Positions 1 to 64,000 of a stretch of 64,000 nt of DNA are shown in pieces (positions within the stretch are counted from its first letter, which is position 1; each line of letters begins with the position of its first letter). The notes beneath the pieces are model-generated. The model was not told where the DNA came from. It made no database searches and saw only the letters and a list, made by a program, of their open reading frames with translations. Source of the stretch: a virus; IMG/VR virus record IMGVR_UViG_3300037549_000096, one strand, 5' to 3'. Made by a program: the position numbers and the translations under genes.

Positions 1-475
1 TACGCGGAATTTCATTCTTCCAGAAATAAGGTTTTGATTTTTTTAACTCTTCAATACGCTTACCAATAATAGTAGAAAGATTGCCGATTAACTTACGTTC
101 ATTATCTGTCTGAATCTTATTTCGTTCATTTAAAGCGTTTAACGTATCTCTTGGAACAGTAATAAGAAAACGAGCAAGTGTTTCATTACCTAATCTAAGA
201 TAAGTATCTTGAGCGCATGTACTATTAATACCTACGCTTATTGAAACTGTAATAGAAACACTATCATAGATTAATACAGCTTTATAATTAACATAATCAC
301 CATTAGGTGTTAGTTCAAGAAAATCAAAAGAGTTAGTAATTTCTTTAGAAAATACGTTTAATAAATCTTCTTTTAAATCTCTAATTTTTAGCAATCGTTG
401 TTCCGCGAGTAATGCTTCTCGCTTTTTATTGTCTTCATTTATTTGTAAAGCTGCATCTACTAATGGATTAGACAT
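1..475 (-). CDS. hypothetical protein, 3'-truncated by the window edge
   Basis: Hand-translated from ATG at 475 (MSNPLVDAALQINEDNKK...); open to position 1; overlaps the stop of the upstream gene. Confidence 0.7.
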   Translation of the reverse strand, partial: MSNPLVDAALQINEDNKKREALLAEQRLLKIRDLKEDLLNVFSKEITNSFDFLELTPNGDYVNYKAVLIYDSVSITVSISVGINSTCAQDTYLRLGNETLARFLITVPRDTLNALNERNKIQTDNERKLIGNLSTIIGKRIEELKKSKPYFWKNEIPR

Positions 476-950
476 ACCTTCTCTCAATCATATCCCAATA
501 AAGATGATTTGGATCACGAGTAATAACTTCGCCAGCAATAAAAGTCCCATTTAAAAGATTAGTTTCGACTTCTAGAAATCTAATAATACTAGGATCATTA
601 GGATGATTAATAAATACACCCTTAAATTCTTTTTCTTTATTTAAAGCCATGATTCCTGGCATTACCTTTAACTCAGGTGGAGAAGGAACCATTTTACCTT
701 CTGCACGTTGTTTAACTCTTTCAATAAAATTAGTTAAACAAATATCTATACCCGCATCTTTATTATCACAAGGAATAATGGTTGGAACAAAATGATCCAT
801 AGGAATATTTGTATTCCACCAAGCCTTACAGCCCATAATTTGTTCGGAAGTAATGCCATAATCATTATAAGCTTGTTCTAATGTGATTAAAACATGTTCT
901 GGTAAATAATAAAATAACTCTAAACCATCATACCAAAAAGGTAGACTCAT
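468..950 (-). CDS. hypothetical protein
   Basis: ORF track; start moved to MSLPF (GGAG RBS, overlaps upstream stop). Confidence 0.7.
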   Translation of the reverse strand: MSLPFWYDGLELFYYLPEHVLITLEQAYNDYGITSEQIMGCKAWWNTNIPMDHFVPTIIPCDNKDAGIDICLTNFIERVKQRAEGKMVPSPPELKVMPGIMALNKEKEFKGVFINHPNDPSIIRFLEVETNLLNGTFIAGEVITRDPNHLYWDMIERRYV

Positions 951-1588
951 AGATTCTCCACAATCCATTTCTTGAATTCTTCAAATGAATTAAACTCTGC
1001 TTCAAAATGATCAGGAACAGCTTCAGTTTTAGCATTAGCGTATTTTAAGCGCAAAGGCATTAACAAAGATACACTAATTCTAAATTTTCCATTCTTTACG
1101 AATACGCTAAAACCTCTAGGCTGAGTTACATCCTTACTATAGTCTATTTTGTTCCCAGGTTCATTAGTTCGTGGACTCAAGAAAATAGAAGTCATAATAT
1201 GATTTGAGTTTAAAGAATCAAATAACAACTTACCTGTAGTCTTAAGATCTACATCATCGATAAAGAAGTTCATCGGTTTAGCAATTTTAGGAGATTCAGG
1301 TGAAGTTAAGAACTTAATCTTATCTCTATCAGTTACTACCCAATCAGGATAATCAATTTGGGTAAGATCAAGTGAATTACCAGTAGTAGTTCTAATCTTC
1401 TTTTCAGGTGGAATAATATTATTACCGTGAAAATATTGTCGAGTTTTCTTAATTTTCTTAAAAAGAACAAAACCTTCTAACGATTCTTCCAACTCACTAG
1501 CATCAAAATCTCTAAATCTATCAGTCAGATCAGCAATTGTATAACAACCCTTGTCAATAAACTCAAGGACAGGTTTGAATTCATCCAT
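947..1588 (-). CDS. hypothetical protein
   Basis: 213-aa ORF, coupled to neighbours. Confidence 0.75.
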   Translation of the reverse strand: MDEFKPVLEFIDKGCYTIADLTDRFRDFDASELEESLEGFVLFKKIKKTRQYFHGNNIIPPEKKIRTTTGNSLDLTQIDYPDWVVTDRDKIKFLTSPESPKIAKPMNFFIDDVDLKTTGKLLFDSLNSNHIMTSIFLSPRTNEPGNKIDYSKDVTQPRGFSVFVKNGKFRISVSLLMPLRLKYANAKTEAVPDHFEAEFNSFEEFKKWIVENL

Positions 1589-1922
1589 TTGTAAATCTCC
1601 GTTTTATGTAAATAACACATTCTTCATAATTTTGAAATATGATAGTATCATCTTGTTCAAAGTTAAGTTTAATTAATCCATCCCCTACTTGAGAAAATTC
1701 ATATTCACCATCTTTCAATGATTTATCTAAATTTAAAGGTAAACTATATTTTCTAGCTCTACCTTTACCAGTAGGGATTAGTTTGTTATTTTGAACAAGA
1801 ATTTGAAACAAAGCTTTATTAGAATCCGTATTAGGAATTGAAGCTTCTAAAAAAAGCTCTGTCTTGCTTAAGGCTTTACCTTCAGCAAGCGCATGTCTTA
1901 TTCTATCGAATACTGAAAGCAT
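1581..1922 (-). CDS. hypothetical protein, possible winged-HTH DNA-binding domain
   Basis: LSKTELF...LVQNNKLIPTGKGRARKY resembles a wHTH wing; start moved to MLSVFDR. Confidence 0.5.
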   Translation of the reverse strand: MLSVFDRIRHALAEGKALSKTELFLEASIPNTDSNKALFQILVQNNKLIPTGKGRARKYSLPLNLDKSLKDGEYEFSQVGDGLIKLNFEQDDTIIFQNYEECVIYIKRRFTNG

Positions 1923-2424
1923 TTCGCGCTTCCGTTCGGCGTTTAGTAGCTGCTGCAATTGAACCGATATAACCAAGTTTATTCAAACATTGAGTGCAAT
2001 ACATTCCATCATTTTTATTATGATCTATATAGTGAACTAAATGTGTTTTATCTTTATTACAACTATGGCAAGTATTATGCATTATTTTATAAGAAGATTT
2101 AGTAATTGAGATCAACAAAGACGTTTCAATTAAAGCATCAATATCTTGTTCATGAATAAAATATTCTTCTAAAGACATTTCAATTGTGTCATTAAATACT
2201 TTAATCTTTTTGCCTTTTTGGGTTAGTTGAACAAAGTTTTTATTTTCTTCATTTTTCTGAATAAGATTAGCTTGTTCTAAACTTTTTGCATAACTAGGAT
2301 TAATCCTAATCCATGTATTAGAGCCAGGAAAAGCTTCTGCTTGTTTAAGTTTTAAAATAGATTTAGCAATGTTTAAATTTTGGTCATCAATGTCCTCGAT
2401 CCAGCATACGTCAATAGTAATCAT
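1903..2424 (-). CDS. hypothetical protein with C-terminal Zn finger
   Basis: CHSC...CTQC. Confidence 0.65.
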   Translation of the reverse strand: MITIDVCWIEDIDDQNLNIAKSILKLKQAEAFPGSNTWIRINPSYAKSLEQANLIQKNEENKNFVQLTQKGKKIKVFNDTIEMSLEEYFIHEQDIDALIETSLLISITKSSYKIMHNTCHSCNKDKTHLVHYIDHNKNDGMYCTQCLNKLGYIGSIAAATKRRTEARNAFSIR

Positions 2425-2930
2425 TCTGTTTCAGTTACAATAGCAATGGCTTCGAGAAGCATTTCATTACTATAATAATCACCAGCAAATTCAGAATAAA
2501 TATAAGCAGGATATTCTTTGACGAAATCTGCCATTACTTGAATTGAGGTAAGATAAGAATTATAGCGATGAGTTAACTTCATATTATTAGAAATAACGTT
2601 TTGAGTATTCGGAATACCAGTTAATGCAACATAACGAGAAATGGCGTAACGAATAAGATTCTCATTCTTATAAGTCAGATTTTCTTCTTCATCAACGGTA
2701 ATAAAACTAAATACACTTTCTTTACGTCCAAGGTTAACTAAAGCTGTCCAACGTTCATTTTCAGGATATGTGTCATCACTAATGAATGTATTAACAAATT
2801 CATCTATACGTTTATTGTCATGTTTAATAAGTTCAACTAATTGAATTAAATTAGTTTCTGGAAATTTAGCAATAATCTTAGACAAAGACATATCACTGTT
2901 AATTGAAGCTTTGATTGCAACATTATTCAT
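2421..2930 (-). CDS. hypothetical protein
   Basis: AGGAG RBS before MNNVAIK. Confidence 0.7.
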   Translation of the reverse strand: MNNVAIKASINSDMSLSKIIAKFPETNLIQLVELIKHDNKRIDEFVNTFISDDTYPENERWTALVNLGRKESVFSFITVDEEENLTYKNENLIRYAISRYVALTGIPNTQNVISNNMKLTHRYNSYLTSIQVMADFVKEYPAYIYSEFAGDYYSNEMLLEAIAIVTETE

Positions 2931-2996
2931 GTTAACTCCTTGGTTATTATTAAATTTAGGTATCAGTTGTATTAAATTTTCAACCATTTTATACTC

Positions 2997-3572
2997 CTAA
3001 CGGATACCTAAAGACAAACGCCCATAAATAAATAAAGTTGCCAATGAATCATGTAAAGCCCGGTGTGCTTGTTCATTTTTGTAGCCTAAATAGTTTGCTA
3101 CTTCACCAAGTTTCATAGATTGAATGGGCAACTTTGCGGCTTTACTTTGTTCTAATGTACAACGAATTACAGATTCCCATTGATTAAAGTTCATTCCAAT
3201 TCTGAAAAAGTTATGTCTTAGAATTCTTGTATCAAATTTAGAATTATGCATTGTAATGATTTTTGTACCATCTAACCAATCTTCAAACTTTGAGAATACT
3301 TCCTGATCTTCAGGAGCATTTATTACCATATCATTTGTTATTCCCGTTATCTCTGTAATCTTTGGAGGAATTGGAATACCGGGATTAACCAATGAACTAA
3401 ACTCAATATAATTTACACTCAATCCATCGTAAATAAAACCAGAAGCACCAATTTCTATAATGCGAGCATTATTAGAAAAATCAGTACATTCTACGTCAAC
3501 TGATACAACTTTAGTTATATAAGGATTTTTATCAAAGAATTCCTCATACAAACTTAATAGTGCTGGGTTCAT
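2997..3572 (-). CDS. dnaQ: DEDDh 3'-5' exonuclease, DNA pol III epsilon-like
   Basis: DVECT (ExoI), HNSKFD (ExoII), HRALHD (ExoIII). Confidence 0.92.
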   Translation of the reverse strand: MNPALLSLYEEFFDKNPYITKVVSVDVECTDFSNNARIIEIGASGFIYDGLSVNYIEFSSLVNPGIPIPPKITEITGITNDMVINAPEDQEVFSKFEDWLDGTKIITMHNSKFDTRILRHNFFRIGMNFNQWESVIRCTLEQSKAAKLPIQSMKLGEVANYLGYKNEQAHRALHDSLATLFIYGRLSLGIR

Positions 3573-3592
3573 GTATAACCCTCCTTATTAAT

Positions 3593-3620
3593 AGTGTATA
3601 CGGAATCCATAAATAGTCAA
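3593..3620 (-). promoter_or_regulatory. sigma70-type promoter for the dnaQ operon
   Basis: TTGACT-16 nt-TACACT. Confidence 0.55.
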
Positions 3621-3621
3621 G

Positions 3622-3651
3622 AAAAAGGGGAGCCCGAAGACTCCCCTTTTT
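3622..3651. terminator. intrinsic terminator (bidirectional-type)
   Basis: AAAAAGGGGAG-loop-CTCCCCTTTTT. Confidence 0.85.
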
Positions 3652-3667
3652 CTGTAAACCGAATTAT

Positions 3668-4198
3668 TTATTCAGTAACTGCCTCAACTTCAGGTTCACC
3701 AGCTTCTTCCTCGCTAGTAGGAAGATCGATGCCCATCTTTTCGCAAATCTCAGTAGCCTTAGCTTCGGAAATCTCGACATAAGCCTTATAAACACCTTCC
3801 TCAAGGCGAGGAACGCCAGCCATCAGATCACGAATCCAGCTAGAATCGCGCTTACCAGTCTTATTAGAACGATAAGTAATGTTAGACTTCAGTTCCTCAA
3901 CGAATTCAGCAACACTAGGCTTCAGTTCAAGCACAGTGGTAAGAACCAGTTCAACATCAGTCTGTGAACGCTTGCTAACCAGACCCTCGCTACGACCTAC
4001 GCGAGTAATTACGGCGTAAAGCTTCTGCTTCGCCTTAGTAGCATTCAGATTGAGCTTGTTAGCAAGCTGATTAATAAGCTTCTGCTCATTAACGAGCTTG
4101 ACCAGACCTTCAAAACGGCCTTGAAGATCAGACTTAGCCTTGCGGGTCCGACGCTTTGCGGCAGGAGCCTTAGAAGTAGTAGCAGTAGCAGTAGCCAT
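3668..4198 (-). CDS. probable abundant DNA-binding protein
   Basis: Basic N-terminus (KAPAAKRRTRKAK), acidic tail, GGAGG RBS, own terminator, higher GC. Confidence 0.5.
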   Translation of the reverse strand: MATATATTSKAPAAKRRTRKAKSDLQGRFEGLVKLVNEQKLINQLANKLNLNATKAKQKLYAVITRVGRSEGLVSKRSQTDVELVLTTVLELKPSVAEFVEELKSNITYRSNKTGKRDSSWIRDLMAGVPRLEEGVYKAYVEISEAKATEICEKMGIDLPTSEEEAGEPEVEAVTE

Positions 4199-4269
4199 TA
4201 GTGGCCTCCAAAATGGATTGTGGTGGATGAAAGTGTAGTGTCTGCGTGATTGACCCTACACAATAAAGT

Positions 4270-4842
4270 CTACGCTTCAGAGTCCTGTGAAGCAAGACAA
4301 TTTTTAGAAGAATAGAACAATCCGCCATTTTTAGGCGGAGTTGGCAAGCCGAACTGCCTTTTTTGATAACGGCCTTCATATACTGCGGTATTACCAATGA
4401 GGTCTAAAAAGGTGAACTGACCGATCCTCATGCCCTCGTAAATGCGGATTGGATTGGTTGATACCATTTCGAGGGTTACAGAACCATCAAAGCCAGGATC
4501 GATCCATCCAGCGGTTACATGAACAGTTAGACCTAAACGGCCTATAGTAGATTTTCCTTCTGCTGTTGCTACTATATTAGAAGGCAACTTAAGAGATTCT
4601 ATTGTAGACCCAAGATATAGCTTACTTGGAATCATAATAAAACCATCTTCGGGAATTTCAATCTCTTCCCAAGGCAAGTTAGAAATATCTTTAGCATCAA
4701 TAGTAGTATTTAAAGGTAAACAAAGTAAATGTTTAGATAATCTAAAATCAATACTAGCCGGAGAAATTAGCGCACGTTCACCTCCCATGATGACGCCATT
4801 GTTAATGAATTCATTAATACAATCAGAACCTAAACACGACAT
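4270..4842 (-). CDS. dcd: dCTP deaminase
   Basis: PASIDFRL, EGKSTIGRLGL, TAGWIDPGFDGSVTLE, GMRIGQ, YEGRYQ. Confidence 0.93.
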   Translation of the reverse strand: MSCLGSDCINEFINNGVIMGGERALISPASIDFRLSKHLLCLPLNTTIDAKDISNLPWEEIEIPEDGFIMIPSKLYLGSTIESLKLPSNIVATAEGKSTIGRLGLTVHVTAGWIDPGFDGSVTLEMVSTNPIRIYEGMRIGQFTFLDLIGNTAVYEGRYQKRQFGLPTPPKNGGLFYSSKNCLASQDSEA

Positions 4843-4851
4843 AAGACTCCT

Positions 4852-5898
4852 TTATACACGACACAAAACGCCCATAATTTTAGTACTATCATTTACGGCT
4901 TGAAGTAATCTCATATCTTTTCCAGCACATAACTTTAAAATATCATTTTTCAAAAATAGTTTTGACGAACTAGCTTTGAAAAAATCAGCTACTACTGCAC
5001 AGTTAAAAATTAAATCGGAATTATCTACTTTGATTTGAGTACTGCCTACTTCAGTTATTCCTATTAGTAAATCTTTCTTAAACTCTAATCGAACATAATG
5101 ATTAGGATTTAATACTGATAATTCTTCCGCTTTCTTTAATGTAATTAATTTTTCACAAAAACCTAAAAACTCATCACTACTAATACTTATAACAGAATTA
5201 TTGGTTTTTTGCACTTCACTAAATAACATTTCAAATTTAGGTATAGTTTTAGAAGAAGTAGAAATCATAACCCATTCTTCATCATTTTTAAAATACAATC
5301 TCCTATTATCCACACAATATGCATCAATGTTACTAGTGACTTTTTGTAATAACTTTAATTCTACAGCTATATTTATATCTGTTTCTGTTGTTTCAAAAAT
5401 AGAAACAGAACGAGATAGTTGACAAATATCATTTCCTTTAATTACAATTAAATCTTCAAAGTCTTTATCCATTCCTTTTACAGTTTTAAAGTGCATTCCC
5501 CTAATTGTTATTAATTTTTCCTCAAAATTAGGAGGAACAGGTATCCAGTTTTGAGGTTTTGGTATATAGAACACAGTGTCTACATCCATTATTGGAATAG
5601 CTGCTTTATCTTCTTCATTTTCCATAGAAAGTTTATTTTTATTAATCTTAATTTCTATGTTAGCATTTGAGTCAAATACTTTAAGAGCAGCTTCAAGAGC
5701 AAAAATGTTAACTGCACATTCCATATCTTTCATATCTACACTTAAAATAGTATTAATACAAATACCAGTCATACCATTACTGGCTCGTAATTCAAAAATA
5801 CCATTTTTAACCTTAAATACACAGTTCTGAGCAAAATCGCCTTTTCCTGAAAATTCGCATCCTCTTGTTACAATTTTTCTAAGAACACTACTTAACAT
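4852..5898 (-). CDS. dnaN: DNA polymerase sliding clamp (beta-like), divergent
   Basis: 348 aa, beta-rich repeated architecture, ELRASNG and PKFEMLF segments, C-terminal GVLCRV; replisome context. Confidence 0.6.
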   Translation of the reverse strand: MLSSVLRKIVTRGCEFSGKGDFAQNCVFKVKNGIFELRASNGMTGICINTILSVDMKDMECAVNIFALEAALKVFDSNANIEIKINKNKLSMENEEDKAAIPIMDVDTVFYIPKPQNWIPVPPNFEEKLITIRGMHFKTVKGMDKDFEDLIVIKGNDICQLSRSVSIFETTETDINIAVELKLLQKVTSNIDAYCVDNRRLYFKNDEEWVMISTSSKTIPKFEMLFSEVQKTNNSVISISSDEFLGFCEKLITLKKAEELSVLNPNHYVRLEFKKDLLIGITEVGSTQIKVDNSDLIFNCAVVADFFKASSSKLFLKNDILKLCAGKDMRLLQAVNDSTKIMGVLCRV

Positions 5899-6808
5899 AA
5901 TTGCTCCTAGAAATTAATTCATTTATATATTCTTCTAAATTATCACTTTCAGTATAAGGGATAATTAGAAGAATAATATTGTTTTCTTTTGCATAACGTA
6001 CTTTTGATTCGTCTCTTTCTAATTGTTGTATAAAATCTTCTTTAGTTTTATAATATCGATTAGGATATTCATAATGCTGATAACCATGATATTCAAAAGC
6101 TATTTTACGTTCTGCGTTATAACCGTCCCATTCAAACCTTTGATCAACTTCATAAAATCTAGTTTTTTTAAATTCTATGTTTAGTTTTTGTTCTAATAAT
6201 TGTTTACATAATTTTTCTGTTTTAAAAGAAGCACATTCAGGACACCATTGATTGTAAAATTTAACATTATTCCATCTTGCTTCCCATTGATGTTTTTCTT
6301 TACATTCCCAAATCACATTCGTTGAATTGTTAATGTAATTTTCAGTAATTAAACGACCTTCTTTACTTAATGCATATTCTTGTAAATCTTTTATATCTCC
6401 ACGATACAAAAGACTTAATTTTACATCAGAACACATAGGACACCAAGCATCACGATATTTAAGATTACCGTAATCTGATTCCCATTGATGACCTTGTTCA
6501 CATTCCCATAGTAAATGACTACGTGCATTAACGTATTCGGTAGAAATTAATTTTCCGCCTTTACGTTTTGCATATTCATGTAATTCACTTATATCTATCT
6601 GTTTTTTTGTAGAATTTCTTTCAAATGCACAGAATGGACACCAGGAATTTTTATACTTGATGTTATTCCAGGGTGTTTCCCATTGATGTAATTTATCACA
6701 TTCCCATAACAAATTACTATGTGCATTGATATATTCTGTAGAAATTAATCTTCCACATTTATTTATAGCATGTTGCTGTAATATTATTATGTCTGTTTTT
6801 CGTTTCAT
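5888..6808 (-). CDS. putative homing endonuclease: treble-clef Zn-ribbon repeats plus PD-(D/E)XK/Vsr-like domain
   Basis: Three WEC..H.W...WCPxC repeats; EWDGYN...AFEYHGYQHY. Confidence 0.8.
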   Translation of the reverse strand: MKRKTDIIILQQHAINKCGRLISTEYINAHSNLLWECDKLHQWETPWNNIKYKNSWCPFCAFERNSTKKQIDISELHEYAKRKGGKLISTEYVNARSHLLWECEQGHQWESDYGNLKYRDAWCPMCSDVKLSLLYRGDIKDLQEYALSKEGRLITENYINNSTNVIWECKEKHQWEARWNNVKFYNQWCPECASFKTEKLCKQLLEQKLNIEFKKTRFYEVDQRFEWDGYNAERKIAFEYHGYQHYEYPNRYYKTKEDFIQQLERDESKVRYAKENNIILLIIPYTESDNLEEYINELISRSNYVK

Positions 6809-8007
6809 TCATTTTGCTCCTCATTATCATCTTCATTATCCTCAAGGTCATAAAAACCGGTTTTTGTCGATGATTTCTCAACTAAGTATTTTGTTTGTGG
6901 GATATTAGTTCCCTTAATTAACTTAAGAAAATTAGCTTTAGTCATTTTTAAAGCATCAAAAATCTTACCAGGAGGAACTTTAGCTTCTTCTAAATCCATT
7001 ACAACATGGAAAATATCTGTAACAGATTCTTTCTTTGTATCCTGAATACCAAAACCTTCAGTTTTAGAAATTTCAATATTTTTACCATGATCTAAATAAA
7101 CTTCAAGACTTTCTTTTACTTGCTTCATTTTAAGTTGTAAAGCTTTATATTGTCGTGCAGCTTCTAATGCTGTAATTTCATCTGTAATAATAACATCTTC
7201 AGTAAGAGCATTGCGAACTGATGGACAAATCCCTCTAATTTCGCAAAGTTGACAAAATCCACTTGGTCTAGCTTCACGATCATTAGGATCGTTAACAACT
7301 TCGTGATATTCAGCGATATCAGCTACAAGTTGTTGACGTAATCTATCATAATCGTCTTCTCTTGTTAAAATAATAGGTTCGGTAAGAACGCCATATCTTG
7401 CAAATTCAAAATAAAACTTAATTACTTGAACTTTTGGATATGCTTGGAAAATTAAGAATGGATAATAGTCTTTTTGCAGTTTATATTTCATAACTGTTTG
7501 ACTATAAATCTTACGAGAAGTTTTATAATCATAGACATTAGCAGTTAATTCATCTGTTTCAATCATGTAGTAATCAATTGCGCTAGAGAAATAAGCTTCT
7601 TCACCATTCTCGGGAGGATCAATAACATTTAATCCTTCATCAAGATAAAACCTTCTTTCAATACACGCAATATGAGCATCTAATAAGATGCTATAATTTA
7701 TAAATTCCTTACAGTCCTTCAAGATATCAATTGTTTCCTGATATACTTCGATAGGAACTGAAGCTGCATATTTATAAATAATTGATTCCCAATACTCAAA
7801 GTCTGTAGCACTTCTCTGTGCTAAACAATGAGTACCATAATCTTCAAGAGCATCATGAACCGCTGATCCACGTAATGCAGAACTAGCGATATACCCTTTA
7901 AATTTATCACGATAAACTTTTTGTACACTAAAAGGACAACGTTTGACAGCCTCTAATGCTGAGGTTCTACAGCCACGATAATTGGAATTATTAACATCTG
8001 TCACCAT
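6805..8007 (-). CDS. PD-(D/E)XK exonuclease (RecB/Cas4/AddB-like)
   Basis: CP...GSAVHDALE, IERRF, ID...VYDYKTS, CxxCxxxxxC Fe-S staple. Confidence 0.85.
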   Translation of the reverse strand: MVTDVNNSNYRGCRTSALEAVKRCPFSVQKVYRDKFKGYIASSALRGSAVHDALEDYGTHCLAQRSATDFEYWESIIYKYAASVPIEVYQETIDILKDCKEFINYSILLDAHIACIERRFYLDEGLNVIDPPENGEEAYFSSAIDYYMIETDELTANVYDYKTSRKIYSQTVMKYKLQKDYYPFLIFQAYPKVQVIKFYFEFARYGVLTEPIILTREDDYDRLRQQLVADIAEYHEVVNDPNDREARPSGFCQLCEIRGICPSVRNALTEDVIITDEITALEAARQYKALQLKMKQVKESLEVYLDHGKNIEISKTEGFGIQDTKKESVTDIFHVVMDLEEAKVPPGKIFDALKMTKANFLKLIKGTNIPQTKYLVEKSSTKTGFYDLEDNEDDNEEQNE

Positions 8008-8950
8008 ATGTATCCACTAGGTTAACTAACGGGATTGACAAGTCGCAATAACCTAAAAAGTCTGTTATTACGACAACTGGATCATTTTCATCAGGATTAT
8101 CGTCAGTAGTAGCTATTGATATCTTAGAACGAAATGGGTCCAAAATATTATGATGTATCTTTTTAAAATTCTTTAAAAAAGTTAAAATACCAAAATCAGG
8201 CGAATCTATCTCATAACATACAAGTAAATCATGAAGTTTCCAATCGCTTAACTCCTTGGCGGCACGTTCTTGAATATAAAGAGAATCACATCTTGTACCC
8301 ATATCATGAGCCATTTTTAAATGTTCAGATCCATGTAATCTAATCCATACGGTTTTTTGTTTTTCGTAAAGACCTTCACCATATGAAATATTATCAGGAA
8401 AAATATCATGTAATCTGGATTGAAATTTTAATTTTCTGAATCCATTTCCATTTATTTTTGCTACTTCTCTATCGGATTCTCTCTTTAATTTTTGCGCTTC
8501 AGCTTCTACTTCTTCTAAAAATAATCGTTTCTTTTCTTCGGTATCTTCTACCTCTGAGTCATCAATTTCTGGTTCTTCTTCTATCTCTTGTGCTTCATTT
8601 TCTATAATAGTTTCTTCTACAATAGAAGTTTCTTCTACAATAATATCTTTACTTTCAATATGTTCTTCAATAGTTAGTTTTTCAATAATTATTTCAGTAG
8701 ATTCTTCCTCTTCTTCTATTACTGTATTTTCAGAAGAAATAGGTTTTATCGACTCTGTAACTACTATCGAAACTGCTGTATACCGATTTTTAGTCTTATC
8801 TAAGCGTAACCCGTTAAATTGTTCTGGTAATCCTTTATAAGTTCTACCCTCTAATGTAAAATTAGAAAGAGCCGATATATTATTCGGCTCTTTCATTACT
8901 ACTACAGGAAATTTTTTACCGCTGACTTGGACAGCAAACTTCATGATCAC
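7991..8950 (-). CDS. hypothetical protein with a long acidic linker
   Basis: Glu-rich central region. Confidence 0.7.
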   Translation of the reverse strand: MIMKFAVQVSGKKFPVVVMKEPNNISALSNFTLEGRTYKGLPEQFNGLRLDKTKNRYTAVSIVVTESIKPISSENTVIEEEEESTEIIIEKLTIEEHIESKDIIVEETSIVEETIIENEAQEIEEEPEIDDSEVEDTEEKKRLFLEEVEAEAQKLKRESDREVAKINGNGFRKLKFQSRLHDIFPDNISYGEGLYEKQKTVWIRLHGSEHLKMAHDMGTRCDSLYIQERAAKELSDWKLHDLLVCYEIDSPDFGILTFLKNFKKIHHNILDPFRSKISIATTDDNPDENDPVVVITDFLGYCDLSIPLVNLVDTYGDRC

Positions 8951-8952
8951 TC

Positions 8953-9915
8953 CTAAAAGAGATCGTCGTCAGCCACTGGAACGGTAGAAGCTCTTTCGGT
9001 AGATGGTTCTGAAGTTTTGGGCTTATCTGATTGTGTTTCTACAGACGCCTGTGTACTTGTAACACTTTCTACTGAAGGAGTGTCTTCGTTTTCGTCACCT
9101 TCAGACAGTGGGATGGAAAGTTCATTAGAAAGTTCACTCACAATTGTTTTATCAGCGATATTGCCTCTGATACGTGCCAATTCCTGAATCTCTTTAAAAT
9201 CACCATACACCGTCCCTGTCCCTAATGCAAGCTCTCTCATAGAACAAGGCATTTTAACCTGGACAACGGGCACATTTTGCTTTTGTTTACCACCTTTGCC
9301 ATCGGGAACCATTTGAGATTCCATTTGTATACTTAACAAAACTTCTAAACCCCTTAAAGAGCCTCGTATATTAAACATCATTTCAAATGCTTTTTGCATT
9401 TTACTAATACTACCCCAAGCATTTGTTCTAAACTTCCATACGCCACCAACTACGGGAGCATCAAGAATAAACACGGATAAGATACCATTTGGTCTACAAG
9501 TAGTTTTATAAGGATCATTATTTACTAAACGAAACTTACAATGTTCATAATCACAAGGTACTTCGATTAAAGAACCATTTTGTTGTTTACGAACTGCTGT
9601 AATTCCATTTTCAGATTTACAAGACCATTCTTTTTTACCTTTCCAATCAGCAAAAGAAGTAAAAAATACTTCATCTGGATGATGAAAAGGTAAAACTACT
9701 TTAATAGATTTAGGTTTAGCCCCATAAATCTTTTCCATAGCTTCAGTCATAGGAATATGAATGGGAGCAGAATCCGTTTTAGGGTCTACTTGATGTGTAA
9801 ATAAGAAAGAATCTAATTTAACTGGAAAACCGTTTGGGCCTTTCTTACCAATTGCGATTCTTCCATCAGTCGGCGGTAGAAGAGTTTTACCTGATTTATC
9901 TAGATTTAAACCCAT
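8953..9915 (-). CDS. phiC31 gp3/RDF-like recombination or ssDNA-binding protein
   Basis: GRIAIGKK...PVKLDSF, conserved Cys, GVWKFRT; acidic tail ending DDDLF. Confidence 0.65.
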   Translation of the reverse strand: MGLNLDKSGKTLLPPTDGRIAIGKKGPNGFPVKLDSFLFTHQVDPKTDSAPIHIPMTEAMEKIYGAKPKSIKVVLPFHHPDEVFFTSFADWKGKKEWSCKSENGITAVRKQQNGSLIEVPCDYEHCKFRLVNNDPYKTTCRPNGILSVFILDAPVVGGVWKFRTNAWGSISKMQKAFEMMFNIRGSLRGLEVLLSIQMESQMVPDGKGGKQKQNVPVVQVKMPCSMRELALGTGTVYGDFKEIQELARIRGNIADKTIVSELSNELSIPLSEGDENEDTPSVESVTSTQASVETQSDKPKTSEPSTERASTVPVADDDLF

Positions 9916-10124
9916 TATGAATTCTCCTTTTTCTTAAAGAAAATAGTGATACGATCAATCAATGGCATTAAATGATATTTACCTTTTTCATCTTCATGTT
10001 TACCATGTTCTGAATATACTTTATGAGGAACATTTTCGTCATCTAAATATTCATGTAACTCTTTAGCTTCTCCAACAAAAGTAATATCGTCCCAATGTTT
10101 ACGAGCTTCTAATGATACACTCAT
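9915..10124 (-). CDS. hypothetical protein
   Basis: Coupled 69-aa ORF. Confidence 0.65.
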   Translation of the reverse strand: MSVSLEARKHWDDITFVGEAKELHEYLDDENVPHKVYSEHGKHEDEKGKYHLMPLIDRITIFFKKKENS

Positions 10125-11797
10125 TGTTTAGCCTTTCTAAAATAACCAATATAAGAAGCAAGAGAAGATTGACGACCTTTATCCATATTATCGATAGCAT
10201 CACATAAAATATCTTCATTTTCAGCTACGATTAATATTTGTTTCTTAGCTCTTGTTAAACCCGTATAAAGTAAATTACGAGTTGTAATTCTAGATTTATT
10301 TAAAAAGAACACGACCTTATCAAATTCACTTCCCTGGGACTTATGAACAGTAAACGCATATGCTAAACTAACCATCCAATGCATAGGTTTAGTATAATAA
10401 ACTTCTCGCATATCCGAGTATTCTGCAATAAATTCACCAGTTTTAAATACTTTTCTAATAATCCCTGTATCACCATTCATGACATTATTTTGTTTATCAT
10501 TCTTCAAATGAAGAATTCTATCTTTATCTCTAAATCTGCCCATACCTGGATTAACAATATCTTGGACAATAGGATTGATAATTTCTGAACCGTACTCTTT
10601 AAGAACGGTTAGAAATTGAGCATCTTTCCATTTGTCTGAATTTGCTATTTTCTTAATCAATTCTTCTACATTCATATTACCGTAGAAATAAGTTTGAACT
10701 TCTTTATCTTCACCTTTTACTAATTCTTTACCATTTGCAATAGCGTGTGCAGATTGAATAATTGACCCAGGTTGTTGACGTTTAATTTCTTTTAGATGAC
10801 AATGAATACCAATACCACTATCTACAATTTGTTTAAGAACTTCACCTGCACCAACTGAAGGTAATTGGCAAGGATCACCTACAATTAAAAGCTTACATGT
10901 TGTTTTATCGATAGCAATTGCAAGTTTACCTGCAATTTCAATATCCATCATGGAAGCTTCATCTACAATAACTAATTTACCTTCCAAAGTCCCGTTACCT
11001 TCAAGTTTATATCCTTCATAGGTGTCAGTAAAATATAAGATGGAATGGAGTGTTCTGGCTTCCATTCCACATAATTCGGTAATTCTTTTTGCCGCCTTGC
11101 CTGTAGGAGCGCAAAGTATGATATTTTCTTCACCGTATATTTGAGAGATAACAGAAACAGTTCTAGTTTTGCCCGTTCCTGGTAGTCCTGTAAGAATGAC
11201 AAGATTTGATTTCTGTAAAGCATGAACAGCTTCCTTTTGTTCATCTGCTAATTGATCAAATGCCGGATGAGATACACAAACATTATCAAAATAAGCCATA
11301 CCAGCGGCATCTATATCAACTAACATTTGAGCTAAATACCTTTCGGCATAAATCAAACGTATTGGATAGATTTTACCACCCTTGGTTATAACTATTTTCT
11401 TTTTATCTTGTAATTCAGTTTGTACTTCAATGAGTTCATCCACAGGAAACTCATTAAGTTTTAAATTAGGCATTAATTGATAATCTCTAGCATAACAATG
11501 ACCATAATCTATAACGTGTTCAAGAGCCGCTAAATAAACGGCTTTATGTCTACGTTTATCAAATGGTATTTCACAATGTTTAGCTACTTTATCCGCTACT
11601 GCTACCGTAAAACCTTTATCTTTAGAATACCAAAACCACGGATCTAATTTCATGGTTTTATCCATTTCAATTAGATCCGCGATATTGAAGTTATCTAATA
11701 CATAAGGCGATACTAAAAATTTTTCGTTAATAGTATCAATGTAAGCTTGTTTTTCGGGAGAAATAGTCGTTTCTTTATTTCCAAATAAATCTGCCAT
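10121..11797 (-). CDS. recD: RecD2-like SF1B helicase
   Basis: GLPGTGKT, APTGKAA, VDEASM, GDPCQLPSVGAG, AYAFTVHKSQGSEF, YTGLTRAK. Confidence 0.93.
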   Translation of the reverse strand: MADLFGNKETTISPEKQAYIDTINEKFLVSPYVLDNFNIADLIEMDKTMKLDPWFWYSKDKGFTVAVADKVAKHCEIPFDKRRHKAVYLAALEHVIDYGHCYARDYQLMPNLKLNEFPVDELIEVQTELQDKKKIVITKGGKIYPIRLIYAERYLAQMLVDIDAAGMAYFDNVCVSHPAFDQLADEQKEAVHALQKSNLVILTGLPGTGKTRTVSVISQIYGEENIILCAPTGKAAKRITELCGMEARTLHSILYFTDTYEGYKLEGNGTLEGKLVIVDEASMMDIEIAGKLAIAIDKTTCKLLIVGDPCQLPSVGAGEVLKQIVDSGIGIHCHLKEIKRQQPGSIIQSAHAIANGKELVKGEDKEVQTYFYGNMNVEELIKKIANSDKWKDAQFLTVLKEYGSEIINPIVQDIVNPGMGRFRDKDRILHLKNDKQNNVMNGDTGIIRKVFKTGEFIAEYSDMREVYYTKPMHWMVSLAYAFTVHKSQGSEFDKVVFFLNKSRITTRNLLYTGLTRAKKQILIVAENEDILCDAIDNMDKGRQSSLASYIGYFRKAKQ

Positions 11798-11799
11798 CT

Positions 11800-12003
11800 T
11801 TATACTTCAAAAAAAGTAGATTCACCATCTTGAAGTGAAGCGATTTTTTCAAAACCTGAATAAGCTCCATCTTTAATGGGATGACTAAATCTTCCATCAT
11901 AAGGAACTTCAATATTAGATCCAGGTAAAATCATTACAATCTTACCATCTGTTACTCGCTTTTTAACTTCAGCTTCGCTATTACCACGTTTTTCTAGCGT
12001 CAT
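11800..12003 (-). CDS. hypothetical protein
   Basis: GGAG RBS, operon context. Confidence 0.65.
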   Translation of the reverse strand: MTLEKRGNSEAEVKKRVTDGKIVMILPGSNIEVPYDGRFSHPIKDGAYSGFEKIASLQDGESTFFEV

Positions 12004-12012
12004 GATTAACTC

Positions 12013-12336
12013 CTAATTAAATAAATCGTGACAAAAATTCCAAATCTGGATATCTGATTTAGACAACCATTCACTATCACCATTAATTTGATAACCAATA
12101 CAAATTAAATTTGTAATAGTATGACCAATTAAAATTCTATCTATAATAAGTTGTTTAGTTTTAAGTGGTTCATTTATATCAAATAAATTAACTTTTTTAG
12201 TTTCTGTAATCACATTATGAACTTCAGAACAAATTAAACTATTATCTAAAGATGAGTAATAATTACAACCATCAGTTAATATTTCAGCTAAATCATTATT
12301 TCTAAAAATTTTACGATCTTTATTCATGAACGACAT
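12013..12336 (-). CDS. hypothetical protein
   Basis: ORF track, operon context. Confidence 0.6.
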   Translation of the reverse strand: MSFMNKDRKIFRNNDLAEILTDGCNYYSSLDNSLICSEVHNVITETKKVNLFDINEPLKTKQLIIDRILIGHTITNLICIGYQINGDSEWLSKSDIQIWNFCHDLFN

Positions 12337-12338
12337 AA

Positions 12339-12674
12339 TTAAAAATCCTTTAATAAATCCCTTAACTTACTTTCGATAAATTCAGGAGGCTTTTTACTTG
12401 AAGTTGCAAAAATTCTAACAATAGTCTCACAATTACCTTCTTCGAGAAGTTTAAGAATAATCTTTTCTTTAAAAGACTCTTTATCTTCTCCTGGTTCTTC
12501 ATATGGAGGTAATGAAGCTAGAGCAGCATTGCAATGAACGCAATGCCACTCTAATCTTGGAGAACCATCTATCTCTACTGGTTTAGGTCCAAAGATCCAG
12601 TTTTTACAGTAACGACAGATAATCCCCGTTCTACCATTACTATCTTTTACAGGAACTTCATCAACGACAAACAT
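12339..12674 (-). CDS. Zn-ribbon protein
   Basis: CRYC...CVHC. Confidence 0.65.
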   Translation of the reverse strand: MFVVDEVPVKDSNGRTGIICRYCKNWIFGPKPVEIDGSPRLEWHCVHCNAALASLPPYEEPGEDKESFKEKIILKLLEEGNCETIVRIFATSSKKPPEFIESKLRDLLKDF

Positions 12675-14359
12675 TAAACCTCCGTTGGTACGCCTAACTT
12701 CATGCGAATTAGTTTAACTCCTGGAATTGATTTTAAGTAATCGTATTGATCTGTATGATGTTCAACTAAAGTACCAAATAATTGAATACCATTTACATTA
12801 TCTGAATAGCTTTTAACAAATTGTTCTAAGACTTTTTTATCTAAAATTTCAAGCCTATCGGTCAAAAGTAGCCTAGATTTAGGATACAGGTTTTTCATAA
12901 TAGCGCAAGCGGCACGTAGCTGGGTAGAAGTTGATTCCTCAGATAATGGAACGTCATTAAAATAAATCCCATCATCTTTTACATCAATGCCGTTAATTTC
13001 TAACTTGGCTCGTTTAGTTAATTCTACATCGATAAAATTACGCAGCTTTTTTACTAGATCATCTAATTGTCGCTGACGTTTTACCTTTTCTTCGATATCT
13101 CCTAATGCAGCTAATTCTTTAGCCATTTTAGCTGTAGACAATTCTTTTTGTTTTTGCTCTAATTCAATTTTAGTAGCTTCATCATTTTCAAGAGCTTCAT
13201 CGGAAATGTTAAGATTATCAATCATGGCCTTAGTTCTATCACGTTCAACTCTTTTAGTGGTAATAGTTTTCTTAATTTCAATTAATTTAGTAATACCATC
13301 TATTTGTTCACTTAATGCTAGATTTTGATTATGGAACGTTTTAAGACTTTCTCCCATATCATGAAGCTCAGTCTTCATACTTTCTTTAACACTTGTCATA
13401 TCTGTATTGCAAGCGATTTTAAGACTAATAGGACAAACTGGATATGGACCCGTTTCAAGAGCATCTAACGTTTTCTTTAATGTATTATAAGAACCACGTA
13501 ATTCAGATTCTTGTGCTGAAAGCTTAATAAAATTTTGCTTTAAAGCTGCTATGTTTTCTTCAGCCTGACCGTCCTTGTCTTTCATTGATTCTTCGGCAAC
13601 TAGAATCTCTGCCTCAAGTGTATTAAGCTGATCTTGAAGTTTCTGCTGAGTAACCAAATTGCCTTTTGCTGCATTAATTCTCGCATTCTTTTTGATTTGT
13701 TCATTTAATCGAGAATTAAGTTCAGAAGTTTGAAGCTCTAATCTTTCGATAAAAGCTTGATCTGGAATGAAGTCTAATTTAGCACTCGACATTTTTTGTT
13801 TAATAACATCTATTTGTCTGTTAATTTCAGTACGATCAGAATAATATTTTTTATAAGTATCTTCACATAATGTTCTAGCGTCTTTAGTTACTCTAGAACC
13901 ATCTTGTTCATATAAAACTACACCTAAATCTTCAGCTTCTTTATCAGTAAGAATCATCTTACTGGCCAAAGCTTCACGAATAACTTTAGATTGTAATTTA
14001 GGATCTAGAAAAATAAAATTAATAGGATCAAAACAAAATTCACTAAAATTAGATAAAGCAATACTGGAATCAACTACGCTACCATCCTGTTTCTTGGTAA
14101 CGATAATTCTATCCTTTTTAGAACCTCTTACTAAAACACGATCAAAAGTAGCTTTTTCAGTATCGGCTACAACTCTTGTTTCATTCTTACCATTTTTTAC
14201 ATAAAATGGTTTATTACCTCCGATTAAACACCATGCAATAGATTTAAGCATGGAAGTTTTACCTTGTCTATTATCTCCAATAAAAAAAGTAATTTTATCA
14301 CACTTTACTTCTGCTTTTTCGATACCTTTAAAATCAGAAACCTTCAGGTTCACGATCAT
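12674..14359 (-). CDS. SMC/SbcC(Rad50)-like coiled-coil ATPase
   Basis: DFKGI, Walker A GDNRQGKTS, long coiled coil with central CP...C hook, C-terminal LLTDRLE. Confidence 0.85.
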   Translation of the reverse strand: MIVNLKVSDFKGIEKAEVKCDKITFFIGDNRQGKTSMLKSIAWCLIGGNKPFYVKNGKNETRVVADTEKATFDRVLVRGSKKDRIIVTKKQDGSVVDSSIALSNFSEFCFDPINFIFLDPKLQSKVIREALASKMILTDKEAEDLGVVLYEQDGSRVTKDARTLCEDTYKKYYSDRTEINRQIDVIKQKMSSAKLDFIPDQAFIERLELQTSELNSRLNEQIKKNARINAAKGNLVTQQKLQDQLNTLEAEILVAEESMKDKDGQAEENIAALKQNFIKLSAQESELRGSYNTLKKTLDALETGPYPVCPISLKIACNTDMTSVKESMKTELHDMGESLKTFHNQNLALSEQIDGITKLIEIKKTITTKRVERDRTKAMIDNLNISDEALENDEATKIELEQKQKELSTAKMAKELAALGDIEEKVKRQRQLDDLVKKLRNFIDVELTKRAKLEINGIDVKDDGIYFNDVPLSEESTSTQLRAACAIMKNLYPKSRLLLTDRLEILDKKVLEQFVKSYSDNVNGIQLFGTLVEHHTDQYDYLKSIPGVKLIRMKLGVPTEV

Positions 14360-17300
14360 CTGTATTTCCTTCCATGTTTAACGTTTTAGCAGGAACGATA
14401 ATAGCTCTACTAGTTTTTGTTTTACCGCTACCAATACTTTGAAAATCAGGAATACGGGTAGATTGAATATTACCTTTTTCATCTAATAAAGCAAATCCCA
14501 TATCTGCGAATTCTTGTTTTAATGAATCAGCTAGAGTAAAATCAAAATGACGTTTAATCGCTAAAGTCAACAATCTCCAAGATGTGATTGCATACACTAT
14601 AGAACTTTCGTCAGACGGATTTTTTCTATACTTTAAAACAAAGTATTGAGGATTATGTTGTTGACTAAGAACAACCTGTTTAGGTTTATCATTCTGGTCA
14701 TACAACATAGAGGCTACATTAAATGTATTACTGATAATAGCTTCTGAGAAATAAGTTTTAAACTTTTCCATAACTCTTACCTCTGTTGAACGTGCTACTT
14801 GAACCTTTGCTTGAGATTGAATACTTATAAACAATTCCTGAATAGCTTTATCAGCTTCTTCTTTTGTGCAAACCTCTTTATGTTCTAAGAATTTACAGAA
14901 AGAATAAAATCCAGTCAAAATCATTGATAACTGTAAAGCGATACGACCATTATTAGGTTCGTCTTTAATAGTTTTTTCGATAGCTTTATAATAAAACTTA
15001 TAACGTTCAATCAAAGTATCAATATTGTTATGTTGCCACGCGATTAAATAAGGCGTGAAACATTTAAACAAAGGCAACGTTTCGCTTCCATTAACTTCTC
15101 TATAAATATCCTCTGTATTAATAAGTGGAACATAAAAACGTAAATATCTAGCTTCTGCTGATGTTTCTAAATCTTGAGCATATTCAGCGGTCGTAATTAC
15201 GTTTGCGTTGAAATAATTGATATCAACCATTTCAGACTTAGTATTTAAACGACCACGAGTTTTACCATTATAAAGATTATGTACCATATTATTCATAGCT
15301 TCAACTGTATAATCTTTACTAGGTTTGAATTCATCACAAACACAAATACAACTTCCAGTAGCAGCGATAGCAGCTTCTAGATGCTTAGGGGTTTGATTAT
15401 TAAAAGCATTTACTTTATCGTCTGTGGCAAAATCTCCATAAAAATTTTGAATGATTCTAGCTAATGAAGTTTTGTGACTATTAGAATTACCAATAAGAAA
15501 TAAATGTAGTCCATTAACATTATTATCTAATATATGTTTAATAGGAGTACAAAAAGCAAATCCTATTAATCCATCAACTAACGTTCGGTCATGTAACTTC
15601 CTTAACTTATACCACAAAGTATGAGAAATTTTCATTAAAGTTTCTTCGTTACAAGTAGAAAACTTATAATTTACTGATCTAGATAAATCAATATTTAAAA
15701 TTTTGTTCTCTACTACTTTACCATCAATAACTGAGACGTATTTACTTAAATATGTTTTTAATGTTCCGTCTTTAACGAAAAAATTAGGACGTAAAACATT
15801 ACTCATTGTTTCAGTCGCAAAGCTTTTCATGTGAGGACCAGGAGTAGGATAAGATAACTTTTCCTTAACTACTGATAATGTATTTTTGATACAGAAAAAT
15901 ACGTCAGCTTCTCGATCTTTCTTAACAGCGTTGATTAGGCTAATTTCTGCACTATATACATTATTCCAAAACTTTTTATAGTCTACAAGATCTTCGACCT
16001 TAAAAATCACATTTCGTTTTGCTTTCATCTTATGAAATGAAATTTCAGCATAAATTTCAGTTGATTCCCAAGCTACATCTAGATCCTCAGACTTGGATTT
16101 ATTATGACCTTTCATTAATGAGGTCATTTTCATTTGACCACGAATAATGAAATCAGAAATTTGAAGTTTTTCAACAACTCCGTTCTTATCTGTTTCTTCT
16201 TTCCAATAACAATTATTTTTAATATAATAATCTGAATCATTAATTTGCGTAAATACAGCATCGTCTAATTGACGAACCATATCATCATCTACACCAGTTA
16301 AATCTGAGTAGAGATTTTTCAATATTAATTGATCTACATTATTAAATAATCGCTTAGAAAAACGTTCACAAAAACTGAATCGAGCAGAATTTCTTGCGTC
16401 ATCGGCATAATTTAAAACTAATTTTTCAATAGTGCAATATAAGAATTCAGATATATTTTTTCTTAGATTATGTGTTTTAAAAATATCAAAATAAGCCTGT
16501 TTTCGATTATCTAAATTTTCTCTAAGATAATCATCTAAATCATATTTATCTTTTTGATTAGCCCAATAAATAGTTTTAAATTCTAATGGTTTTAAATAAT
16601 TATAAACATCAATAACGTTATCTACGGTAGCTCTATCATTATCTTTTTTATCTGGATCTTTTAATTGAACGTCTGGAAAATAAAATACACGATTTAAAGT
16701 TCCTTCTAATACTTTTAGTTTAGCATTATTCGCTAAAGAACCAGTACAAAATATTTGTTTAACAACTTTAGCTGCTAAATCCTTTTCATTTTCCGTTTGA
16801 CCCCATAAAGCCGCTGCTACTGCTACACGATTCATTTCTCCTTCAGCAATAGCTACGTTTTTATCACTAAGGGCATAATTCAATCCATACATAGCTAATG
16901 CTTGATCGTTAAGAACACTTGTGAAAATGCGTTTCTCATCTTCTAATGTTCTTAATTTAATACCTACTAATGCGCCTTGTCTATTATAAAGAGGAAATAC
17001 AATTGCATTATTTTCTACTTCTGGAAAATGAGTAAAAGACATTTCATCTTTATTATTTTTATCCATATCTAATTCATATTTTTTACATATGGTTTCGACT
17101 ATGGACTTAGCAGGCCACATTCCTATTTCAAGTAAGTCAAAAAACTTTTGATCAAATGGAAGCTTTCTAGTTTCACAATAAGCACGAAGCATGAAAGTTT
17201 GCTTTGCGTCGGCATTATCAAAAAACATAGCATTCATTGTATTGCGGCATACTAAATAAATATCATTTAAAGCTTCTTGACGCTTAGTATAATGTTGAAT

Positions 17301-17660
17301 ATTTTTAAGTAAATTATTAGGAATTGTCTCGCCTACATAATTTGCTAAAAATAAGACCGCATCATAATAACTTTTACAAACTTTGGTAATTAGTAATAAA
17401 TCAATATGATTATATACTTTACCAATTTTGTTGACGTAGTTAGATTGATCACCAAAATCAGTTAAAGTATTATTTCTAGGGAAAAAACAAAGCGAAGGGT
17501 GTTCATCCCTTCGCCATTGAGTCTTAGCGCGTAACCTAGAATTGATATTTTGAAACTGGATACCTGTAATTTTTGTATAAAATCTATCAATCGGAGCTTT
17601 ATCTTTAAGACTATTAATATAACTTGCAGGTATTAAAGAATCACTCTTAGTTTTCGCCAT
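14334..17660 (-). CDS. primase-helicase fusion (DnaG-like TOPRIM plus C-terminal P-loop helicase)
   Basis: IVFPL...GIKLR, AEGEMN, FPD, DLDDYL; GNSNSHKTS, VCDE, RGRL. Confidence 0.82.
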   Translation of the reverse strand: MAKTKSDSLIPASYINSLKDKAPIDRFYTKITGIQFQNINSRLRAKTQWRRDEHPSLCFFPRNNTLTDFGDQSNYVNKIGKVYNHIDLLLITKVCKSYYDAVLFLANYVGETIPNNLLKNIQHYTKRQEALNDIYLVCRNTMNAMFFDNADAKQTFMLRAYCETRKLPFDQKFFDLLEIGMWPAKSIVETICKKYELDMDKNNKDEMSFTHFPEVENNAIVFPLYNRQGALVGIKLRTLEDEKRIFTSVLNDQALAMYGLNYALSDKNVAIAEGEMNRVAVAAALWGQTENEKDLAAKVVKQIFCTGSLANNAKLKVLEGTLNRVFYFPDVQLKDPDKKDNDRATVDNVIDVYNYLKPLEFKTIYWANQKDKYDLDDYLRENLDNRKQAYFDIFKTHNLRKNISEFLYCTIEKLVLNYADDARNSARFSFCERFSKRLFNNVDQLILKNLYSDLTGVDDDMVRQLDDAVFTQINDSDYYIKNNCYWKEETDKNGVVEKLQISDFIIRGQMKMTSLMKGHNKSKSEDLDVAWESTEIYAEISFHKMKAKRNVIFKVEDLVDYKKFWNNVYSAEISLINAVKKDREADVFFCIKNTLSVVKEKLSYPTPGPHMKSFATETMSNVLRPNFFVKDGTLKTYLSKYVSVIDGKVVENKILNIDLSRSVNYKFSTCNEETLMKISHTLWYKLRKLHDRTLVDGLIGFAFCTPIKHILDNNVNGLHLFLIGNSNSHKTSLARIIQNFYGDFATDDKVNAFNNQTPKHLEAAIAATGSCICVCDEFKPSKDYTVEAMNNMVHNLYNGKTRGRLNTKSEMVDINYFNANVITTAEYAQDLETSAEARYLRFYVPLINTEDIYREVNGSETLPLFKCFTPYLIAWQHNNIDTLIERYKFYYKAIEKTIKDEPNNGRIALQLSMILTGFYSFCKFLEHKEVCTKEEADKAIQELFISIQSQAKVQVARSTEVRVMEKFKTYFSEAIISNTFNVASMLYDQNDKPKQVVLSQQHNPQYFVLKYRKNPSDESSIVYAITSWRLLTLAIKRHFDFTLADSLKQEFADMGFALLDEKGNIQSTRIPDFQSIGSGKTKTSRAIIVPAKTLNMEGNTDDREPEGF

Positions 17661-17684
17661 CTATACTCCATTTGAACAAACCTC

Positions 17685-17713
17685 ACTATAACACATAATG
17701 TATACAAAATCAA
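17685..17713 (-). promoter_or_regulatory. sigma70-type promoter with extended -10
   Basis: TTGATT-17 nt-TATAGT preceded by TGn. Confidence 0.6.
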
Positions 17714-17741
17714 ATGAAATTTATTTTAAGAGTGATCATTG

Positions 17742-19484
17742 TTAAGAAACTAGTTTACCTTTTAAAAATCTATCTAAACGAGTTTTAGTAACAATAGAAC
17801 TCCAAATATCAGGTTCAAGTGTTCCTTTAAAGAAAAAGTGACGTTCAGTTACTTCTCTAGTTTGACCTCTACGATGATTACGCTTTCTTGATTGTGCATA
17901 TTGATTATTATCATCAACCGCTGAAGGATAATAAGTATAGTTAGCTTTAAGCCAAGTGTGACCATACATAAATGCACCTGGATGAGCTACCATAATTCTG
18001 CACTTAGGATTTTGTAACCATAGAGTTAATTGTTCTGTTTGTTCATCATCTTTCATACCGCCTTGACCATAAGCGCAAATATAATCCTTAGATAATTCTT
18101 CCATATAAATTGCTAATTCTTCTCTATAACGAGTCCAAATAATAACATTAGAAGTAGGATCTGATAAATCATATTTTAATTGTTTTTTAACAGCATCCAA
18201 CTTTGGGTTACTAGAAAGACGAATTGGCGTTTTAACTTTAAAAGCATCTACATGATAAATGAAACCTGCATAAGCTTGTAAAAGTTTAGCTCGTTCAGAC
18301 ATTTCATTTTCAACATAAATTTCTCTATCCATATTGTTTTTATTATCAATTAATTTTAAATAACCATCTTCAATATCTTTACAAACTTGATCTTGATCTT
18401 TAGGCATAGTTACATAAATATCAAAATCTTTACCTTTATAATAAGGTGGTAAATTTAAATATTCTTCAGAAGTCATGTATATAGATACAGCTTCAATTCT
18501 AGATTTAATTTCTTCTTCAGCATTTCTACGTGGAAAGTATTTAGATTTTCCAGGTCTAATTTCTATCGATTTACCATATCTTTGTTCAAAGGCTTCATAA
18601 GAATCACCTAACCAATTTCCAATACAAGAGTTTAATCCCCATAACTGAAAAATGCCATTAGGCGCGGGAAGTCCTGACATTAATAAACTATATTCAACAT
18701 TTTTACTTAATTCTTTAAAACATCGACGTATTTTAGAAGAAGGTGATCTAAGTTTTGTAGCTTCATCAAAAATAATGTTCTTAAAACCCTTATGAGCAAA
18801 AACATTATTTTTAATATAATCATCATTTTTATCTAAACAATGAACCGCAAATTGTTCTGGATTAATAATAAAACAATCAGCGTAAGGATTATTAACATTA
18901 TCTATATTTTTTCGTAAACTTAACATTGTCATATCTGAAAATTTATCTAACTCACCTTCCCAGTTTTCTTCACCATGTAAACTTTTAGGAGCAACAATTA
19001 AAGTAGAACCTCTTGGAATTAATTTATTATTAATCAAGTGTTGAGTAAATGATAAACCAATAGCTGATTTACCTAATCCCATATCTAAATACATACCAGC
19101 TTTTCTAACAGCAAACCCAAAGAGTATGGCTCTACGTTGATAGTTGTCTAAAATAATATCTGCTTTTTCATAAAAATTACCTTCATTCCATACTAAATCA
19201 ATGTCATCATCTAACATTGTTTTATATTTTTTTGCTTCAAGAATACGTTTATATTCTTCTAAAAGTAAAATTCTTACATTCATAGCTGTGTCTGTATAAC
19301 TTAATTGCCAATCAAATTGTTTAGCAGCTTTAGTAAGATCAAGTAAGTTATTAATACAAATTTCAGAAGTGTATTCTGTAAATTTTCTAATAGCCCGAAA
19401 ACCTAACCATGATAAATCATTAGCACCATGATATCTAAATTTATCTCCGGTTATATCTATTTCTATGCGTTTCGGTTGCAACAT
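17742..19484 (-). CDS. SNF2-family helicase
   Basis: DMGLGKS, FDEAT, SGLPAPN, QSRKRNHRRGQ; GGAGG RBS before MLQPKR. Confidence 0.9.
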   Translation of the reverse strand: MLQPKRIEIDITGDKFRYHGANDLSWLGFRAIRKFTEYTSEICINNLLDLTKAAKQFDWQLSYTDTAMNVRILLLEEYKRILEAKKYKTMLDDDIDLVWNEGNFYEKADIILDNYQRRAILFGFAVRKAGMYLDMGLGKSAIGLSFTQHLINNKLIPRGSTLIVAPKSLHGEENWEGELDKFSDMTMLSLRKNIDNVNNPYADCFIINPEQFAVHCLDKNDDYIKNNVFAHKGFKNIIFDEATKLRSPSSKIRRCFKELSKNVEYSLLMSGLPAPNGIFQLWGLNSCIGNWLGDSYEAFEQRYGKSIEIRPGKSKYFPRRNAEEEIKSRIEAVSIYMTSEEYLNLPPYYKGKDFDIYVTMPKDQDQVCKDIEDGYLKLIDNKNNMDREIYVENEMSERAKLLQAYAGFIYHVDAFKVKTPIRLSSNPKLDAVKKQLKYDLSDPTSNVIIWTRYREELAIYMEELSKDYICAYGQGGMKDDEQTEQLTLWLQNPKCRIMVAHPGAFMYGHTWLKANYTYYPSAVDDNNQYAQSRKRNHRRGQTREVTERHFFFKGTLEPDIWSSIVTKTRLDRFLKGKLVS

Positions 19485-19878
19485 GAATGATTTCCTCCCA
19501 ATTAAACAAAGGTAATTTTTTATATTCTTCCATAGATATTTGACCATCTTCACGAATATCTAAAGGAAGAATATACCTAATCTCATCGTCATAAAAGATC
19601 ATACCAATTGGATAAGCGCCTGTAATTAGTAAATCTTTCATGCGTTTAACTTGCATCTTAGTGAAATTATGAGATAAGATTTTATTACCAGATTCTTGAT
19701 TTACTCTCTTACTTTCAATTGGTATAAAATTACCTTCTACCATAGAATAAATATCGGGAGTTCCGCGTCGTAAAGGATCTAGTTGCTTTTGAATCCATAT
19801 ACGAGGACCAAACTCCCGAATTGTTCTATCTACAAAATCACTGGAGTACTGCGTTTCTCTGGTCAACTGGACACCCAT
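19441..19878 (-). CDS. Holliday junction resolvase / VRR-NUC-like PD-(D/E)XK nuclease
   Basis: GTPDI...IESK...Q motif. Confidence 0.75.
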   Translation of the reverse strand: MGVQLTRETQYSSDFVDRTIREFGPRIWIQKQLDPLRRGTPDIYSMVEGNFIPIESKRVNQESGNKILSHNFTKMQVKRMKDLLITGAYPIGMIFYDDEIRYILPLDIREDGQISMEEYKKLPLFNWEEIIHVATETHRNRYNRR

Positions 19879-20416
19879 ACTTATTTAACGTAAAAGCATG
19901 ATGTAACTTGTTTACAAAATCTAATCTAACACATCGTTGAGTCACGGCTTCAAAAGCCGGTTTAAGTAAAGTAGTTAAAACCTCTTCCAAAAATACTTCA
20001 TGATCTTCATTATTGCATTTTGGAATACTGATAGTTCTTAGTTTGGAATTATAAATAATTCCACTAAACTTAATAACCTTAAATTCAGAGGTTGTTGAAT
20101 CGATAAAAGAAAGTTCCAATTCATATAAGCATTTATCTTGCTTAGTAGCTTTAAGAATAAAAATGCCACGATTCATTTTCAGAGCGTTTGCATAATCATT
20201 CCTTAATTTACGACCTATGGTATAATGTGTAGGAAGGGTTTCATTCCAAATATCAGTAAGCACTAACTCGCCTACTAATTCATTCAGAGTAGCATCAAAG
20301 CTGGCAAGCATACGGGGTTTTGATCCGTCTGCATTAATGATGACTTGGGCCGATCCCTTAATCGTTCCACCCTCTATAACTGCCTTACCAATTTCTAAAA
20401 GATGAAGTGTTGTCAT
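19838..20416 (-). CDS. hypothetical protein
   Basis: AGGAG RBS before MTTLHLL. Confidence 0.7.
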   Translation of the reverse strand: MTTLHLLEIGKAVIEGGTIKGSAQVIINADGSKPRMLASFDATLNELVGELVLTDIWNETLPTHYTIGRKLRNDYANALKMNRGIFILKATKQDKCLYELELSFIDSTTSEFKVIKFSGIIYNSKLRTISIPKCNNEDHEVFLEEVLTTLLKPAFEAVTQRCVRLDFVNKLHHAFTLNKYGCPVDQRNAVLQ

Positions 20417-20513
20417 AACTTTTCTCCTAGTAAGCCCGTTAAGGGCAGGGTGATGGATAGATAGAATATTTCCGCTTATACTTCTTATAACATAAAGTAT
20501 TGGATTTTTGCAC

Positions 20514-22073
20514 ATGGATATATCTAACATTGATTTCATACAAAGAACAATGTTCTTAGAAGGTCAACCGTGGAGATTTACGGATAGACCATATATATTA
20601 CCTATCATTAATGATGATCCGTGGAAACTTATCATCATGACAGGTAGACAGTCAGAAAAGTCTACTTCTATGGCTGGAAAACACATAGCTTCTGCTTGTA
20701 GAACGCCTCATCAATCATCTTTATATATTAATCCTACTATGACTCAGACTTCTGTTTATAGTAGAAAGAAAATTGATGCAGTATTTGAACAATCACCATT
20801 ATTAAAAGCTAATTTTTGGCCTGGAAGTAAGGGTTTTAGCGTTACTGAAAAAAGATTAAAAAATAATCATACAATGTACTTTAGATCTGCTTATCATGAC
20901 GCAGATACTATTCGTGGTTTAACATCTGATAGAACTTTAATTGATGAACGTCAAGATATGATCAATGATTGTATTCCGGTCATTGAAGAATGTTCTTCGC
21001 ATAGACCTAATGCAGTATTTATGCAAACAGGTACTCCTAAAACTTTATCTAATGGTTTTGAATATGAATGGCAGTTATCAACTCAAAGCGAATGGACTAT
21101 TAAGTGTTTTCATTGTGGACGTTGGAATATACTAAGTATTAAAAGTATCATTCCAGGTAAAAATGGATTATGGTGTGAAAAATGTTCTAAAGATATATTC
21201 ACACAACACGGAACATGGATATCATACGGAAAAGAAAAAGCTAAAGTACACGGTTATAGATTTCCTCAAATTATTCTCCCAAGTATTTATATTAATTGGG
21301 AGAAGTTGTTTATTAAGATGGAAAATTATTCTATAGCTACTTTAATGAATGAAGTATTTGGTCATTCATATGATGCTGGTGTTAAACCTATTACTAGAGA
21401 AGAAATAGCTAAATGTTGTAATCAAGAAAGAGTTATGGAACTTGTATCTAATGCTAACGCATTGGGGTATGAAGTCTTTGCAGGTGTAGATTGGGGAACT
21501 GGAGAACTTGGTTATACAATTTTACAGATTGGACATTATAATCCTAACTCTAATAAAATAGTTATCACTTTATCTAAACGTTATATAGGTAAAGAAGCTG
21601 AACCTGAATACATGTTACAAGATATAGCTAGAAAATTATTAGATAATTGTGTAATGATATGTGGTGTTGATCACGGTTTTAGTTTTGGTTTAGTTGATCG
21701 TCTTAAATCATTAGTAAGTGGAAAATGTAAGGTTGTAGCCTTTCAACATACTAATTTTAAAGGTTATGTAGGTTATAATAAAAAAGGTACTCATTATGTA
21801 ACGAATAGAACTGCTGTTATGGCTGATACATTTGAAGCTATTAAACAAACATTCTTTGAATTTCCTGCTTGGAATATATACGAAACTTTTGCTAATGATT
21901 TTATGAATATTGAAGTAGAGTATAATGAACGCACTAGAACTATGAAATATGATCATATTCCTACTAATCCAGATGATGCTTTTCATTCTTTGTTATATTT
22001 ATATATAACTTATCTTATTAGAGTCAAAAAACGTGCGCCTGAGTCTTATGACCCAGATCGTGATGAACCTTGA
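20514..22073 (+). CDS. terL: terminase large subunit (gpA-like, with Zn ribbon)
   Basis: Walker A GRQSEKST, IRG...LIDE, TGTP, CFHC/CEKC, nuclease GVDWG...DD.FH. Confidence 0.92.
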   Translation: MDISNIDFIQRTMFLEGQPWRFTDRPYILPIINDDPWKLIIMTGRQSEKSTSMAGKHIASACRTPHQSSLYINPTMTQTSVYSRKKIDAVFEQSPLLKANFWPGSKGFSVTEKRLKNNHTMYFRSAYHDADTIRGLTSDRTLIDERQDMINDCIPVIEECSSHRPNAVFMQTGTPKTLSNGFEYEWQLSTQSEWTIKCFHCGRWNILSIKSIIPGKNGLWCEKCSKDIFTQHGTWISYGKEKAKVHGYRFPQIILPSIYINWEKLFIKMENYSIATLMNEVFGHSYDAGVKPITREEIAKCCNQERVMELVSNANALGYEVFAGVDWGTGELGYTILQIGHYNPNSNKIVITLSKRYIGKEAEPEYMLQDIARKLLDNCVMICGVDHGFSFGLVDRLKSLVSGKCKVVAFQHTNFKGYVGYNKKGTHYVTNRTAVMADTFEAIKQTFFEFPAWNIYETFANDFMNIEVEYNERTRTMKYDHIPTNPDDAFHSLLYLYITYLIRVKKRAPESYDPDRDEP

Positions 22074-22187
22074 TCTTATTTTTATATTTTTATTAATAAA
22101 AAATGATTATAGATCAAAATCGTGACTCTTAGAAATTTTTGTGATATGATTTATAAAGTCAGTTCCATTTATTGAGGCAGACCACTT

Positions 22188-23741
22188 ATGAATCCTATTG
22201 AATTGGTTTTAACCGCTAAGAAAATAGCTGAAGGCCATGTAACCAGTGGCATTGACCTTAATGATTCTATTTTAAAGGTTGCTTCAGATAATAATCTGTC
22301 TAAACCTCAGATTGAACGTCTTGTTGAAGAAACTAATAAGGCTACATTTATGGAATTGTTAGAAAAGAAGGGTGAACAAGAATTCCCTGTAGCTGATTAT
22401 CAAACTATTAAAGGCAAGATGATACCTAAAATTGAAAAGAATGCTTCTGAAAATTTACAATTTGAAAACTTAAATTATTCTCAAGATGGTTTTACTGAAT
22501 TATTAGGTAGTGAACGTATTTCAAAACCTACTATTGAAAAAGTAGCTTCTACTCACGGATTTAGCGAAGAAGGTTTAGCTTATTTTGAAGCTTTATATAA
22601 AGTTGCTAGTGATTATTTGACTGATTATAATAGGTTATTAGATTTAGAAGCTTTAGGTCAAAAACGTTATGGTAATAATTATTCAGAAGCTAAAGATTTA
22701 GTTAAAATTGCTGAGATTCATAATGATAAAGAAATCTTAGAACTTAAAGAATTACAAATTAATCTCGAAAAGAATGGTCATGTATTTGAATTTATTAGTA
22801 ATAAAATGGAAAAGATAGGGGCTTTTAGTCCTTGGGGTAATACTAATCCTTTTAAAGCAAATAGTATTCCTCATGCGGTTGGTGCTGCTATTAATTTTGC
22901 TACTAAACATACCATTGGTTTACCTTTTGGTTTAGCTGGTGGTGCTGCTAAAGTAGGACTAAAAGGCGCGGCTGTAGCTGCTCCGGTTTTATTACCTTTA
23001 GCTCTTAAGGGCGTTGTAAAGAATCCTAATGCATCTTTAACTATTGCTAGTGAAGGTTCTAAAGCAATTAAAGGCGCTAAAGGTGTATTAAAAGGAAATA
23101 ACTTTATCGGTCCTGGTGCTACTTTAAATGATGGTTTAATTTCTACTGCTATGGAAAAGAAGGCTTTATTAGAAGGCGCGATTCCTGCTATGACTGCTTT
23201 ATTTAAAAGTCCATTAGCTAAAGTAGTCAGTGGCGCTTTAACCGTAGGTTCTGCTGCTAGTAAATTAACTAAACCTGTTGGACAAATCGGAACTGGTTTA
23301 ACTGCTTTAGCTTCTGAAGGCGTTAATAAAGAAGCTGGTATTGGTAGTGGTTTACAGGCTTTATTAGAAAATGTTACACCTATTGTTGAGTTTGGAGCTA
23401 AAAGTATCACACCTTTTGGAATCATGGCAGGAATTACTGCCTTAGCTGCTAAGAAATTAGGAGGGGGAATTGCGCTCACCATGAATAAGCGGGAATTTGA
23501 TCGTTCATTTGATACGATCATGAAAAATAATCCAGACTTTGCATCTAACAAAGATCAAGTTCGTGGTTATTTTGATGTAGTATCAAGACACGCTCCTTCT
23601 CTCGCTAAAGACCCGCTTGTAGCTGAAAGTATTGTTAAAAATATGAATGCCTTTGGTGGTGTTGATTACAATACTGTGCGGGGATTACGTCAAACTGAAC
23701 AATTAGGTCAAGACTCTAACTCACGTTCTTTATTTAACTAA
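22188..23741 (+). CDS. putative internal head/ejection polyprotein with KxA motifs
   Basis: Seven KxA/G motifs; Gly/Ala-rich amphipathic segments; follows terL. Confidence 0.55.
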   Translation: MNPIELVLTAKKIAEGHVTSGIDLNDSILKVASDNNLSKPQIERLVEETNKATFMELLEKKGEQEFPVADYQTIKGKMIPKIEKNASENLQFENLNYSQDGFTELLGSERISKPTIEKVASTHGFSEEGLAYFEALYKVASDYLTDYNRLLDLEALGQKRYGNNYSEAKDLVKIAEIHNDKEILELKELQINLEKNGHVFEFISNKMEKIGAFSPWGNTNPFKANSIPHAVGAAINFATKHTIGLPFGLAGGAAKVGLKGAAVAAPVLLPLALKGVVKNPNASLTIASEGSKAIKGAKGVLKGNNFIGPGATLNDGLISTAMEKKALLEGAIPAMTALFKSPLAKVVSGALTVGSAASKLTKPVGQIGTGLTALASEGVNKEAGIGSGLQALLENVTPIVEFGAKSITPFGIMAGITALAAKKLGGGIALTMNKREFDRSFDTIMKNNPDFASNKDQVRGYFDVVSRHAPSLAKDPLVAESIVKNMNAFGGVDYNTVRGLRQTEQLGQDSNSRSLFN

Positions 23742-23759
23742 TAAAATAGGAGACATATA

Positions 23760-24293
23760 ATGTCTAAAGTTGATGATTTTCTCGCCAAGTTAGCTTCCGC
23801 TGAAAAGCCTGTTGAAAAGCCTGTTGTCTCTACTGAAACTACTGTAGAGAAAACCGCTGAAGAGAAGGAAGCTGAAGCTCTTATGTTTAAGTTAGCTAAC
23901 CAGAATGAAACTATCGAAGCCTCTACTGTTCTTGGTTTAGCTGCTGGTGAACTGTTTAAACTTGCTGAAGAGAGCAAGGATGAACTTATTGGTGAATGTG
24001 CTGAAGGTCTTAGTCTTGCTAGTCAGAGTCTTATGTTTGGTTTAAATAAGATTGCCGCTGAAGATGCTGCTGGCGCGATTACTGATATGGTTGAAACTCA
24101 GGATAGTCTTCAGAAAATTGCTACTGTATTAGCCGCTGTCGCTACTGAAGCTGAAAATGAAGATTTCACTAAGTTAGCTTCCAGTGTTATCGAAGTTAGC
24201 AATACTCTCTTTGACGAATTAAAGGATCTGGCTGAGAAAGATGAGTCAGTAGCCGGTTATTTAGCTGAATTTCATAAAGAAGTAGCTAAGTAA
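23760..24293 (+). CDS. acidic scaffold/core-like head protein
   Basis: Helical, Glu/Ala-rich, seven KxA motifs. Confidence 0.55.
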   Translation: MSKVDDFLAKLASAEKPVEKPVVSTETTVEKTAEEKEAEALMFKLANQNETIEASTVLGLAAGELFKLAEESKDELIGECAEGLSLASQSLMFGLNKIAAEDAAGAITDMVETQDSLQKIATVLAAVATEAENEDFTKLASSVIEVSNTLFDELKDLAEKDESVAGYLAEFHKEVAK

Positions 24294-24314
24294 ATAGTTT
24301 TTAGAAAGTATCCC

Positions 24315-24755
24315 ATGCTTGTTAAAATCGCTGCTCGTATAGATGTTTTGAAGCGAGTATTAAAGCATCAAAAATCTTTTACGCCAGAATTTTTAAAAGT
24401 TCAGGCTAAAAAAGCTAAATCTAAGATGCTAGAAAATTACAGACTTGAACCGGGCAAATTAAGCGATTCTCAAGCATGGGATATTTTTAATAGACAAGTG
24501 TATCACAACGTTAGAAATGTTGGACGAAGAGTAACAAATCCAATTAGATATGATAAAGGGGTTGATCGAATGGGAAATGCTGCTGCTTTTCTTAAAGGTA
24601 AAGGTAAGGAAATTGCTGAAGGTGGTAAGAAAGCTGTAGATTATTTAAAGAAAAATAAAGCAGAAGCCTCTATAGTAGCTGGTTCTACTATCATTGGTGG
24701 AGTAGGTGCTAAAAAAGCTATTGATCATTTAAGAAAAAAGAAAGAATCAAAGTAA
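24315..24755 (+). CDS. basic virion protein with C-terminal hydrophobic segment
   Basis: MLVKIA leader; ASIVAGSTIIGGVGA. Confidence 0.55.
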   Translation: MLVKIAARIDVLKRVLKHQKSFTPEFLKVQAKKAKSKMLENYRLEPGKLSDSQAWDIFNRQVYHNVRNVGRRVTNPIRYDKGVDRMGNAAAFLKGKGKEIAEGGKKAVDYLKKNKAEASIVAGSTIIGGVGAKKAIDHLRKKKESK

Positions 24756-24805
24756 TTGCCCCTAACCGGGCATTTACCTAAATACTTCATGAAGTGTTTA
24801 GTTAA

Positions 24806-25015
24806 ATGTCATACGGAGATAAAATGATTGTTAAATTAGCTGGTCCTAGTTCTTTAGTAGCTGGTGTTGGTAGTGTTTTAACTAAAACTGTAGCTAAAGA
24901 TACTGCTAATGTAGCTGCTAAAGCTGTTCCTGCAATTAAAAAGTTTGTACCTGTACCTCCTGGTGGTGGTCAACAAGCTTGGATTGCGGCTCAAAAAGCA
25001 GCGGGTAAATTATAA
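24806..25015 (+). CDS. small virion peptide
   Basis: MIVKLA leader, then Ala/Val/Lys-rich. Confidence 0.55.
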   Translation: MSYGDKMIVKLAGPSSLVAGVGSVLTKTVAKDTANVAAKAVPAIKKFVPVPPGGGQQAWIAAQKAAGKL

Positions 25016-26583
25016 TGATTAAATTAATCGAAGCTTCTTTAGAAGATGACTATTTCTTTGCCACTAATATAGAAAAAAGTGGCTTTGATAAAGTTGCATC
25101 TGTTAGGGATTTACCTAAAGAAGTAGATGATGTAATTAAAAATTTAAAAAAGAAACCTAATCATAGATATGTTTTATTATCTGCTATGGGCGATGGTGAA
25201 ACTTGGGGCAGTAATCGTAATGGTGATTACTTTTCTAATAAAGCTTTAACTGGCGTTCAACGTAAAGATGAAAGAGGCGTTAAAGATAATAAGCCTATTG
25301 AACGTTACAAGACATTTGAAAGAGGTCATTTCTTTCATCATCATAAGAATAAGATTCAAAATGGTGATCCTCATTTTGGTTATGTTCCTCATGCTATTTG
25401 GAATCCCAAGATGAGAACTGTTTTACTTATTGTTGGAGTTGATGCTTTAAAAGATCCTGAAACTGCGGCTGATATTGATGAAGATAAACTTACTTCGTTT
25501 TCTATGGGCGCAAGATTACCTTATGATGTTTGTTCTAAATGCGGTAATAAAAGAACGAAGATTACTGAAAATTGCAAATGCTTACGGGATGGTTTATTAA
25601 ATAAGATTGCAGCAGATGGTTCTAAAGTTGTTTTATATAATGAAGAACCTGACTTTTTTGATATATCAAAAGTTTACAAACCAGCGTTTGAGGGTGGTCG
25701 GTCACTCATGAAAGTGGCGGCTGATCTAGGTGGTTGTATTTCTAGTTTAGATATTGCTTTAGAGTATGGCTTAGTCGATGTAGACGGTGAACCTTTTATG
25801 AAACTGGCCGATCTTCAGACTAAAATTTTAGAACGAATTCAAGAATTACCGAATCACTTAGTTGATACTGTTAGAGAAGTATGCAGAACAGAAGAAAGAT
25901 TACCTGCTTCATTCTTAAATACTTTAGAACAATTTGAATTATTTGATATTTGGGGCGCTTTCGCAGATGCAGGTATTATTCCTACTGCTGATGAATTTGC
26001 TTATTTATATTTAATTAAACAAGCTCGTTATGATTTAGCCATGCAATACCTTGGTAAAGATATTGAATTAGTAGAAGGTGTAGAACCTGAGTCTATTACT
26101 CCTTCTTTACTTTATCAAATTAGAGTAATAATGTCAGGTAAGTCTAAAGATATAGAATCTAGAATTGATAATGAATTACGTCGTGATCGTGGATTAGCTA
26201 CATTAAGTCAACGTGTATACGATACCAAAAGAGGCATTCGTAAACTTAAGTATCGTCAACAAGCGAAACTTGGTCCATCAATGTCTACTTTGTATTTTGA
26301 ATTACGTAAGAATATGCAAGATGCTATTCAATCAAAACAAGAACCTGTTTCTTTATCCAAGGAAGCTGGTACTTTGTTACAAGCTGGAGCGGGTTTTGTT
26401 GCCCCTTATGTACTTTCAGCACACTTTCAACAAAAAGAACAGAACGGCGAACCTGTGGGATTTATTGGCAAGACATTGGCTAACAATCCTGCTAAGATAG
26501 GAATAGCAACGGCTTTAACGGCTGCTTACCCGAAACATATAGGTCAGGCTCTTGTCAATACCGTAAAAACGTTTCGCAAATAA
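25015..26583 (+). CDS. prohead (capsid maturation) protease
   Basis: NRNGDYF, HH, SMG, CSKCG, FFDISKV.KPA typical of phage assemblin-type proteases; head cluster position. Confidence 0.75.
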   Translation: MIKLIEASLEDDYFFATNIEKSGFDKVASVRDLPKEVDDVIKNLKKKPNHRYVLLSAMGDGETWGSNRNGDYFSNKALTGVQRKDERGVKDNKPIERYKTFERGHFFHHHKNKIQNGDPHFGYVPHAIWNPKMRTVLLIVGVDALKDPETAADIDEDKLTSFSMGARLPYDVCSKCGNKRTKITENCKCLRDGLLNKIAADGSKVVLYNEEPDFFDISKVYKPAFEGGRSLMKVAADLGGCISSLDIALEYGLVDVDGEPFMKLADLQTKILERIQELPNHLVDTVREVCRTEERLPASFLNTLEQFELFDIWGAFADAGIIPTADEFAYLYLIKQARYDLAMQYLGKDIELVEGVEPESITPSLLYQIRVIMSGKSKDIESRIDNELRRDRGLATLSQRVYDTKRGIRKLKYRQQAKLGPSMSTLYFELRKNMQDAIQSKQEPVSLSKEAGTLLQAGAGFVAPYVLSAHFQQKEQNGEPVGFIGKTLANNPAKIGIATALTAAYPKHIGQALVNTVKTFRK

Positions 26584-26595
26584 AAAGGATAATTT

Positions 26596-27111
26596 ATGAC
26601 TATGACTTTTAAAGAGTTTCTTCTTCAGGCTGACGAACAAGAGTTAGTTAAATTAGCTAATTCTCTTAAATTAGGTTTTGAAAGCCATGTAACTAACGCA
26701 GTTGTGCCTTTATTTACTAAATTTGCTGAAGAAGCTACTGAACAAGTAGCTAAAGAAGTAACTGAGCAAGTGACTCAAAATATGGGCGCTTATTTAGAAG
26801 GTCAACAGGCTAATGAAATTGGTAAATTAAATGCACAGGGACAAGTAAATGATATGGTTCTACCTGAAACTGGCAGAACTATTAGTAAAAATGAATTACA
26901 GGAAGCTTTAGAAGAAGCTATTTTAGCAAATAACCCTAAAGCTTTAGCTCAGGTTATCAGTGGCGTATTACAAGCTGCCGGTGAAGATTCTGCCATGAAT
27001 GCTATCTCTGTAGCTAGAACGATCTTGCAAGATGCGTTAGTTTCTGGTAAGCTTGATAAAGATCAGATTGCTACTTTGTCTCAGGCGTTCTCTGTATTCG
27101 AGAGTGAATAA
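26596..27111 (+). CDS. head core/scaffold-like protein
   Basis: LVKLA, FTKFA; helical. Confidence 0.5.
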   Translation: MTMTFKEFLLQADEQELVKLANSLKLGFESHVTNAVVPLFTKFAEEATEQVAKEVTEQVTQNMGAYLEGQQANEIGKLNAQGQVNDMVLPETGRTISKNELQEALEEAILANNPKALAQVISGVLQAAGEDSAMNAISVARTILQDALVSGKLDKDQIATLSQAFSVFESE

Positions 27112-27112
27112 T

Positions 27113-27523
27113 ATGAGCGATCTTCTTAAACAACTATTAGCCGAAGCAAAAGAAGCTGAAGTAGTGAAAACTGCTGAAGCTCCTAATGAAGCTCCTAGCG
27201 CAGAACAGCAAAATGCTGACGTTTTAGAAACTTCGCAAGCAATGATTTCTAAAATTGATAACTTCATTCAGCAAGCTACTGGTTCTGGTGGTGGTGATAA
27301 TGCTAATGTTGATGGACAACAACAAGCAGTAGGTGGTCAAGTTGATGGTGGTGCTGCTTCAACAACTGGTGATCCTAATGATCCTACTCAAGCTGGTAAT
27401 GCAACTGTTAAATTAGAAGTTCCTGCTGGTATGACTGTAAAATTAGGTTCTTGTGACCCCGTTAATAGTGATACAGCTATTCGTACTATTATTAGTCTTA
27501 TGCCTTCTTATTTCGGGGAATAA
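27113..27523 (+). CDS. head core/scaffold-like protein
   Basis: Start MSDLLK; VVKTA, TVKLG; Gly/Gln low complexity. Confidence 0.5.
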   Translation: MSDLLKQLLAEAKEAEVVKTAEAPNEAPSAEQQNADVLETSQAMISKIDNFIQQATGSGGGDNANVDGQQQAVGGQVDGGAASTTGDPNDPTQAGNATVKLEVPAGMTVKLGSCDPVNSDTAIRTIISLMPSYFGE

Positions 27524-27524
27524 A

Positions 27525-27887
27525 ATGGACCCTACGTTACAAGCTGCTCTCCAAATGTTACAGGAAGCACAACAAGTAATGGCTATGCAGGCTGAAGAGA
27601 TTCAGACTTTACGCCAGGGAAGCAAGAAGCTTCAAGAACAACAGCCTATGCAGAAGAAAGCTTCTGTTAGTTCTGATAAATTAGCTATGTTAGTAGGTAT
27701 GAGAGCGGAAGATTTACCTGAATTTATCAAGACCGCTGAAGAAGATGAAGTTAGAAGCTTTATGTCTAATGTTGAATTAAGAGCTAGACATAATTCTATC
27801 GGTAAGATTGCCGAAATTTACGATGGTAGTCAAGCTGAAACACCTGCCGAGCAATTAGAAGCGACTTTGAGCGGTTTAATTGGATAA
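27525..27887 (+). CDS. scaffold-like protein
   Basis: Start MDPTLQ; MQKKA, FIKTA, IGKIA; precedes decoration and MCP genes. Confidence 0.55.
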   Translation: MDPTLQAALQMLQEAQQVMAMQAEEIQTLRQGSKKLQEQQPMQKKASVSSDKLAMLVGMRAEDLPEFIKTAEEDEVRSFMSNVELRARHNSIGKIAEIYDGSQAETPAEQLEATLSGLIG

Positions 27888-27915
27888 CAACCAACTTTTT
27901 TAAAGGAGAAGCGCA

Positions 27916-28323
27916 ATGCTTCAAATTAACTACGGCCTTAATCAGCCTTTCTGCTCTGCTCACACTCCTACTCGACAAGTTAGCGGTACTACGGTATTCG
28001 TTAACGGTCAGTTTGTGAAGCTCGTTAATGGTTTAGCGGTATTAGCCACTACTCCTGCTGACGGTCTTGGTTCTGAGCAGGCTTTTGAACCTAATAACAA
28101 GAATACCGCTGGTGTTCTTACCACTATCCGTGGTATCTACGAAGGTACTACTGATCAGTATGTTACTGCTTCAACTTATACTGATCGTTGCGCTTTAGTT
28201 ATTCGCAATGGTCTGTTAGATGTTGCTGTCGGTGCTACTGAGATTGCCGAAGCTGTTGCTATGGCGGTTGGTGTTCCTGCAAATGGAACTCTCCGTTATA
28301 AGCGTTTAGCTGCTTCCGTATAA
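27916..28323 (+). CDS. capsid decoration/cement protein
   Basis: 135-aa beta-rich protein directly before MCP; strong RBS. Confidence 0.65.
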   Translation: MLQINYGLNQPFCSAHTPTRQVSGTTVFVNGQFVKLVNGLAVLATTPADGLGSEQAFEPNNKNTAGVLTTIRGIYEGTTDQYVTASTYTDRCALVIRNGLLDVAVGATEIAEAVAMAVGVPANGTLRYKRLAASV

Positions 28324-28348
28324 TAGCGTAACCAAAAGGAGAAGTGCT

Positions 28349-29260
28349 ATGAAAATGAATGTATCTCAACTTTGGGACGCTACCGAAACGATAGAAAAAA
28401 CAGCGGAAACTTCTAACGCTGTCGGATTCTTCACTCGTAGTCGTCTTCGTCAAGAATGCGTTCTTGACCGTGTTCTTCCTCCCCAGTTCATTACTCAGAA
28501 TGATCTGGAACGCAATACAAATGATGACTATCCGTTAATTCGCGTTGAGAAAGAACTCGAAACTACGGCTTTCGCTCTTGGTTTCCGTGGTAGTGCTGAA
28601 ACTGACTGGTTCGATGGTTCTAAGTATGAAATTTACTTCGGACAGGTTAGAACTCAGGAACACAATAAGACTCAAGAAGAATTGATGACCATGAGAGCGC
28701 CTGTGGTTGATTATTTCAACCGTAATGGTGTTTTCGATATCGGTGCTAAGGCTGATATCACCTTTAAGGCTGGTTTAGATGCTGCTGCTGCAGCTGCCTC
28801 TAACGTAATTACTTCTACTTCTACCGCCTTTACTAAGGCAGATGCAGTTAATATGCTTAAGACTATGGAAATTAAGCGTATGCCTGCTGGTTGCTGGATC
28901 GTAACTGAATCTCGTTGGAATGACATTCTCTTAATGTCTCCCAATGATTTAGGTTATACTCTGGTTGGTGAATTAGCTATCAATGGTGCGAAGAAGATTC
29001 CTACCTTCCTCGATATTCCTGTTGTACGCACAATTGAAGCTTATCAGGCTGGTGTTGTTACTTCAGTTTGGGATAATAAGAGCGTTTATCTTTGCTCTAC
29101 TCCTGACTTCCTTGGTAAGAACTTTATTCTCCAGGATGTTCAGTATCACATGGAACGTAAGTATAATTTACTGACTTGGGCCGCTTGGATGACTCGTGGT
29201 GCTGGTATCGGTAATATTAACGCTTCTGTTCGCGCTGATTTCCCTAACGCTGGCATCTAA
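28349..29260 (+). CDS. major capsid protein (compact HK97 fold)
   Basis: 303 aa, strong RBS, high-expression codon bias, RSRLRQE...RVLPP and GAGIGN motifs, position in head cluster. Confidence 0.8.
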   Translation: MKMNVSQLWDATETIEKTAETSNAVGFFTRSRLRQECVLDRVLPPQFITQNDLERNTNDDYPLIRVEKELETTAFALGFRGSAETDWFDGSKYEIYFGQVRTQEHNKTQEELMTMRAPVVDYFNRNGVFDIGAKADITFKAGLDAAAAAASNVITSTSTAFTKADAVNMLKTMEIKRMPAGCWIVTESRWNDILLMSPNDLGYTLVGELAINGAKKIPTFLDIPVVRTIEAYQAGVVTSVWDNKSVYLCSTPDFLGKNFILQDVQYHMERKYNLLTWAAWMTRGAGIGNINASVRADFPNAGI

Positions 29261-29278
29261 CTCTTAATGGAGTAAGAT

Positions 29279-29758
29279 ATGACACAGTACATCAAAGCTG
29301 TTCACGGTAATGTAGCTGCTGGTGGTAAATACTTTCTTGAAGGTATGTCTACTTCTGTAGAAGATGAATTAGCTACTAGTGTTGAAGTTAAACTGATGGT
29401 TGATAAGGGATATTTAAAAGTATTTCCTACTCTTGTCGCTGCTCAGAATCATACTTTCAAATCTATGAGCGAAAAATTTAAGGCTGGAGAAGATATTAAA
29501 GTTCCTTCAGTTAATACCGCTGCTAAAACTGCTGAAGAAGATAAAAAGAAACAGGAAGAACTAGCTAAAGCCACTAAGTTAGCAGAAGAAGAAAAAGCCA
29601 TTGCAGATGCTAAAGTTAAATCTGAAGCTGCTAAAGCTGAATTAGCTGCTGCCGAAGCTGCTAAAGCTGCTGAATTAGCTAATCCTCAAGCTCCTGCTCC
29701 TGTAGTAGCTCCCGTAGATACTACTCTTGCTCCTACTACGGCTACTACCACTAAGTAA
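29279..29758 (+). CDS. virion protein with Ala/Glu/Lys coil and Pro/Thr-rich tail
   Basis: Follows MCP; ends PQAPAPVVAPVDTTLAPTTATTTK. Confidence 0.6.
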   Translation: MTQYIKAVHGNVAAGGKYFLEGMSTSVEDELATSVEVKLMVDKGYLKVFPTLVAAQNHTFKSMSEKFKAGEDIKVPSVNTAAKTAEEDKKKQEELAKATKLAEEEKAIADAKVKSEAAKAELAAAEAAKAAELANPQAPAPVVAPVDTTLAPTTATTTK

Positions 29759-29779
29759 ACATTATTGGTTTAACAAGGT

Positions 29780-29814
29780 AAAGGCCCGATGTTTATTCGT
29801 CGGGCCTTTATTTT
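29780..29814 (+). terminator. intrinsic terminator after the capsid genes
   Basis: AAAGGCCCGAT...GTCGGGCCTTT then ATTTT. Confidence 0.85.
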
Positions 29815-29825
29815 AAGGAGTTAGC

Positions 29826-30683
29826 ATGGAAACAAGAGATGATTACTTTAGAACTAGTAAACATTGGTCATTACAGGATCATGCTAAACATGTAAGAAAG
29901 TTTATTAAAGATTTTCCTAAATTAAATGAATTAAAAGGCGTAGAAGAATCTTCTGATTCTGATATTATGCTTTATTCTTTCTTAGCTTTAGACGATTATA
30001 ATTTAACTCCACCTGTTATCTCTCCAGTTCATTTTGAATCTTTTCCTTCTCATAGTTTACTTTTATTGGGAACGGTTTGTTATTCACTTTTAAGTAATGG
30101 TATCTTGCAACATCGTAATTCTATTTCATACCAAGATGGTGGACAAAACGTAAATGTATGGGATAAAGGCCCTGCATATATGGGCAATGCTAAACTATTT
30201 GCTCAATTATGGGAATCTAAAAAAATCGCATTGAAACGATCTATCAATATGTCTAATGGATATGGTATAGTTCAATCTGCTGACTTTAATCTTTATTCTT
30301 ACATGGCGATGTATGGTGGTGATTACATTGTTAGTACAACGGGAACAGAACTTGGAACTTCGCCTATGCCTTTATCTTATCCTGGCAATATTCCTGTGTG
30401 TGGCGATCTTGGTATTTTGCCACCTAAATTGAAAACAAAGACTATTAATTTTTTAATTACTGATTGGGCTCCTGATGCTGATCCTAATTATTACTCTATG
30501 CATTTTTATCATAACTTATTATGTAGAGAAGTTGTATTAGTAATTGAAGATCCTCTTACTATGGAAGACTTATCTTCTAAAATTAAAATATTCAGAGTAT
30601 CAGAAAATCAAGTTTTGTTAAAAGTGCTTAAAAATCCTGATGGCAGACTGAATGGTTTGATTCAATGCTCTGTACCGTTCTAA
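29826..30683 (+). CDS. head-tail adaptor (head completion) protein
   Basis: VRKFIKD...ALDDYNLTPP...YQDGG pattern; position after MCP. Confidence 0.55.
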   Translation: METRDDYFRTSKHWSLQDHAKHVRKFIKDFPKLNELKGVEESSDSDIMLYSFLALDDYNLTPPVISPVHFESFPSHSLLLLGTVCYSLLSNGILQHRNSISYQDGGQNVNVWDKGPAYMGNAKLFAQLWESKKIALKRSINMSNGYGIVQSADFNLYSYMAMYGGDYIVSTTGTELGTSPMPLSYPGNIPVCGDLGILPPKLKTKTINFLITDWAPDADPNYYSMHFYHNLLCREVVLVIEDPLTMEDLSSKIKIFRVSENQVLLKVLKNPDGRLNGLIQCSVPF

Positions 30684-30744
30684 TTGCTTTTATAATTAAA
30701 TTGTGCTATCCTTATAATAGTAAGGATAACTCAAAAGGAACACT

Positions 30745-31551
30745 ATGCCTGAAATTCTAAAAGTTATATACGATGGATTTGAAAAACATGGTATTTGGTA
30801 TATACTTCAAATATTTTTATTGTTTACGATATTTGGAGGTTTAGTCTTAACGTTTTTATTTCTTAAGGCTCAGTTCGGTAAAGCTAAAAATGCTATTAAT
30901 AATGAAGTAAATGTTAATGTTCATTTAAATGAGCAGGAACAAGATGAGTTAACAACTGAACATCATTGGAAAGAGCTATTAAATCATTCATTCTTTAGAT
31001 CAATACAAAAAATGCTCAATTATGAAATTCAACATTTAGAAATAAGAGAACAATTACGTAGAGCTATTTTTAGAGACTTTCTTTTTATTCAATTCACTGT
31101 AATACAAGATAAAATTAAAGAATTTGTAGATGCTGGAGATATGGATAAAATGTCTTCAGATTTATTTCATAATAAGTTATACTCATTAGTAACTGAAATA
31201 CTACAAGAATATGAAGCTAAGGCTTTAAAACAAGGTATTCCTGAAATTGTAATTATTAAATTTAATAAATGGCATAGAGATAAAACTGAAATTATTTATA
31301 ACTTCGTAAATGATGTTTGTGATGCTAATGATTGGTATGTTTCTAATAGTGTAAAATTTTATAGTTTTCTTAATCAAATGGTAAGTATCTTGGATCTTAC
31401 TTTAATTGATGCAAGAAAAACTTTAGTACGTTTGAATGGCGAATTAGATAAAGTTACGTATAAGGGTATTGTTTCTGAAAATAGTTCTTCACACGTAATT
31501 TTTGATAGAGATAGATCAGATGAATTTAAAATTAATAAAAAATCAACATAG
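30745..31551 (+). CDS. membrane-anchored protein (holin/antiholin-like?)
   Basis: Single N-terminal TM helix plus soluble helical domain. Confidence 0.45.
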   Translation: MPEILKVIYDGFEKHGIWYILQIFLLFTIFGGLVLTFLFLKAQFGKAKNAINNEVNVNVHLNEQEQDELTTEHHWKELLNHSFFRSIQKMLNYEIQHLEIREQLRRAIFRDFLFIQFTVIQDKIKEFVDAGDMDKMSSDLFHNKLYSLVTEILQEYEAKALKQGIPEIVIIKFNKWHRDKTEIIYNFVNDVCDANDWYVSNSVKFYSFLNQMVSILDLTLIDARKTLVRLNGELDKVTYKGIVSENSSSHVIFDRDRSDEFKINKKST

Positions 31552-31660
31552 AAAATATAAAGAGCATTAATGGTTGTGATGTGGAAGTGGAAAGGGTAAT
31601 AAATTTATCACATAGTTGAAACTTAACATTAACAATGATATTCAAATTATAGTCTCAATG

Positions 31661-31692
31661 AAATAACCTCTTTATGAGGTTATTTTATTTTT
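31661..31692 (+). terminator. intrinsic terminator
   Basis: AAATAACCTC-TTTAT-GAGGTTATTT plus T-run. Confidence 0.7.
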
Positions 31693-31767
31693 AAAAAATA
31701 TTGTATAATATTTTGACTTGACAAGTCTATATATATATTACATTATTATATTCTTAGAGGTATACAT

Positions 31768-33357
31768 ATGAAATGTAAACGATGTAAATCTAATTCAGAA
31801 AAAAGTTTATGCCAATATTGTAAAATGTATCTAGGTAAACAATCAACTTCAATTCTAGAAGCTGATTGGTGGATATATGTAAACGAAGAAGAAACTGATA
31901 GATTATTTTTAGAAATTAATAAAGTTCCATGTAGATTTTTATCCATGAATGCTGCTTATCCAAGAAAAGTCGTTGTTTATAACAGTGAACGAAGAATGGA
32001 ATATCCACCTAATCATCTTTCACAATCAGGAGATAAGTTATTAAAACCACTTGAACGAGGATTAAACAAAATTAAAGATCATGTATTATTTAAATTAGTA
32101 GATATAGAAAAAACTATTAAAGAATTTGAATATGATCCATCTGAATTATCTTTAGGTTCTAATAAAAAAATTAATGTATTTTGTAAAGAATGTAATAATA
32201 ACTTTGAAAGAGATATATATCAATTTTTTCACGCTAGTCAATTATGTAATCTTTGTGCTAATAAACAACGTTCTAAAAATTATACTAAAACAAGAATTAA
32301 AAATGAAGAAGAAAAATATGATATTAGTATAGTTCCTACAATTAAATTAATTCAATATAATGGAACTATAGATACTTTTGAATGTCTTAATTGTAATACT
32401 ATTTTTGATGCAAGAAAAAATAATATAATAAATTCTTATATAAAGTTTGGATCTAATTGTTGTCCTACTTGTAACACTAGAGGATCTTCTAATTTAGAAA
32501 AAGAAGTATTCGATTATGTGGTTTCATTAGGATTTAACTGTTTAGATCAAAAACAAATTGGAAAATATAGAGCAGATATTTATATCGAACAATTAAATTC
32601 TATAATAGAAGTTGATGGTATTTTTTATCACAATGAATTTCATAAAGAAAAAACAGCCATGCAGGAAAGACGTAATTTTCTAGTAACTGAAGGTTACAAA
32701 GTATTTCATTGTTTTGAACATGAATGGAGAGATAAACAAGATATAATTAAATCAAAAATTCAAGCATTTCTTGGATTAAAACAGAAAAAATATCGTGCTG
32801 AATCTTTAAAAATTAAAGTTATTAAACCAGAAATAGCTAAAGAATTTTTAGATAAATATCATATTATGAAAACAGGTGAAATTCGTAATGGTTATTGTTT
32901 TGGTTTATACGATAAAGAAGAATTAATTTGTGTATCTACATTTGCTCCTGAAAAAATAGGTAATCTTAGATCATCTGACTGGTATCGAGCAGAGTTAGTA
33001 AGATATGTTTCTAAGGGAACTGTGTATGGCGGTATGAGAAGAATGATTAATATATTTAAACGATGGTCACAAGAAACTAAAATTTTATATTCTTATGCAG
33101 ATTTGAGATTTACTCAATCTAGTAATATTTATTCTGTAAATGGATTTCAATTTATAAAACAAACACAACCTAATTATTTTTGGCAAAAAGATCATAATAT
33201 TTATTCTAGATATTTAACTCAAAAAGGTGATAAACTTTTTAAATTTTTAGGCGATAAATACGATCCATCTTTAACTGAAATAGAAAATATGCATAATTCT
33301 GGATATGCGAGAGTGTTTGATTGTGGTCATGCTTTATATGAAATGAATTTTGAATAA
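31768..33357 (+). CDS. Hef-like putative homing endonuclease (Zn ribbons, Vsr/DUF559-like nuclease, GNAT-like C-terminal domain)
   Basis: CxxC pairs; ADIYI...IEVDGIFYH...FEHEW; ELVRY...SYADLR...Y..NGF...P.YFW...RVFDCG. Confidence 0.75.
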   Translation: MKCKRCKSNSEKSLCQYCKMYLGKQSTSILEADWWIYVNEEETDRLFLEINKVPCRFLSMNAAYPRKVVVYNSERRMEYPPNHLSQSGDKLLKPLERGLNKIKDHVLFKLVDIEKTIKEFEYDPSELSLGSNKKINVFCKECNNNFERDIYQFFHASQLCNLCANKQRSKNYTKTRIKNEEEKYDISIVPTIKLIQYNGTIDTFECLNCNTIFDARKNNIINSYIKFGSNCCPTCNTRGSSNLEKEVFDYVVSLGFNCLDQKQIGKYRADIYIEQLNSIIEVDGIFYHNEFHKEKTAMQERRNFLVTEGYKVFHCFEHEWRDKQDIIKSKIQAFLGLKQKKYRAESLKIKVIKPEIAKEFLDKYHIMKTGEIRNGYCFGLYDKEELICVSTFAPEKIGNLRSSDWYRAELVRYVSKGTVYGGMRRMINIFKRWSQETKILYSYADLRFTQSSNIYSVNGFQFIKQTQPNYFWQKDHNIYSRYLTQKGDKLFKFLGDKYDPSLTEIENMHNSGYARVFDCGHALYEMNFE

Positions 33358-33361
33358 AATT

Positions 33362-33387
33362 AAGGCCCTATTGCTAGGGCCTTTGTT
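33362..33387. terminator. terminator between convergent genes
   Basis: AAGGCCCT-ATTGCT-AGGGCCTT. Confidence 0.8.
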
Positions 33388-33406
33388 CTAGGATAGTTTG
33401 AATGGA

Positions 33407-34129
33407 TTAGTATTGAGAACCTAATCCATGAACAATAGGTACTGCTCTGTCAAAAGCTACGGAAATACCTTCCATCATTACCATTTGACCTGAAGACTGA
33501 CCATATTGTGAAGAATTAACCTTACAGCCTTCATAATAACAACCACCAACATCATTACCGGCTACGTCTTGCATATAAATAGCAAGTCCAAAAGGTAACT
33601 TAAGACGCTGATCCCAACAACTTAACCAAAGTTGTGTATTATTATCATTAGTCATTACTTGATCAGGACTATTAGCGATATTAGCCCAAGCGTTAGCTAA
33701 GTTAGTCGCATTAGCTAAACTAGATCCACCAAGACCTTGAGAGCCTAAAGGTGTAAGATTACCATTCGCGTCATAAAGAGTGCCATAAATAGCACGAAGT
33801 AAAGAAGGTCCATTGTAAATCATACGAGAAATGGTTAAACCACCAACAGGAATACCATTTACGATATGACATCTAACTGAGCCAATTTCATAGATTCTTT
33901 GTTGAGGAATATTTTGAGAGATTTGAATTGATGGCGATAGTCCAATTTTAATAACAGATAATTGATCTGATATAGTAGCAGGACCAGCACAAATCAAAGT
34001 ACTCTCAGCAGCAATAAACATGCCTGCTGTACCTTGTCCTTCATCTTCCTGGACGAAGTTCTCTCTATAATTCCAATTAGAGGGATCGCCGTTAATGTCC
34101 AGTAAGCTTTTAATTGTAGAAGTAGCCAT
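33407..34129 (-). CDS. tail tube protein
   Basis: QRIYEIGS motif, beta-rich, directly after sheath. Confidence 0.7.
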   Translation of the reverse strand: MATSTIKSLLDINGDPSNWNYRENFVQEDEGQGTAGMFIAAESTLICAGPATISDQLSVIKIGLSPSIQISQNIPQQRIYEIGSVRCHIVNGIPVGGLTISRMIYNGPSLLRAIYGTLYDANGNLTPLGSQGLGGSSLANATNLANAWANIANSPDQVMTNDNNTQLWLSCWDQRLKLPFGLAIYMQDVAGNDVGGCYYEGCKVNSSQYGQSSGQMVMMEGISVAFDRAVPIVHGLGSQY

Positions 34130-34139
34130 TTAAAACTCC

Positions 34140-35090
34140 TTAGCTGACTAATAGTGTAATATCGGTCCAGTTATTAGGTTTGCCTAGTTCAATACTTGCT
34201 GTAACTTGAACCGTTCCATCTGGAATAGTAGGATTAGAGTTACCAATGTTAGCTAAGATGGAATTAATTTTACCATCTAATACTAAAGCTCCACATTTAG
34301 GAGCTTTAGTATTCATGGCTTGGAACATATAATTATCACCCTTTTGATTTAAGAAACTTAAGAAATCTTGGGTAATATCATAAGGGCCAATAAAAGGTTT
34401 AAATAAAGCTACAAGATCAGTACTAACTTTATCTTCAGCCGTAACGCAAGAAAGTTCCATGTTGATGAAGCTTGAAGTATCAGTAGTTACTTGTCGTAAA
34501 GCATAAATATTAGCGCCAGGAGCATCTTGACAGAATACTAACACACCGTTATCAGCTAAAGTTTTAAGCTGAGACTTAGAGAAATAACCATTAGAATATT
34601 CAAGTGAATAAGGGCCAGGAATCGGGAAATTAGTGAAACCCTGTTGAGCAGGATTAGCTGATTTTGCACTAGCTAAACAAGCTGCTAAGAAAGTTCCGTC
34701 AACCTGAGTAAAAGTACCATCAGAATTCTTAACTTGAGCTACAGGAGGCCAAACTAAAGTAACTCGTTTAGAGGCAAGACCATTAGCAACGGCTATAATA
34801 GAGGCTACTTGTTCATCCTTGGATAGATTATGAACAACACTATATTCAACTGTACCAGTAGCGGAACTGTTTAAAGTAAGACCTAATGCAGTTCCGTTTA
34901 AGAAACCATCATAGGTAAGTCCTGTTTGACCTGTAATTCCAGTAACTAAGAATTGTCCTGGGAAGTTATTAGGATCTACTGTACCTCCAGTAAACATATT
35001 ACTAGGAGCATCAGTTATTAAAACTTGATCACCAATTTTAACACCAGATGAAATAAAAGTAGCACCAGCTAAGATTAAGGCGATAGACAT
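34140..35090 (-). CDS. tail sheath, C-terminal half
   Basis: SKRVTLVWP, AACLA...P.QGFTN, L..NGV, RQVTTD, ELS, FIG.YDIT; sheath core pattern. Confidence 0.8.
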   Translation of the reverse strand: MSIALILAGATFISSGVKIGDQVLITDAPSNMFTGGTVDPNNFPGQFLVTGITGQTGLTYDGFLNGTALGLTLNSSATGTVEYSVVHNLSKDEQVASIIAVANGLASKRVTLVWPPVAQVKNSDGTFTQVDGTFLAACLASAKSANPAQQGFTNFPIPGPYSLEYSNGYFSKSQLKTLADNGVLVFCQDAPGANIYALRQVTTDTSSFINMELSCVTAEDKVSTDLVALFKPFIGPYDITQDFLSFLNQKGDNYMFQAMNTKAPKCGALVLDGKINSILANIGNSNPTIPDGTVQVTASIELGKPNNWTDITLLVS

Positions 35091-35115
35091 ATTTTCTCCA
35101 TATTAAGCTAATTTA

Positions 35116-36129
35116 TTACCCTAAAACAACAGGACCAGTAGCTAAAATGTTTTGTTTAATTAATTCAGTAGTAGTTAATAACATTCTAAATTGACTATTT
35201 TCAGGATCTGATAATACTTGTGCATTAGAAGCATAAGCATTAACAACAATCTCAGAATCAGATAAAGGAACATACATATAAATATTACTAGCATTAGTTA
35301 AGTCATCTAATGCTGCTAAATAAGCTAAATCATTATCTTGATTCAGATAATAAACATAAAAAGCTATTGCACCACCGTTATCAGGAATAACCGCATTTTC
35401 GATATAATAACCTAATTTATTTTGAATACTTGATACTTCCATATCGGCAAAAATATCGCTAATATTAGTATATTTTACTAATCCTGATTTATCAGTTCTT
35501 AACGCACGATAAGAGATATCGATTTCGCCACTCAAGAAAGCGTTTGAACCACTTGTAAGAGAATTAATAGTAACTTCAGTTAAGCTTGCTACATAATTAT
35601 CAGTACTTAACAACCAAGAAGAAATTACGCGAGTGATATAATAACCGTTATCAGTTCCAGTAAATGTCATATAAACTGGATACGTAAAGGTTAAAATATG
35701 TTGAGCTACTGATTCTACAATATAAGAACCTAACTGAGTAGAACCATCGCCAACCACAACAGTATCACCAGCTTTAACACCGGCTGCGATAAAGTCTGTA
35801 GCGTTATCAGTGAAAGTTTTGTTACCTGCAACAAACCCAGCAGCACCAGTCGCTTTAAGTAAAAGTTGTAAAACACCATTTTTAATAGTAATTAATACAG
35901 AAGTTAAATCAACAATAGCGCCAGGATCAATTACAGGATAATCAATTAAGACAGGAGTACCAATAGTCACATCTACGAAAGGAGCATTTGCTAATACTTG
36001 TTTATTAGCTACAATGCGATATAACGGAGCTACATACACAGGAAATAATTGTGTATCAACTAAAGTAGCAGTAGATGGTGCATTAACCTGAGTTAATTGT
36101 ACTCCAGGAAGCGCATCATTAGTAGCCAT
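35116..36129 (-). CDS. tail sheath, N-terminal half
   Basis: LPGVQLTQ start, YRALR, YLAALDDL...VPLS. Confidence 0.75.
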   Translation of the reverse strand: MATNDALPGVQLTQVNAPSTATLVDTQLFPVYVAPLYRIVANKQVLANAPFVDVTIGTPVLIDYPVIDPGAIVDLTSVLITIKNGVLQLLLKATGAAGFVAGNKTFTDNATDFIAAGVKAGDTVVVGDGSTQLGSYIVESVAQHILTFTYPVYMTFTGTDNGYYITRVISSWLLSTDNYVASLTEVTINSLTSGSNAFLSGEIDISYRALRTDKSGLVKYTNISDIFADMEVSSIQNKLGYYIENAVIPDNGGAIAFYVYYLNQDNDLAYLAALDDLTNASNIYMYVPLSDSEIVVNAYASNAQVLSDPENSQFRMLLTTTELIKQNILATGPVVLG

Positions 36130-36138
36130 TTAATACTC

Positions 36139-36774
36139 CTAAGCTTGAATTTGAGAATTTAACTGATCATTAAGATAAATAGCAAGCGCATCTACTTTTT
36201 GTTCAGGAAGAAGTCTGCATGAATAAGTTCTAGGAAAACTAAAAGAAGTGATTACATCTGTTTTAAAACTATTATCTGAAATGTTAAATATTTGAACTTC
36301 AGAAATTTGCGGAGAAGACATACCAAAGATTCTAAATGATTTCATCCATCTTTTATCATCCCACAAGAATTGACTAGTCATGAATCCAATAGCTTCACTT
36401 TCTAAATCATTCCTTGCTATACATGATAGTATAACAGGAACGGTGACGATTTCCATAACAGAAGTTTCAAGTTGTAATCCTGCTTGGACTACTCTTGATT
36501 GACCACCATCTTGAATACCACCACCAAAAGAAACGAGTTTTCTTTGCAATACAATCGAAGGTAAATGTCCTCGATGAGTTGTATCCCATGTTTGCTTATC
36601 AGCTATAACCAACTTGGGTAAATTTGACGACTGTTCTTCGGAATCTTCTTCCCATACATCAAATCCAAGTTGATCATTAAGTGTATACATTGCCCTTAAA
36701 TAAAGTAACACAGAACTAATTACATAATTAGCTGGATTAAAATCTTTACTTTTAAACCATTCATGATTTATCAT
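36139..36774 (-). CDS. tail terminator/completion protein
   Basis: LPSIVLQR; precedes sheath. Confidence 0.55.
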   Translation of the reverse strand: MINHEWFKSKDFNPANYVISSVLLYLRAMYTLNDQLGFDVWEEDSEEQSSNLPKLVIADKQTWDTTHRGHLPSIVLQRKLVSFGGGIQDGGQSRVVQAGLQLETSVMEIVTVPVILSCIARNDLESEAIGFMTSQFLWDDKRWMKSFRIFGMSSPQISEVQIFNISDNSFKTDVITSFSFPRTYSCRLLPEQKVDALAIYLNDQLNSQIQA

Positions 36775-37589
36775 TAAAAGTCCTGTCTAAACACATTAAC
36801 ATCATTAATAGAAAATACATTAATGGGAACAGGTATTTTCATTTCGATTCTAGATAAATGAATTTTAGTAACAGGAAAACGTTGTTCTACGATAGCTTGA
36901 TGTTGTTCAGTATGTTGAATAGGAGTTTCAATAACATAACGATCATCTTGATGTTTGGCTTCAACTATAATATCACCTGGAGATAAAATAGGATAATTAA
37001 TAGTCCATACTCCATCTATTCTTAAATTTTCAGTATTTTGTAAATCTGATTTCATATTAGCTTTTATTAATGGATTCAACTGTATATACATTTCGATAGG
37101 ATTAAAATAACCACCATCAAAAGTAGTTCCATAACAATAAGTACAATAACTAGAAATAGATTTTTGTCTAGCTGGATCATAACAATGTTTACATTTAGGA
37201 CCAAATGTTTTACGTATAAAAACATAACATTTAGTACCAAACAATCTTTCTAATGCTAATTTTTTATTACGTACAATAGCAAATCCTAAATAGTTTAAAT
37301 CATCATGATCTAATCTTTTTATTTCAGATTCAATAGATTCTTTGTTACTTGTTCCACGAATACGATAATAAATTTGGCGATTAGAAGATTCATCATTGTA
37401 TGTGCGATCAATATATCCGTAAGAGTTTTTGATAGACAGATCATTCAATGTTTTAAATGGTCCTTCTGGCGATCCTGATCTATCTATAAAAAACTCAAAA
37501 GCCTGGGACGGATCACTGACCTCCCAGGTGATACCAACCTCACCTACATTTATTTGATCTATGTTTAATCTTTGAATTAAAGTCTGCAA
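36774..37589 (-). CDS. neck/head-closure protein with FN3-like N-terminus
   Basis: ITW...IDRSGSPEGPF...YYRI; CKHC...CTYCYGT.F.GGY; PGDIIVE. Confidence 0.65.
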   Translation of the reverse strand: MQTLIQRLNIDQINVGEVGITWEVSDPSQAFEFFIDRSGSPEGPFKTLNDLSIKNSYGYIDRTYNDESSNRQIYYRIRGTSNKESIESEIKRLDHDDLNYLGFAIVRNKKLALERLFGTKCYVFIRKTFGPKCKHCYDPARQKSISSYCTYCYGTTFDGGYFNPIEMYIQLNPLIKANMKSDLQNTENLRIDGVWTINYPILSPGDIIVEAKHQDDRYVIETPIQHTEQHQAIVEQRFPVTKIHLSRIEMKIPVPINVFSINDVNVFRQDF

Positions 37590-37996
37590 TTCAATTCCTC
37601 GATTAATTTGGTCGCTAAATTAGAGAAATGTCTATGAATAAAAGCTTCGTCATGAACCATAGCGGGAGTGTATTTAGTAATGAAGATATCCAAGGAATTC
37701 AGACGAATAGAGCCTTTTCCATCATTCCTATTAATTTCACCAATCCAATCTGCGTAAAAACTACCAAAACTACCAACTCTATCTCTAAACCACTTGGCTA
37801 AGAAATCCATTTCTCTTTTATTACGAAATGCTTTAGTTAATTCGCGCAAATGTAGAACTACCGTTTTGTCATCACGAACTAAACATTCAAAAATGAAAAA
37901 TTTAGATTTTACTTCTACTATTTTTCTTGCACCAGTTTCTAAAGACTGGCCTAAACCCGAACTATTTGCCTGTTGAAAGCCATTTTCTAAGCTCAT
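37577..37996 (-). CDS. hypothetical protein
   Basis: ORF track, operon context. Confidence 0.65.
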   Translation of the reverse strand: MSLENGFQQANSSGLGQSLETGARKIVEVKSKFFIFECLVRDDKTVVLHLRELTKAFRNKREMDFLAKWFRDRVGSFGSFYADWIGEINRNDGKGSIRLNSLDIFITKYTPAMVHDEAFIHRHFSNLATKLIEELNCRL

Positions 37997-38441
37997 TTAA
38001 TCCCTCTGTAGACTTTGTGGGCTTGTTAACTGTAGCCCAAATTAACAAAATGAAAAAGTCTCCACCTTTCATGGAAAGACGTTTTTCGCCTAAAAGATAA
38101 AGTGTAGTTTGATCGTAACTATTAATAATAGCATCTAAATCTTCAAATTCTACAGTAGTAAATAATTTAACGAAAATTGAAAACTTATTTTGTTTTACAA
38201 TATCAATTGAAGTATCTTCTTTAAATCTAGTTACAATATAAGGCGATCCATCTGTATAAGTTTCATATTTAAATTCATTAATTGATAATCTATAAGGATT
38301 ATTAACAAAATCTTCCATATCTTTCATAAAACGATTTAAATCATCTGCTAAAGTCATATTATAATATTTAGTTTTCCACTTTAAATTTTTAGCTTTTAAT
38401 TCAGCCATTGTTGGCGGTTTTTTATCAATCGGTAATTCCAT
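37962..38441 (-). CDS. hypothetical protein
   Basis: ORF track, operon context. Confidence 0.65.
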   Translation of the reverse strand: MELPIDKKPPTMAELKAKNLKWKTKYYNMTLADDLNRFMKDMEDFVNNPYRLSINEFKYETYTDGSPYIVTRFKEDTSIDIVKQNKFSIFVKLFTTVEFEDLDAIINSYDQTTLYLLGEKRLSMKGGDFFILLIWATVNKPTKSTEGLNELRKWLSTGK

Positions 38442-38443
38442 TA

Positions 38444-40291
38444 TCAGATCCTTTGGTTAACGCCTTCACTACGGGGAGGCTTTTGTTCTGGTAAAGGCTT
38501 ACTAGTTGTATCGGGAGGTTTACCCATTCCCATAGCTTGTAAAACTTGTTGATAGTATTCTGGATTTTGAACTTGTAATTGAAGTAATGTATTACCTCTC
38601 TCTACATCATCCATTTGATTTAATTCATTAACAAACCCTAATGGAGTCGTTATTGTAGCATGTTCTACTAAAGGACTATTCATTGCTTGTGCTAATTCTT
38701 GTTGTAATTGCTGAGATTCTAACTGTGTAATAACTTGATCTTTATTAGAGACTCTACTAGCTTCACCAGCGGCTTTAGCTTGTGCTACAGCCATAGCAGT
38801 TGCAATCATTTCTTGAGCATGACGTTCTTTCCAAACTATCTTAGCTTCTGCTAAGAAATCAATATTATCGCCTAAGATACCTAATGCACGTTGATAAGAA
38901 ATCTTACCTTGTGCAGCTAGACCAATATAAAGATTAGCCTTAGCGATATCATCAGCCATTCTAAATGGCGACATTCTAACATCTGTAGGAGGTTTACGAT
39001 TAAAATGAGCGCCAATAAACTTAACTAACTTTCTTAAAAAATGATTATCAGCAGTTGTTTCATACATAAACTTATTTTCAAGCATTCTTAACGTAACACT
39101 TGAACCAGCCCAGGACATACCACCAAAAATAAGCTCAGGAGGAATACCACATTCGATTAGAAATGATTTATGTAAAGTATCAATCTCTGGTGTAAGAGAC
39201 ATCGCTTTACCTTGACCGCCTAATTGCTGAAACCCTACCGGAAATGGTAATTCGCCAATTTCGTTAGGATCATTATACCATCTATGTAACATTGCTGAAA
39301 CCGAATTACGCCATTGGCCTAAATCAATAGAAGTAATAGGATCTGCACCTGATTGAGTTTCAGGATAAATAACACGATAAGGAAGTAAATGATCTGCTAC
39401 AATGCATTCTTGCGCCTTACGATGTATAAAAATATTGAAAATAGTCTTCCAAGCTGAGAAGTAGAAAGGAAGACCAAAACCTGTAGGATTTGGTTCTTCT
39501 AAATCTTCAGTCTTATACCAAAACGTCTTATCTTGCTCTAATTCAACTGCTGCTGATTTGCCATAAGCTTTAACGGCTTCAATAAAATCAGAAGGCATTG
39601 TTTCAATAACGAATTTATCACCTTTAGATATTCCTTCAATTTCATTCTTATTAAGTTTATAATAAATTTTAGTTTTACCAGTAATAGAATTTTGCTTAAT
39701 TTGAATAGATTGAGTAGGCCAGATTTTTATATTAATATTAGAAGCTATATCAATATTTTCAGTAGCAGGATACTCGTCCCATAGAATCATTTCTCCTTGG
39801 AATGAGCAGGGGATTTCTTCATCTTTGTTATTTTTTGTTAAATTTTTACATTTACTATAGAATTTAAAATTTCTATAAGTGTATTGCATTTTATCAATAG
39901 GATGATTATGGGTAGACTGACATTTAGGACATTTAAGATAACGTTTAAATAAAGGTATTACAGAAATAAACACGTTTCCGTAATTATTCTTATTAATATT
40001 TAATCTTACAATGGTTTCACGAATATTTAAATCATCATTTAGTAACTTACTCCAAAACTGATCCGTATCCCCAATTACTTCTATACTTGTAACTGGATAT
40101 CTTGATATTTTATCAATAACTTCACGTAAAAAACCAGAGGCACGATAAAAATTAGTACACCATTTAAAGATTTCCCGAATGTTTTCCGGCCTCTCGAACA
40201 CTAACATATTGAAGAACCGAAGAGGAAAGTCTACACCTCCTTTGCTCGGAGTTTTCCTAGTGCTAAAAGGTGAAGCTGAGTCGATAGTCAT
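38444..40291 (-). CDS. portal protein
   Basis: 615 aa; YPVT, YGNVFIS, GFGLP, GIPPELIFGG.SWAGSSV.LRMLEN. Confidence 0.75.
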   Translation of the reverse strand: MTIDSASPFSTRKTPSKGGVDFPLRFFNMLVFERPENIREIFKWCTNFYRASGFLREVIDKISRYPVTSIEVIGDTDQFWSKLLNDDLNIRETIVRLNINKNNYGNVFISVIPLFKRYLKCPKCQSTHNHPIDKMQYTYRNFKFYSKCKNLTKNNKDEEIPCSFQGEMILWDEYPATENIDIASNINIKIWPTQSIQIKQNSITGKTKIYYKLNKNEIEGISKGDKFVIETMPSDFIEAVKAYGKSAAVELEQDKTFWYKTEDLEEPNPTGFGLPFYFSAWKTIFNIFIHRKAQECIVADHLLPYRVIYPETQSGADPITSIDLGQWRNSVSAMLHRWYNDPNEIGELPFPVGFQQLGGQGKAMSLTPEIDTLHKSFLIECGIPPELIFGGMSWAGSSVTLRMLENKFMYETTADNHFLRKLVKFIGAHFNRKPPTDVRMSPFRMADDIAKANLYIGLAAQGKISYQRALGILGDNIDFLAEAKIVWKERHAQEMIATAMAVAQAKAAGEASRVSNKDQVITQLESQQLQQELAQAMNSPLVEHATITTPLGFVNELNQMDDVERGNTLLQLQVQNPEYYQQVLQAMGMGKPPDTTSKPLPEQKPPRSEGVNQRI

Positions 40292-40313
40292 GAACTTATT
40301 CCATTCGTTAATG

Positions 40314-41243
40314 TTAATTCAATGAAGTCAAGTAAGATTTTATCTTATTCTCTTGTTCTTGAGTACATGAATTACATAAACAAGACTTTTGTGAAGTATA
40401 TTCTATAAAATCTAGAGCCAATTTAATATCTACTTCAGAAGAATCATTTGGATGAGCATAATTCATGTGACAATGACTACATAATGTAATTAAGTTTTTA
40501 CAAGAAAATCTAAAATCTTTTTCTGTGTTCCAGGGAAGAATATGATGAACATGTAACCACTCATTATCTTTCTTGCAAATAAAACATTTAAAATTATCTC
40601 TTTGCACTAATTTAATTCTTACAATAAAATGACCAAATCTAGATCTTTCTAATTGATTGATAAGTTTTTCATCTTCAGTTAATAATACAGGATAACGAGA
40701 GCAACCGCAACTTTTTGTATCGCCGCTATTTAAATGTCCTTTTTCTATAACTTTTAACTCACCGCATTCACATTGAGTTAAGTATTGTATAAGTCCGTAT
40801 TGATTTTTAGGTCTTTCTTCGATAATTTCTAATTTACCAAATTTAGTTCCAGGTAAGATTTCGTATCCGCATTGACGACTACATCTTGTAGTGTTACCAC
40901 TTTTAACATTATTAATAGGTAATGTAATTGTTTTACCGCAAACACATTCAAATTTATATAAATGACCACTAACACCGTCTTTATATTCAACATATTCTAA
41001 ACAAACTAAATCATTATATTGTTTTCCAATGTATTGATTTACGTCAATTTTTCTAGCACAACCACAAGAACTAGATTTATTACCTAATAAACTTTGTCGA
41101 TATACATCTTTTATTTTTCCACATTTACATTCACAAGAATATTTATAAATTCCATTTTTATCTTTTCCAATACATGATTTAACTGTTAACATACCAAATT
41201 GTTCACCTATTAAATCAGTAGGATCAACAGCTATTGGCATCAC
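40314..41243 (-). CDS. HNH homing endonuclease with N-terminal Cys-rich repeats
   Basis: Three G..FG.L...CxCG...SCGC-type repeats; RDNFKCFIC...HVHHI...NLITLCSHCH. Confidence 0.88.
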   Translation of the reverse strand: MMPIAVDPTDLIGEQFGMLTVKSCIGKDKNGIYKYSCECKCGKIKDVYRQSLLGNKSSSCGCARKIDVNQYIGKQYNDLVCLEYVEYKDGVSGHLYKFECVCGKTITLPINNVKSGNTTRCSRQCGYEILPGTKFGKLEIIEERPKNQYGLIQYLTQCECGELKVIEKGHLNSGDTKSCGCSRYPVLLTEDEKLINQLERSRFGHFIVRIKLVQRDNFKCFICKKDNEWLHVHHILPWNTEKDFRFSCKNLITLCSHCHMNYAHPNDSSEVDIKLALDFIEYTSQKSCLCNSCTQEQENKIKSYLTSLN

Positions 41244-41758
41244 TCCCCCATTAACGATAAATACTCGTTTAACGTTTTAAGTTTCAAAGCCTGATTAGAC
41301 ATAGCATCATCTTCATTAAAATCTGTAAATTTTAATAATTGATCATTTGTTACATCTTTAAATAATTCTTTACCATAATCTGAAGTAAGTTTATCTAATT
41401 GAACTTGAGCAAAATGTAAAATTTTAGGTGCAATAATCCAACCTTCATCATATAAAATATGAGCAATGTAAACAATTACTGTATGATCTGCTGGTTCCGT
41501 AAATAATAATTTACGGTTCAATGCTTTTTCTGCTTTATCAACAGCATGAGCGATCATTAATACATTAGGAATATCTACAGTTTCAGGGTTTGGAATAAAA
41601 CCATTTACCGCAAAACAGAATTTCTCAAAGCCTGGAACTGATTGTAGAATACCATTAGGATTAACTAACAATGCTTTCATAGCAAATAACTCTTCCAAAT
41701 CTTGATCACTCATTTCTGAGTGATTAAGTATGAGGGTTTCGTTATCTTGATGAAGCAT
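41240..41758 (-). CDS. hypothetical (virion-associated?) protein
   Basis: ORF track, coupled. Confidence 0.65.
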   Translation of the reverse strand: MLHQDNETLILNHSEMSDQDLEELFAMKALLVNPNGILQSVPGFEKFCFAVNGFIPNPETVDIPNVLMIAHAVDKAEKALNRKLLFTEPADHTVIVYIAHILYDEGWIIAPKILHFAQVQLDKLTSDYGKELFKDVTNDQLLKFTDFNEDDAMSNQALKLKTLNEYLSLMGE

Positions 41759-42666
41759 TATTTATTCCTATGATCGTCAATCGCTTGTGCTACAGCTACT
41801 TTAACAAACTCAGGAGCCGTTTTTAAGTATACACAAGGATCAGTAGAAAGTCCATCTAAAATTTCGCCACCAAATAAGTTAGAAAAATCAAAATCCTTAA
41901 TTGAAGCTACTTTATCAATATCATAAGGCCGACCATTTACAACCATCACAATAACTTTCTTTTGTTCTGGTTCTTTCATGGTAAGAAGAGAACGGAAAGG
42001 GTCAGTAATACCACGATCATAATGGCTATCAAGTCCAAATTTCTTATCAAGCATTCCAAGCAGCTTAAGTATAATTTCTTTGGATTCATCTGTCTTAGCC
42101 AAAGCATGATAAGCCTCTTTACCTTCTTTATCATCTACTTTAGAAGCACGATGTTTAATGATATCCGACCAATCTTCTTTAAGGTGATCACCAGCATATT
42201 CTTCAACTATCTTGGGTAAACTAACATTTTCCTTATGACCAGCATCTTTTAACGATTGATAACGATGAAGTAATTCTTTAGCTTTTTCATGACGTTCTTC
42301 AGGTTTGATATGTTTATAGTTTTGTTCAAAAATTTTAATTTCGGAAGCAAGTTTGATGAAAGTATAGCCTTCTTCGGCAACTTTCTCTACTGTAAAAGGT
42401 GATTCATAACTTACATCATGTAATTTAAGAGCTTCTAAAATACGATCATGAACCGTCACATACTCATCTTTATCAAGATGACTAGCTGCATTTTTCTCAA
42501 AATAAGCAGCAGACAGCCAAGTGTTACTAGCCGTGTCAATAGGGTAGAAAGATTCTCTACCGTCTGAATAAGCGTAGAATAATGGTGTTTCATTAGCTAT
42601 TTTAACGAATTCTGGTAAATTCGTATCAGCTAAAACTAATAAGTTTGAGTCGTGAAGATGATCCAT
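41758..42666 (-). CDS. putative head protein with KxA motifs
   Basis: FVKIA, FEKNA, VEKVA, FIKLA, IDKVA, YLKTA, FVKVA; YPIDT..NTWLS..YF. Confidence 0.55.
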   Translation of the reverse strand: MDHLHDSNLLVLADTNLPEFVKIANETPLFYAYSDGRESFYPIDTASNTWLSAAYFEKNAASHLDKDEYVTVHDRILEALKLHDVSYESPFTVEKVAEEGYTFIKLASEIKIFEQNYKHIKPEERHEKAKELLHRYQSLKDAGHKENVSLPKIVEEYAGDHLKEDWSDIIKHRASKVDDKEGKEAYHALAKTDESKEIILKLLGMLDKKFGLDSHYDRGITDPFRSLLTMKEPEQKKVIVMVVNGRPYDIDKVASIKDFDFSNLFGGEILDGLSTDPCVYLKTAPEFVKVAVAQAIDDHRNK

Positions 42667-42677
42667 ATAAATCTCCG

Positions 42678-43964
42678 TTATAACGAATAAGAAGGTAATG
42701 CACCAGATTGTATACCAATGATAGTTAATTGAGTATAAATAGCTTCAGTAGCTTCAGTAGTACCCATGCCAGCAGTACCTTGATATTTTATTCTAACATT
42801 ACTAAGACTAGAACCAGCAGGAATAATCTGAAGAAAAACGTCATCGTCATTATTTTGACCAGTAGCATCATTAGAATTATTAGTTAAAGTAGCATTCATA
42901 CTCATAATATTAGAAAATAAACCCGCTGGAATAGGTATGTCAAATTCAGGATTACTAGAATTAGCCCCACTACCAGAAGGGGCAGTATAACCCACAACAG
43001 GAATAGCTATAGGATTAGTAATACAAGTATAAATAATTAAATGAGGAATAGTAGAACCATTACCACCAATAACAATCCAGCCATTATGAGCATAACTAGC
43101 ACCACCTACTTCATAATCTATAGTAGCATTATTAGCATTATAATAAGAAGCGGCAGGCATTAAATCACTTACGTTTTGCATTGTAGCTAAAGCGTTAGGT
43201 TCAGTAGCTAATTTAGTAGTAGCTGCTCTTGTATCTGCCCATTCTAATCTACAACCAGCATCAAACGTAGCATTAACACCAGTATTAGTAGTTCTACTAA
43301 TATAACCTGCATTACAAGCTTGAAGAGTCATAATACTAAACGGATTGCCTTGTTCACCATAATATCGGCCATCTGTTACGTTAAGAAAGAAAGCACTAAC
43401 AGAAGAGGCTAAAGCATCAAAACCAGCAAATTCAGAACCTCTAATACCGTCATCTAATAACCATTTAACAACATTACTAGAATCAAAATTATCATAAATA
43501 TAAGTAGCTTTACCTATTGAAGATAAAGTATTATTTGGAACCATATCTCCGGTGCGATTAATCATATTGGTCAATTGATTATTAATAGGACTTAATACTT
43601 GATCTACATATTTCTTATTTACACCATGTAAAGGATCTGAAGGCATGAAATTAAAGTAACAAGCTGAACCTGCACCGAATCTAAATATACCTGTTTTCAA
43701 TCCAGTACCAGCTAAGATATCACCTACTAAATAATTACCTATAAACATTTCTTTAGTATTATTTAAACTATCTAATCTAGCAGGAGAATGAATTGTACCT
43801 ACTGGATTAGTAGTATCAGTAGAACTACCTTGGACTTCTAATTTAAGATTATTAATTAAAGTTAATGCATTAGATATTTCAGTTTGCATAGCTGTTAATT
43901 TTTGAGCCACTACGCTCAATTCGCCATTTTTAATAGAATCTATGAGATTTGTTAATTCACTCAT
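42678..43964 (-). CDS. tail fibre / receptor-binding protein
   Basis: P...HGVNKKYVD fibre motif; C-terminal lectin/gp53-like beta domain. Confidence 0.65.
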   Translation of the reverse strand: MSELTNLIDSIKNGELSVVAQKLTAMQTEISNALTLINNLKLEVQGSSTDTTNPVGTIHSPARLDSLNNTKEMFIGNYLVGDILAGTGLKTGIFRFGAGSACYFNFMPSDPLHGVNKKYVDQVLSPINNQLTNMINRTGDMVPNNTLSSIGKATYIYDNFDSSNVVKWLLDDGIRGSEFAGFDALASSVSAFFLNVTDGRYYGEQGNPFSIMTLQACNAGYISRTTNTGVNATFDAGCRLEWADTRAATTKLATEPNALATMQNVSDLMPAASYYNANNATIDYEVGGASYAHNGWIVIGGNGSTIPHLIIYTCITNPIAIPVVGYTAPSGSGANSSNPEFDIPIPAGLFSNIMSMNATLTNNSNDATGQNNDDDVFLQIIPAGSSLSNVRIKYQGTAGMGTTEATEAIYTQLTIIGIQSGALPSYSL

Positions 43965-43965
43965 G

Positions 43966-45351
43966 TTATCCAGTCACTTGATTAATAACAATATTGAACG
44001 AACCATAAGCCGTAGGATAAGGGAAGGCCGAAGTAGCTACAAATGGTTTACCTACTAGATAATAATGACCAGAAGTTAAAGCAAATGAACCAACTACAGT
44101 ACTACCACTAACATTACTAACTAAAGCTACTGTATCTGCGCCAATACTAGAACCTGGGTCAGTCGTACCCATATCATAAATTAAAGAAGCTTGATTAGAT
44201 ACGTCAAATCTATAATCTCCAGTAACATTACATAATAATACAACATAAGTTAAATAATCATTAGCGCCTGAAGTATAAGTAGTTGTTTCATCTCCAGTAC
44301 TCCAGCTACCATCACTAATAGAACCATGATAAGTTTCAGTAAAATTAGTATTTAACGTATCAGCTACAACCGCAGTAACATTAAACCAATAACCACTATC
44401 ATTAGTCGAAGATACGGTCATTGTTGCATTATAAACAATAGTATTAGAAACACCTGTTCCGCTAGAAGTTAGTATCCAAGTAGGAGTTCCACCAATAATA
44501 AATAAACCATAACCTTCCATACTTGAATTATAAGCAGGTAATGAACGTACTAGATTACCTAAATCTATTCTTCTAACTACATGAAGATCAGCACTAGGAG
44601 TAGCGGTTACACTTAAGTTACCATTAACTGTTCCACCACTTAAAGGCAAATAAAAAGTAAAAGCTTGACCTACGTTAGTTGCGCTATCAGGTAATGTACC
44701 AAATAGCCCATTAATAGTATTATGTAAATTAGTTAAATCATTTTGAACAGCTATTTCTTTAGTTGAATCGGCTACAGTGGTTCCATAATAAACTTTTTCA
44801 CTACCACCACGAAAGTAAACACTTCCAAGCGTGTGTTGTGATCCATTTGGAGTAACATCATCTGTTTTATTTAAATAAATAGCATTTAAATTTATTTGAT
44901 TACCTTGAATAGCTTGCATTAAAGTCATGTAATTTACAACTTCATATTGAGATAACTCTTGAGCCGTATTACCGACATTATTAACATCTAAATAAGGAGT
45001 ACCTTGAGCTTGATTTACATAACCTAAAAACGTCTGACCACCAAACATAAAAGAGATAGATCTAGCAGGTACACTAGTATCAGTAGGATCACCAAAAATC
45101 ATTGGATAATTACCAACTGTCTGATAATTAGGCTCAACAATAGGTAATCCAGTATTAGGATCAATTAAGTTTTGAGGATTAGGATTTTGTTTAGTTTTTA
45201 AAGCAAATTGTGACCATAATACAGCAAGTTCAGAATTAGCTTTAGCAGTAGCTACATCATTTTTAACAGTAGTTAAAATACTACCTAATACTGCAAGTTC
45301 GCCTTCAGTTAACTTACTAATCATATCTAAGAGTGTGGCGATATTACTCAT
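43966..45351 (-). CDS. tail fibre protein
   Basis: YLPLSGGTVNGNL...P....HVVR fibre motif; N-terminus similar to 42678 gene. Confidence 0.7.
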   Translation of the reverse strand: MSNIATLLDMISKLTEGELAVLGSILTTVKNDVATAKANSELAVLWSQFALKTKQNPNPQNLIDPNTGLPIVEPNYQTVGNYPMIFGDPTDTSVPARSISFMFGGQTFLGYVNQAQGTPYLDVNNVGNTAQELSQYEVVNYMTLMQAIQGNQINLNAIYLNKTDDVTPNGSQHTLGSVYFRGGSEKVYYGTTVADSTKEIAVQNDLTNLHNTINGLFGTLPDSATNVGQAFTFYLPLSGGTVNGNLSVTATPSADLHVVRRIDLGNLVRSLPAYNSSMEGYGLFIIGGTPTWILTSSGTGVSNTIVYNATMTVSSTNDSGYWFNVTAVVADTLNTNFTETYHGSISDGSWSTGDETTTYTSGANDYLTYVVLLCNVTGDYRFDVSNQASLIYDMGTTDPGSSIGADTVALVSNVSGSTVVGSFALTSGHYYLVGKPFVATSAFPYPTAYGSFNIVINQVTG

Positions 45352-46277
45352 TAAGCCACCGTCCAGCCATTAACTAAAGGCATTGTAATTGCATAAGAAG
45401 AATCTATACTACTTGTAAAAGTGATATTACTTCTAGTAACGTTTATCGTCGCTATTACATATTGAATCGTATTACTACTATCAGTTACCCTATTTACAGT
45501 GATAGAACTTAATGCGTTATAAGTACTAGTAGTAGTAGTTACTGTAGCGGGACTTGTCGTATTATCAGTTTTTACTATAGTAACAGTTTGTGATGTATAA
45601 TTAAATTTAATCAAAGTAAATGAATCTGAATCACCAACTGTATCCTGGAGAGAGATACTATCTATATTAGTAGAGCCATCATTTACGTAATTAATAATGC
45701 CAGTATAACCGGCAGGTATAGCTCCTGCGTAGATGGCTGAATTGACTATATCGGCTAAATTTTTCTTAAGTCTATATCTGTTAATTATATCAGTAATTTT
45801 AAAATTAACTAAACTGATAAATTCTACTAAAGACCTAAAAATAGTATTAACTCTTACAGAAGTTACTGAACCACCTTCAGGGATTTGTTGAATATTAAAA
45901 AAACCACCTACACTATCTTCAGGATTAGAATTATTCCAGTCGGTAGGATTGAAAGCTTCTGAAATTAAAAATACAATATTAAAGGTATCAGTATTACCGT
46001 TAGCAGTTACAGTTACAGTATAATTAGCACCTAAAGTAAAATTATCAGAAGTACCAGTTAAAGCTATAGCTAGTTGAGGATTAGGAGTATTAGCATTAGT
46101 GGTAGTAATCGTAAAAGGCGCACCAGTAGGACCAGTAACAACTACTGTAGGTGTATCGGTAGTAACAGATTTATCTAAATTCAAAGTAATATTAACAATA
46201 CTACTAGAAGAACCAAATTGTAAATTATTAGTTTCAACAACTAATAATTTTTGATCAGGCATAATAAATGCAGACAT
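45351..46277 (-). CDS. virion structural protein (Ig-like, Thr-rich)
   Basis: Beta-rich, YTVTVTA. Confidence 0.55.
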   Translation of the reverse strand: MSAFIMPDQKLLVVETNNLQFGSSSSIVNITLNLDKSVTTDTPTVVVTGPTGAPFTITTTNANTPNPQLAIALTGTSDNFTLGANYTVTVTANGNTDTFNIVFLISEAFNPTDWNNSNPEDSVGGFFNIQQIPEGGSVTSVRVNTIFRSLVEFISLVNFKITDIINRYRLKKNLADIVNSAIYAGAIPAGYTGIINYVNDGSTNIDSISLQDTVGDSDSFTLIKFNYTSQTVTIVKTDNTTSPATVTTTTSTYNALSSITVNRVTDSSNTIQYVIATINVTRSNITFTSSIDSSYAITMPLVNGWTVA

Positions 46278-46278
46278 A

Positions 46279-46653
46279 TTAGCGTCCCATCAAACTATCA
46301 TTAATATAGAAACAGTCTTGATCTAAAAGAATCTGAGTACCATCTTGATCCTTGGCGTATAATCTATATTCTCTTACTCTGTCAGATAAATAAGGGTTTG
46401 GTACAAAGTTTTTCAATGAGTTTTGAGTGATCTTTACATTTACTATATTTTCAGCATAACCACGACATTCAGCAGAAATACTAATATCATTATCTAAAAC
46501 TTCTATAATAGGTTCTTTAATCCCAGGTTCAAAAACTTGGAATAAAAATTGATTATATTCACTTAAATCATGTTCAGGTCTTTGTGTTTTACTATCAAAA
46601 AGACGAATCTTTTCAATATTATCACAAAAATTATTTACTACTATTACTGACAC
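46279..46653 (-). CDS. BppU-like baseplate/fibre adaptor
   Basis: DLS.Y...FQV; beta-rich; precedes fibre genes. Confidence 0.4.
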   Translation of the reverse strand: MSVIVVNNFCDNIEKIRLFDSKTQRPEHDLSEYNQFLFQVFEPGIKEPIIEVLDNDISISAECRGYAENIVNVKITQNSLKNFVPNPYLSDRVREYRLYAKDQDGTQILLDQDCFYINDSLMGR

Positions 46654-46915
46654 TATGTCTCCTAGTAGTTTTACTAATGCTTTTTCTTAGTTGATGTAGA
46701 ATGGAGTCATAATTATAAAATTCTGTAGTAACAAATTCATCATATAAATTATTCATCACTTCTTGAGTAATGTCAAAACTAAAATTATATTTTTCAATCT
46801 TTTCTTGAGTTAATCCAGATGTTTTAATCACCTTTTCAGGAGGTTTTGTTAATTTATGTCCTTTTAACTGTAAATAAGCAGCAAAACCTAAACTAGAAGT
46901 GCCGATGTTTGACAT
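46631..46915 (-). CDS. DUF5659-like small protein (possible regulator)
   Basis: SLGFAAYL.LKG..L...FSF pattern. Confidence 0.55.
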   Translation of the reverse strand: MSNIGTSSLGFAAYLQLKGHKLTKPPEKVIKTSGLTQEKIEKYNFSFDITQEVMNNLYDEFVTTEFYNYDSILHQLRKSISKTTRRHSVSNSSK

Positions 46916-46932
46916 TTTATACCTCTAGCTTA

Positions 46933-46962
46933 ACTATATCATAATTTACGTAGAAGATGCAA
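46933..46962 (-). promoter_or_regulatory. promoter with extended -10
   Basis: TTGCAT-18 nt-TATAGT preceded by TGn. Confidence 0.45.
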
Positions 46963-46972
46963 GTAAGTTATA

Positions 46973-48250
46973 TTAACTACCTGTAGATTGTATAAAAGAT
47001 AAATATTTAACATGTAAAGGCCGAAAATATTCTAAGATAGAATTAATCCAAGATAAGCTTGGATTAGCATAGCTAGTTACTGGAGATATTTCACATATTA
47101 TAAGATTTTTAAAAAACAAATATACAGTTGGACTTAAACCAGGATTAGTCCATGAACTAAAATCATAATAATGATAATATAGACTTGATAATCCATAAGA
47201 ATAACTAGGAGCTTTTACTTGATTATTTAATAAAATTCCAAAATCAAATGTTATATCACTATTATTTGGATCAAAAGTTAAATGTGGCATATCAAAATAC
47301 AAAGCTGTAGGTAATTCATTAGGAGCTAAAGTTAATAAATCGAATAAATTAGCAGATTGGTTAGCTAATAAAACTTGTATAAATCTAGCCGGATTCATAA
47401 CATATGAATAAATATCAACAGGACAAACACCTATAGCTTCATAGGCTGATATAGATGCGTTTGGTTGTTGAAATTTAGGTTTAGGTCCAATAGAGTATTG
47501 AGTTATTTCACCGTTAGATTCAATCCATGTATTCCATTCATCAAAATTAACTATAAACCCATCTTGAGTTACATAAGGTTGATCATAAGCGATTGAAAAA
47601 ATACTTTCCAGTGAATCAATCGTTCCACCTAATGTTGCACAACGAATAAAAGCACATATTTGAGCTTTTATATTAAGTAAATATTGCTGATATTGATCTG
47701 AATTGATTTGTTGTGTATAAGATGTAATATTAGTATAAAAATCTAAATCGGTATTTATAAATGGTTTAATACCTGGGAACAAAGATCCCCATGTATTTAG
47801 CATATTACCATTATCAATTAAATATTGACGAATATATAAATATCTATCAGTAGAAGTTAATTGCGTTACTGGAATTTGTAATAAAGTTTTATTTAAAACT
47901 GTGTCTAAAAGAATATTAAATGTAAGACTATTATTAAACGTTAAATCACGGCTTAATGTATCTATCAAAAAAGTACCTAAAGGTAATTCATAATAAAAAT
48001 TACCATCCCCATTCATAGAAGGATCAGAAGGAATAATAGTTTGTTTTAGATCAATGACTTTATAAAAATCAGTTAAATAAGGATCAGTCGTAAAAGGTGA
48101 TAATTCATTAGCTATCATTTGCCATTTTTGTAAAGCAGAACCATATACATAAGAATAAGCATTTAAAAGGGTTGGTAAACCCTCTATTTGCTTAGTCCAA
48201 AAATCTGGTAACTGTGCTTGAAGTTGAGCTAACAGAGCAGATTGATCCAT
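46973..48250 (-). CDS. baseplate wedge-like protein
   Basis: LPDFW start, GGT..SLE, C-terminal RPLHVKY. Confidence 0.6.
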   Translation of the reverse strand: MDQSALLAQLQAQLPDFWTKQIEGLPTLLNAYSYVYGSALQKWQMIANELSPFTTDPYLTDFYKVIDLKQTIIPSDPSMNGDGNFYYELPLGTFLIDTLSRDLTFNNSLTFNILLDTVLNKTLLQIPVTQLTSTDRYLYIRQYLIDNGNMLNTWGSLFPGIKPFINTDLDFYTNITSYTQQINSDQYQQYLLNIKAQICAFIRCATLGGTIDSLESIFSIAYDQPYVTQDGFIVNFDEWNTWIESNGEITQYSIGPKPKFQQPNASISAYEAIGVCPVDIYSYVMNPARFIQVLLANQSANLFDLLTLAPNELPTALYFDMPHLTFDPNNSDITFDFGILLNNQVKAPSYSYGLSSLYYHYYDFSSWTNPGLSPTVYLFFKNLIICEISPVTSYANPSLSWINSILEYFRPLHVKYLSFIQSTGS

Positions 48251-49689
48251 TAGTGAATTTCCTTTAATTTGTCTAAGAAGGCTTTATTTAATTCAGCTTT
48301 TTCATTAGCACGATTACGAATATAGCTGTCAACCCCATTACTATGAGTATCAGGTTTAAAGAATCGTTTAATTTTACCCATTAAACCCAATCTTGGATCT
48401 GAAATATATTCTTTAACTGTAACATTACGTTCTTTTTCAGGTAAATAGTCATGAGACATATATCTAGCTGTACGACCAATAGCTTGATTAGATCTTTCTG
48501 GATTCCAATCTGGTTCCATTTTTTGCATTAAACGAGTACCGCGAAGATCTAATCCTTCAAAACCAGCAGGGGATAAAAGTAAATGTTTTAATTTACCTCT
48601 ATTATAATCCTTGATAATTTTAGTACGAGCCTCTTGTGACTCTTCTCCACTAAAAATAGCATGATTAATATTATTACGTGTTAATTCTCTAGAAAATGGT
48701 TTAAGACCTGCATCTATGTAATTTGAAAATGTTACACTTTTAAAATTAGGATTATGTTTAATACCGTGTCTAATATCATGAACCATAGAATGCATCTTAG
48801 GTGTTATATCTTTTCCACCAAAAGAAGATATTGAATTACTTATTTGTCTTGAAGTAGATAAAAATGCATTTAATTTAACAGCCTCTTGTTTGGAGGGTGG
48901 AATATTGTTAGCAATTTTATAGCGCATCCAAAGAGGTAATTTCTTGTTAGCAAAATCATAATAAGATTGCTGTTCTTTACTCATTGTGGTATGGACGACT
49001 TCTTTATTTACCTTGGGAATATGTTTTAAATATTCTTCATTGCCACTAAAACTATGAATATAAGGTGTTACCATCTTTTTAAATGCATCAAGATTTTTAG
49101 GTTTAGTAACTTCTCCTGGTTTAGCTCTTAAAAAAGTTCTAGCTAAAAATCCAGGTCTAACTTTTTGATGTGTTAAGAAATCATTATCAAAGCTTTTGAT
49201 ATCACGAAAAACAGGACCACCAGCAGCTAAATTAACTAATGGCACTATCTCAGAAGGCTTATTAGAAAGCATTGATCCAGTTAAACCAATAAATTTCTTA
49301 ATTTTCGGACGTACTTTATTAAATGCTTCATTCGTTAAAGTATCTTCATCACGCGAACGATGAATTTCGTCTGCGATCAATACTGAAGGTTTAAATTTTT
49401 TAACTATTAATTCAGGATTTTTTCTAAATGTTTCAAGTGAAACAATATTATAGTTATCACCTTTAACATTAAACTTACGAAGTTCTTTGCTATAATTTTC
49501 GACCAATGAGGCAGGTGCAACGACTAATTTAGACCCTGGATCTTTTTCGCCTGCTAGAATAGAGGAAAATGTTTTACCTGAGCCTAGTCCATGATTAAAA
49601 ATAATACCAGTTGTTTTAGTAGATTTGTTAGCGGCTTCTGATTGGTGTTTTTGAGCTAAGTTATCTAGGCCGAATTTTTTAATCATCAT
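48250..49689 (-). CDS. SNF2-family helicase (second copy, structural region)
   Basis: HGLGSGKT, ADEIH, LTGS, EGLDL, WNP...QAIGRTAR. Confidence 0.9.
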   Translation of the reverse strand: MMIKKFGLDNLAQKHQSEAANKSTKTTGIIFNHGLGSGKTFSSILAGEKDPGSKLVVAPASLVENYSKELRKFNVKGDNYNIVSLETFRKNPELIVKKFKPSVLIADEIHRSRDEDTLTNEAFNKVRPKIKKFIGLTGSMLSNKPSEIVPLVNLAAGGPVFRDIKSFDNDFLTHQKVRPGFLARTFLRAKPGEVTKPKNLDAFKKMVTPYIHSFSGNEEYLKHIPKVNKEVVHTTMSKEQQSYYDFANKKLPLWMRYKIANNIPPSKQEAVKLNAFLSTSRQISNSISSFGGKDITPKMHSMVHDIRHGIKHNPNFKSVTFSNYIDAGLKPFSRELTRNNINHAIFSGEESQEARTKIIKDYNRGKLKHLLLSPAGFEGLDLRGTRLMQKMEPDWNPERSNQAIGRTARYMSHDYLPEKERNVTVKEYISDPRLGLMGKIKRFFKPDTHSNGVDSYIRNRANEKAELNKAFLDKLKEIH

Positions 49690-49729
49690 GCACCGTTTAG
49701 TGTATACTTATATTAAATAGGGAGCATTT

Positions 49730-50344
49730 ATGTCTTATGCTTGTTTAGTACCTTTTTATCGTTTAGATACAGTTTCAAAAGCTATTGATTCCGCTATTAA
49801 CGATGGTTGGAAAGTAGAAACTATGGAAGATAAAAATTATTATGGTGTTTGTAAAATGAGAGAAGCTTTATTAAATAGAGCTTTTGTAAATAAAGATATT
49901 AAATTTGTTAGATATCTTGATGATGATGACGTATTATTACCACACTTAGATTTAATTAAATCTGTTTTTGATTCAAATCCAGATATTGATTTAATCTATA
50001 CAGATTATGTTGTAAATACATCTGTTAAGAAACAACATCATATCACTTTTCTTGGCGATCCCTTAAAAGATTGTATATCTGTTCATCCTTGGTCATGGAT
50101 AGCAAGAGTTGAAGCGTTACATAAAATAAAAGATATATATGGAAATTTATGGAATTACGAAAAACCATGTAGAGAAGGAACATATTGTTGGATTAACTTT
50201 TTAAAAGCTAAATTAAAAATGTTGTATGTTCCGGTAAAAGCTTATCAATATAATATAAGTTTTGGTCCTAACTGTATTAGTCAACACCCTTACTTTGGTC
50301 GTGAAACTTTGAACGTAGTAAATATAATCAAAAAATTAATGTAA
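49730..50344 (+). CDS. glycosyltransferase, GT-A fold (GT2-like)
   Basis: AIDSA, RYLDDDD.LLP, IYTD. Confidence 0.78.
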   Translation: MSYACLVPFYRLDTVSKAIDSAINDGWKVETMEDKNYYGVCKMREALLNRAFVNKDIKFVRYLDDDDVLLPHLDLIKSVFDSNPDIDLIYTDYVVNTSVKKQHHITFLGDPLKDCISVHPWSWIARVEALHKIKDIYGNLWNYEKPCREGTYCWINFLKAKLKMLYVPVKAYQYNISFGPNCISQHPYFGRETLNVVNIIKKLM

Positions 50345-50935
50345 TTTGGCTAAAGCTTCATGTAATAATTTAGATTCTTTATCAAAATTAGGATGATTAC
50401 TTGTGTGGTTTGTTTGAGAGTTTTTATTCCATTGATACGAACTAATAGATAAATGTTTAAAACTTAATTTAGCTTTTAAAAAATTATACCAACACCATCC
50501 ACCTGTTCTACATTGTTTTCTTTGATCCCAAACATAACCATAATGTCTTTGAACCTGTTCTAGTGTTTCTTTTTTAGCTATCCACATCCAAGGTGCTGTA
50601 TTCTCTGCATCTTTTTTAGGATCACCTGTTAATTTTATTAAATCAGTATTAATAATAAAATTAGTATAAACTATATCGATTGATTTATATTGTTCAAATA
50701 TGTTTTGAACTTGTTCTAAATGTGGTAGTAAAATATCATCGTCATCTAAATATCTTATTAATTTAGCTTCTGTTGTGAAAGCCGTATTTAATAATTGTTC
50801 ACGACTAACGTTCATTCCTTTTAAATCTTTATCATGTAAAGTTATAACATTCCATTTATTATTTTCAGCCGAATCAATAGCTGTTTGAACTGTATGTAAA
50901 CGAGTGAACGGTATTAAACAAATATTCATTAACAA
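50336..50935 (-). CDS. glycosyltransferase, GT-A fold (paralog)
   Basis: AIDSA, RYLDDDDILLPHL, VYTN. Confidence 0.78.
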   Translation of the reverse strand: MLMNICLIPFTRLHTVQTAIDSAENNKWNVITLHDKDLKGMNVSREQLLNTAFTTEAKLIRYLDDDDILLPHLEQVQNIFEQYKSIDIVYTNFIINTDLIKLTGDPKKDAENTAPWMWIAKKETLEQVQRHYGYVWDQRKQCRTGGWCWYNFLKAKLSFKHLSISSYQWNKNSQTNHTSNHPNFDKESKLLHEALAKLH

Positions 50936-51924
50936 CCTACAAAATAAGTAACGCTTCCTGTCGCTAATACTTTTTGTGCATTTGACGGATAGCTAACAAA
51001 ATTAACAAACCATGCATTATCCTGCTGCCATGTAATTGCTAATTGATTCAGCAATTCAGGCAAAGCAGGATCAGTAAATAAAGGCACAATATAATAACCC
51101 CAACTATTATCTACAATAATAGATAAGGCTTGTTCTATAGAATCTATAGTATTAGATGGAATTGTTAATAAAGTGGCTTGAGTAGTTGATAATAATTGAT
51201 GTTTAACTAATGCTTGACCTAAAGGATTATTCAAGTTATTTATCAAATAACTTGGTATTGTATCACCTATATTTATAGTTATATAACGATAATCAATTAC
51301 ATCATAATAAAGATTCCAAGAAATATTAACATATGAATTTAATCCATTAGCTTGAAATAATGGAATCATACTATTATTAATATTTACAACATTTTCATTT
51401 TGTATAAAATAACTAATATCTAGATCTAAATTATCAACATAACTTATATAAACACTATAATTAGATTGTGTTAAATCCAAACCAGATGGAATTAATTCAT
51501 TTATAGTAAAAGAAACAACATCTTTATTAGAACCGTCTGTATTAAAAACCGCACTTGTTAAACTAGCGGTAAAGACGATATTTTGTGTATTATTATCTAC
51601 ACAAAACATGGTATATTGATGTTGGGTAAATTCAATATTTTCATTTTGAGCTAAAGTAGAAACGAAAAGTGTTGAACGTAATAAATCAATAGTATTAACA
51701 AGATAATTTCCTACTTGTTTCCAGTATATTATATCAGCCATAGTTAAATTAAAATTAAATAATAAACCTGCATCATTTATATCAGTATTAATAGAGTTAT
51801 TTCCATTTATTATTATTGAATTAACTAACTGTCTTGCCAATCCGACAAAGATAGGACTCTGCACTATTGGTTTAGCAATAGTAGAAGGTGATCTTTTCTC
51901 ATAAAAGTTTGTCGGAGTTGACAA
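50929..51924 (-). CDS. paralog of the tail sheath N-terminal half
   Basis: PST...PIFVG..RQLV start, QAL...YYIVPL, LATGSV end, matching 35116..36129; TTG start. Confidence 0.55.
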   Translation of the reverse strand: MSTPTNFYEKRSPSTIAKPIVQSPIFVGLARQLVNSIIINGNNSINTDINDAGLLFNFNLTMADIIYWKQVGNYLVNTIDLLRSTLFVSTLAQNENIEFTQHQYTMFCVDNNTQNIVFTASLTSAVFNTDGSNKDVVSFTINELIPSGLDLTQSNYSVYISYVDNLDLDISYFIQNENVVNINNSMIPLFQANGLNSYVNISWNLYYDVIDYRYITINIGDTIPSYLINNLNNPLGQALVKHQLLSTTQATLLTIPSNTIDSIEQALSIIVDNSWGYYIVPLFTDPALPELLNQLAITWQQDNAWFVNFVSYPSNAQKVLATGSVTYFVGC

Positions 51925-51971
51925 GACAGCCCCTTTTATTCATTACGATTATAATAACACGATTTTACGAT

Positions 51972-54900
51972 TTAGAAAACATTAAGTTCGCATTTCAAGT
52001 GTTCTGGTAACTTTTTAAGATAATCAACATCAAAAACATCAAGAAAACCTATTCTTTCAGTTCTTTGATTATCTAAATCCATACCAGAATAATCTACTGG
52101 TATTCTACCATGATTCATAACTTGTATTTCTTTCTTATCATTCTTATTATAACCATGAGGATTAATTATAGTTACACAAGTAGGAACAAATACAGTTCCT
52201 AAGATAAAATCATCAATAATATAAGTATCAGGATATGGACCTTTAGCTGGAGAAAAGGTTGTGTTAAAAATATAAGTTTTTTCTTCAAATAAATCTAAAG
52301 CTTTTTCCTTATAAACATCAGGAAACATTAAAAGATCCATTTCACCATCTAATGTAAAGATAGTAACAATAGCCATATCCTCTTGTTTAGCACGAGTTTT
52401 AGTACGTTTAATTTTAACTACACTTCCTACAATACTTGTTTCAGGAAGCAGTTTAATTAATTCAGCATACTTGATAATAAAACCTTCTTTTACGTAAAAA
52501 CCATAAGCTTCTTGTTCATCTTTAGCTCGATCAGTAAATTTTTTCTGATTATATTGTATCGTATAACCGTTTTCCATAAAGATATCAAACATAAACTCTT
52601 CTTTTGATATCTTAGCATTTTTAGAATAAGTAAGCATTCCAGGAGCATTACCTAAAAGTATTTCTCTCCCATAAGATAAATCATCAAAAAATCCACATTT
52701 AATCAAATTGTTCAATTTGGTTTTATCGAGTTTTACTGATTCTAAAAAGTGATTAAGATCTTTAAATTGTACAGTATATTGATCACATTCACCTAATTCT
52801 TTAACTGAGTTTAAACCAATAATGACCTTATCATCTTTGATGATAAAGTCAGTAGAACAATTATTCATTCTTGGATATTCAAAAATTACGCTTTCTTTAA
52901 AATTAAAGAAATGATTTGCCATTGTTTTACTGTCACCCATATCTGCATTAAGTAAAGCTAACGCAAACTCTTGTGGATGATGTACTTTTAACCACATACA
53001 ACAATAGGCAATTAGAGCGTAAGCTGCGGAGTGAGCTTTATTAAAACAGTAATCTCCGAAACCTTCAATCTGATCCCATAAAGTTTCCATTTTCTTTTTA
53101 TTATAACCATTAGAAATAGCGCCATTCACGAAATCTTCTTTAATAGACCTCATACGCTCTTTGTCTTTTTTACCAATAGCTTTTCTTAAATTATCAGCTT
53201 TAGATAGAGGAAAATTAGACAAAACTTGACTAATTTTCATAATCTGCTCTTGGTATACTAAAACTTCGTATGTATCTCCAAGCAATTCAGTAAACTCAGG
53301 TAAAAAATGTTCTTTAACGCCTTGGTTTTTATTTAAAACGTATTGATCTGTTAGACCCGCTTGTAAAGGACCAGGACGATAAAGCGCATTTGCCGCTGAG
53401 ATATCATCAAAACGGGTTGGAGCCATTCGGCGCAATAGGTCTTGCATACCTTTAGATTCAAATTGGAATATACCATGTGTGTCTCCTGCTCTGAAGCGTT
53501 CATAGACCTTTGGATCGGTTAATGGCAGATTGTAAAGAGTGTTAAAACTTATATTCGCTAATTTGCAAGCATTATGTAAAATGTCTAGATTCTTTAAACC
53601 TAAAAGATCCATTTTTAACAAACCATAAGCTTCTGCATCATTTTTGTCAAATTGGCAAAGTCTTACACCTTCTCCGTTATCTTCTTTCCAAGTCACAGGT
53701 GCATAATCTGTCATTTTAGTAGGAGAAATTACTACTCCAGCCGCATGAACACCTTCCTGTCTAACAAAGTTCTCCATTAAAAGAGCTTTTTCCCAAGTAT
53801 CTTTATGTTTGTTAGAACTGTTGATCCATTCTTGAATTTTATCAAACATTCCAACTTCACTTAATTGTGGAGTAATACCAAATTTAGCTGGCGGCCATAA
53901 TTTAGTAACTCTTTCAGCTTCTTCGTTATCAATACCAGAAATACGACAAGCATCTTTAAATGAAATTTTAGACTTCATTAAACCAAATGTGACAATCTGT
54001 GATACACGTTCTTTACCGTATTTATTTTCAAGATACTCAATAACTCGTTTACGTTGATTTTGTGAAATATCAACATCAATATCAGGCATTGAAATACGAT
54101 CAGGATTTAAAAACCTCTCGAAGAATAATCCATGTTCGATTGGGCATAATTCTGTAATTCCCAAACAATAGGAAACAATACTACCAGCAGCAGAACCACG
54201 ACCAGGGCCGATAGGAATGTCATTTCTTTTAGACCAATCAATAAAATCCCATACAATAAGGAAATAAGACGGAAAGCCCATTTTGCAGATAACTTCGATT
54301 TCAAATTCAAGTCTTTCATGTTGTTCTTTAGTCGCATTAGGATATCTCCTAGCAAAACCAGCATGAGTTAATGATTTAAATAAATTTACATCATCATCAC
54401 AAAAAATTGGAAGTTTATCGCCGTATTGAATAGTATCTTTTTCAACATTTTTGTTGAGAAGAAATAGATAATTCTCAATAGCATCTGGTACTAATCCAGC
54501 TATAACTTGATGCTTTGGGTTTTCGTAATAAGATTGTAATTGTTTAGCGTCTAAATCTTTAAACTCTTTACCTTCTGACAAAATAGCTTGAAACGCAGGA
54601 ATATCCTGTTGTTTAAGCATATATGTATCATAGAAGAAAATAGGCTTTAATTTAAAATAAACATTATTTGATAAAGTAGAAAAAGTATTTACAGCTACAT
54701 AACATCTATCATTTAATGAATCAATGAACGGAAATTCTTCATCAACAATAGCAAAAAGTTGATCACTTTTAGCTAAAGTATTGACTAAATCTTCAATAGT
54801 AAGTCTTGGCTCATAATAAAAATTTTGAGAAGCCATTGTGATAGCTTCACATAAAGCAATATAAGCTTTATGAGAATAAGCGTAGAGTCTAATACGGTCA

Positions 54901-55124
54901 TAAGCTCTATATTTATTAGAACGATCATTGACTACTGTTAAAGTAACTGATGGAATTACATTCTTTCGTTTTTTGTTTAAACGAATTAATCCTGACATAT
55001 TACCAAGATCAGGTACAGCCATTGGAATTGTTGGATCTAATTTTTCTAAATGAGCAATTTTGATAGCTGATTTCTTTAAAGAGTGTTCACTAATGAAACC
55101 AAGTCTACAGAATGTATTTTGCAT
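51972..55124 (-). CDS. dnaE: DNA polymerase III alpha subunit
   Basis: GPGRGSAAGS, FERFLNPDRISMPDIDVD, HAAGVVI, KMDLLGL, GIFQFES, FNKAHSAAY. Confidence 0.97.
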   Translation of the reverse strand: MQNTFCRLGFISEHSLKKSAIKIAHLEKLDPTIPMAVPDLGNMSGLIRLNKKRKNVIPSVTLTVVNDRSNKYRAYDRIRLYAYSHKAYIALCEAITMASQNFYYEPRLTIEDLVNTLAKSDQLFAIVDEEFPFIDSLNDRCYVAVNTFSTLSNNVYFKLKPIFFYDTYMLKQQDIPAFQAILSEGKEFKDLDAKQLQSYYENPKHQVIAGLVPDAIENYLFLLNKNVEKDTIQYGDKLPIFCDDDVNLFKSLTHAGFARRYPNATKEQHERLEFEIEVICKMGFPSYFLIVWDFIDWSKRNDIPIGPGRGSAAGSIVSYCLGITELCPIEHGLFFERFLNPDRISMPDIDVDISQNQRKRVIEYLENKYGKERVSQIVTFGLMKSKISFKDACRISGIDNEEAERVTKLWPPAKFGITPQLSEVGMFDKIQEWINSSNKHKDTWEKALLMENFVRQEGVHAAGVVISPTKMTDYAPVTWKEDNGEGVRLCQFDKNDAEAYGLLKMDLLGLKNLDILHNACKLANISFNTLYNLPLTDPKVYERFRAGDTHGIFQFESKGMQDLLRRMAPTRFDDISAANALYRPGPLQAGLTDQYVLNKNQGVKEHFLPEFTELLGDTYEVLVYQEQIMKISQVLSNFPLSKADNLRKAIGKKDKERMRSIKEDFVNGAISNGYNKKKMETLWDQIEGFGDYCFNKAHSAAYALIAYCCMWLKVHHPQEFALALLNADMGDSKTMANHFFNFKESVIFEYPRMNNCSTDFIIKDDKVIIGLNSVKELGECDQYTVQFKDLNHFLESVKLDKTKLNNLIKCGFFDDLSYGREILLGNAPGMLTYSKNAKISKEEFMFDIFMENGYTIQYNQKKFTDRAKDEQEAYGFYVKEGFIIKYAELIKLLPETSIVGSVVKIKRTKTRAKQEDMAIVTIFTLDGEMDLLMFPDVYKEKALDLFEEKTYIFNTTFSPAKGPYPDTYIIDDFILGTVFVPTCVTIINPHGYNKNDKKEIQVMNHGRIPVDYSGMDLDNQRTERIGFLDVFDVDYLKKLPEHLKCELNVF

Positions 55125-55209
55125 TTTGTTCTCCTAACCGCTTCGGGTCGCGGCATGTTTAGGTATATGTTTGCAGATATAACGTTAATTCGTCAAGAAA
55201 AAGATTTGT

Positions 55210-55238
55210 TTGACAGAATCCTGGAAAGCGTGTAACCT
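55210..55238 (+). promoter_or_regulatory. sigma70 promoter
   Basis: TTGACA-17 nt-TAACCT. Confidence 0.7.
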
Positions 55239-55258
55239 TTGTGTATTAGGAGTTAAGC

Positions 55259-55450
55259 ATGGCCCGAAAACCAACCGAACCAGAATCTAGAAAAGAAACC
55301 ATCTCTTATCGTGTAACTCGTTCTTTATATAACAAGGTCATAGGCCATGTTGATGGATCAGACGAACCTACGTTAAGTGATTATGCTAGAAATGCGTTAC
55401 TTGAACGCATTGATAGAGAAGAAAAGGAGAAAAATGGAAAATCAGAATAA
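55259..55450 (+). CDS. ribbon-helix-helix (CopG/Arc-like) regulator
   Basis: TISYRVT...LSDYARNALLERI; AGGAG RBS. Confidence 0.75.
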   Translation: MARKPTEPESRKETISYRVTRSLYNKVIGHVDGSDEPTLSDYARNALLERIDREEKEKNGKSE

Positions 55451-55676
55451 ATCATTTTTGAATCGTTTTAAAACTTTGACAGAACACAATGAAATTATTC
55501 ATTTCTTTAAATTAATAGGTAATGAAGAAGAAGTAAATAAGTTAGCTAAAGAAAAAGCTTTAGAATTAAAAGGTGAATATTATATCACCAAAAACTATTC
55601 TAAGACTTCTATTAATGTGATTATTTCATACCCGTTAAATCTTGATTGGGACTCACAAAGAATAGCTCAATCTTAA
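55434..55676 (+). CDS. hypothetical protein
   Basis: AAGGAG RBS before MENQNK. Confidence 0.6.
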   Translation: MENQNKSFLNRFKTLTEHNEIIHFFKLIGNEEEVNKLAKEKALELKGEYYITKNYSKTSINVIISYPLNLDWDSQRIAQS

Positions 55677-55689
55677 CCAGGAGAATACC

Positions 55690-56151
55690 ATGTTAAACGA
55701 AATTCTTATTATTGGGCGTTTAGGAAAAACTCCAGAACTTAAAGTGACTCCATCTGGAGCCCAGGTAACAAGTTTTGGAGTAGCTACATCAGAAAAGTGG
55801 ACAAAAGATGGACAAAAGCACGAAGAAACTACGTGGCATAATGTTGTTATTTGGGGAAAGAACGCAGAATCAGCCTGTAAATACATGAAGAAAGGTGAAC
55901 TACATCTTTTTAAAGGTACGATGAAGTATGAGAAGTATGAAAAAGATGGAGTAGAAAAGATTGCTCCTAAAATTCACGTAACTACCTTTAAGCTTTTACC
56001 TAATGGTCAAAGTAATAGTGGTCATACTCCTGAAGAACCAGGTAATAGTGCCGCTTATACGGGTGGACGTTCTTCAGATGAACCCGATATGAGTCAAGGA
56101 CAACAATCAAACTCTAATATAAGTTATGATAACGACGAAATCCCTTTTTAG
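55690..56151 (+). CDS. ssb: single-stranded DNA-binding protein
   Basis: IGRLGKTPELK...TTWHNVVIWGK; C-terminal DEIPF. Confidence 0.96.
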   Translation: MLNEILIIGRLGKTPELKVTPSGAQVTSFGVATSEKWTKDGQKHEETTWHNVVIWGKNAESACKYMKKGELHLFKGTMKYEKYEKDGVEKIAPKIHVTTFKLLPNGQSNSGHTPEEPGNSAAYTGGRSSDEPDMSQGQQSNSNISYDNDEIPF

Positions 56152-56174
56152 AATTATTTAAATAGGAGATTAAG

Positions 56175-56204
56175 AATGGGACGATCTTTGATTGTCCCAT
56201 TTTT
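56175..56204 (+). terminator. intrinsic terminator after ssb
   Basis: AATGGGACGATC-TTT-GATTGTCCCATT-TTT. Confidence 0.8.
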
Positions 56205-56221
56205 GTGAAAAAGGAAATATT

Positions 56222-57139
56222 ATGAATTTAAATACAGGAATTTATTGTATTAAAAATCTAGCAAATGGTAATTGTTATATTGGATCATCTGTAAATATTA
56301 GACTAAGATGGCATGAGCATAAATATGAATTAAAAAACAATAAACATCACTCTAGACATTTACAAAATGCATATAATAAATATGGAATTGAATTATTTGA
56401 ATTTAAGATTTTAATAAATTGTGAAGTATGTGAATTGCTTACCATAGAACAACAATTTATAGATTCTTTTAAACCTAAATATAATGTATTAAAACTTGCC
56501 GGATCACCACTAGGATGTAAAAGAACAGAAGAGTCTAAAAGAAATATGTCTATAGCTCAAAAAGGGAAAATAGTCACAGAAGAAACTAAAAGAAATATGT
56601 CAATTGCTCAGACTGGTAAAGTTTTATCTAATAAAACTAAAGAAAAAATATCAAAATATCACACTGGAAAAATAATAACTAATGAAACAAAACAAAAAAT
56701 ATCTATAGCAAGATTAGGAATAGTATTCTCAGAAAAAACTAAAAGAAAAATGTCAATAGCTCAAACTGGTAGAACCTGTTCAGAAGAAACTAAAAGAAAA
56801 GTATCATTAGCTGTTCTAGGACGTAAACATTCTGAAGAATCTAAAAGAAAAATGTCATTAGCTCAAAAAGATAGAATTACGTCTGATGAAACAAAGCAAA
56901 AACAATCTTTAGCACATTTAGGATATAAAGCATCTGACGAAACAAAAAAGAAAATGAGTTTACGTGTAAGTGGTGATAAAAGTCCTACTGCTAAATTAAC
57001 ATGGGAATTAGTTAACGAAATTAGAGAATTATATGCAACTAGAAAATTTTCACAACGTAAGTTAGCAAAATTATTTAATGTTACTCAACCTAATATTGGT
57101 GCTATAGTAAGAAATGAAACATGGATTGTTAATAATTAA
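56222..57139 (+). CDS. GIY-YIG homing endonuclease with NUMOD3 repeats and C-terminal HTH
   Basis: GIYCI...YIGSS; about nine 17-aa SEETKRKMS-like repeats. Confidence 0.92.
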   Translation: MNLNTGIYCIKNLANGNCYIGSSVNIRLRWHEHKYELKNNKHHSRHLQNAYNKYGIELFEFKILINCEVCELLTIEQQFIDSFKPKYNVLKLAGSPLGCKRTEESKRNMSIAQKGKIVTEETKRNMSIAQTGKVLSNKTKEKISKYHTGKIITNETKQKISIARLGIVFSEKTKRKMSIAQTGRTCSEETKRKVSLAVLGRKHSEESKRKMSLAQKDRITSDETKQKQSLAHLGYKASDETKKKMSLRVSGDKSPTAKLTWELVNEIRELYATRKFSQRKLAKLFNVTQPNIGAIVRNETWIVNN

Positions 57140-57150
57140 AGGAAATAAAT

Positions 57151-57459
57151 ATGTCATGGTATTTAAAACTATGGAATTGGGTTTATAAGGTTATAACCTT
57201 AAAACCAGCTACCGATTATTTTCAAAAGTTAGCTAATACTAAAGATCCTCAATCTTCTCATGATGCGATTAATTTATTATGGGGTATTGGGGCTTTCTTT
57301 TTATATTTCCTAGATCATTTTATATATAAAAGAGTATTTAATAATAATGATTTTGTTTTCATAGCAAGTATGGCAGGTATTTCAACTTTAGCTGCTGTTT
57401 CGGCTAAAAAAGTAGATGCTAAAAATATTACTACTACTTCTGATTTATCACAACAATAA
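57151..57459 (+). CDS. holin-like two-TM membrane protein
   Basis: Two hydrophobic segments, charged C-terminus. Confidence 0.5.
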   Translation: MSWYLKLWNWVYKVITLKPATDYFQKLANTKDPQSSHDAINLLWGIGAFFLYFLDHFIYKRVFNNNDFVFIASMAGISTLAAVSAKKVDAKNITTTSDLSQQ

Positions 57460-57471
57460 AGGAAGATTAAT

Positions 57472-58125
57472 ATGGATATCGTAGCTGCTGTTACCGGATT
57501 AACGCCATTACAAAAGAAAGTAATTTTATACATAACACTAATAGCACTAGTGTTTGGTGCTGGTTTTTATACTGGTATTAAGACTTTTAACGCAAAATTA
57601 ACTAATCAAGAAATAAAATATCAAGCTCAGATTGATAAACTAATGAAAGATGTAGCAGATAAAGATGTAGAAGTACAAAAACATTTAGCTGTACGTGATG
57701 AGAAAACTCAAGAGGCTCTAATAGCTAAAAAACAAGCCGATGACTCTGGTATCAAAGCCGATCAAGCCGAAAAGAAATATCGTGCTTTAGAGGCTCAATT
57801 AAATATTCCTGTTACCAACGATACTACGCCACCTACTGCTAATCAAGTTGCTACGGCTTGTGATGAAGTAATTGCGAAGAAAGATGATCAAATTAAAGGT
57901 TTAGATGCTGCATATTCTAATGTATTTGATGCAAAAACCGCTGCTGATCAAGCTGTTCAAGGACTACAAGAAGAAAAGAAAGATCTTGTAACATCTGTAG
58001 ACTTGAGCAAAAAGATCAACAGCGATTTAAGTAAACAATTGGAGTCTCAGAATCGCCGCAAATGGCTTTATCTGATAGGTGGCGCGTTAGGTGGTGTTGC
58101 TACCGAACGTGCCTTGAGGAAATAG
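57472..58125 (+). CDS. spanin-like coiled-coil membrane protein
   Basis: N-terminal TM, long coiled coil, C-terminal hydrophobic helix. Confidence 0.5.
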   Translation: MDIVAAVTGLTPLQKKVILYITLIALVFGAGFYTGIKTFNAKLTNQEIKYQAQIDKLMKDVADKDVEVQKHLAVRDEKTQEALIAKKQADDSGIKADQAEKKYRALEAQLNIPVTNDTTPPTANQVATACDEVIAKKDDQIKGLDAAYSNVFDAKTAADQAVQGLQEEKKDLVTSVDLSKKINSDLSKQLESQNRRKWLYLIGGALGGVATERALRK

Positions 58126-58133
58126 TATTTTCC

Positions 58134-58250
58134 TCAATCCTCTAGTAACGCTTGAACAAATTTAGAAACAGAAACCAATAAAGCCGCAACTGCAATTTCT
58201 GAAGCGGCTGTAGCTACTGCTTCTAAAAGTGTAAGCACAAGAGCGAACAT
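58134..58250 (-). CDS. 38-aa hydrophobic peptide (not in ORF track)
   Basis: AAGGAG-7 nt-ATG; MFALVLTLLEAVATAASEIAVAALLVSVSKFVQALLED. Confidence 0.6.
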   Translation of the reverse strand: MFALVLTLLEAVATAASEIAVAALLVSVSKFVQALLED

Positions 58251-58274
58251 ACTAAAACTCCTTGAGATAAAATT

Positions 58275-58303
58275 AAAAGGGAACCAATTAGGTTCCCTTT
58301 TTT
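58275..58303. terminator. bidirectional terminator
   Basis: AAAAGGGAACC-AATTA-GGTTCCCTTTT. Confidence 0.85.
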
Positions 58304-58318
58304 GTGTTATCTCTCACA

Positions 58319-58816
58319 TTATTCGACTTCTTTTGAATCCTTTGCTACATCGACCATACCAAGATCAATAAAAATATCCGCAACATCGAGAAGTTTGTTA
58401 GACATTGAATCTCGGAAACCAGCAACAACAATACGAATATCACGATCTTGGAGTTTTCCAAGCGTGTATGCAAAATCTTCGTCACCACTTACTAGAATGA
58501 TTGTATCGATATTATTAATTACCGATAACATCATATCAGTAGCAATTTCAACTTCCAAATGCGCCTTACGAGTATTAGTATCACGATCTTGCTTAACTTC
58601 CTTCTTTACTACTCGCCAACCATTATGAGTCATCCAATGAAGGAAACTACGCTGCTTTTCTGCGTTAGCATCACTTCCTGTATAAAATACAGCTTTTTGA
58701 TATTCCTGTCCTTCTGTAAGAACGTTTAAAAGCTTGTTATAATCAATCTGCACATTAGCTTGCATTGCAGAATGGAAAATATTATTGCCATCAACAAAAA
58801 TAGCTGTCTTATTCAT
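58319..58816 (-). CDS. NYN-domain (LabA/DUF88, PIN-like) protein
   Basis: IFVDGNN...LVSGDEDF...S..L...AD.FIDL. Confidence 0.92.
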   Translation of the reverse strand: MNKTAIFVDGNNIFHSAMQANVQIDYNKLLNVLTEGQEYQKAVFYTGSDANAEKQRSFLHWMTHNGWRVVKKEVKQDRDTNTRKAHLEVEIATDMMLSVINNIDTIILVSGDEDFAYTLGKLQDRDIRIVVAGFRDSMSNKLLDVADIFIDLGMVDVAKDSKEVE

Positions 58817-58825
58817 ATCAATTCC

Positions 58826-58963
58826 TTAAGAGTTTTCATTAACTTTAGGTTCATACCAACATTCAAGATTCGGAAGCTCAAGTTTTTCATGAACTTTATC
58901 AATCATAGCTTGAGCTTCATCTTCAGTTTCTACTGGAATCTTAAAATAAACTATTAAAGACAT
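58826..58963 (-). CDS. 45-aa hypothetical protein (not in ORF track)
   Basis: MSLIVYFKIPVETEDEAQ...; TAATG coupling with the upstream gene. Confidence 0.55.
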   Translation of the reverse strand: MSLIVYFKIPVETEDEAQAMIDKVHEKLELPNLECWYEPKVNENS

Positions 58964-59247
58964 TAGAAACTAATAACAACTGGAGTATCATTATTTTCAG
59001 CTGAAATCTTATCGATAATAGCTGTAAACTTTTCAACATCTACCTTGGCGCTCTTAATGGCATCATGAAGAAGATCATCATCATTAATATACAGTACAAA
59101 AGATTCATGTTCATCAGGAACAGGATCTACTTCTTCTTCAATATGTTCACAAATCTTATTTGTAACAGTTTCGACCTTCTTTTCGTCGAAACCCATTTCT
59201 TCCAGAACTTCAGCGAGAGCTAAAACTACTACAATTGAAACTTCCAT
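58963..59247 (-). CDS. small acidic protein
   Basis: AAGGAG RBS; highly acidic. Confidence 0.7.
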   Translation of the reverse strand: MEVSIVVVLALAEVLEEMGFDEKKVETVTNKICEHIEEEVDPVPDEHESFVLYINDDDLLHDAIKSAKVDVEKFTAIIDKISAENNDTPVVISF

Positions 59248-59258
59248 ATTAAAACTCC

Positions 59259-59876
59259 TTATTTAAAAAGTTGAGAATGGATGCGTGTCCATGAGAGTTT
59301 ATCATTATGCATTATTTCATATACAAGATTAGAAATAATGCTAGAACCGGGTTGTGGTCGTGGTGAATCATCATCTAAAAAAATATCAAAACAATTATCC
59401 ATTATAATTTTCTTAATGTCATCTGGTTTATATTCAAGCCATTTATCTTGTTCTCTACATTGACCTGAACTTAAATACTTCTTAAGTGATTTAGTAATTT
59501 CTTCTTCAATATCGATATAAAAATCTTTATTTCTCCAACACCAAAACTGGTAATGTAATCGGTTAACTACATTACAAATATTAGGCTCCATATTCCACAT
59601 AAGCGGAGTATAGACAGGATCGCAAATGAACGTAGCTGCTTCTCTATGAGCAGAACCTAACGCATCGCAATTATGGTGTTTAATATCAACTGTACCATCA
59701 TTTAAATCAATAACGGTAAGCCCAATTGCTCTTAAAGCTTTTACTCTCTTTTTTAATTCAAACTCTGGGTGAGACATTGAACAGATCATATCAATGATCC
59801 AATAGGATGATTTGTGATTTTGGTTTTTCCCGAATCTCCATAGGTGCTTGAAGTAAAGTTGAATCAAATAACGCAA
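59259..59876 (-). CDS. hypothetical protein (start uncertain)
   Basis: ORF track; the real start may lie near 59789. Confidence 0.6.
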   Translation of the reverse strand: MRYLIQLYFKHLWRFGKNQNHKSSYWIIDMICSMSHPEFELKKRVKALRAIGLTVIDLNDGTVDIKHHNCDALGSAHREAATFICDPVYTPLMWNMEPNICNVVNRLHYQFWCWRNKDFYIDIEEEITKSLKKYLSSGQCREQDKWLEYKPDDIKKIIMDNCFDIFLDDDSPRPQPGSSIISNLVYEIMHNDKLSWTRIHSQLFK

Positions 59877-60117
59877 AATTAGAATTATTTAAAAGTCTCT
59901 CATATTCCTCCTTAGTAGCATTAAGTTTTAATTGATACAATACAGCCAAGGTCTGATTAAACGCTACAAGATTAGCTGAAGATCCTTGTGCAGCTACCTG
60001 ACCTTGACTCGCATTAAAAATATCTACATTTGTTCTAAGAGTAAGACAAGCTTCAAACAAATGTAGAATATTAATCTGATTTTGGTTTAACGGAAGTTTA
60101 GCTTTAGGTTCTTCCAT
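59791..60117 (-). CDS. hypothetical protein
   Basis: ORF track, coupled. Confidence 0.65.
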   Translation of the reverse strand: MEEPKAKLPLNQNQINILHLFEACLTLRTNVDIFNASQGQVAAQGSSANLVAFNQTLAVLYQLKLNATKEEYERLLNNSNFALFDSTLLQAPMEIREKPKSQIILLDH

Positions 60118-60310
60118 TTCGTACCTTACGTCGAAGCTTTTCTGGAGAAGTTGGATTAGGTGGAGTTGAAGATTTAGTCCAAGTTGTATTTGGCTGAGAC
60201 TTCCATTCGCTCTTGGGAACGAACTTCCAACCTTTGTTTACAAGATTAATAGCGCGATCTTCTGATACACGCCTAACCTCGTTGTCAAGATTGCTCTTTA
60301 CACACTTCAT
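60104..60310 (-). CDS. small basic phage protein
   Basis: GGAGG RBS; RRVS...A..LV.KGW..VPKSEWK. Confidence 0.7.
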   Translation of the reverse strand: MKCVKSNLDNEVRRVSEDRAINLVNKGWKFVPKSEWKSQPNTTWTKSSTPPNPTSPEKLRRKVRNGRT

Positions 60311-60369
60311 AGGCTAATCGCCTCCATGTTGGCATCATTATTGAATGATGCTGGGTTAATAGTATTAAA

Positions 60370-60543
60370 TTATTCAATTTTAGTAAATCTACCATCATGA
60401 AATTCATAAACTGGACGAACCCAATTTATTCCTGTAGCGATATTACGATAAACAATAACAGGTTCTAATGTTTTTTCTATAATTGCTTGAAAAATTATTT
60501 CATAAATACCACCTGTTTTATTATGGCGATATAATTCAGGCAT
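60370..60543 (-). CDS. DUF1653-family protein, 57 aa (not in ORF track)
   Basis: YRHNKTGGIY...A...T.EP.IVY...WVRP..EF.DGRF. Confidence 0.8.
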   Translation of the reverse strand: MPELYRHNKTGGIYEIIFQAIIEKTLEPVIVYRNIATGINWVRPVYEFHDGRFTKIE

Positions 60544-60552
60544 ATATACCTT

Positions 60553-60590
60553 AAAAGAAAAAACGCCACACTAAATAAGCTGTGGCGTGT
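60553..60590 (-). terminator. intrinsic terminator ending the RNA cluster
   Basis: ACGCCACA-loop-TGTGGCGT then TTTTTCTTTT on the minus strand. Confidence 0.85.
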
Positions 60591-60596
60591 TGAATT

Positions 60597-60673
60597 TGGT
60601 GGAACTGATGGGACTCGAACCCATGACCCTCGCATTAAAAGTGCGATGCTGCTACCAACTGAGCTACAGTTCC
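60597..60673 (-). tRNA. tRNA-Lys(UUU)
   Basis: Cloverleaf; anticodon loop CTTTTAA; GGTTCGAGTCC; encoded CCA. Confidence 0.95.
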
Positions 60674-60679
60674 GAATTT

Positions 60680-60950
60680 TAATTAATAATTCTCTTTTTA
60701 CGTAACGCACGAATCTGTTATTCCCAACGCTCTACCCTATTCTTGCGGCTAAGGGAATCTGATTAAATGTGGCCGTTTTAGATACCGACTGTCGTACCAG
60801 CAATATCTTAGGAAAGAAACGGCCAAACCAAACGGCTCTAGAACCGTGTGCCTTTTTATAACGTTCATCAACCAAAGGCCATAAAACGTTGATTGAACGA
60901 TTTGACACAGCTACAAAGAACATTGTCTTTATAGGTTACGTGTCAAATAT
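60680..60950 (-). ncRNA. unassigned structured RNA (element A)
   Basis: Several long stems found by hand (see findings). Confidence 0.5.
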
Positions 60951-60952
60951 CG

Positions 60953-61468
60953 TTATTCTGGAGGCCAACTACCATTATTTAAACCAAAAGCGCATTCTCG
61001 AATCGTATTAATAATTCGATCAGATAATTTTTGTTGAAAACCATCTGTAATCAAAACCGGCATATGCCATTGATTAATACCACATTTAAAATTAAGTTTA
61101 TCTCTATATTTTGTATCTGTCAATTCGGTTAAATCTTTGCGAAGATAATATTCGGAAGAAGCATTAATACGAAGTTTAATCAAACCGTTTGCATCAATAA
61201 TAATTCCATACCAACGTCCATTACCTACACTTTGTCCAATAACAGCGGCATATAAAATCATTCTTATACCTGCGTTATGAACAATAGGATTAATCTTTTT
61301 AAAGATATATACACCTTCTGTTTCTGTCTTTGCGAAAACCAACTGATCATTTTCTTCTAGTTCTACTAGAAGTGGAGGAAGCGTAACTCTCCTTCCTTTT
61401 GTAACGTTTGCTCTATTTAGTTTTGTTGGTGTGAAGTTTGGGATCATCCCGACTCTGTTTTTGATCAT
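60953..61468 (-). CDS. hypothetical protein, possible AbrB-like N-terminus
   Basis: VTKGRRVTLP...LEENDQLVF. Confidence 0.55.
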   Translation of the reverse strand: MIKNRVGMIPNFTPTKLNRANVTKGRRVTLPPLLVELEENDQLVFAKTETEGVYIFKKINPIVHNAGIRMILYAAVIGQSVGNGRWYGIIIDANGLIKLRINASSEYYLRKDLTELTDTKYRDKLNFKCGINQWHMPVLITDGFQQKLSDRIINTIRECAFGLNNGSWPPE

Positions 61469-61493
61469 ATAAGCTATGATCGCGCTGTCAGCT

Positions 61494-61748
61494 TTATTGC
61501 TGATCTTCTCCTATTCGATATACATTTAATTTTGGCGTAGATGGTTCATGGTATTGTTTTTTAGTTAATTCAAAATAATGATCGGATAACATTCTTGTAG
61601 TCACTTCATTAATTACTGCAAATTCTTCAGGAGACATAATAGTAGAAATTTCACCAATTCCTAAAATATTTAGTCTCAACTGATAATCATTTTGAGTAAT
61701 ATGAAGATTATTACCTAATAAAACACAAAATTCTAATGGCTTTTCCAT
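61494..61748 (-). CDS. hypothetical protein
   Basis: AAGGAG RBS. Confidence 0.65.
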   Translation of the reverse strand: MEKPLEFCVLLGNNLHITQNDYQLRLNILGIGEISTIMSPEEFAVINEVTTRMLSDHYFELTKKQYHEPSTPKLNVYRIGEDQQ

Positions 61749-61762
61749 ATAACTCCTTAAGA

Positions 61763-62035
61763 TAGAGGGCAGAATCTACACGCCTCATTCTGCGGTTTCC
61801 CATTTTTCGGCGTAGTTCCAAAATGTTTACCCTGTCAGTAAACATTAAGTGTAGCAGGGAAATTCTTTTGCCTTTTATCGAGGTTGATAGGAAGGATTGC
61901 GAATCCACCTTATGATAAGCAAGTAACAATCGCCATTGTTACGCCAAATGAAATCATATCAAATGGTCTACTTATTCTCGCCTAGTTTAATACTGCGTAG
62001 ATACTAGGAAACTACTGTTTAGGTCTTATATCCAA
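61763..62035 (-). ncRNA. unassigned structured RNA (element B)
   Basis: Hairpins with complementary loop partners. Confidence 0.5.
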
Positions 62036-62050
62036 TCTAGGAATGCCTAT

Positions 62051-62126
62051 TGGATGAGGGACTTGGACTCGAACCAAGGAAAAGCAGGATCAAAACCTGC
62101 CGCGTTAACCACTCCGCCATCCCCCA
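62051..62126 (-). tRNA. tRNA-Gln(UUG)
   Basis: U1-A72; GCAGG-TTTTGAT-CCTGC; T arm; encoded CCA. Confidence 0.95.
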
Positions 62127-62323
62127 ACGTTAAAAGAACAGTTTTTCTTACTCTCGGATAAACTGAAAAACCTCAATCAGAGATATTTTAATTGGCTCTG
62201 ATTAGTTTCTTGTTTGCTACCCCCACGAAATAGCCTACGCACAATGTTCTATTAAAAAAGGCGCGATATGCTGTTTCCGACCAGAAGTAGCATACTCACT
62301 TCACGCATTCTCTAGGAATGCCT

Positions 62324-62511
62324 TGGAGATATTATGCTTAACGTGGATATAGTGGTTTTACCGTAAAGATGAACTACTTTTCCAACCAGTAAGGTAAGTA
62401 GCTGAAGGTTTTGTTCTATCTGGAGTGAAAGAAACCTACAAATAAGACTCCTTTCCGACTGAAACTTTGGTGGGCCATCGGAACACCACTCGAAGGTGGG
62501 TGCATAGTATC
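62324..62511 (-). ncRNA. 188-nt CCA-terminated pseudoknot-rich RNA (element C)
   Basis: Closing stem GATACTATGC/GCATAATATC plus TCCA. Confidence 0.55.
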
Positions 62512-62553
62512 AACCGCTTCTAGTTCTTGTTAAATAAGCTAGAAGGTTATGAT

Positions 62554-62979
62554 TGGTGGAGGTAGCGAGAGTCGAACTCGCGTCTTAGAAGTGCTTTGAG
62601 GTAATTCGTTCACAAGCTTAGTCTATTTTTATGACTGATTCTCTATATGGAAATTAGACAACCATATTCAAGAAACTAACAGATTATTCTGTCCTAGTAT
62701 ACTGTTATCAACTAGGCTATACTTCTTTACTTGCTTTCGATCAAGTCTACTAACAAGTCTTTAACGTGATGGTTATTGAAGACTAACCATTACACGCCTT
62801 CTTCTTTTGAAATTAAGCAGCCTTGAGAGCAACCATTTCAAAAGAAGGAACGAAGGAACCGAAGAAAGAAAATACATTCTTGGCGTTTAGTTTTTGATCG
62901 GCTTTTAACGCGGCCCACTGATCAACCTCGGCTTGCATTACGATCTTAGTTCACAACCAATCGAAACCGTGATACCCCC
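62554..62979 (-). ncRNA. ssrA: tmRNA
   Basis: GGGGGTA/TACCTCC-ACCA with G3.U70; T arm GCGAG-TTCGACT-CTCGC; tag frame 62813-62884 (AKNVFSFFGSFVPSFEMVALKAA*). Confidence 0.95.
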
Positions 62980-63021
62980 GTTTCCTATTCATAATTCACG
63001 AATCATGAATAGGGGTGTAAT

Positions 63022-63162
63022 TTAGTGCTTGTGCATCTTGCTGTGTCCCGCAACCCGATTCTTACCTTTGTAAGCCCCGGTACGAGTACGTTTGTGTCCT
63101 TCCTTCAGTTTCGACTTGTTGATCTTGTCGAATTTCTGAATTTTGTTTTTGTCGTAAGCCAT
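63022..63162 (-). CDS. 46-aa highly basic protein (not in ORF track)
   Basis: AAGGAGGT RBS; MAYDKNKIQKFDKINKSKLKEGHKRTRTGAYKGKNRVAGHSKMHKH. Confidence 0.75.
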   Translation of the reverse strand: MAYDKNKIQKFDKINKSKLKEGHKRTRTGAYKGKNRVAGHSKMHKH

Positions 63163-63232
63163 AGCTTACCTCCTTCATTTATAAAGCCAGAATTGGCTTC
63201 ATGAATGAAGTTTGTCGTATCTCTTTTTCATA

Positions 63233-63490
63233 TTACTCCTTTGGAAGTTTACGATCTACTTCAATTTCTACAACAATCAAACCAGAACCATCACAATCAT
63301 AAGTGATATAGAATTTCCAGTTTCCTTTTTTCATATCATCTGTTAAAGTGTGAATTTCTACATCATCCGATTCTCTTGCTGTTTCATAAGCTGAAATTTC
63401 GGCCCATTTCTTAGCTTTTTCTTCATCTGTAAAAATTTCCATATCCGAACCAGAATGTCTATCTTTCCAAATCACTCCAAATAGATTCAT
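63233..63490 (-). CDS. hypothetical protein
   Basis: ORF track. Confidence 0.65.
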   Translation of the reverse strand: MNLFGVIWKDRHSGSDMEIFTDEEKAKKWAEISAYETARESDDVEIHTLTDDMKKGNWKFYITYDCDGSGLIVVEIEVDRKLPKE

Positions 63491-63582
63491 TTTTATCCCG
63501 CTTTCTGCCCCTTCAAGTATTAAGCTTACGGGGTTTGGAAGGTGTATCGTTGTTGTGCCAACGACAACGAATTGAAAAAGAG

Positions 63583-63656
63583 CGCCTTTTGAGAGATTTG
63601 AACTCCCGATCTAGTGATTAACAGTCACTCGCTTTAAACCGCTAAGCTAAAAAGGC
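63583..63656 (-). tRNA. tRNA-Asn(GUU), CCA not encoded
   Basis: GCCTTTT/AAAAGGC acceptor, G73, loop CTGTTAA. Confidence 0.9.
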
Positions 63657-63675
63657 ATTTGTAACAGAAAAGAAA

Positions 63676-63751
63676 TGGTGGCCCCGCTGGGATTCAAACC
63701 CAGGACCAATCGGTTATGAGCCGATAGCTCTGATCGCTGAGCTACAGGGCC
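63676..63751 (-). tRNA. tRNA-Ile2(CAU, lysidine type); Met less likely
   Basis: GGCCCTG/CGGGGCC-ACCA with C4-G69 and C5-G68; loop CTCATAA. Confidence 0.85.
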
Positions 63752-63754
63752 ATA

Positions 63755-64000
63755 ATTTCTTCATTTAACCGTCATTACTAGATTCCACTAGCCTATTCAT
63801 TGAGTAATATCCTTCACCATGACAGCAAAGCCAATATAGGTTACGGTTGTGTGGAACTGTGAACCTTAACGTAGTTCCCTTGAAGTAATCATACTAACGA
63901 AAGATTCTGTTATGTGACAGTATCTTTAAAGAAACAAAAAGTTCAATTTCCACTTTACAGTCCGTAAAGGAACTTTCAAAGAAAATCGGACTTACTTGTT
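63755..64000 (-). ncRNA. unassigned structured RNA (element E), 5'-truncated by the window edge
   Basis: Nested stems and two potential H-type pseudoknots. Confidence 0.4.

Follow-up and report, generated by a model that had tools for sequence, protein, structure and literature searches.

Genomic context of the spacer

The window, meaning the whole 64,000-nt stretch of IMG/VR virus record IMGVR_UViG_3300037549_000096 that was analysed, is an AT-rich phage-like contig (about 31% GC) carrying a DnaE-type polymerase, an SSB and a homing endonuclease. Its minus strand encodes, in order, tRNA-Met, tRNA-Asn, two small ORFs, a tmRNA, a spacer, tRNA-Gln, further ORFs and tRNA-Lys (Table 1). The tmRNA is a complete one-piece molecule, with positions 1-374 of the RF00023 model all matched, and 42 nt separate its CCA end from a downstream 188-nt element that the initial annotation described as an RNA closed by an acceptor-like stem. 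The placement of this element between the tmRNA and tRNA-Gln is confirmed by both ARAGORN and Rfam.

Elsewhere in the window, a 165-aa NYN-domain protein (58319-58816, minus strand; Pfam E = 5e-30), a candidate phage RNA-processing nuclease, is encoded about 3.5 kb downstream of the tRNA/tmRNA cluster and on the same strand, and every related contig has kept its gene. The SSB gene is adjoined by a homing endonuclease ORF of the GIY-YIG/HNH type (56192-57139, plus strand), which is absent at that position in the related contigs L001 and L007.

Table 1. Positions of the tmRNA, the spacer with its modules and helices, and tRNA-Gln in the window.
Feature	Position	Strand	Remarks
Phage tmRNA, 426 nt	62979-62554	minus	ARAGORN and Rfam RF00023, 111 bits
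Spacer, 427 nt, non-coding	62553-62127	minus	between tmRNA and tRNA-Gln
188-nt element	62511-62324	minus	between tmRNA and tRNA-Gln
M0, variable hairpins	just after tmRNA CCA		L016, L012, L009, L018, L022; differs per lineage; none in window
M1, three hairpins	62553-62455	minus	window, L016, L012, L009; absent in L005, L001, L018, L022
M1 hairpin P1	62545-62539/62523-62517	minus	2 compensatory pairs
M1 4-bp hairpin	about 62499-62486	minus	'T-arm' of the initial annotation in another register
M1 stem P2	62483-62477/62459-62453	minus	1 compensatory pair (C-G to A-U)
M2, conserved core, about 106 nt, two tandem H-type pseudoknots	62454-62349	minus	6 lineages: window, L016, L012, L009, L005, L001; start only in L022
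M2 first knot, H1	62451-62447/62426-62422	minus	
M2 first knot, PK1	62437-62432/62411-62406	minus	
M2 second knot, H2	62403-62396/62379-62372	minus	
M2 second knot, PK2	62388-62384/62357-62353	minus	
M3, five-hairpin domain	62348-62177	minus	5 lineages: window, L016, L012, L009, L005
M3 hpA	62321-62305	minus	
M3 hpB	about 62295-62266	minus	
M3 hpC	62264-62260/62242-62237	minus	
M3 hpD	62234-62216	minus	
M3 hpE	62202-62176	minus	
M3 long-range pairing, 5 bp	62346-62342 with hpD loop 62227-62223	minus	invariant
M4	62176-62127	minus	leader hairpin 62165-62139 directly 5' of tRNA-Gln
tRNA-Gln (UUG)	62126-62051	minus	ARAGORN and Rfam; downstream neighbour of spacer

Modular organisation of the spacer in related lineages

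Relatives were located through two neighbouring ORFs, of 171 aa and 85 aa, whose homologues led to syntenic metagenomic contigs with the same tmRNA and a near-identical 23-aa tag, followed by tRNA-Gln. The spacer lineages obtained are the window, L016, L012, L009, L005/L006 and L001-L004, together with a partial copy in L022, and comparisons draw on five to six distinct lineages at about 80-85% identity. The presence or absence of each module was read from a MAFFT alignment of the spacers.

In this alignment the spacer is divided into modules M1 to M4, and in several relatives the tmRNA is followed by the variable hairpins of M0. The hairpins of M3 are enclosed by a further helix, and M4, unlike the other modules, occurs in every lineage with tRNA-Gln, including L018 and L001. 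The 188-nt element starts in the middle of M1 and stops 24 nt into M3; the 5' strand of its supposed closing stem (62511-62502) lies inside M1, the 3' strand with the 'CCA' (62337-62324) lies inside M3, and the RNA ends that had been proposed at 62511 and 62324 match no module boundary in relatives. The element is an arbitrary slice of a modular spacer, running from mid-M1 to early M3.

The modules vary considerably in their presence. L018, L019 and L020 keep the tmRNA and tRNA-Gln with M4 alone between them, L001 has kept M2 and lacks M3, and in L007 and L008, which are without the tmRNA, tRNA-Asn directly abuts tRNA-Gln. The tmRNAs of L012, L018 and L022 are 99-100% identical, and are followed by M1-M4, by M4 only, and by an HNH-like ORF and then M2, respectively, indicating that M1-M3 are dispensable. 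M1-M3 behave as cassettes exchanged among very close strains, although such modular loss could also reflect only weak selection on the modules.

The fixed position of the spacer raises the alternative that it acts in cis, aiding the maturation of tmRNA and tRNA-Gln as a folding insulator, nuclease entry site or roadblock, and that the excised RNA has no function. M2 starts close behind the tmRNA CCA in L001 (7 nt) and L005 (18 nt), M4 stands directly before tRNA-Gln in every lineage, and the conserved NYN-domain nuclease gene lies downstream on the same strand. However, L018, L019 and L020 keep both genes with M4 alone beside a tmRNA that is 99-100% identical to that of L012, with its full M1-M4 set, from which it follows that M1-M3 are not needed in cis. 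The intricate long-range pairings also exceed the needs of an insulator, and a look-alike of H2/PK2 follows an ORF in an unrelated viral contig without a tRNA in its 14.4-kb locus (see below). With these points weighed, a cis-acting spacer is considered rather unlikely.

Several further observations were made at the same locus in relatives. The ORF of L022 (1523-2143) encodes 206 aa with weak similarity to HNH/DUF559 endonucleases and is inserted exactly at the tmRNA/M2 junction, and L012 retains about 25 nt matching the 3' end of the inserted sequence; for mobile endonucleases, the site behind the phage tmRNA has the look of a hotspot. In L012 (1279-1330), L018 (2443-2490) and L022 (1476-1520) the tmRNA is directly followed by a perfect hairpin, about 15 bp long, whose 5' arm is a repeat of the word that forms the acceptor 3' strand in the window-type tmRNA. 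ARAGORN misses the tmRNAs of all three contigs, and their Rfam scores are only 66-69 bits, compared with 102-120 bits in other lineages, and this, together with the hairpin, may be a trace of tmRNA 3'-end replacement.

Two group I introns of L009 (2254-2495 and 2760-2995) reach the Rfam gathering score and are tRNA-proximal, beside an HNH_3 ORF. The same contig carries a tRNA-Gln-like gene (5575-5660) that neither ARAGORN nor Rfam (at the gathering score) detects. It can be aligned with the tRNA-Gln of the window over the anticodon arm, most of the T-arm and the 3' end, and relative to that gene its D-arm region contains a 12-nt insertion. Unusually long tRNA calls in L016 (5811-5910, a 100-nt Rfam tRNA) and L009 (4221-4313, a 93-nt 'tRNA-Ile (UAU)') may contain an intron or insert.

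Covariation support for the modules

Pairing was compared with slid controls, in which the partners were moved by 1-3 columns; these are safer than shuffle statistics, which related sequences can inflate. When the M2 copies of six lineages are aligned with their structure taken into account, 91.7% of cells pair, compared with 31-49% in slid controls, and seven compensatory pairs are present, of which two fall in H1, one in PK1 and four in H2. The tandem pseudoknots seen in the initial annotation hold for the first knot, where H1 and PK1 both covary as expected of an H-type pseudoknot, and hold in part for the second, where H2 covaries and PK2, which is 100% paired and invariant in the six lineages, is consistent with the pseudoknot model. 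For M3, 99.6% of cells are paired in five lineages (33-48% in slid controls), with seven compensatory pairs in hpC (two), hpD (four) and hpE (one).

In the four full-length copies, P1 has two compensatory pairs and P2 has one, and RNAalifold predicts 101 pairs from these copies, 13 of them compensatory. PK2, PK3, hpA and hpB never vary and are therefore neither supported nor refuted by covariation. About 35 G-U cells in the helices would become A-C mismatches if read on the plus strand, which places the RNA on the minus strand, as are the tRNAs. Together, H1, PK1, H2 and P2 behave as real minus-strand RNA structure.

L009, the most divergent lineage, is partly misaligned by the model and was read directly. 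Here PK1 is rebuilt as a 5-bp G-C-rich helix in which G-C pairs replace U-A pairs, H2 is rebuilt as an entirely different perfect 6-bp stem around an identical 16-nt loop, and PK2 is extended to 7 bp.

These changes bear on a second alternative, in which the spacer is non-functional debris of recombination and mobile-endonuclease traffic and owes its apparent conservation to close kinship. The cassette-like insertions and deletions among near-identical strains would fit such an origin, as would the HNH-like ORF at the tmRNA/M2 junction of L022 with its remnant in L012, and the overall spacer identity of about 80%, which is similar to that of the tmRNA itself. Debris is nevertheless a very unlikely explanation, given that compensatory changes occur in eight helices of M1-M3 where slid controls yield 0-2, that L009 has rebuilt H2 and PK1 with different letters, and that the pseudoknot loops are invariant while their stems vary. 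As judged from covariation, the spacer is a new structured-RNA motif of a known general kind.

The proposed tRNA-like element

Re-reading of the sequence recovered all motifs named in the initial annotation at their minus-strand coordinates, including the strands 62511-62502 and 62337-62328, which form nine of ten pairs and are followed by T-CCA (62327-62324), and a 4-bp hairpin with a T-loop-like loop of 7 nt (62498-62484). From these motifs the 188 nt had been interpreted as a mimic of tRNA or tmRNA with an acceptor-like stem and N-CCA end, which would undergo tRNA-like processing and would either be chargeable or serve as a decoy for defence nucleases that target tRNA. The element is located in a tRNA operon, and its closing stem appears in single-sequence minimum-free-energy and centroid folds of the 188 nt. 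L012 deletes the single mismatched base of the stem, and about eight pairs remain possible in L009 after a register shift, so that the stem is unsupported rather than disproved.

Single-sequence statistics are modest. The RNAfold minimum-free-energy z-score is unremarkable for both the 188 nt (-0.91) and the 427-nt spacer (-0.86). About 3.7 stems with nine of ten pairs are expected per dinucleotide-shuffled spacer and three were observed, so the closing stem alone is not beyond chance; the combination of such a stem with N-CCA directly behind it, which speaks for a mimic, occurs in just 4% of shuffles.

In relatives, the acceptor stem, T-loop and CCA end all fail to hold. The closing stem has no compensatory pairs in the four full-length copies, four of its pairs are broken in L009 and one varies one-sidedly; L005 has the 3' strand without any 5' strand, and both strands are absent in L001. 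Each of the four relatives with this segment (L016, L012, L009 and L005) has CCC in place of the terminal CCA. The T-loop C is replaced by T in L016 and by A in L012 and L009, and two of the four stem pairs are broken in two of four sequences; the conserved register of this 'T-arm' in RNAalifold has four invariant pairs and a 6-nt loop.

Both strands of the closing stem also have other conserved partners. RNAalifold omits the stem and instead pairs the first bases of its 5' strand with an upstream ATCA (ATCA with TGAT), and the 3' strand pairs, when M3 is folded alone, with a perfect 6-nt complement about 40 nt downstream within M3, in all five lineages including L005. Covariation among homologues upholds the inner hairpins, the first pseudoknot and the P2 stem of the initial annotation and leaves its closing stem without support.

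The view that the element is not a cloverleaf agrees with ARAGORN, which finds nothing in 62511-62324. ARAGORN and RF00005 together give four true tRNAs only, none of them in this interval at E up to 10. The tmRNA models (RF00023 and the permuted RF04321) detect the true neighbouring tmRNA and weak permuted matches only, the latter anchored on the T-arm of the true tmRNA and scoring 15-20 bits compared with a gathering score of 47; at E up to 10, the element itself has no match to tRNA, tmRNA or Y RNA. Descent from a decayed tmRNA duplicate, or identity with a permuted tmRNA, was also considered and rejected, as there is no paralogy beyond 7-9-mers and a second GGGGGTA word is not conserved. 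On the evidence of the relatives, the tRNA-mimic model appears largely refuted and is regarded as highly improbable; the region resembled a tRNA mimic because a chance stem happened to be followed by CCA, a misreading that is now corrected.

A 13-nt word at 62323-62311 recurs at 62048-62036, 2 nt past tRNA-Gln, and is the sole significant internal repeat of the cluster. The first copy forms the 5' half and loop of hpA, and the post-Gln copy sits in a different hairpin. Both copies are kept in L009 (5389 and 5651), the post-Gln copy is missing in L001, L005, L012 and L016, where other sequence follows tRNA-Gln, and CCC, not CCA, stands just before the M3 copy in relatives. Instead of serving as a 3'-processing signal behind CCA, the word could mark a recombination junction or be bound by a protein.

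Known RNA families, coding potential and signals

In line with the initial annotation, the element belongs to no Rfam family: no match to the spacer was obtained at E up to 10 on either strand (window positions 61900-62700), or to the spacers of L004, L005 and L012, and the covariance models of GOLLD, ROOL and Y RNA likewise gave no match at this threshold in the same sequences. The spacer contains no ORF of at least 30 aa, which agrees with the earlier remark that no tmRNA-like tag frame is visible.

Other candidate features of the spacer were rejected. A small ORF behind a Shine-Dalgarno-like AAGGAG has its frame closed in relatives. A putative internal promoter (62533-62504) is not conserved, and the count of promoter-like sites equals the shuffle expectation. 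The T run at about 62258, which had suggested a terminator, belongs to a segment that forms the 5' strand and loop of the covarying hpC, and a minus-strand scan identified no terminator site within the spacer. A family of M2 pseudoknot arrays in the window was also dismissed, since a search with the covariance model gives a single copy in each genome and all other matches have E > 0.1.

H-type pseudoknots are typical small aptamers, and the spacer could on this ground be a riboswitch- or T-box-like sensor RNA, in which UGGUU pairs with AACCA or with an uncharged NCCA end, or M2 binds a ligand, controlling read-through into tRNA-Gln. The UGGUU/AACCA pairing is invariant in six lineages and mutually exclusive pairings exist in M3. 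However, there is no terminator or other expression platform between M2 and tRNA-Gln, the spacer has no riboswitch or T-box match in Rfam, no regulated ORF lies downstream, and L001 keeps M2 without M3. A sensor is accordingly the least probable of the explanations considered here.

Wider searches and a look-alike of H2/PK2

Searches beyond the syntenic contigs returned few sequences. The region had no blastn match in INPHARED (50,697 phage records), scans of IMG/VR with exact words from the element and the tmRNA gave 0 matches, and protein-anchored scans of IMG/VR found no relatives. A metagenome scan with a conserved 19-mer returned one known relative and two chance matches, which lie in GC-rich and in coding DNA, respectively, and a scan of genome contigs with the M3 pattern gave 0 matches. 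A further contig, L102, did not extend to the spacer.

A degenerate H2/PK2 pattern had 73 matches in genome contigs, which is about the chance number, and a few chance matches to the pattern alone are expected in IMG/VR. The covariance model then retained one weak genome-contig candidate (L049) and an IMG/VR group formed by L023 (4504-4610), L026 and L027. The group shares the same H2 loop and PK2 target words with the window and has a different perfect 6-bp stem, and its PK2 is longer by one G-C pair. The look-alike is intergenic, just past an ORF stop, in a 14.4-kb locus without a tRNA, and the phage that carries it has no detectable protein similarity to the window phage. Given the extra stem and flanking identities, this look-alike is likely, but not proven, to be homologous to H2/PK2.

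Proposed role and relation to known phage RNAs

The overall model that is probably correct regards the 188 nt as a slice of a spacer composed of independently folding modules, gained or lost separately, which is released as accessory ncRNAs that act in trans. The spacer would be co-transcribed with the tmRNA and tRNA-Gln, as suggested by their common strand, gaps of 0-42 nt and the lack of a terminator between them. It would then be freed by the host enzymes that mature the tmRNA 3' end and by the RNase P cut at the 5' end of tRNA-Gln, and may persist as one or more compact accessory ncRNAs, stabilised by their pseudoknots and comparable in this to T4 RNAC/RNAD, GOLLD and ROOL. We infer that the spacer RNA is transcribed, processed and stable. 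Since strains of the L018 type retain the two flanking genes although M4 is their only module, the modules would be accessory and not required in cis. It may be speculated that the spacer RNA acts in trans by binding or sequestering a host or phage factor, and not as a tRNA surrogate.

A bolder proposal treats the entire 427-nt spacer as an undescribed ornate trans-acting phage RNA, in which no fewer than 11 helices combine with three long-range pairings of pseudoknot type, and M2 as a portable block also present in unrelated phages; this is unlikely. Were it so, the invariant UGGUU loop might capture the NCCA ends of tRNA and tmRNA, or a higher-order particle like those of ROOL and GOLLD might form.

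The closest parallels to the accessory RNAs proposed to be released from the spacer come from other phage tRNA regions. RNAC and RNAD of T4 (species 1 and 2 stable RNAs) are small ncRNAs of unknown function encoded in the phage tRNA cluster on the tRNA strand (PMC3014915), and both have been confirmed by Northern blot (PMC9697503). The spacer is likewise encoded within a tRNA cluster, on the tRNA strand and with no intervening terminator. Unlike the T4 RNAs, the putative RNA is modular and pseudoknot-rich; it has no sequence similarity to them, as the INPHARED search, which should include T4, found nothing.

GOLLD and ROOL are phage or prophage RNAs that often lie by tRNA islands and contain multiple pseudoknots and multistem junctions, with no known function (PMC5737381; 10.1101/2024.12.08.627333). 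The spacer resembles them in its proximity to phage tRNAs and its several pseudoknots, but it lacks an Rfam match at E up to 10 and is 427 nt long, compared with about 580-800 nt. The independent loss of its parts also argues against one obligatory global fold.

In the PK2-PK4 string of tmRNA and in the tRNA-like 3' ends of plant viruses, consecutive H-type pseudoknots adjoin a tRNA-like module, and the tandem H-type pseudoknots of M2 recall both this string and the upstream pseudoknot domain of the plant viruses. Unlike PK2-PK4, M2 lies outside a complete one-piece tmRNA, has no sequence paralogy to it and contains no tag frame. The tRNA mimics among bacterial and phage Y RNAs (YrlA) are comparable through the end-to-end stem and T-arm-like module described in the initial annotation; the spacer differs from them in having no Rfam match at E up to 10 and in that neither the end-to-end stem nor the T-loop is conserved. 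No Rsr/Ro gene was found among those window ORFs that were scanned. The spacer resembles T4 RNAC/RNAD, GOLLD and ROOL in kind, and neither its sequence nor the covariance models make it a member of any of these families.

Structured RNAs of unknown role recur in phage tRNA islands, as T4 RNAC/RNAD, GOLLD and ROOL illustrate. The present locus is a further example, supported by covariation, unclassified in Rfam and placed immediately after a phage tmRNA, and because close strains differ in which of its modules they carry, it offers ready-made deletion variants for testing such RNAs.
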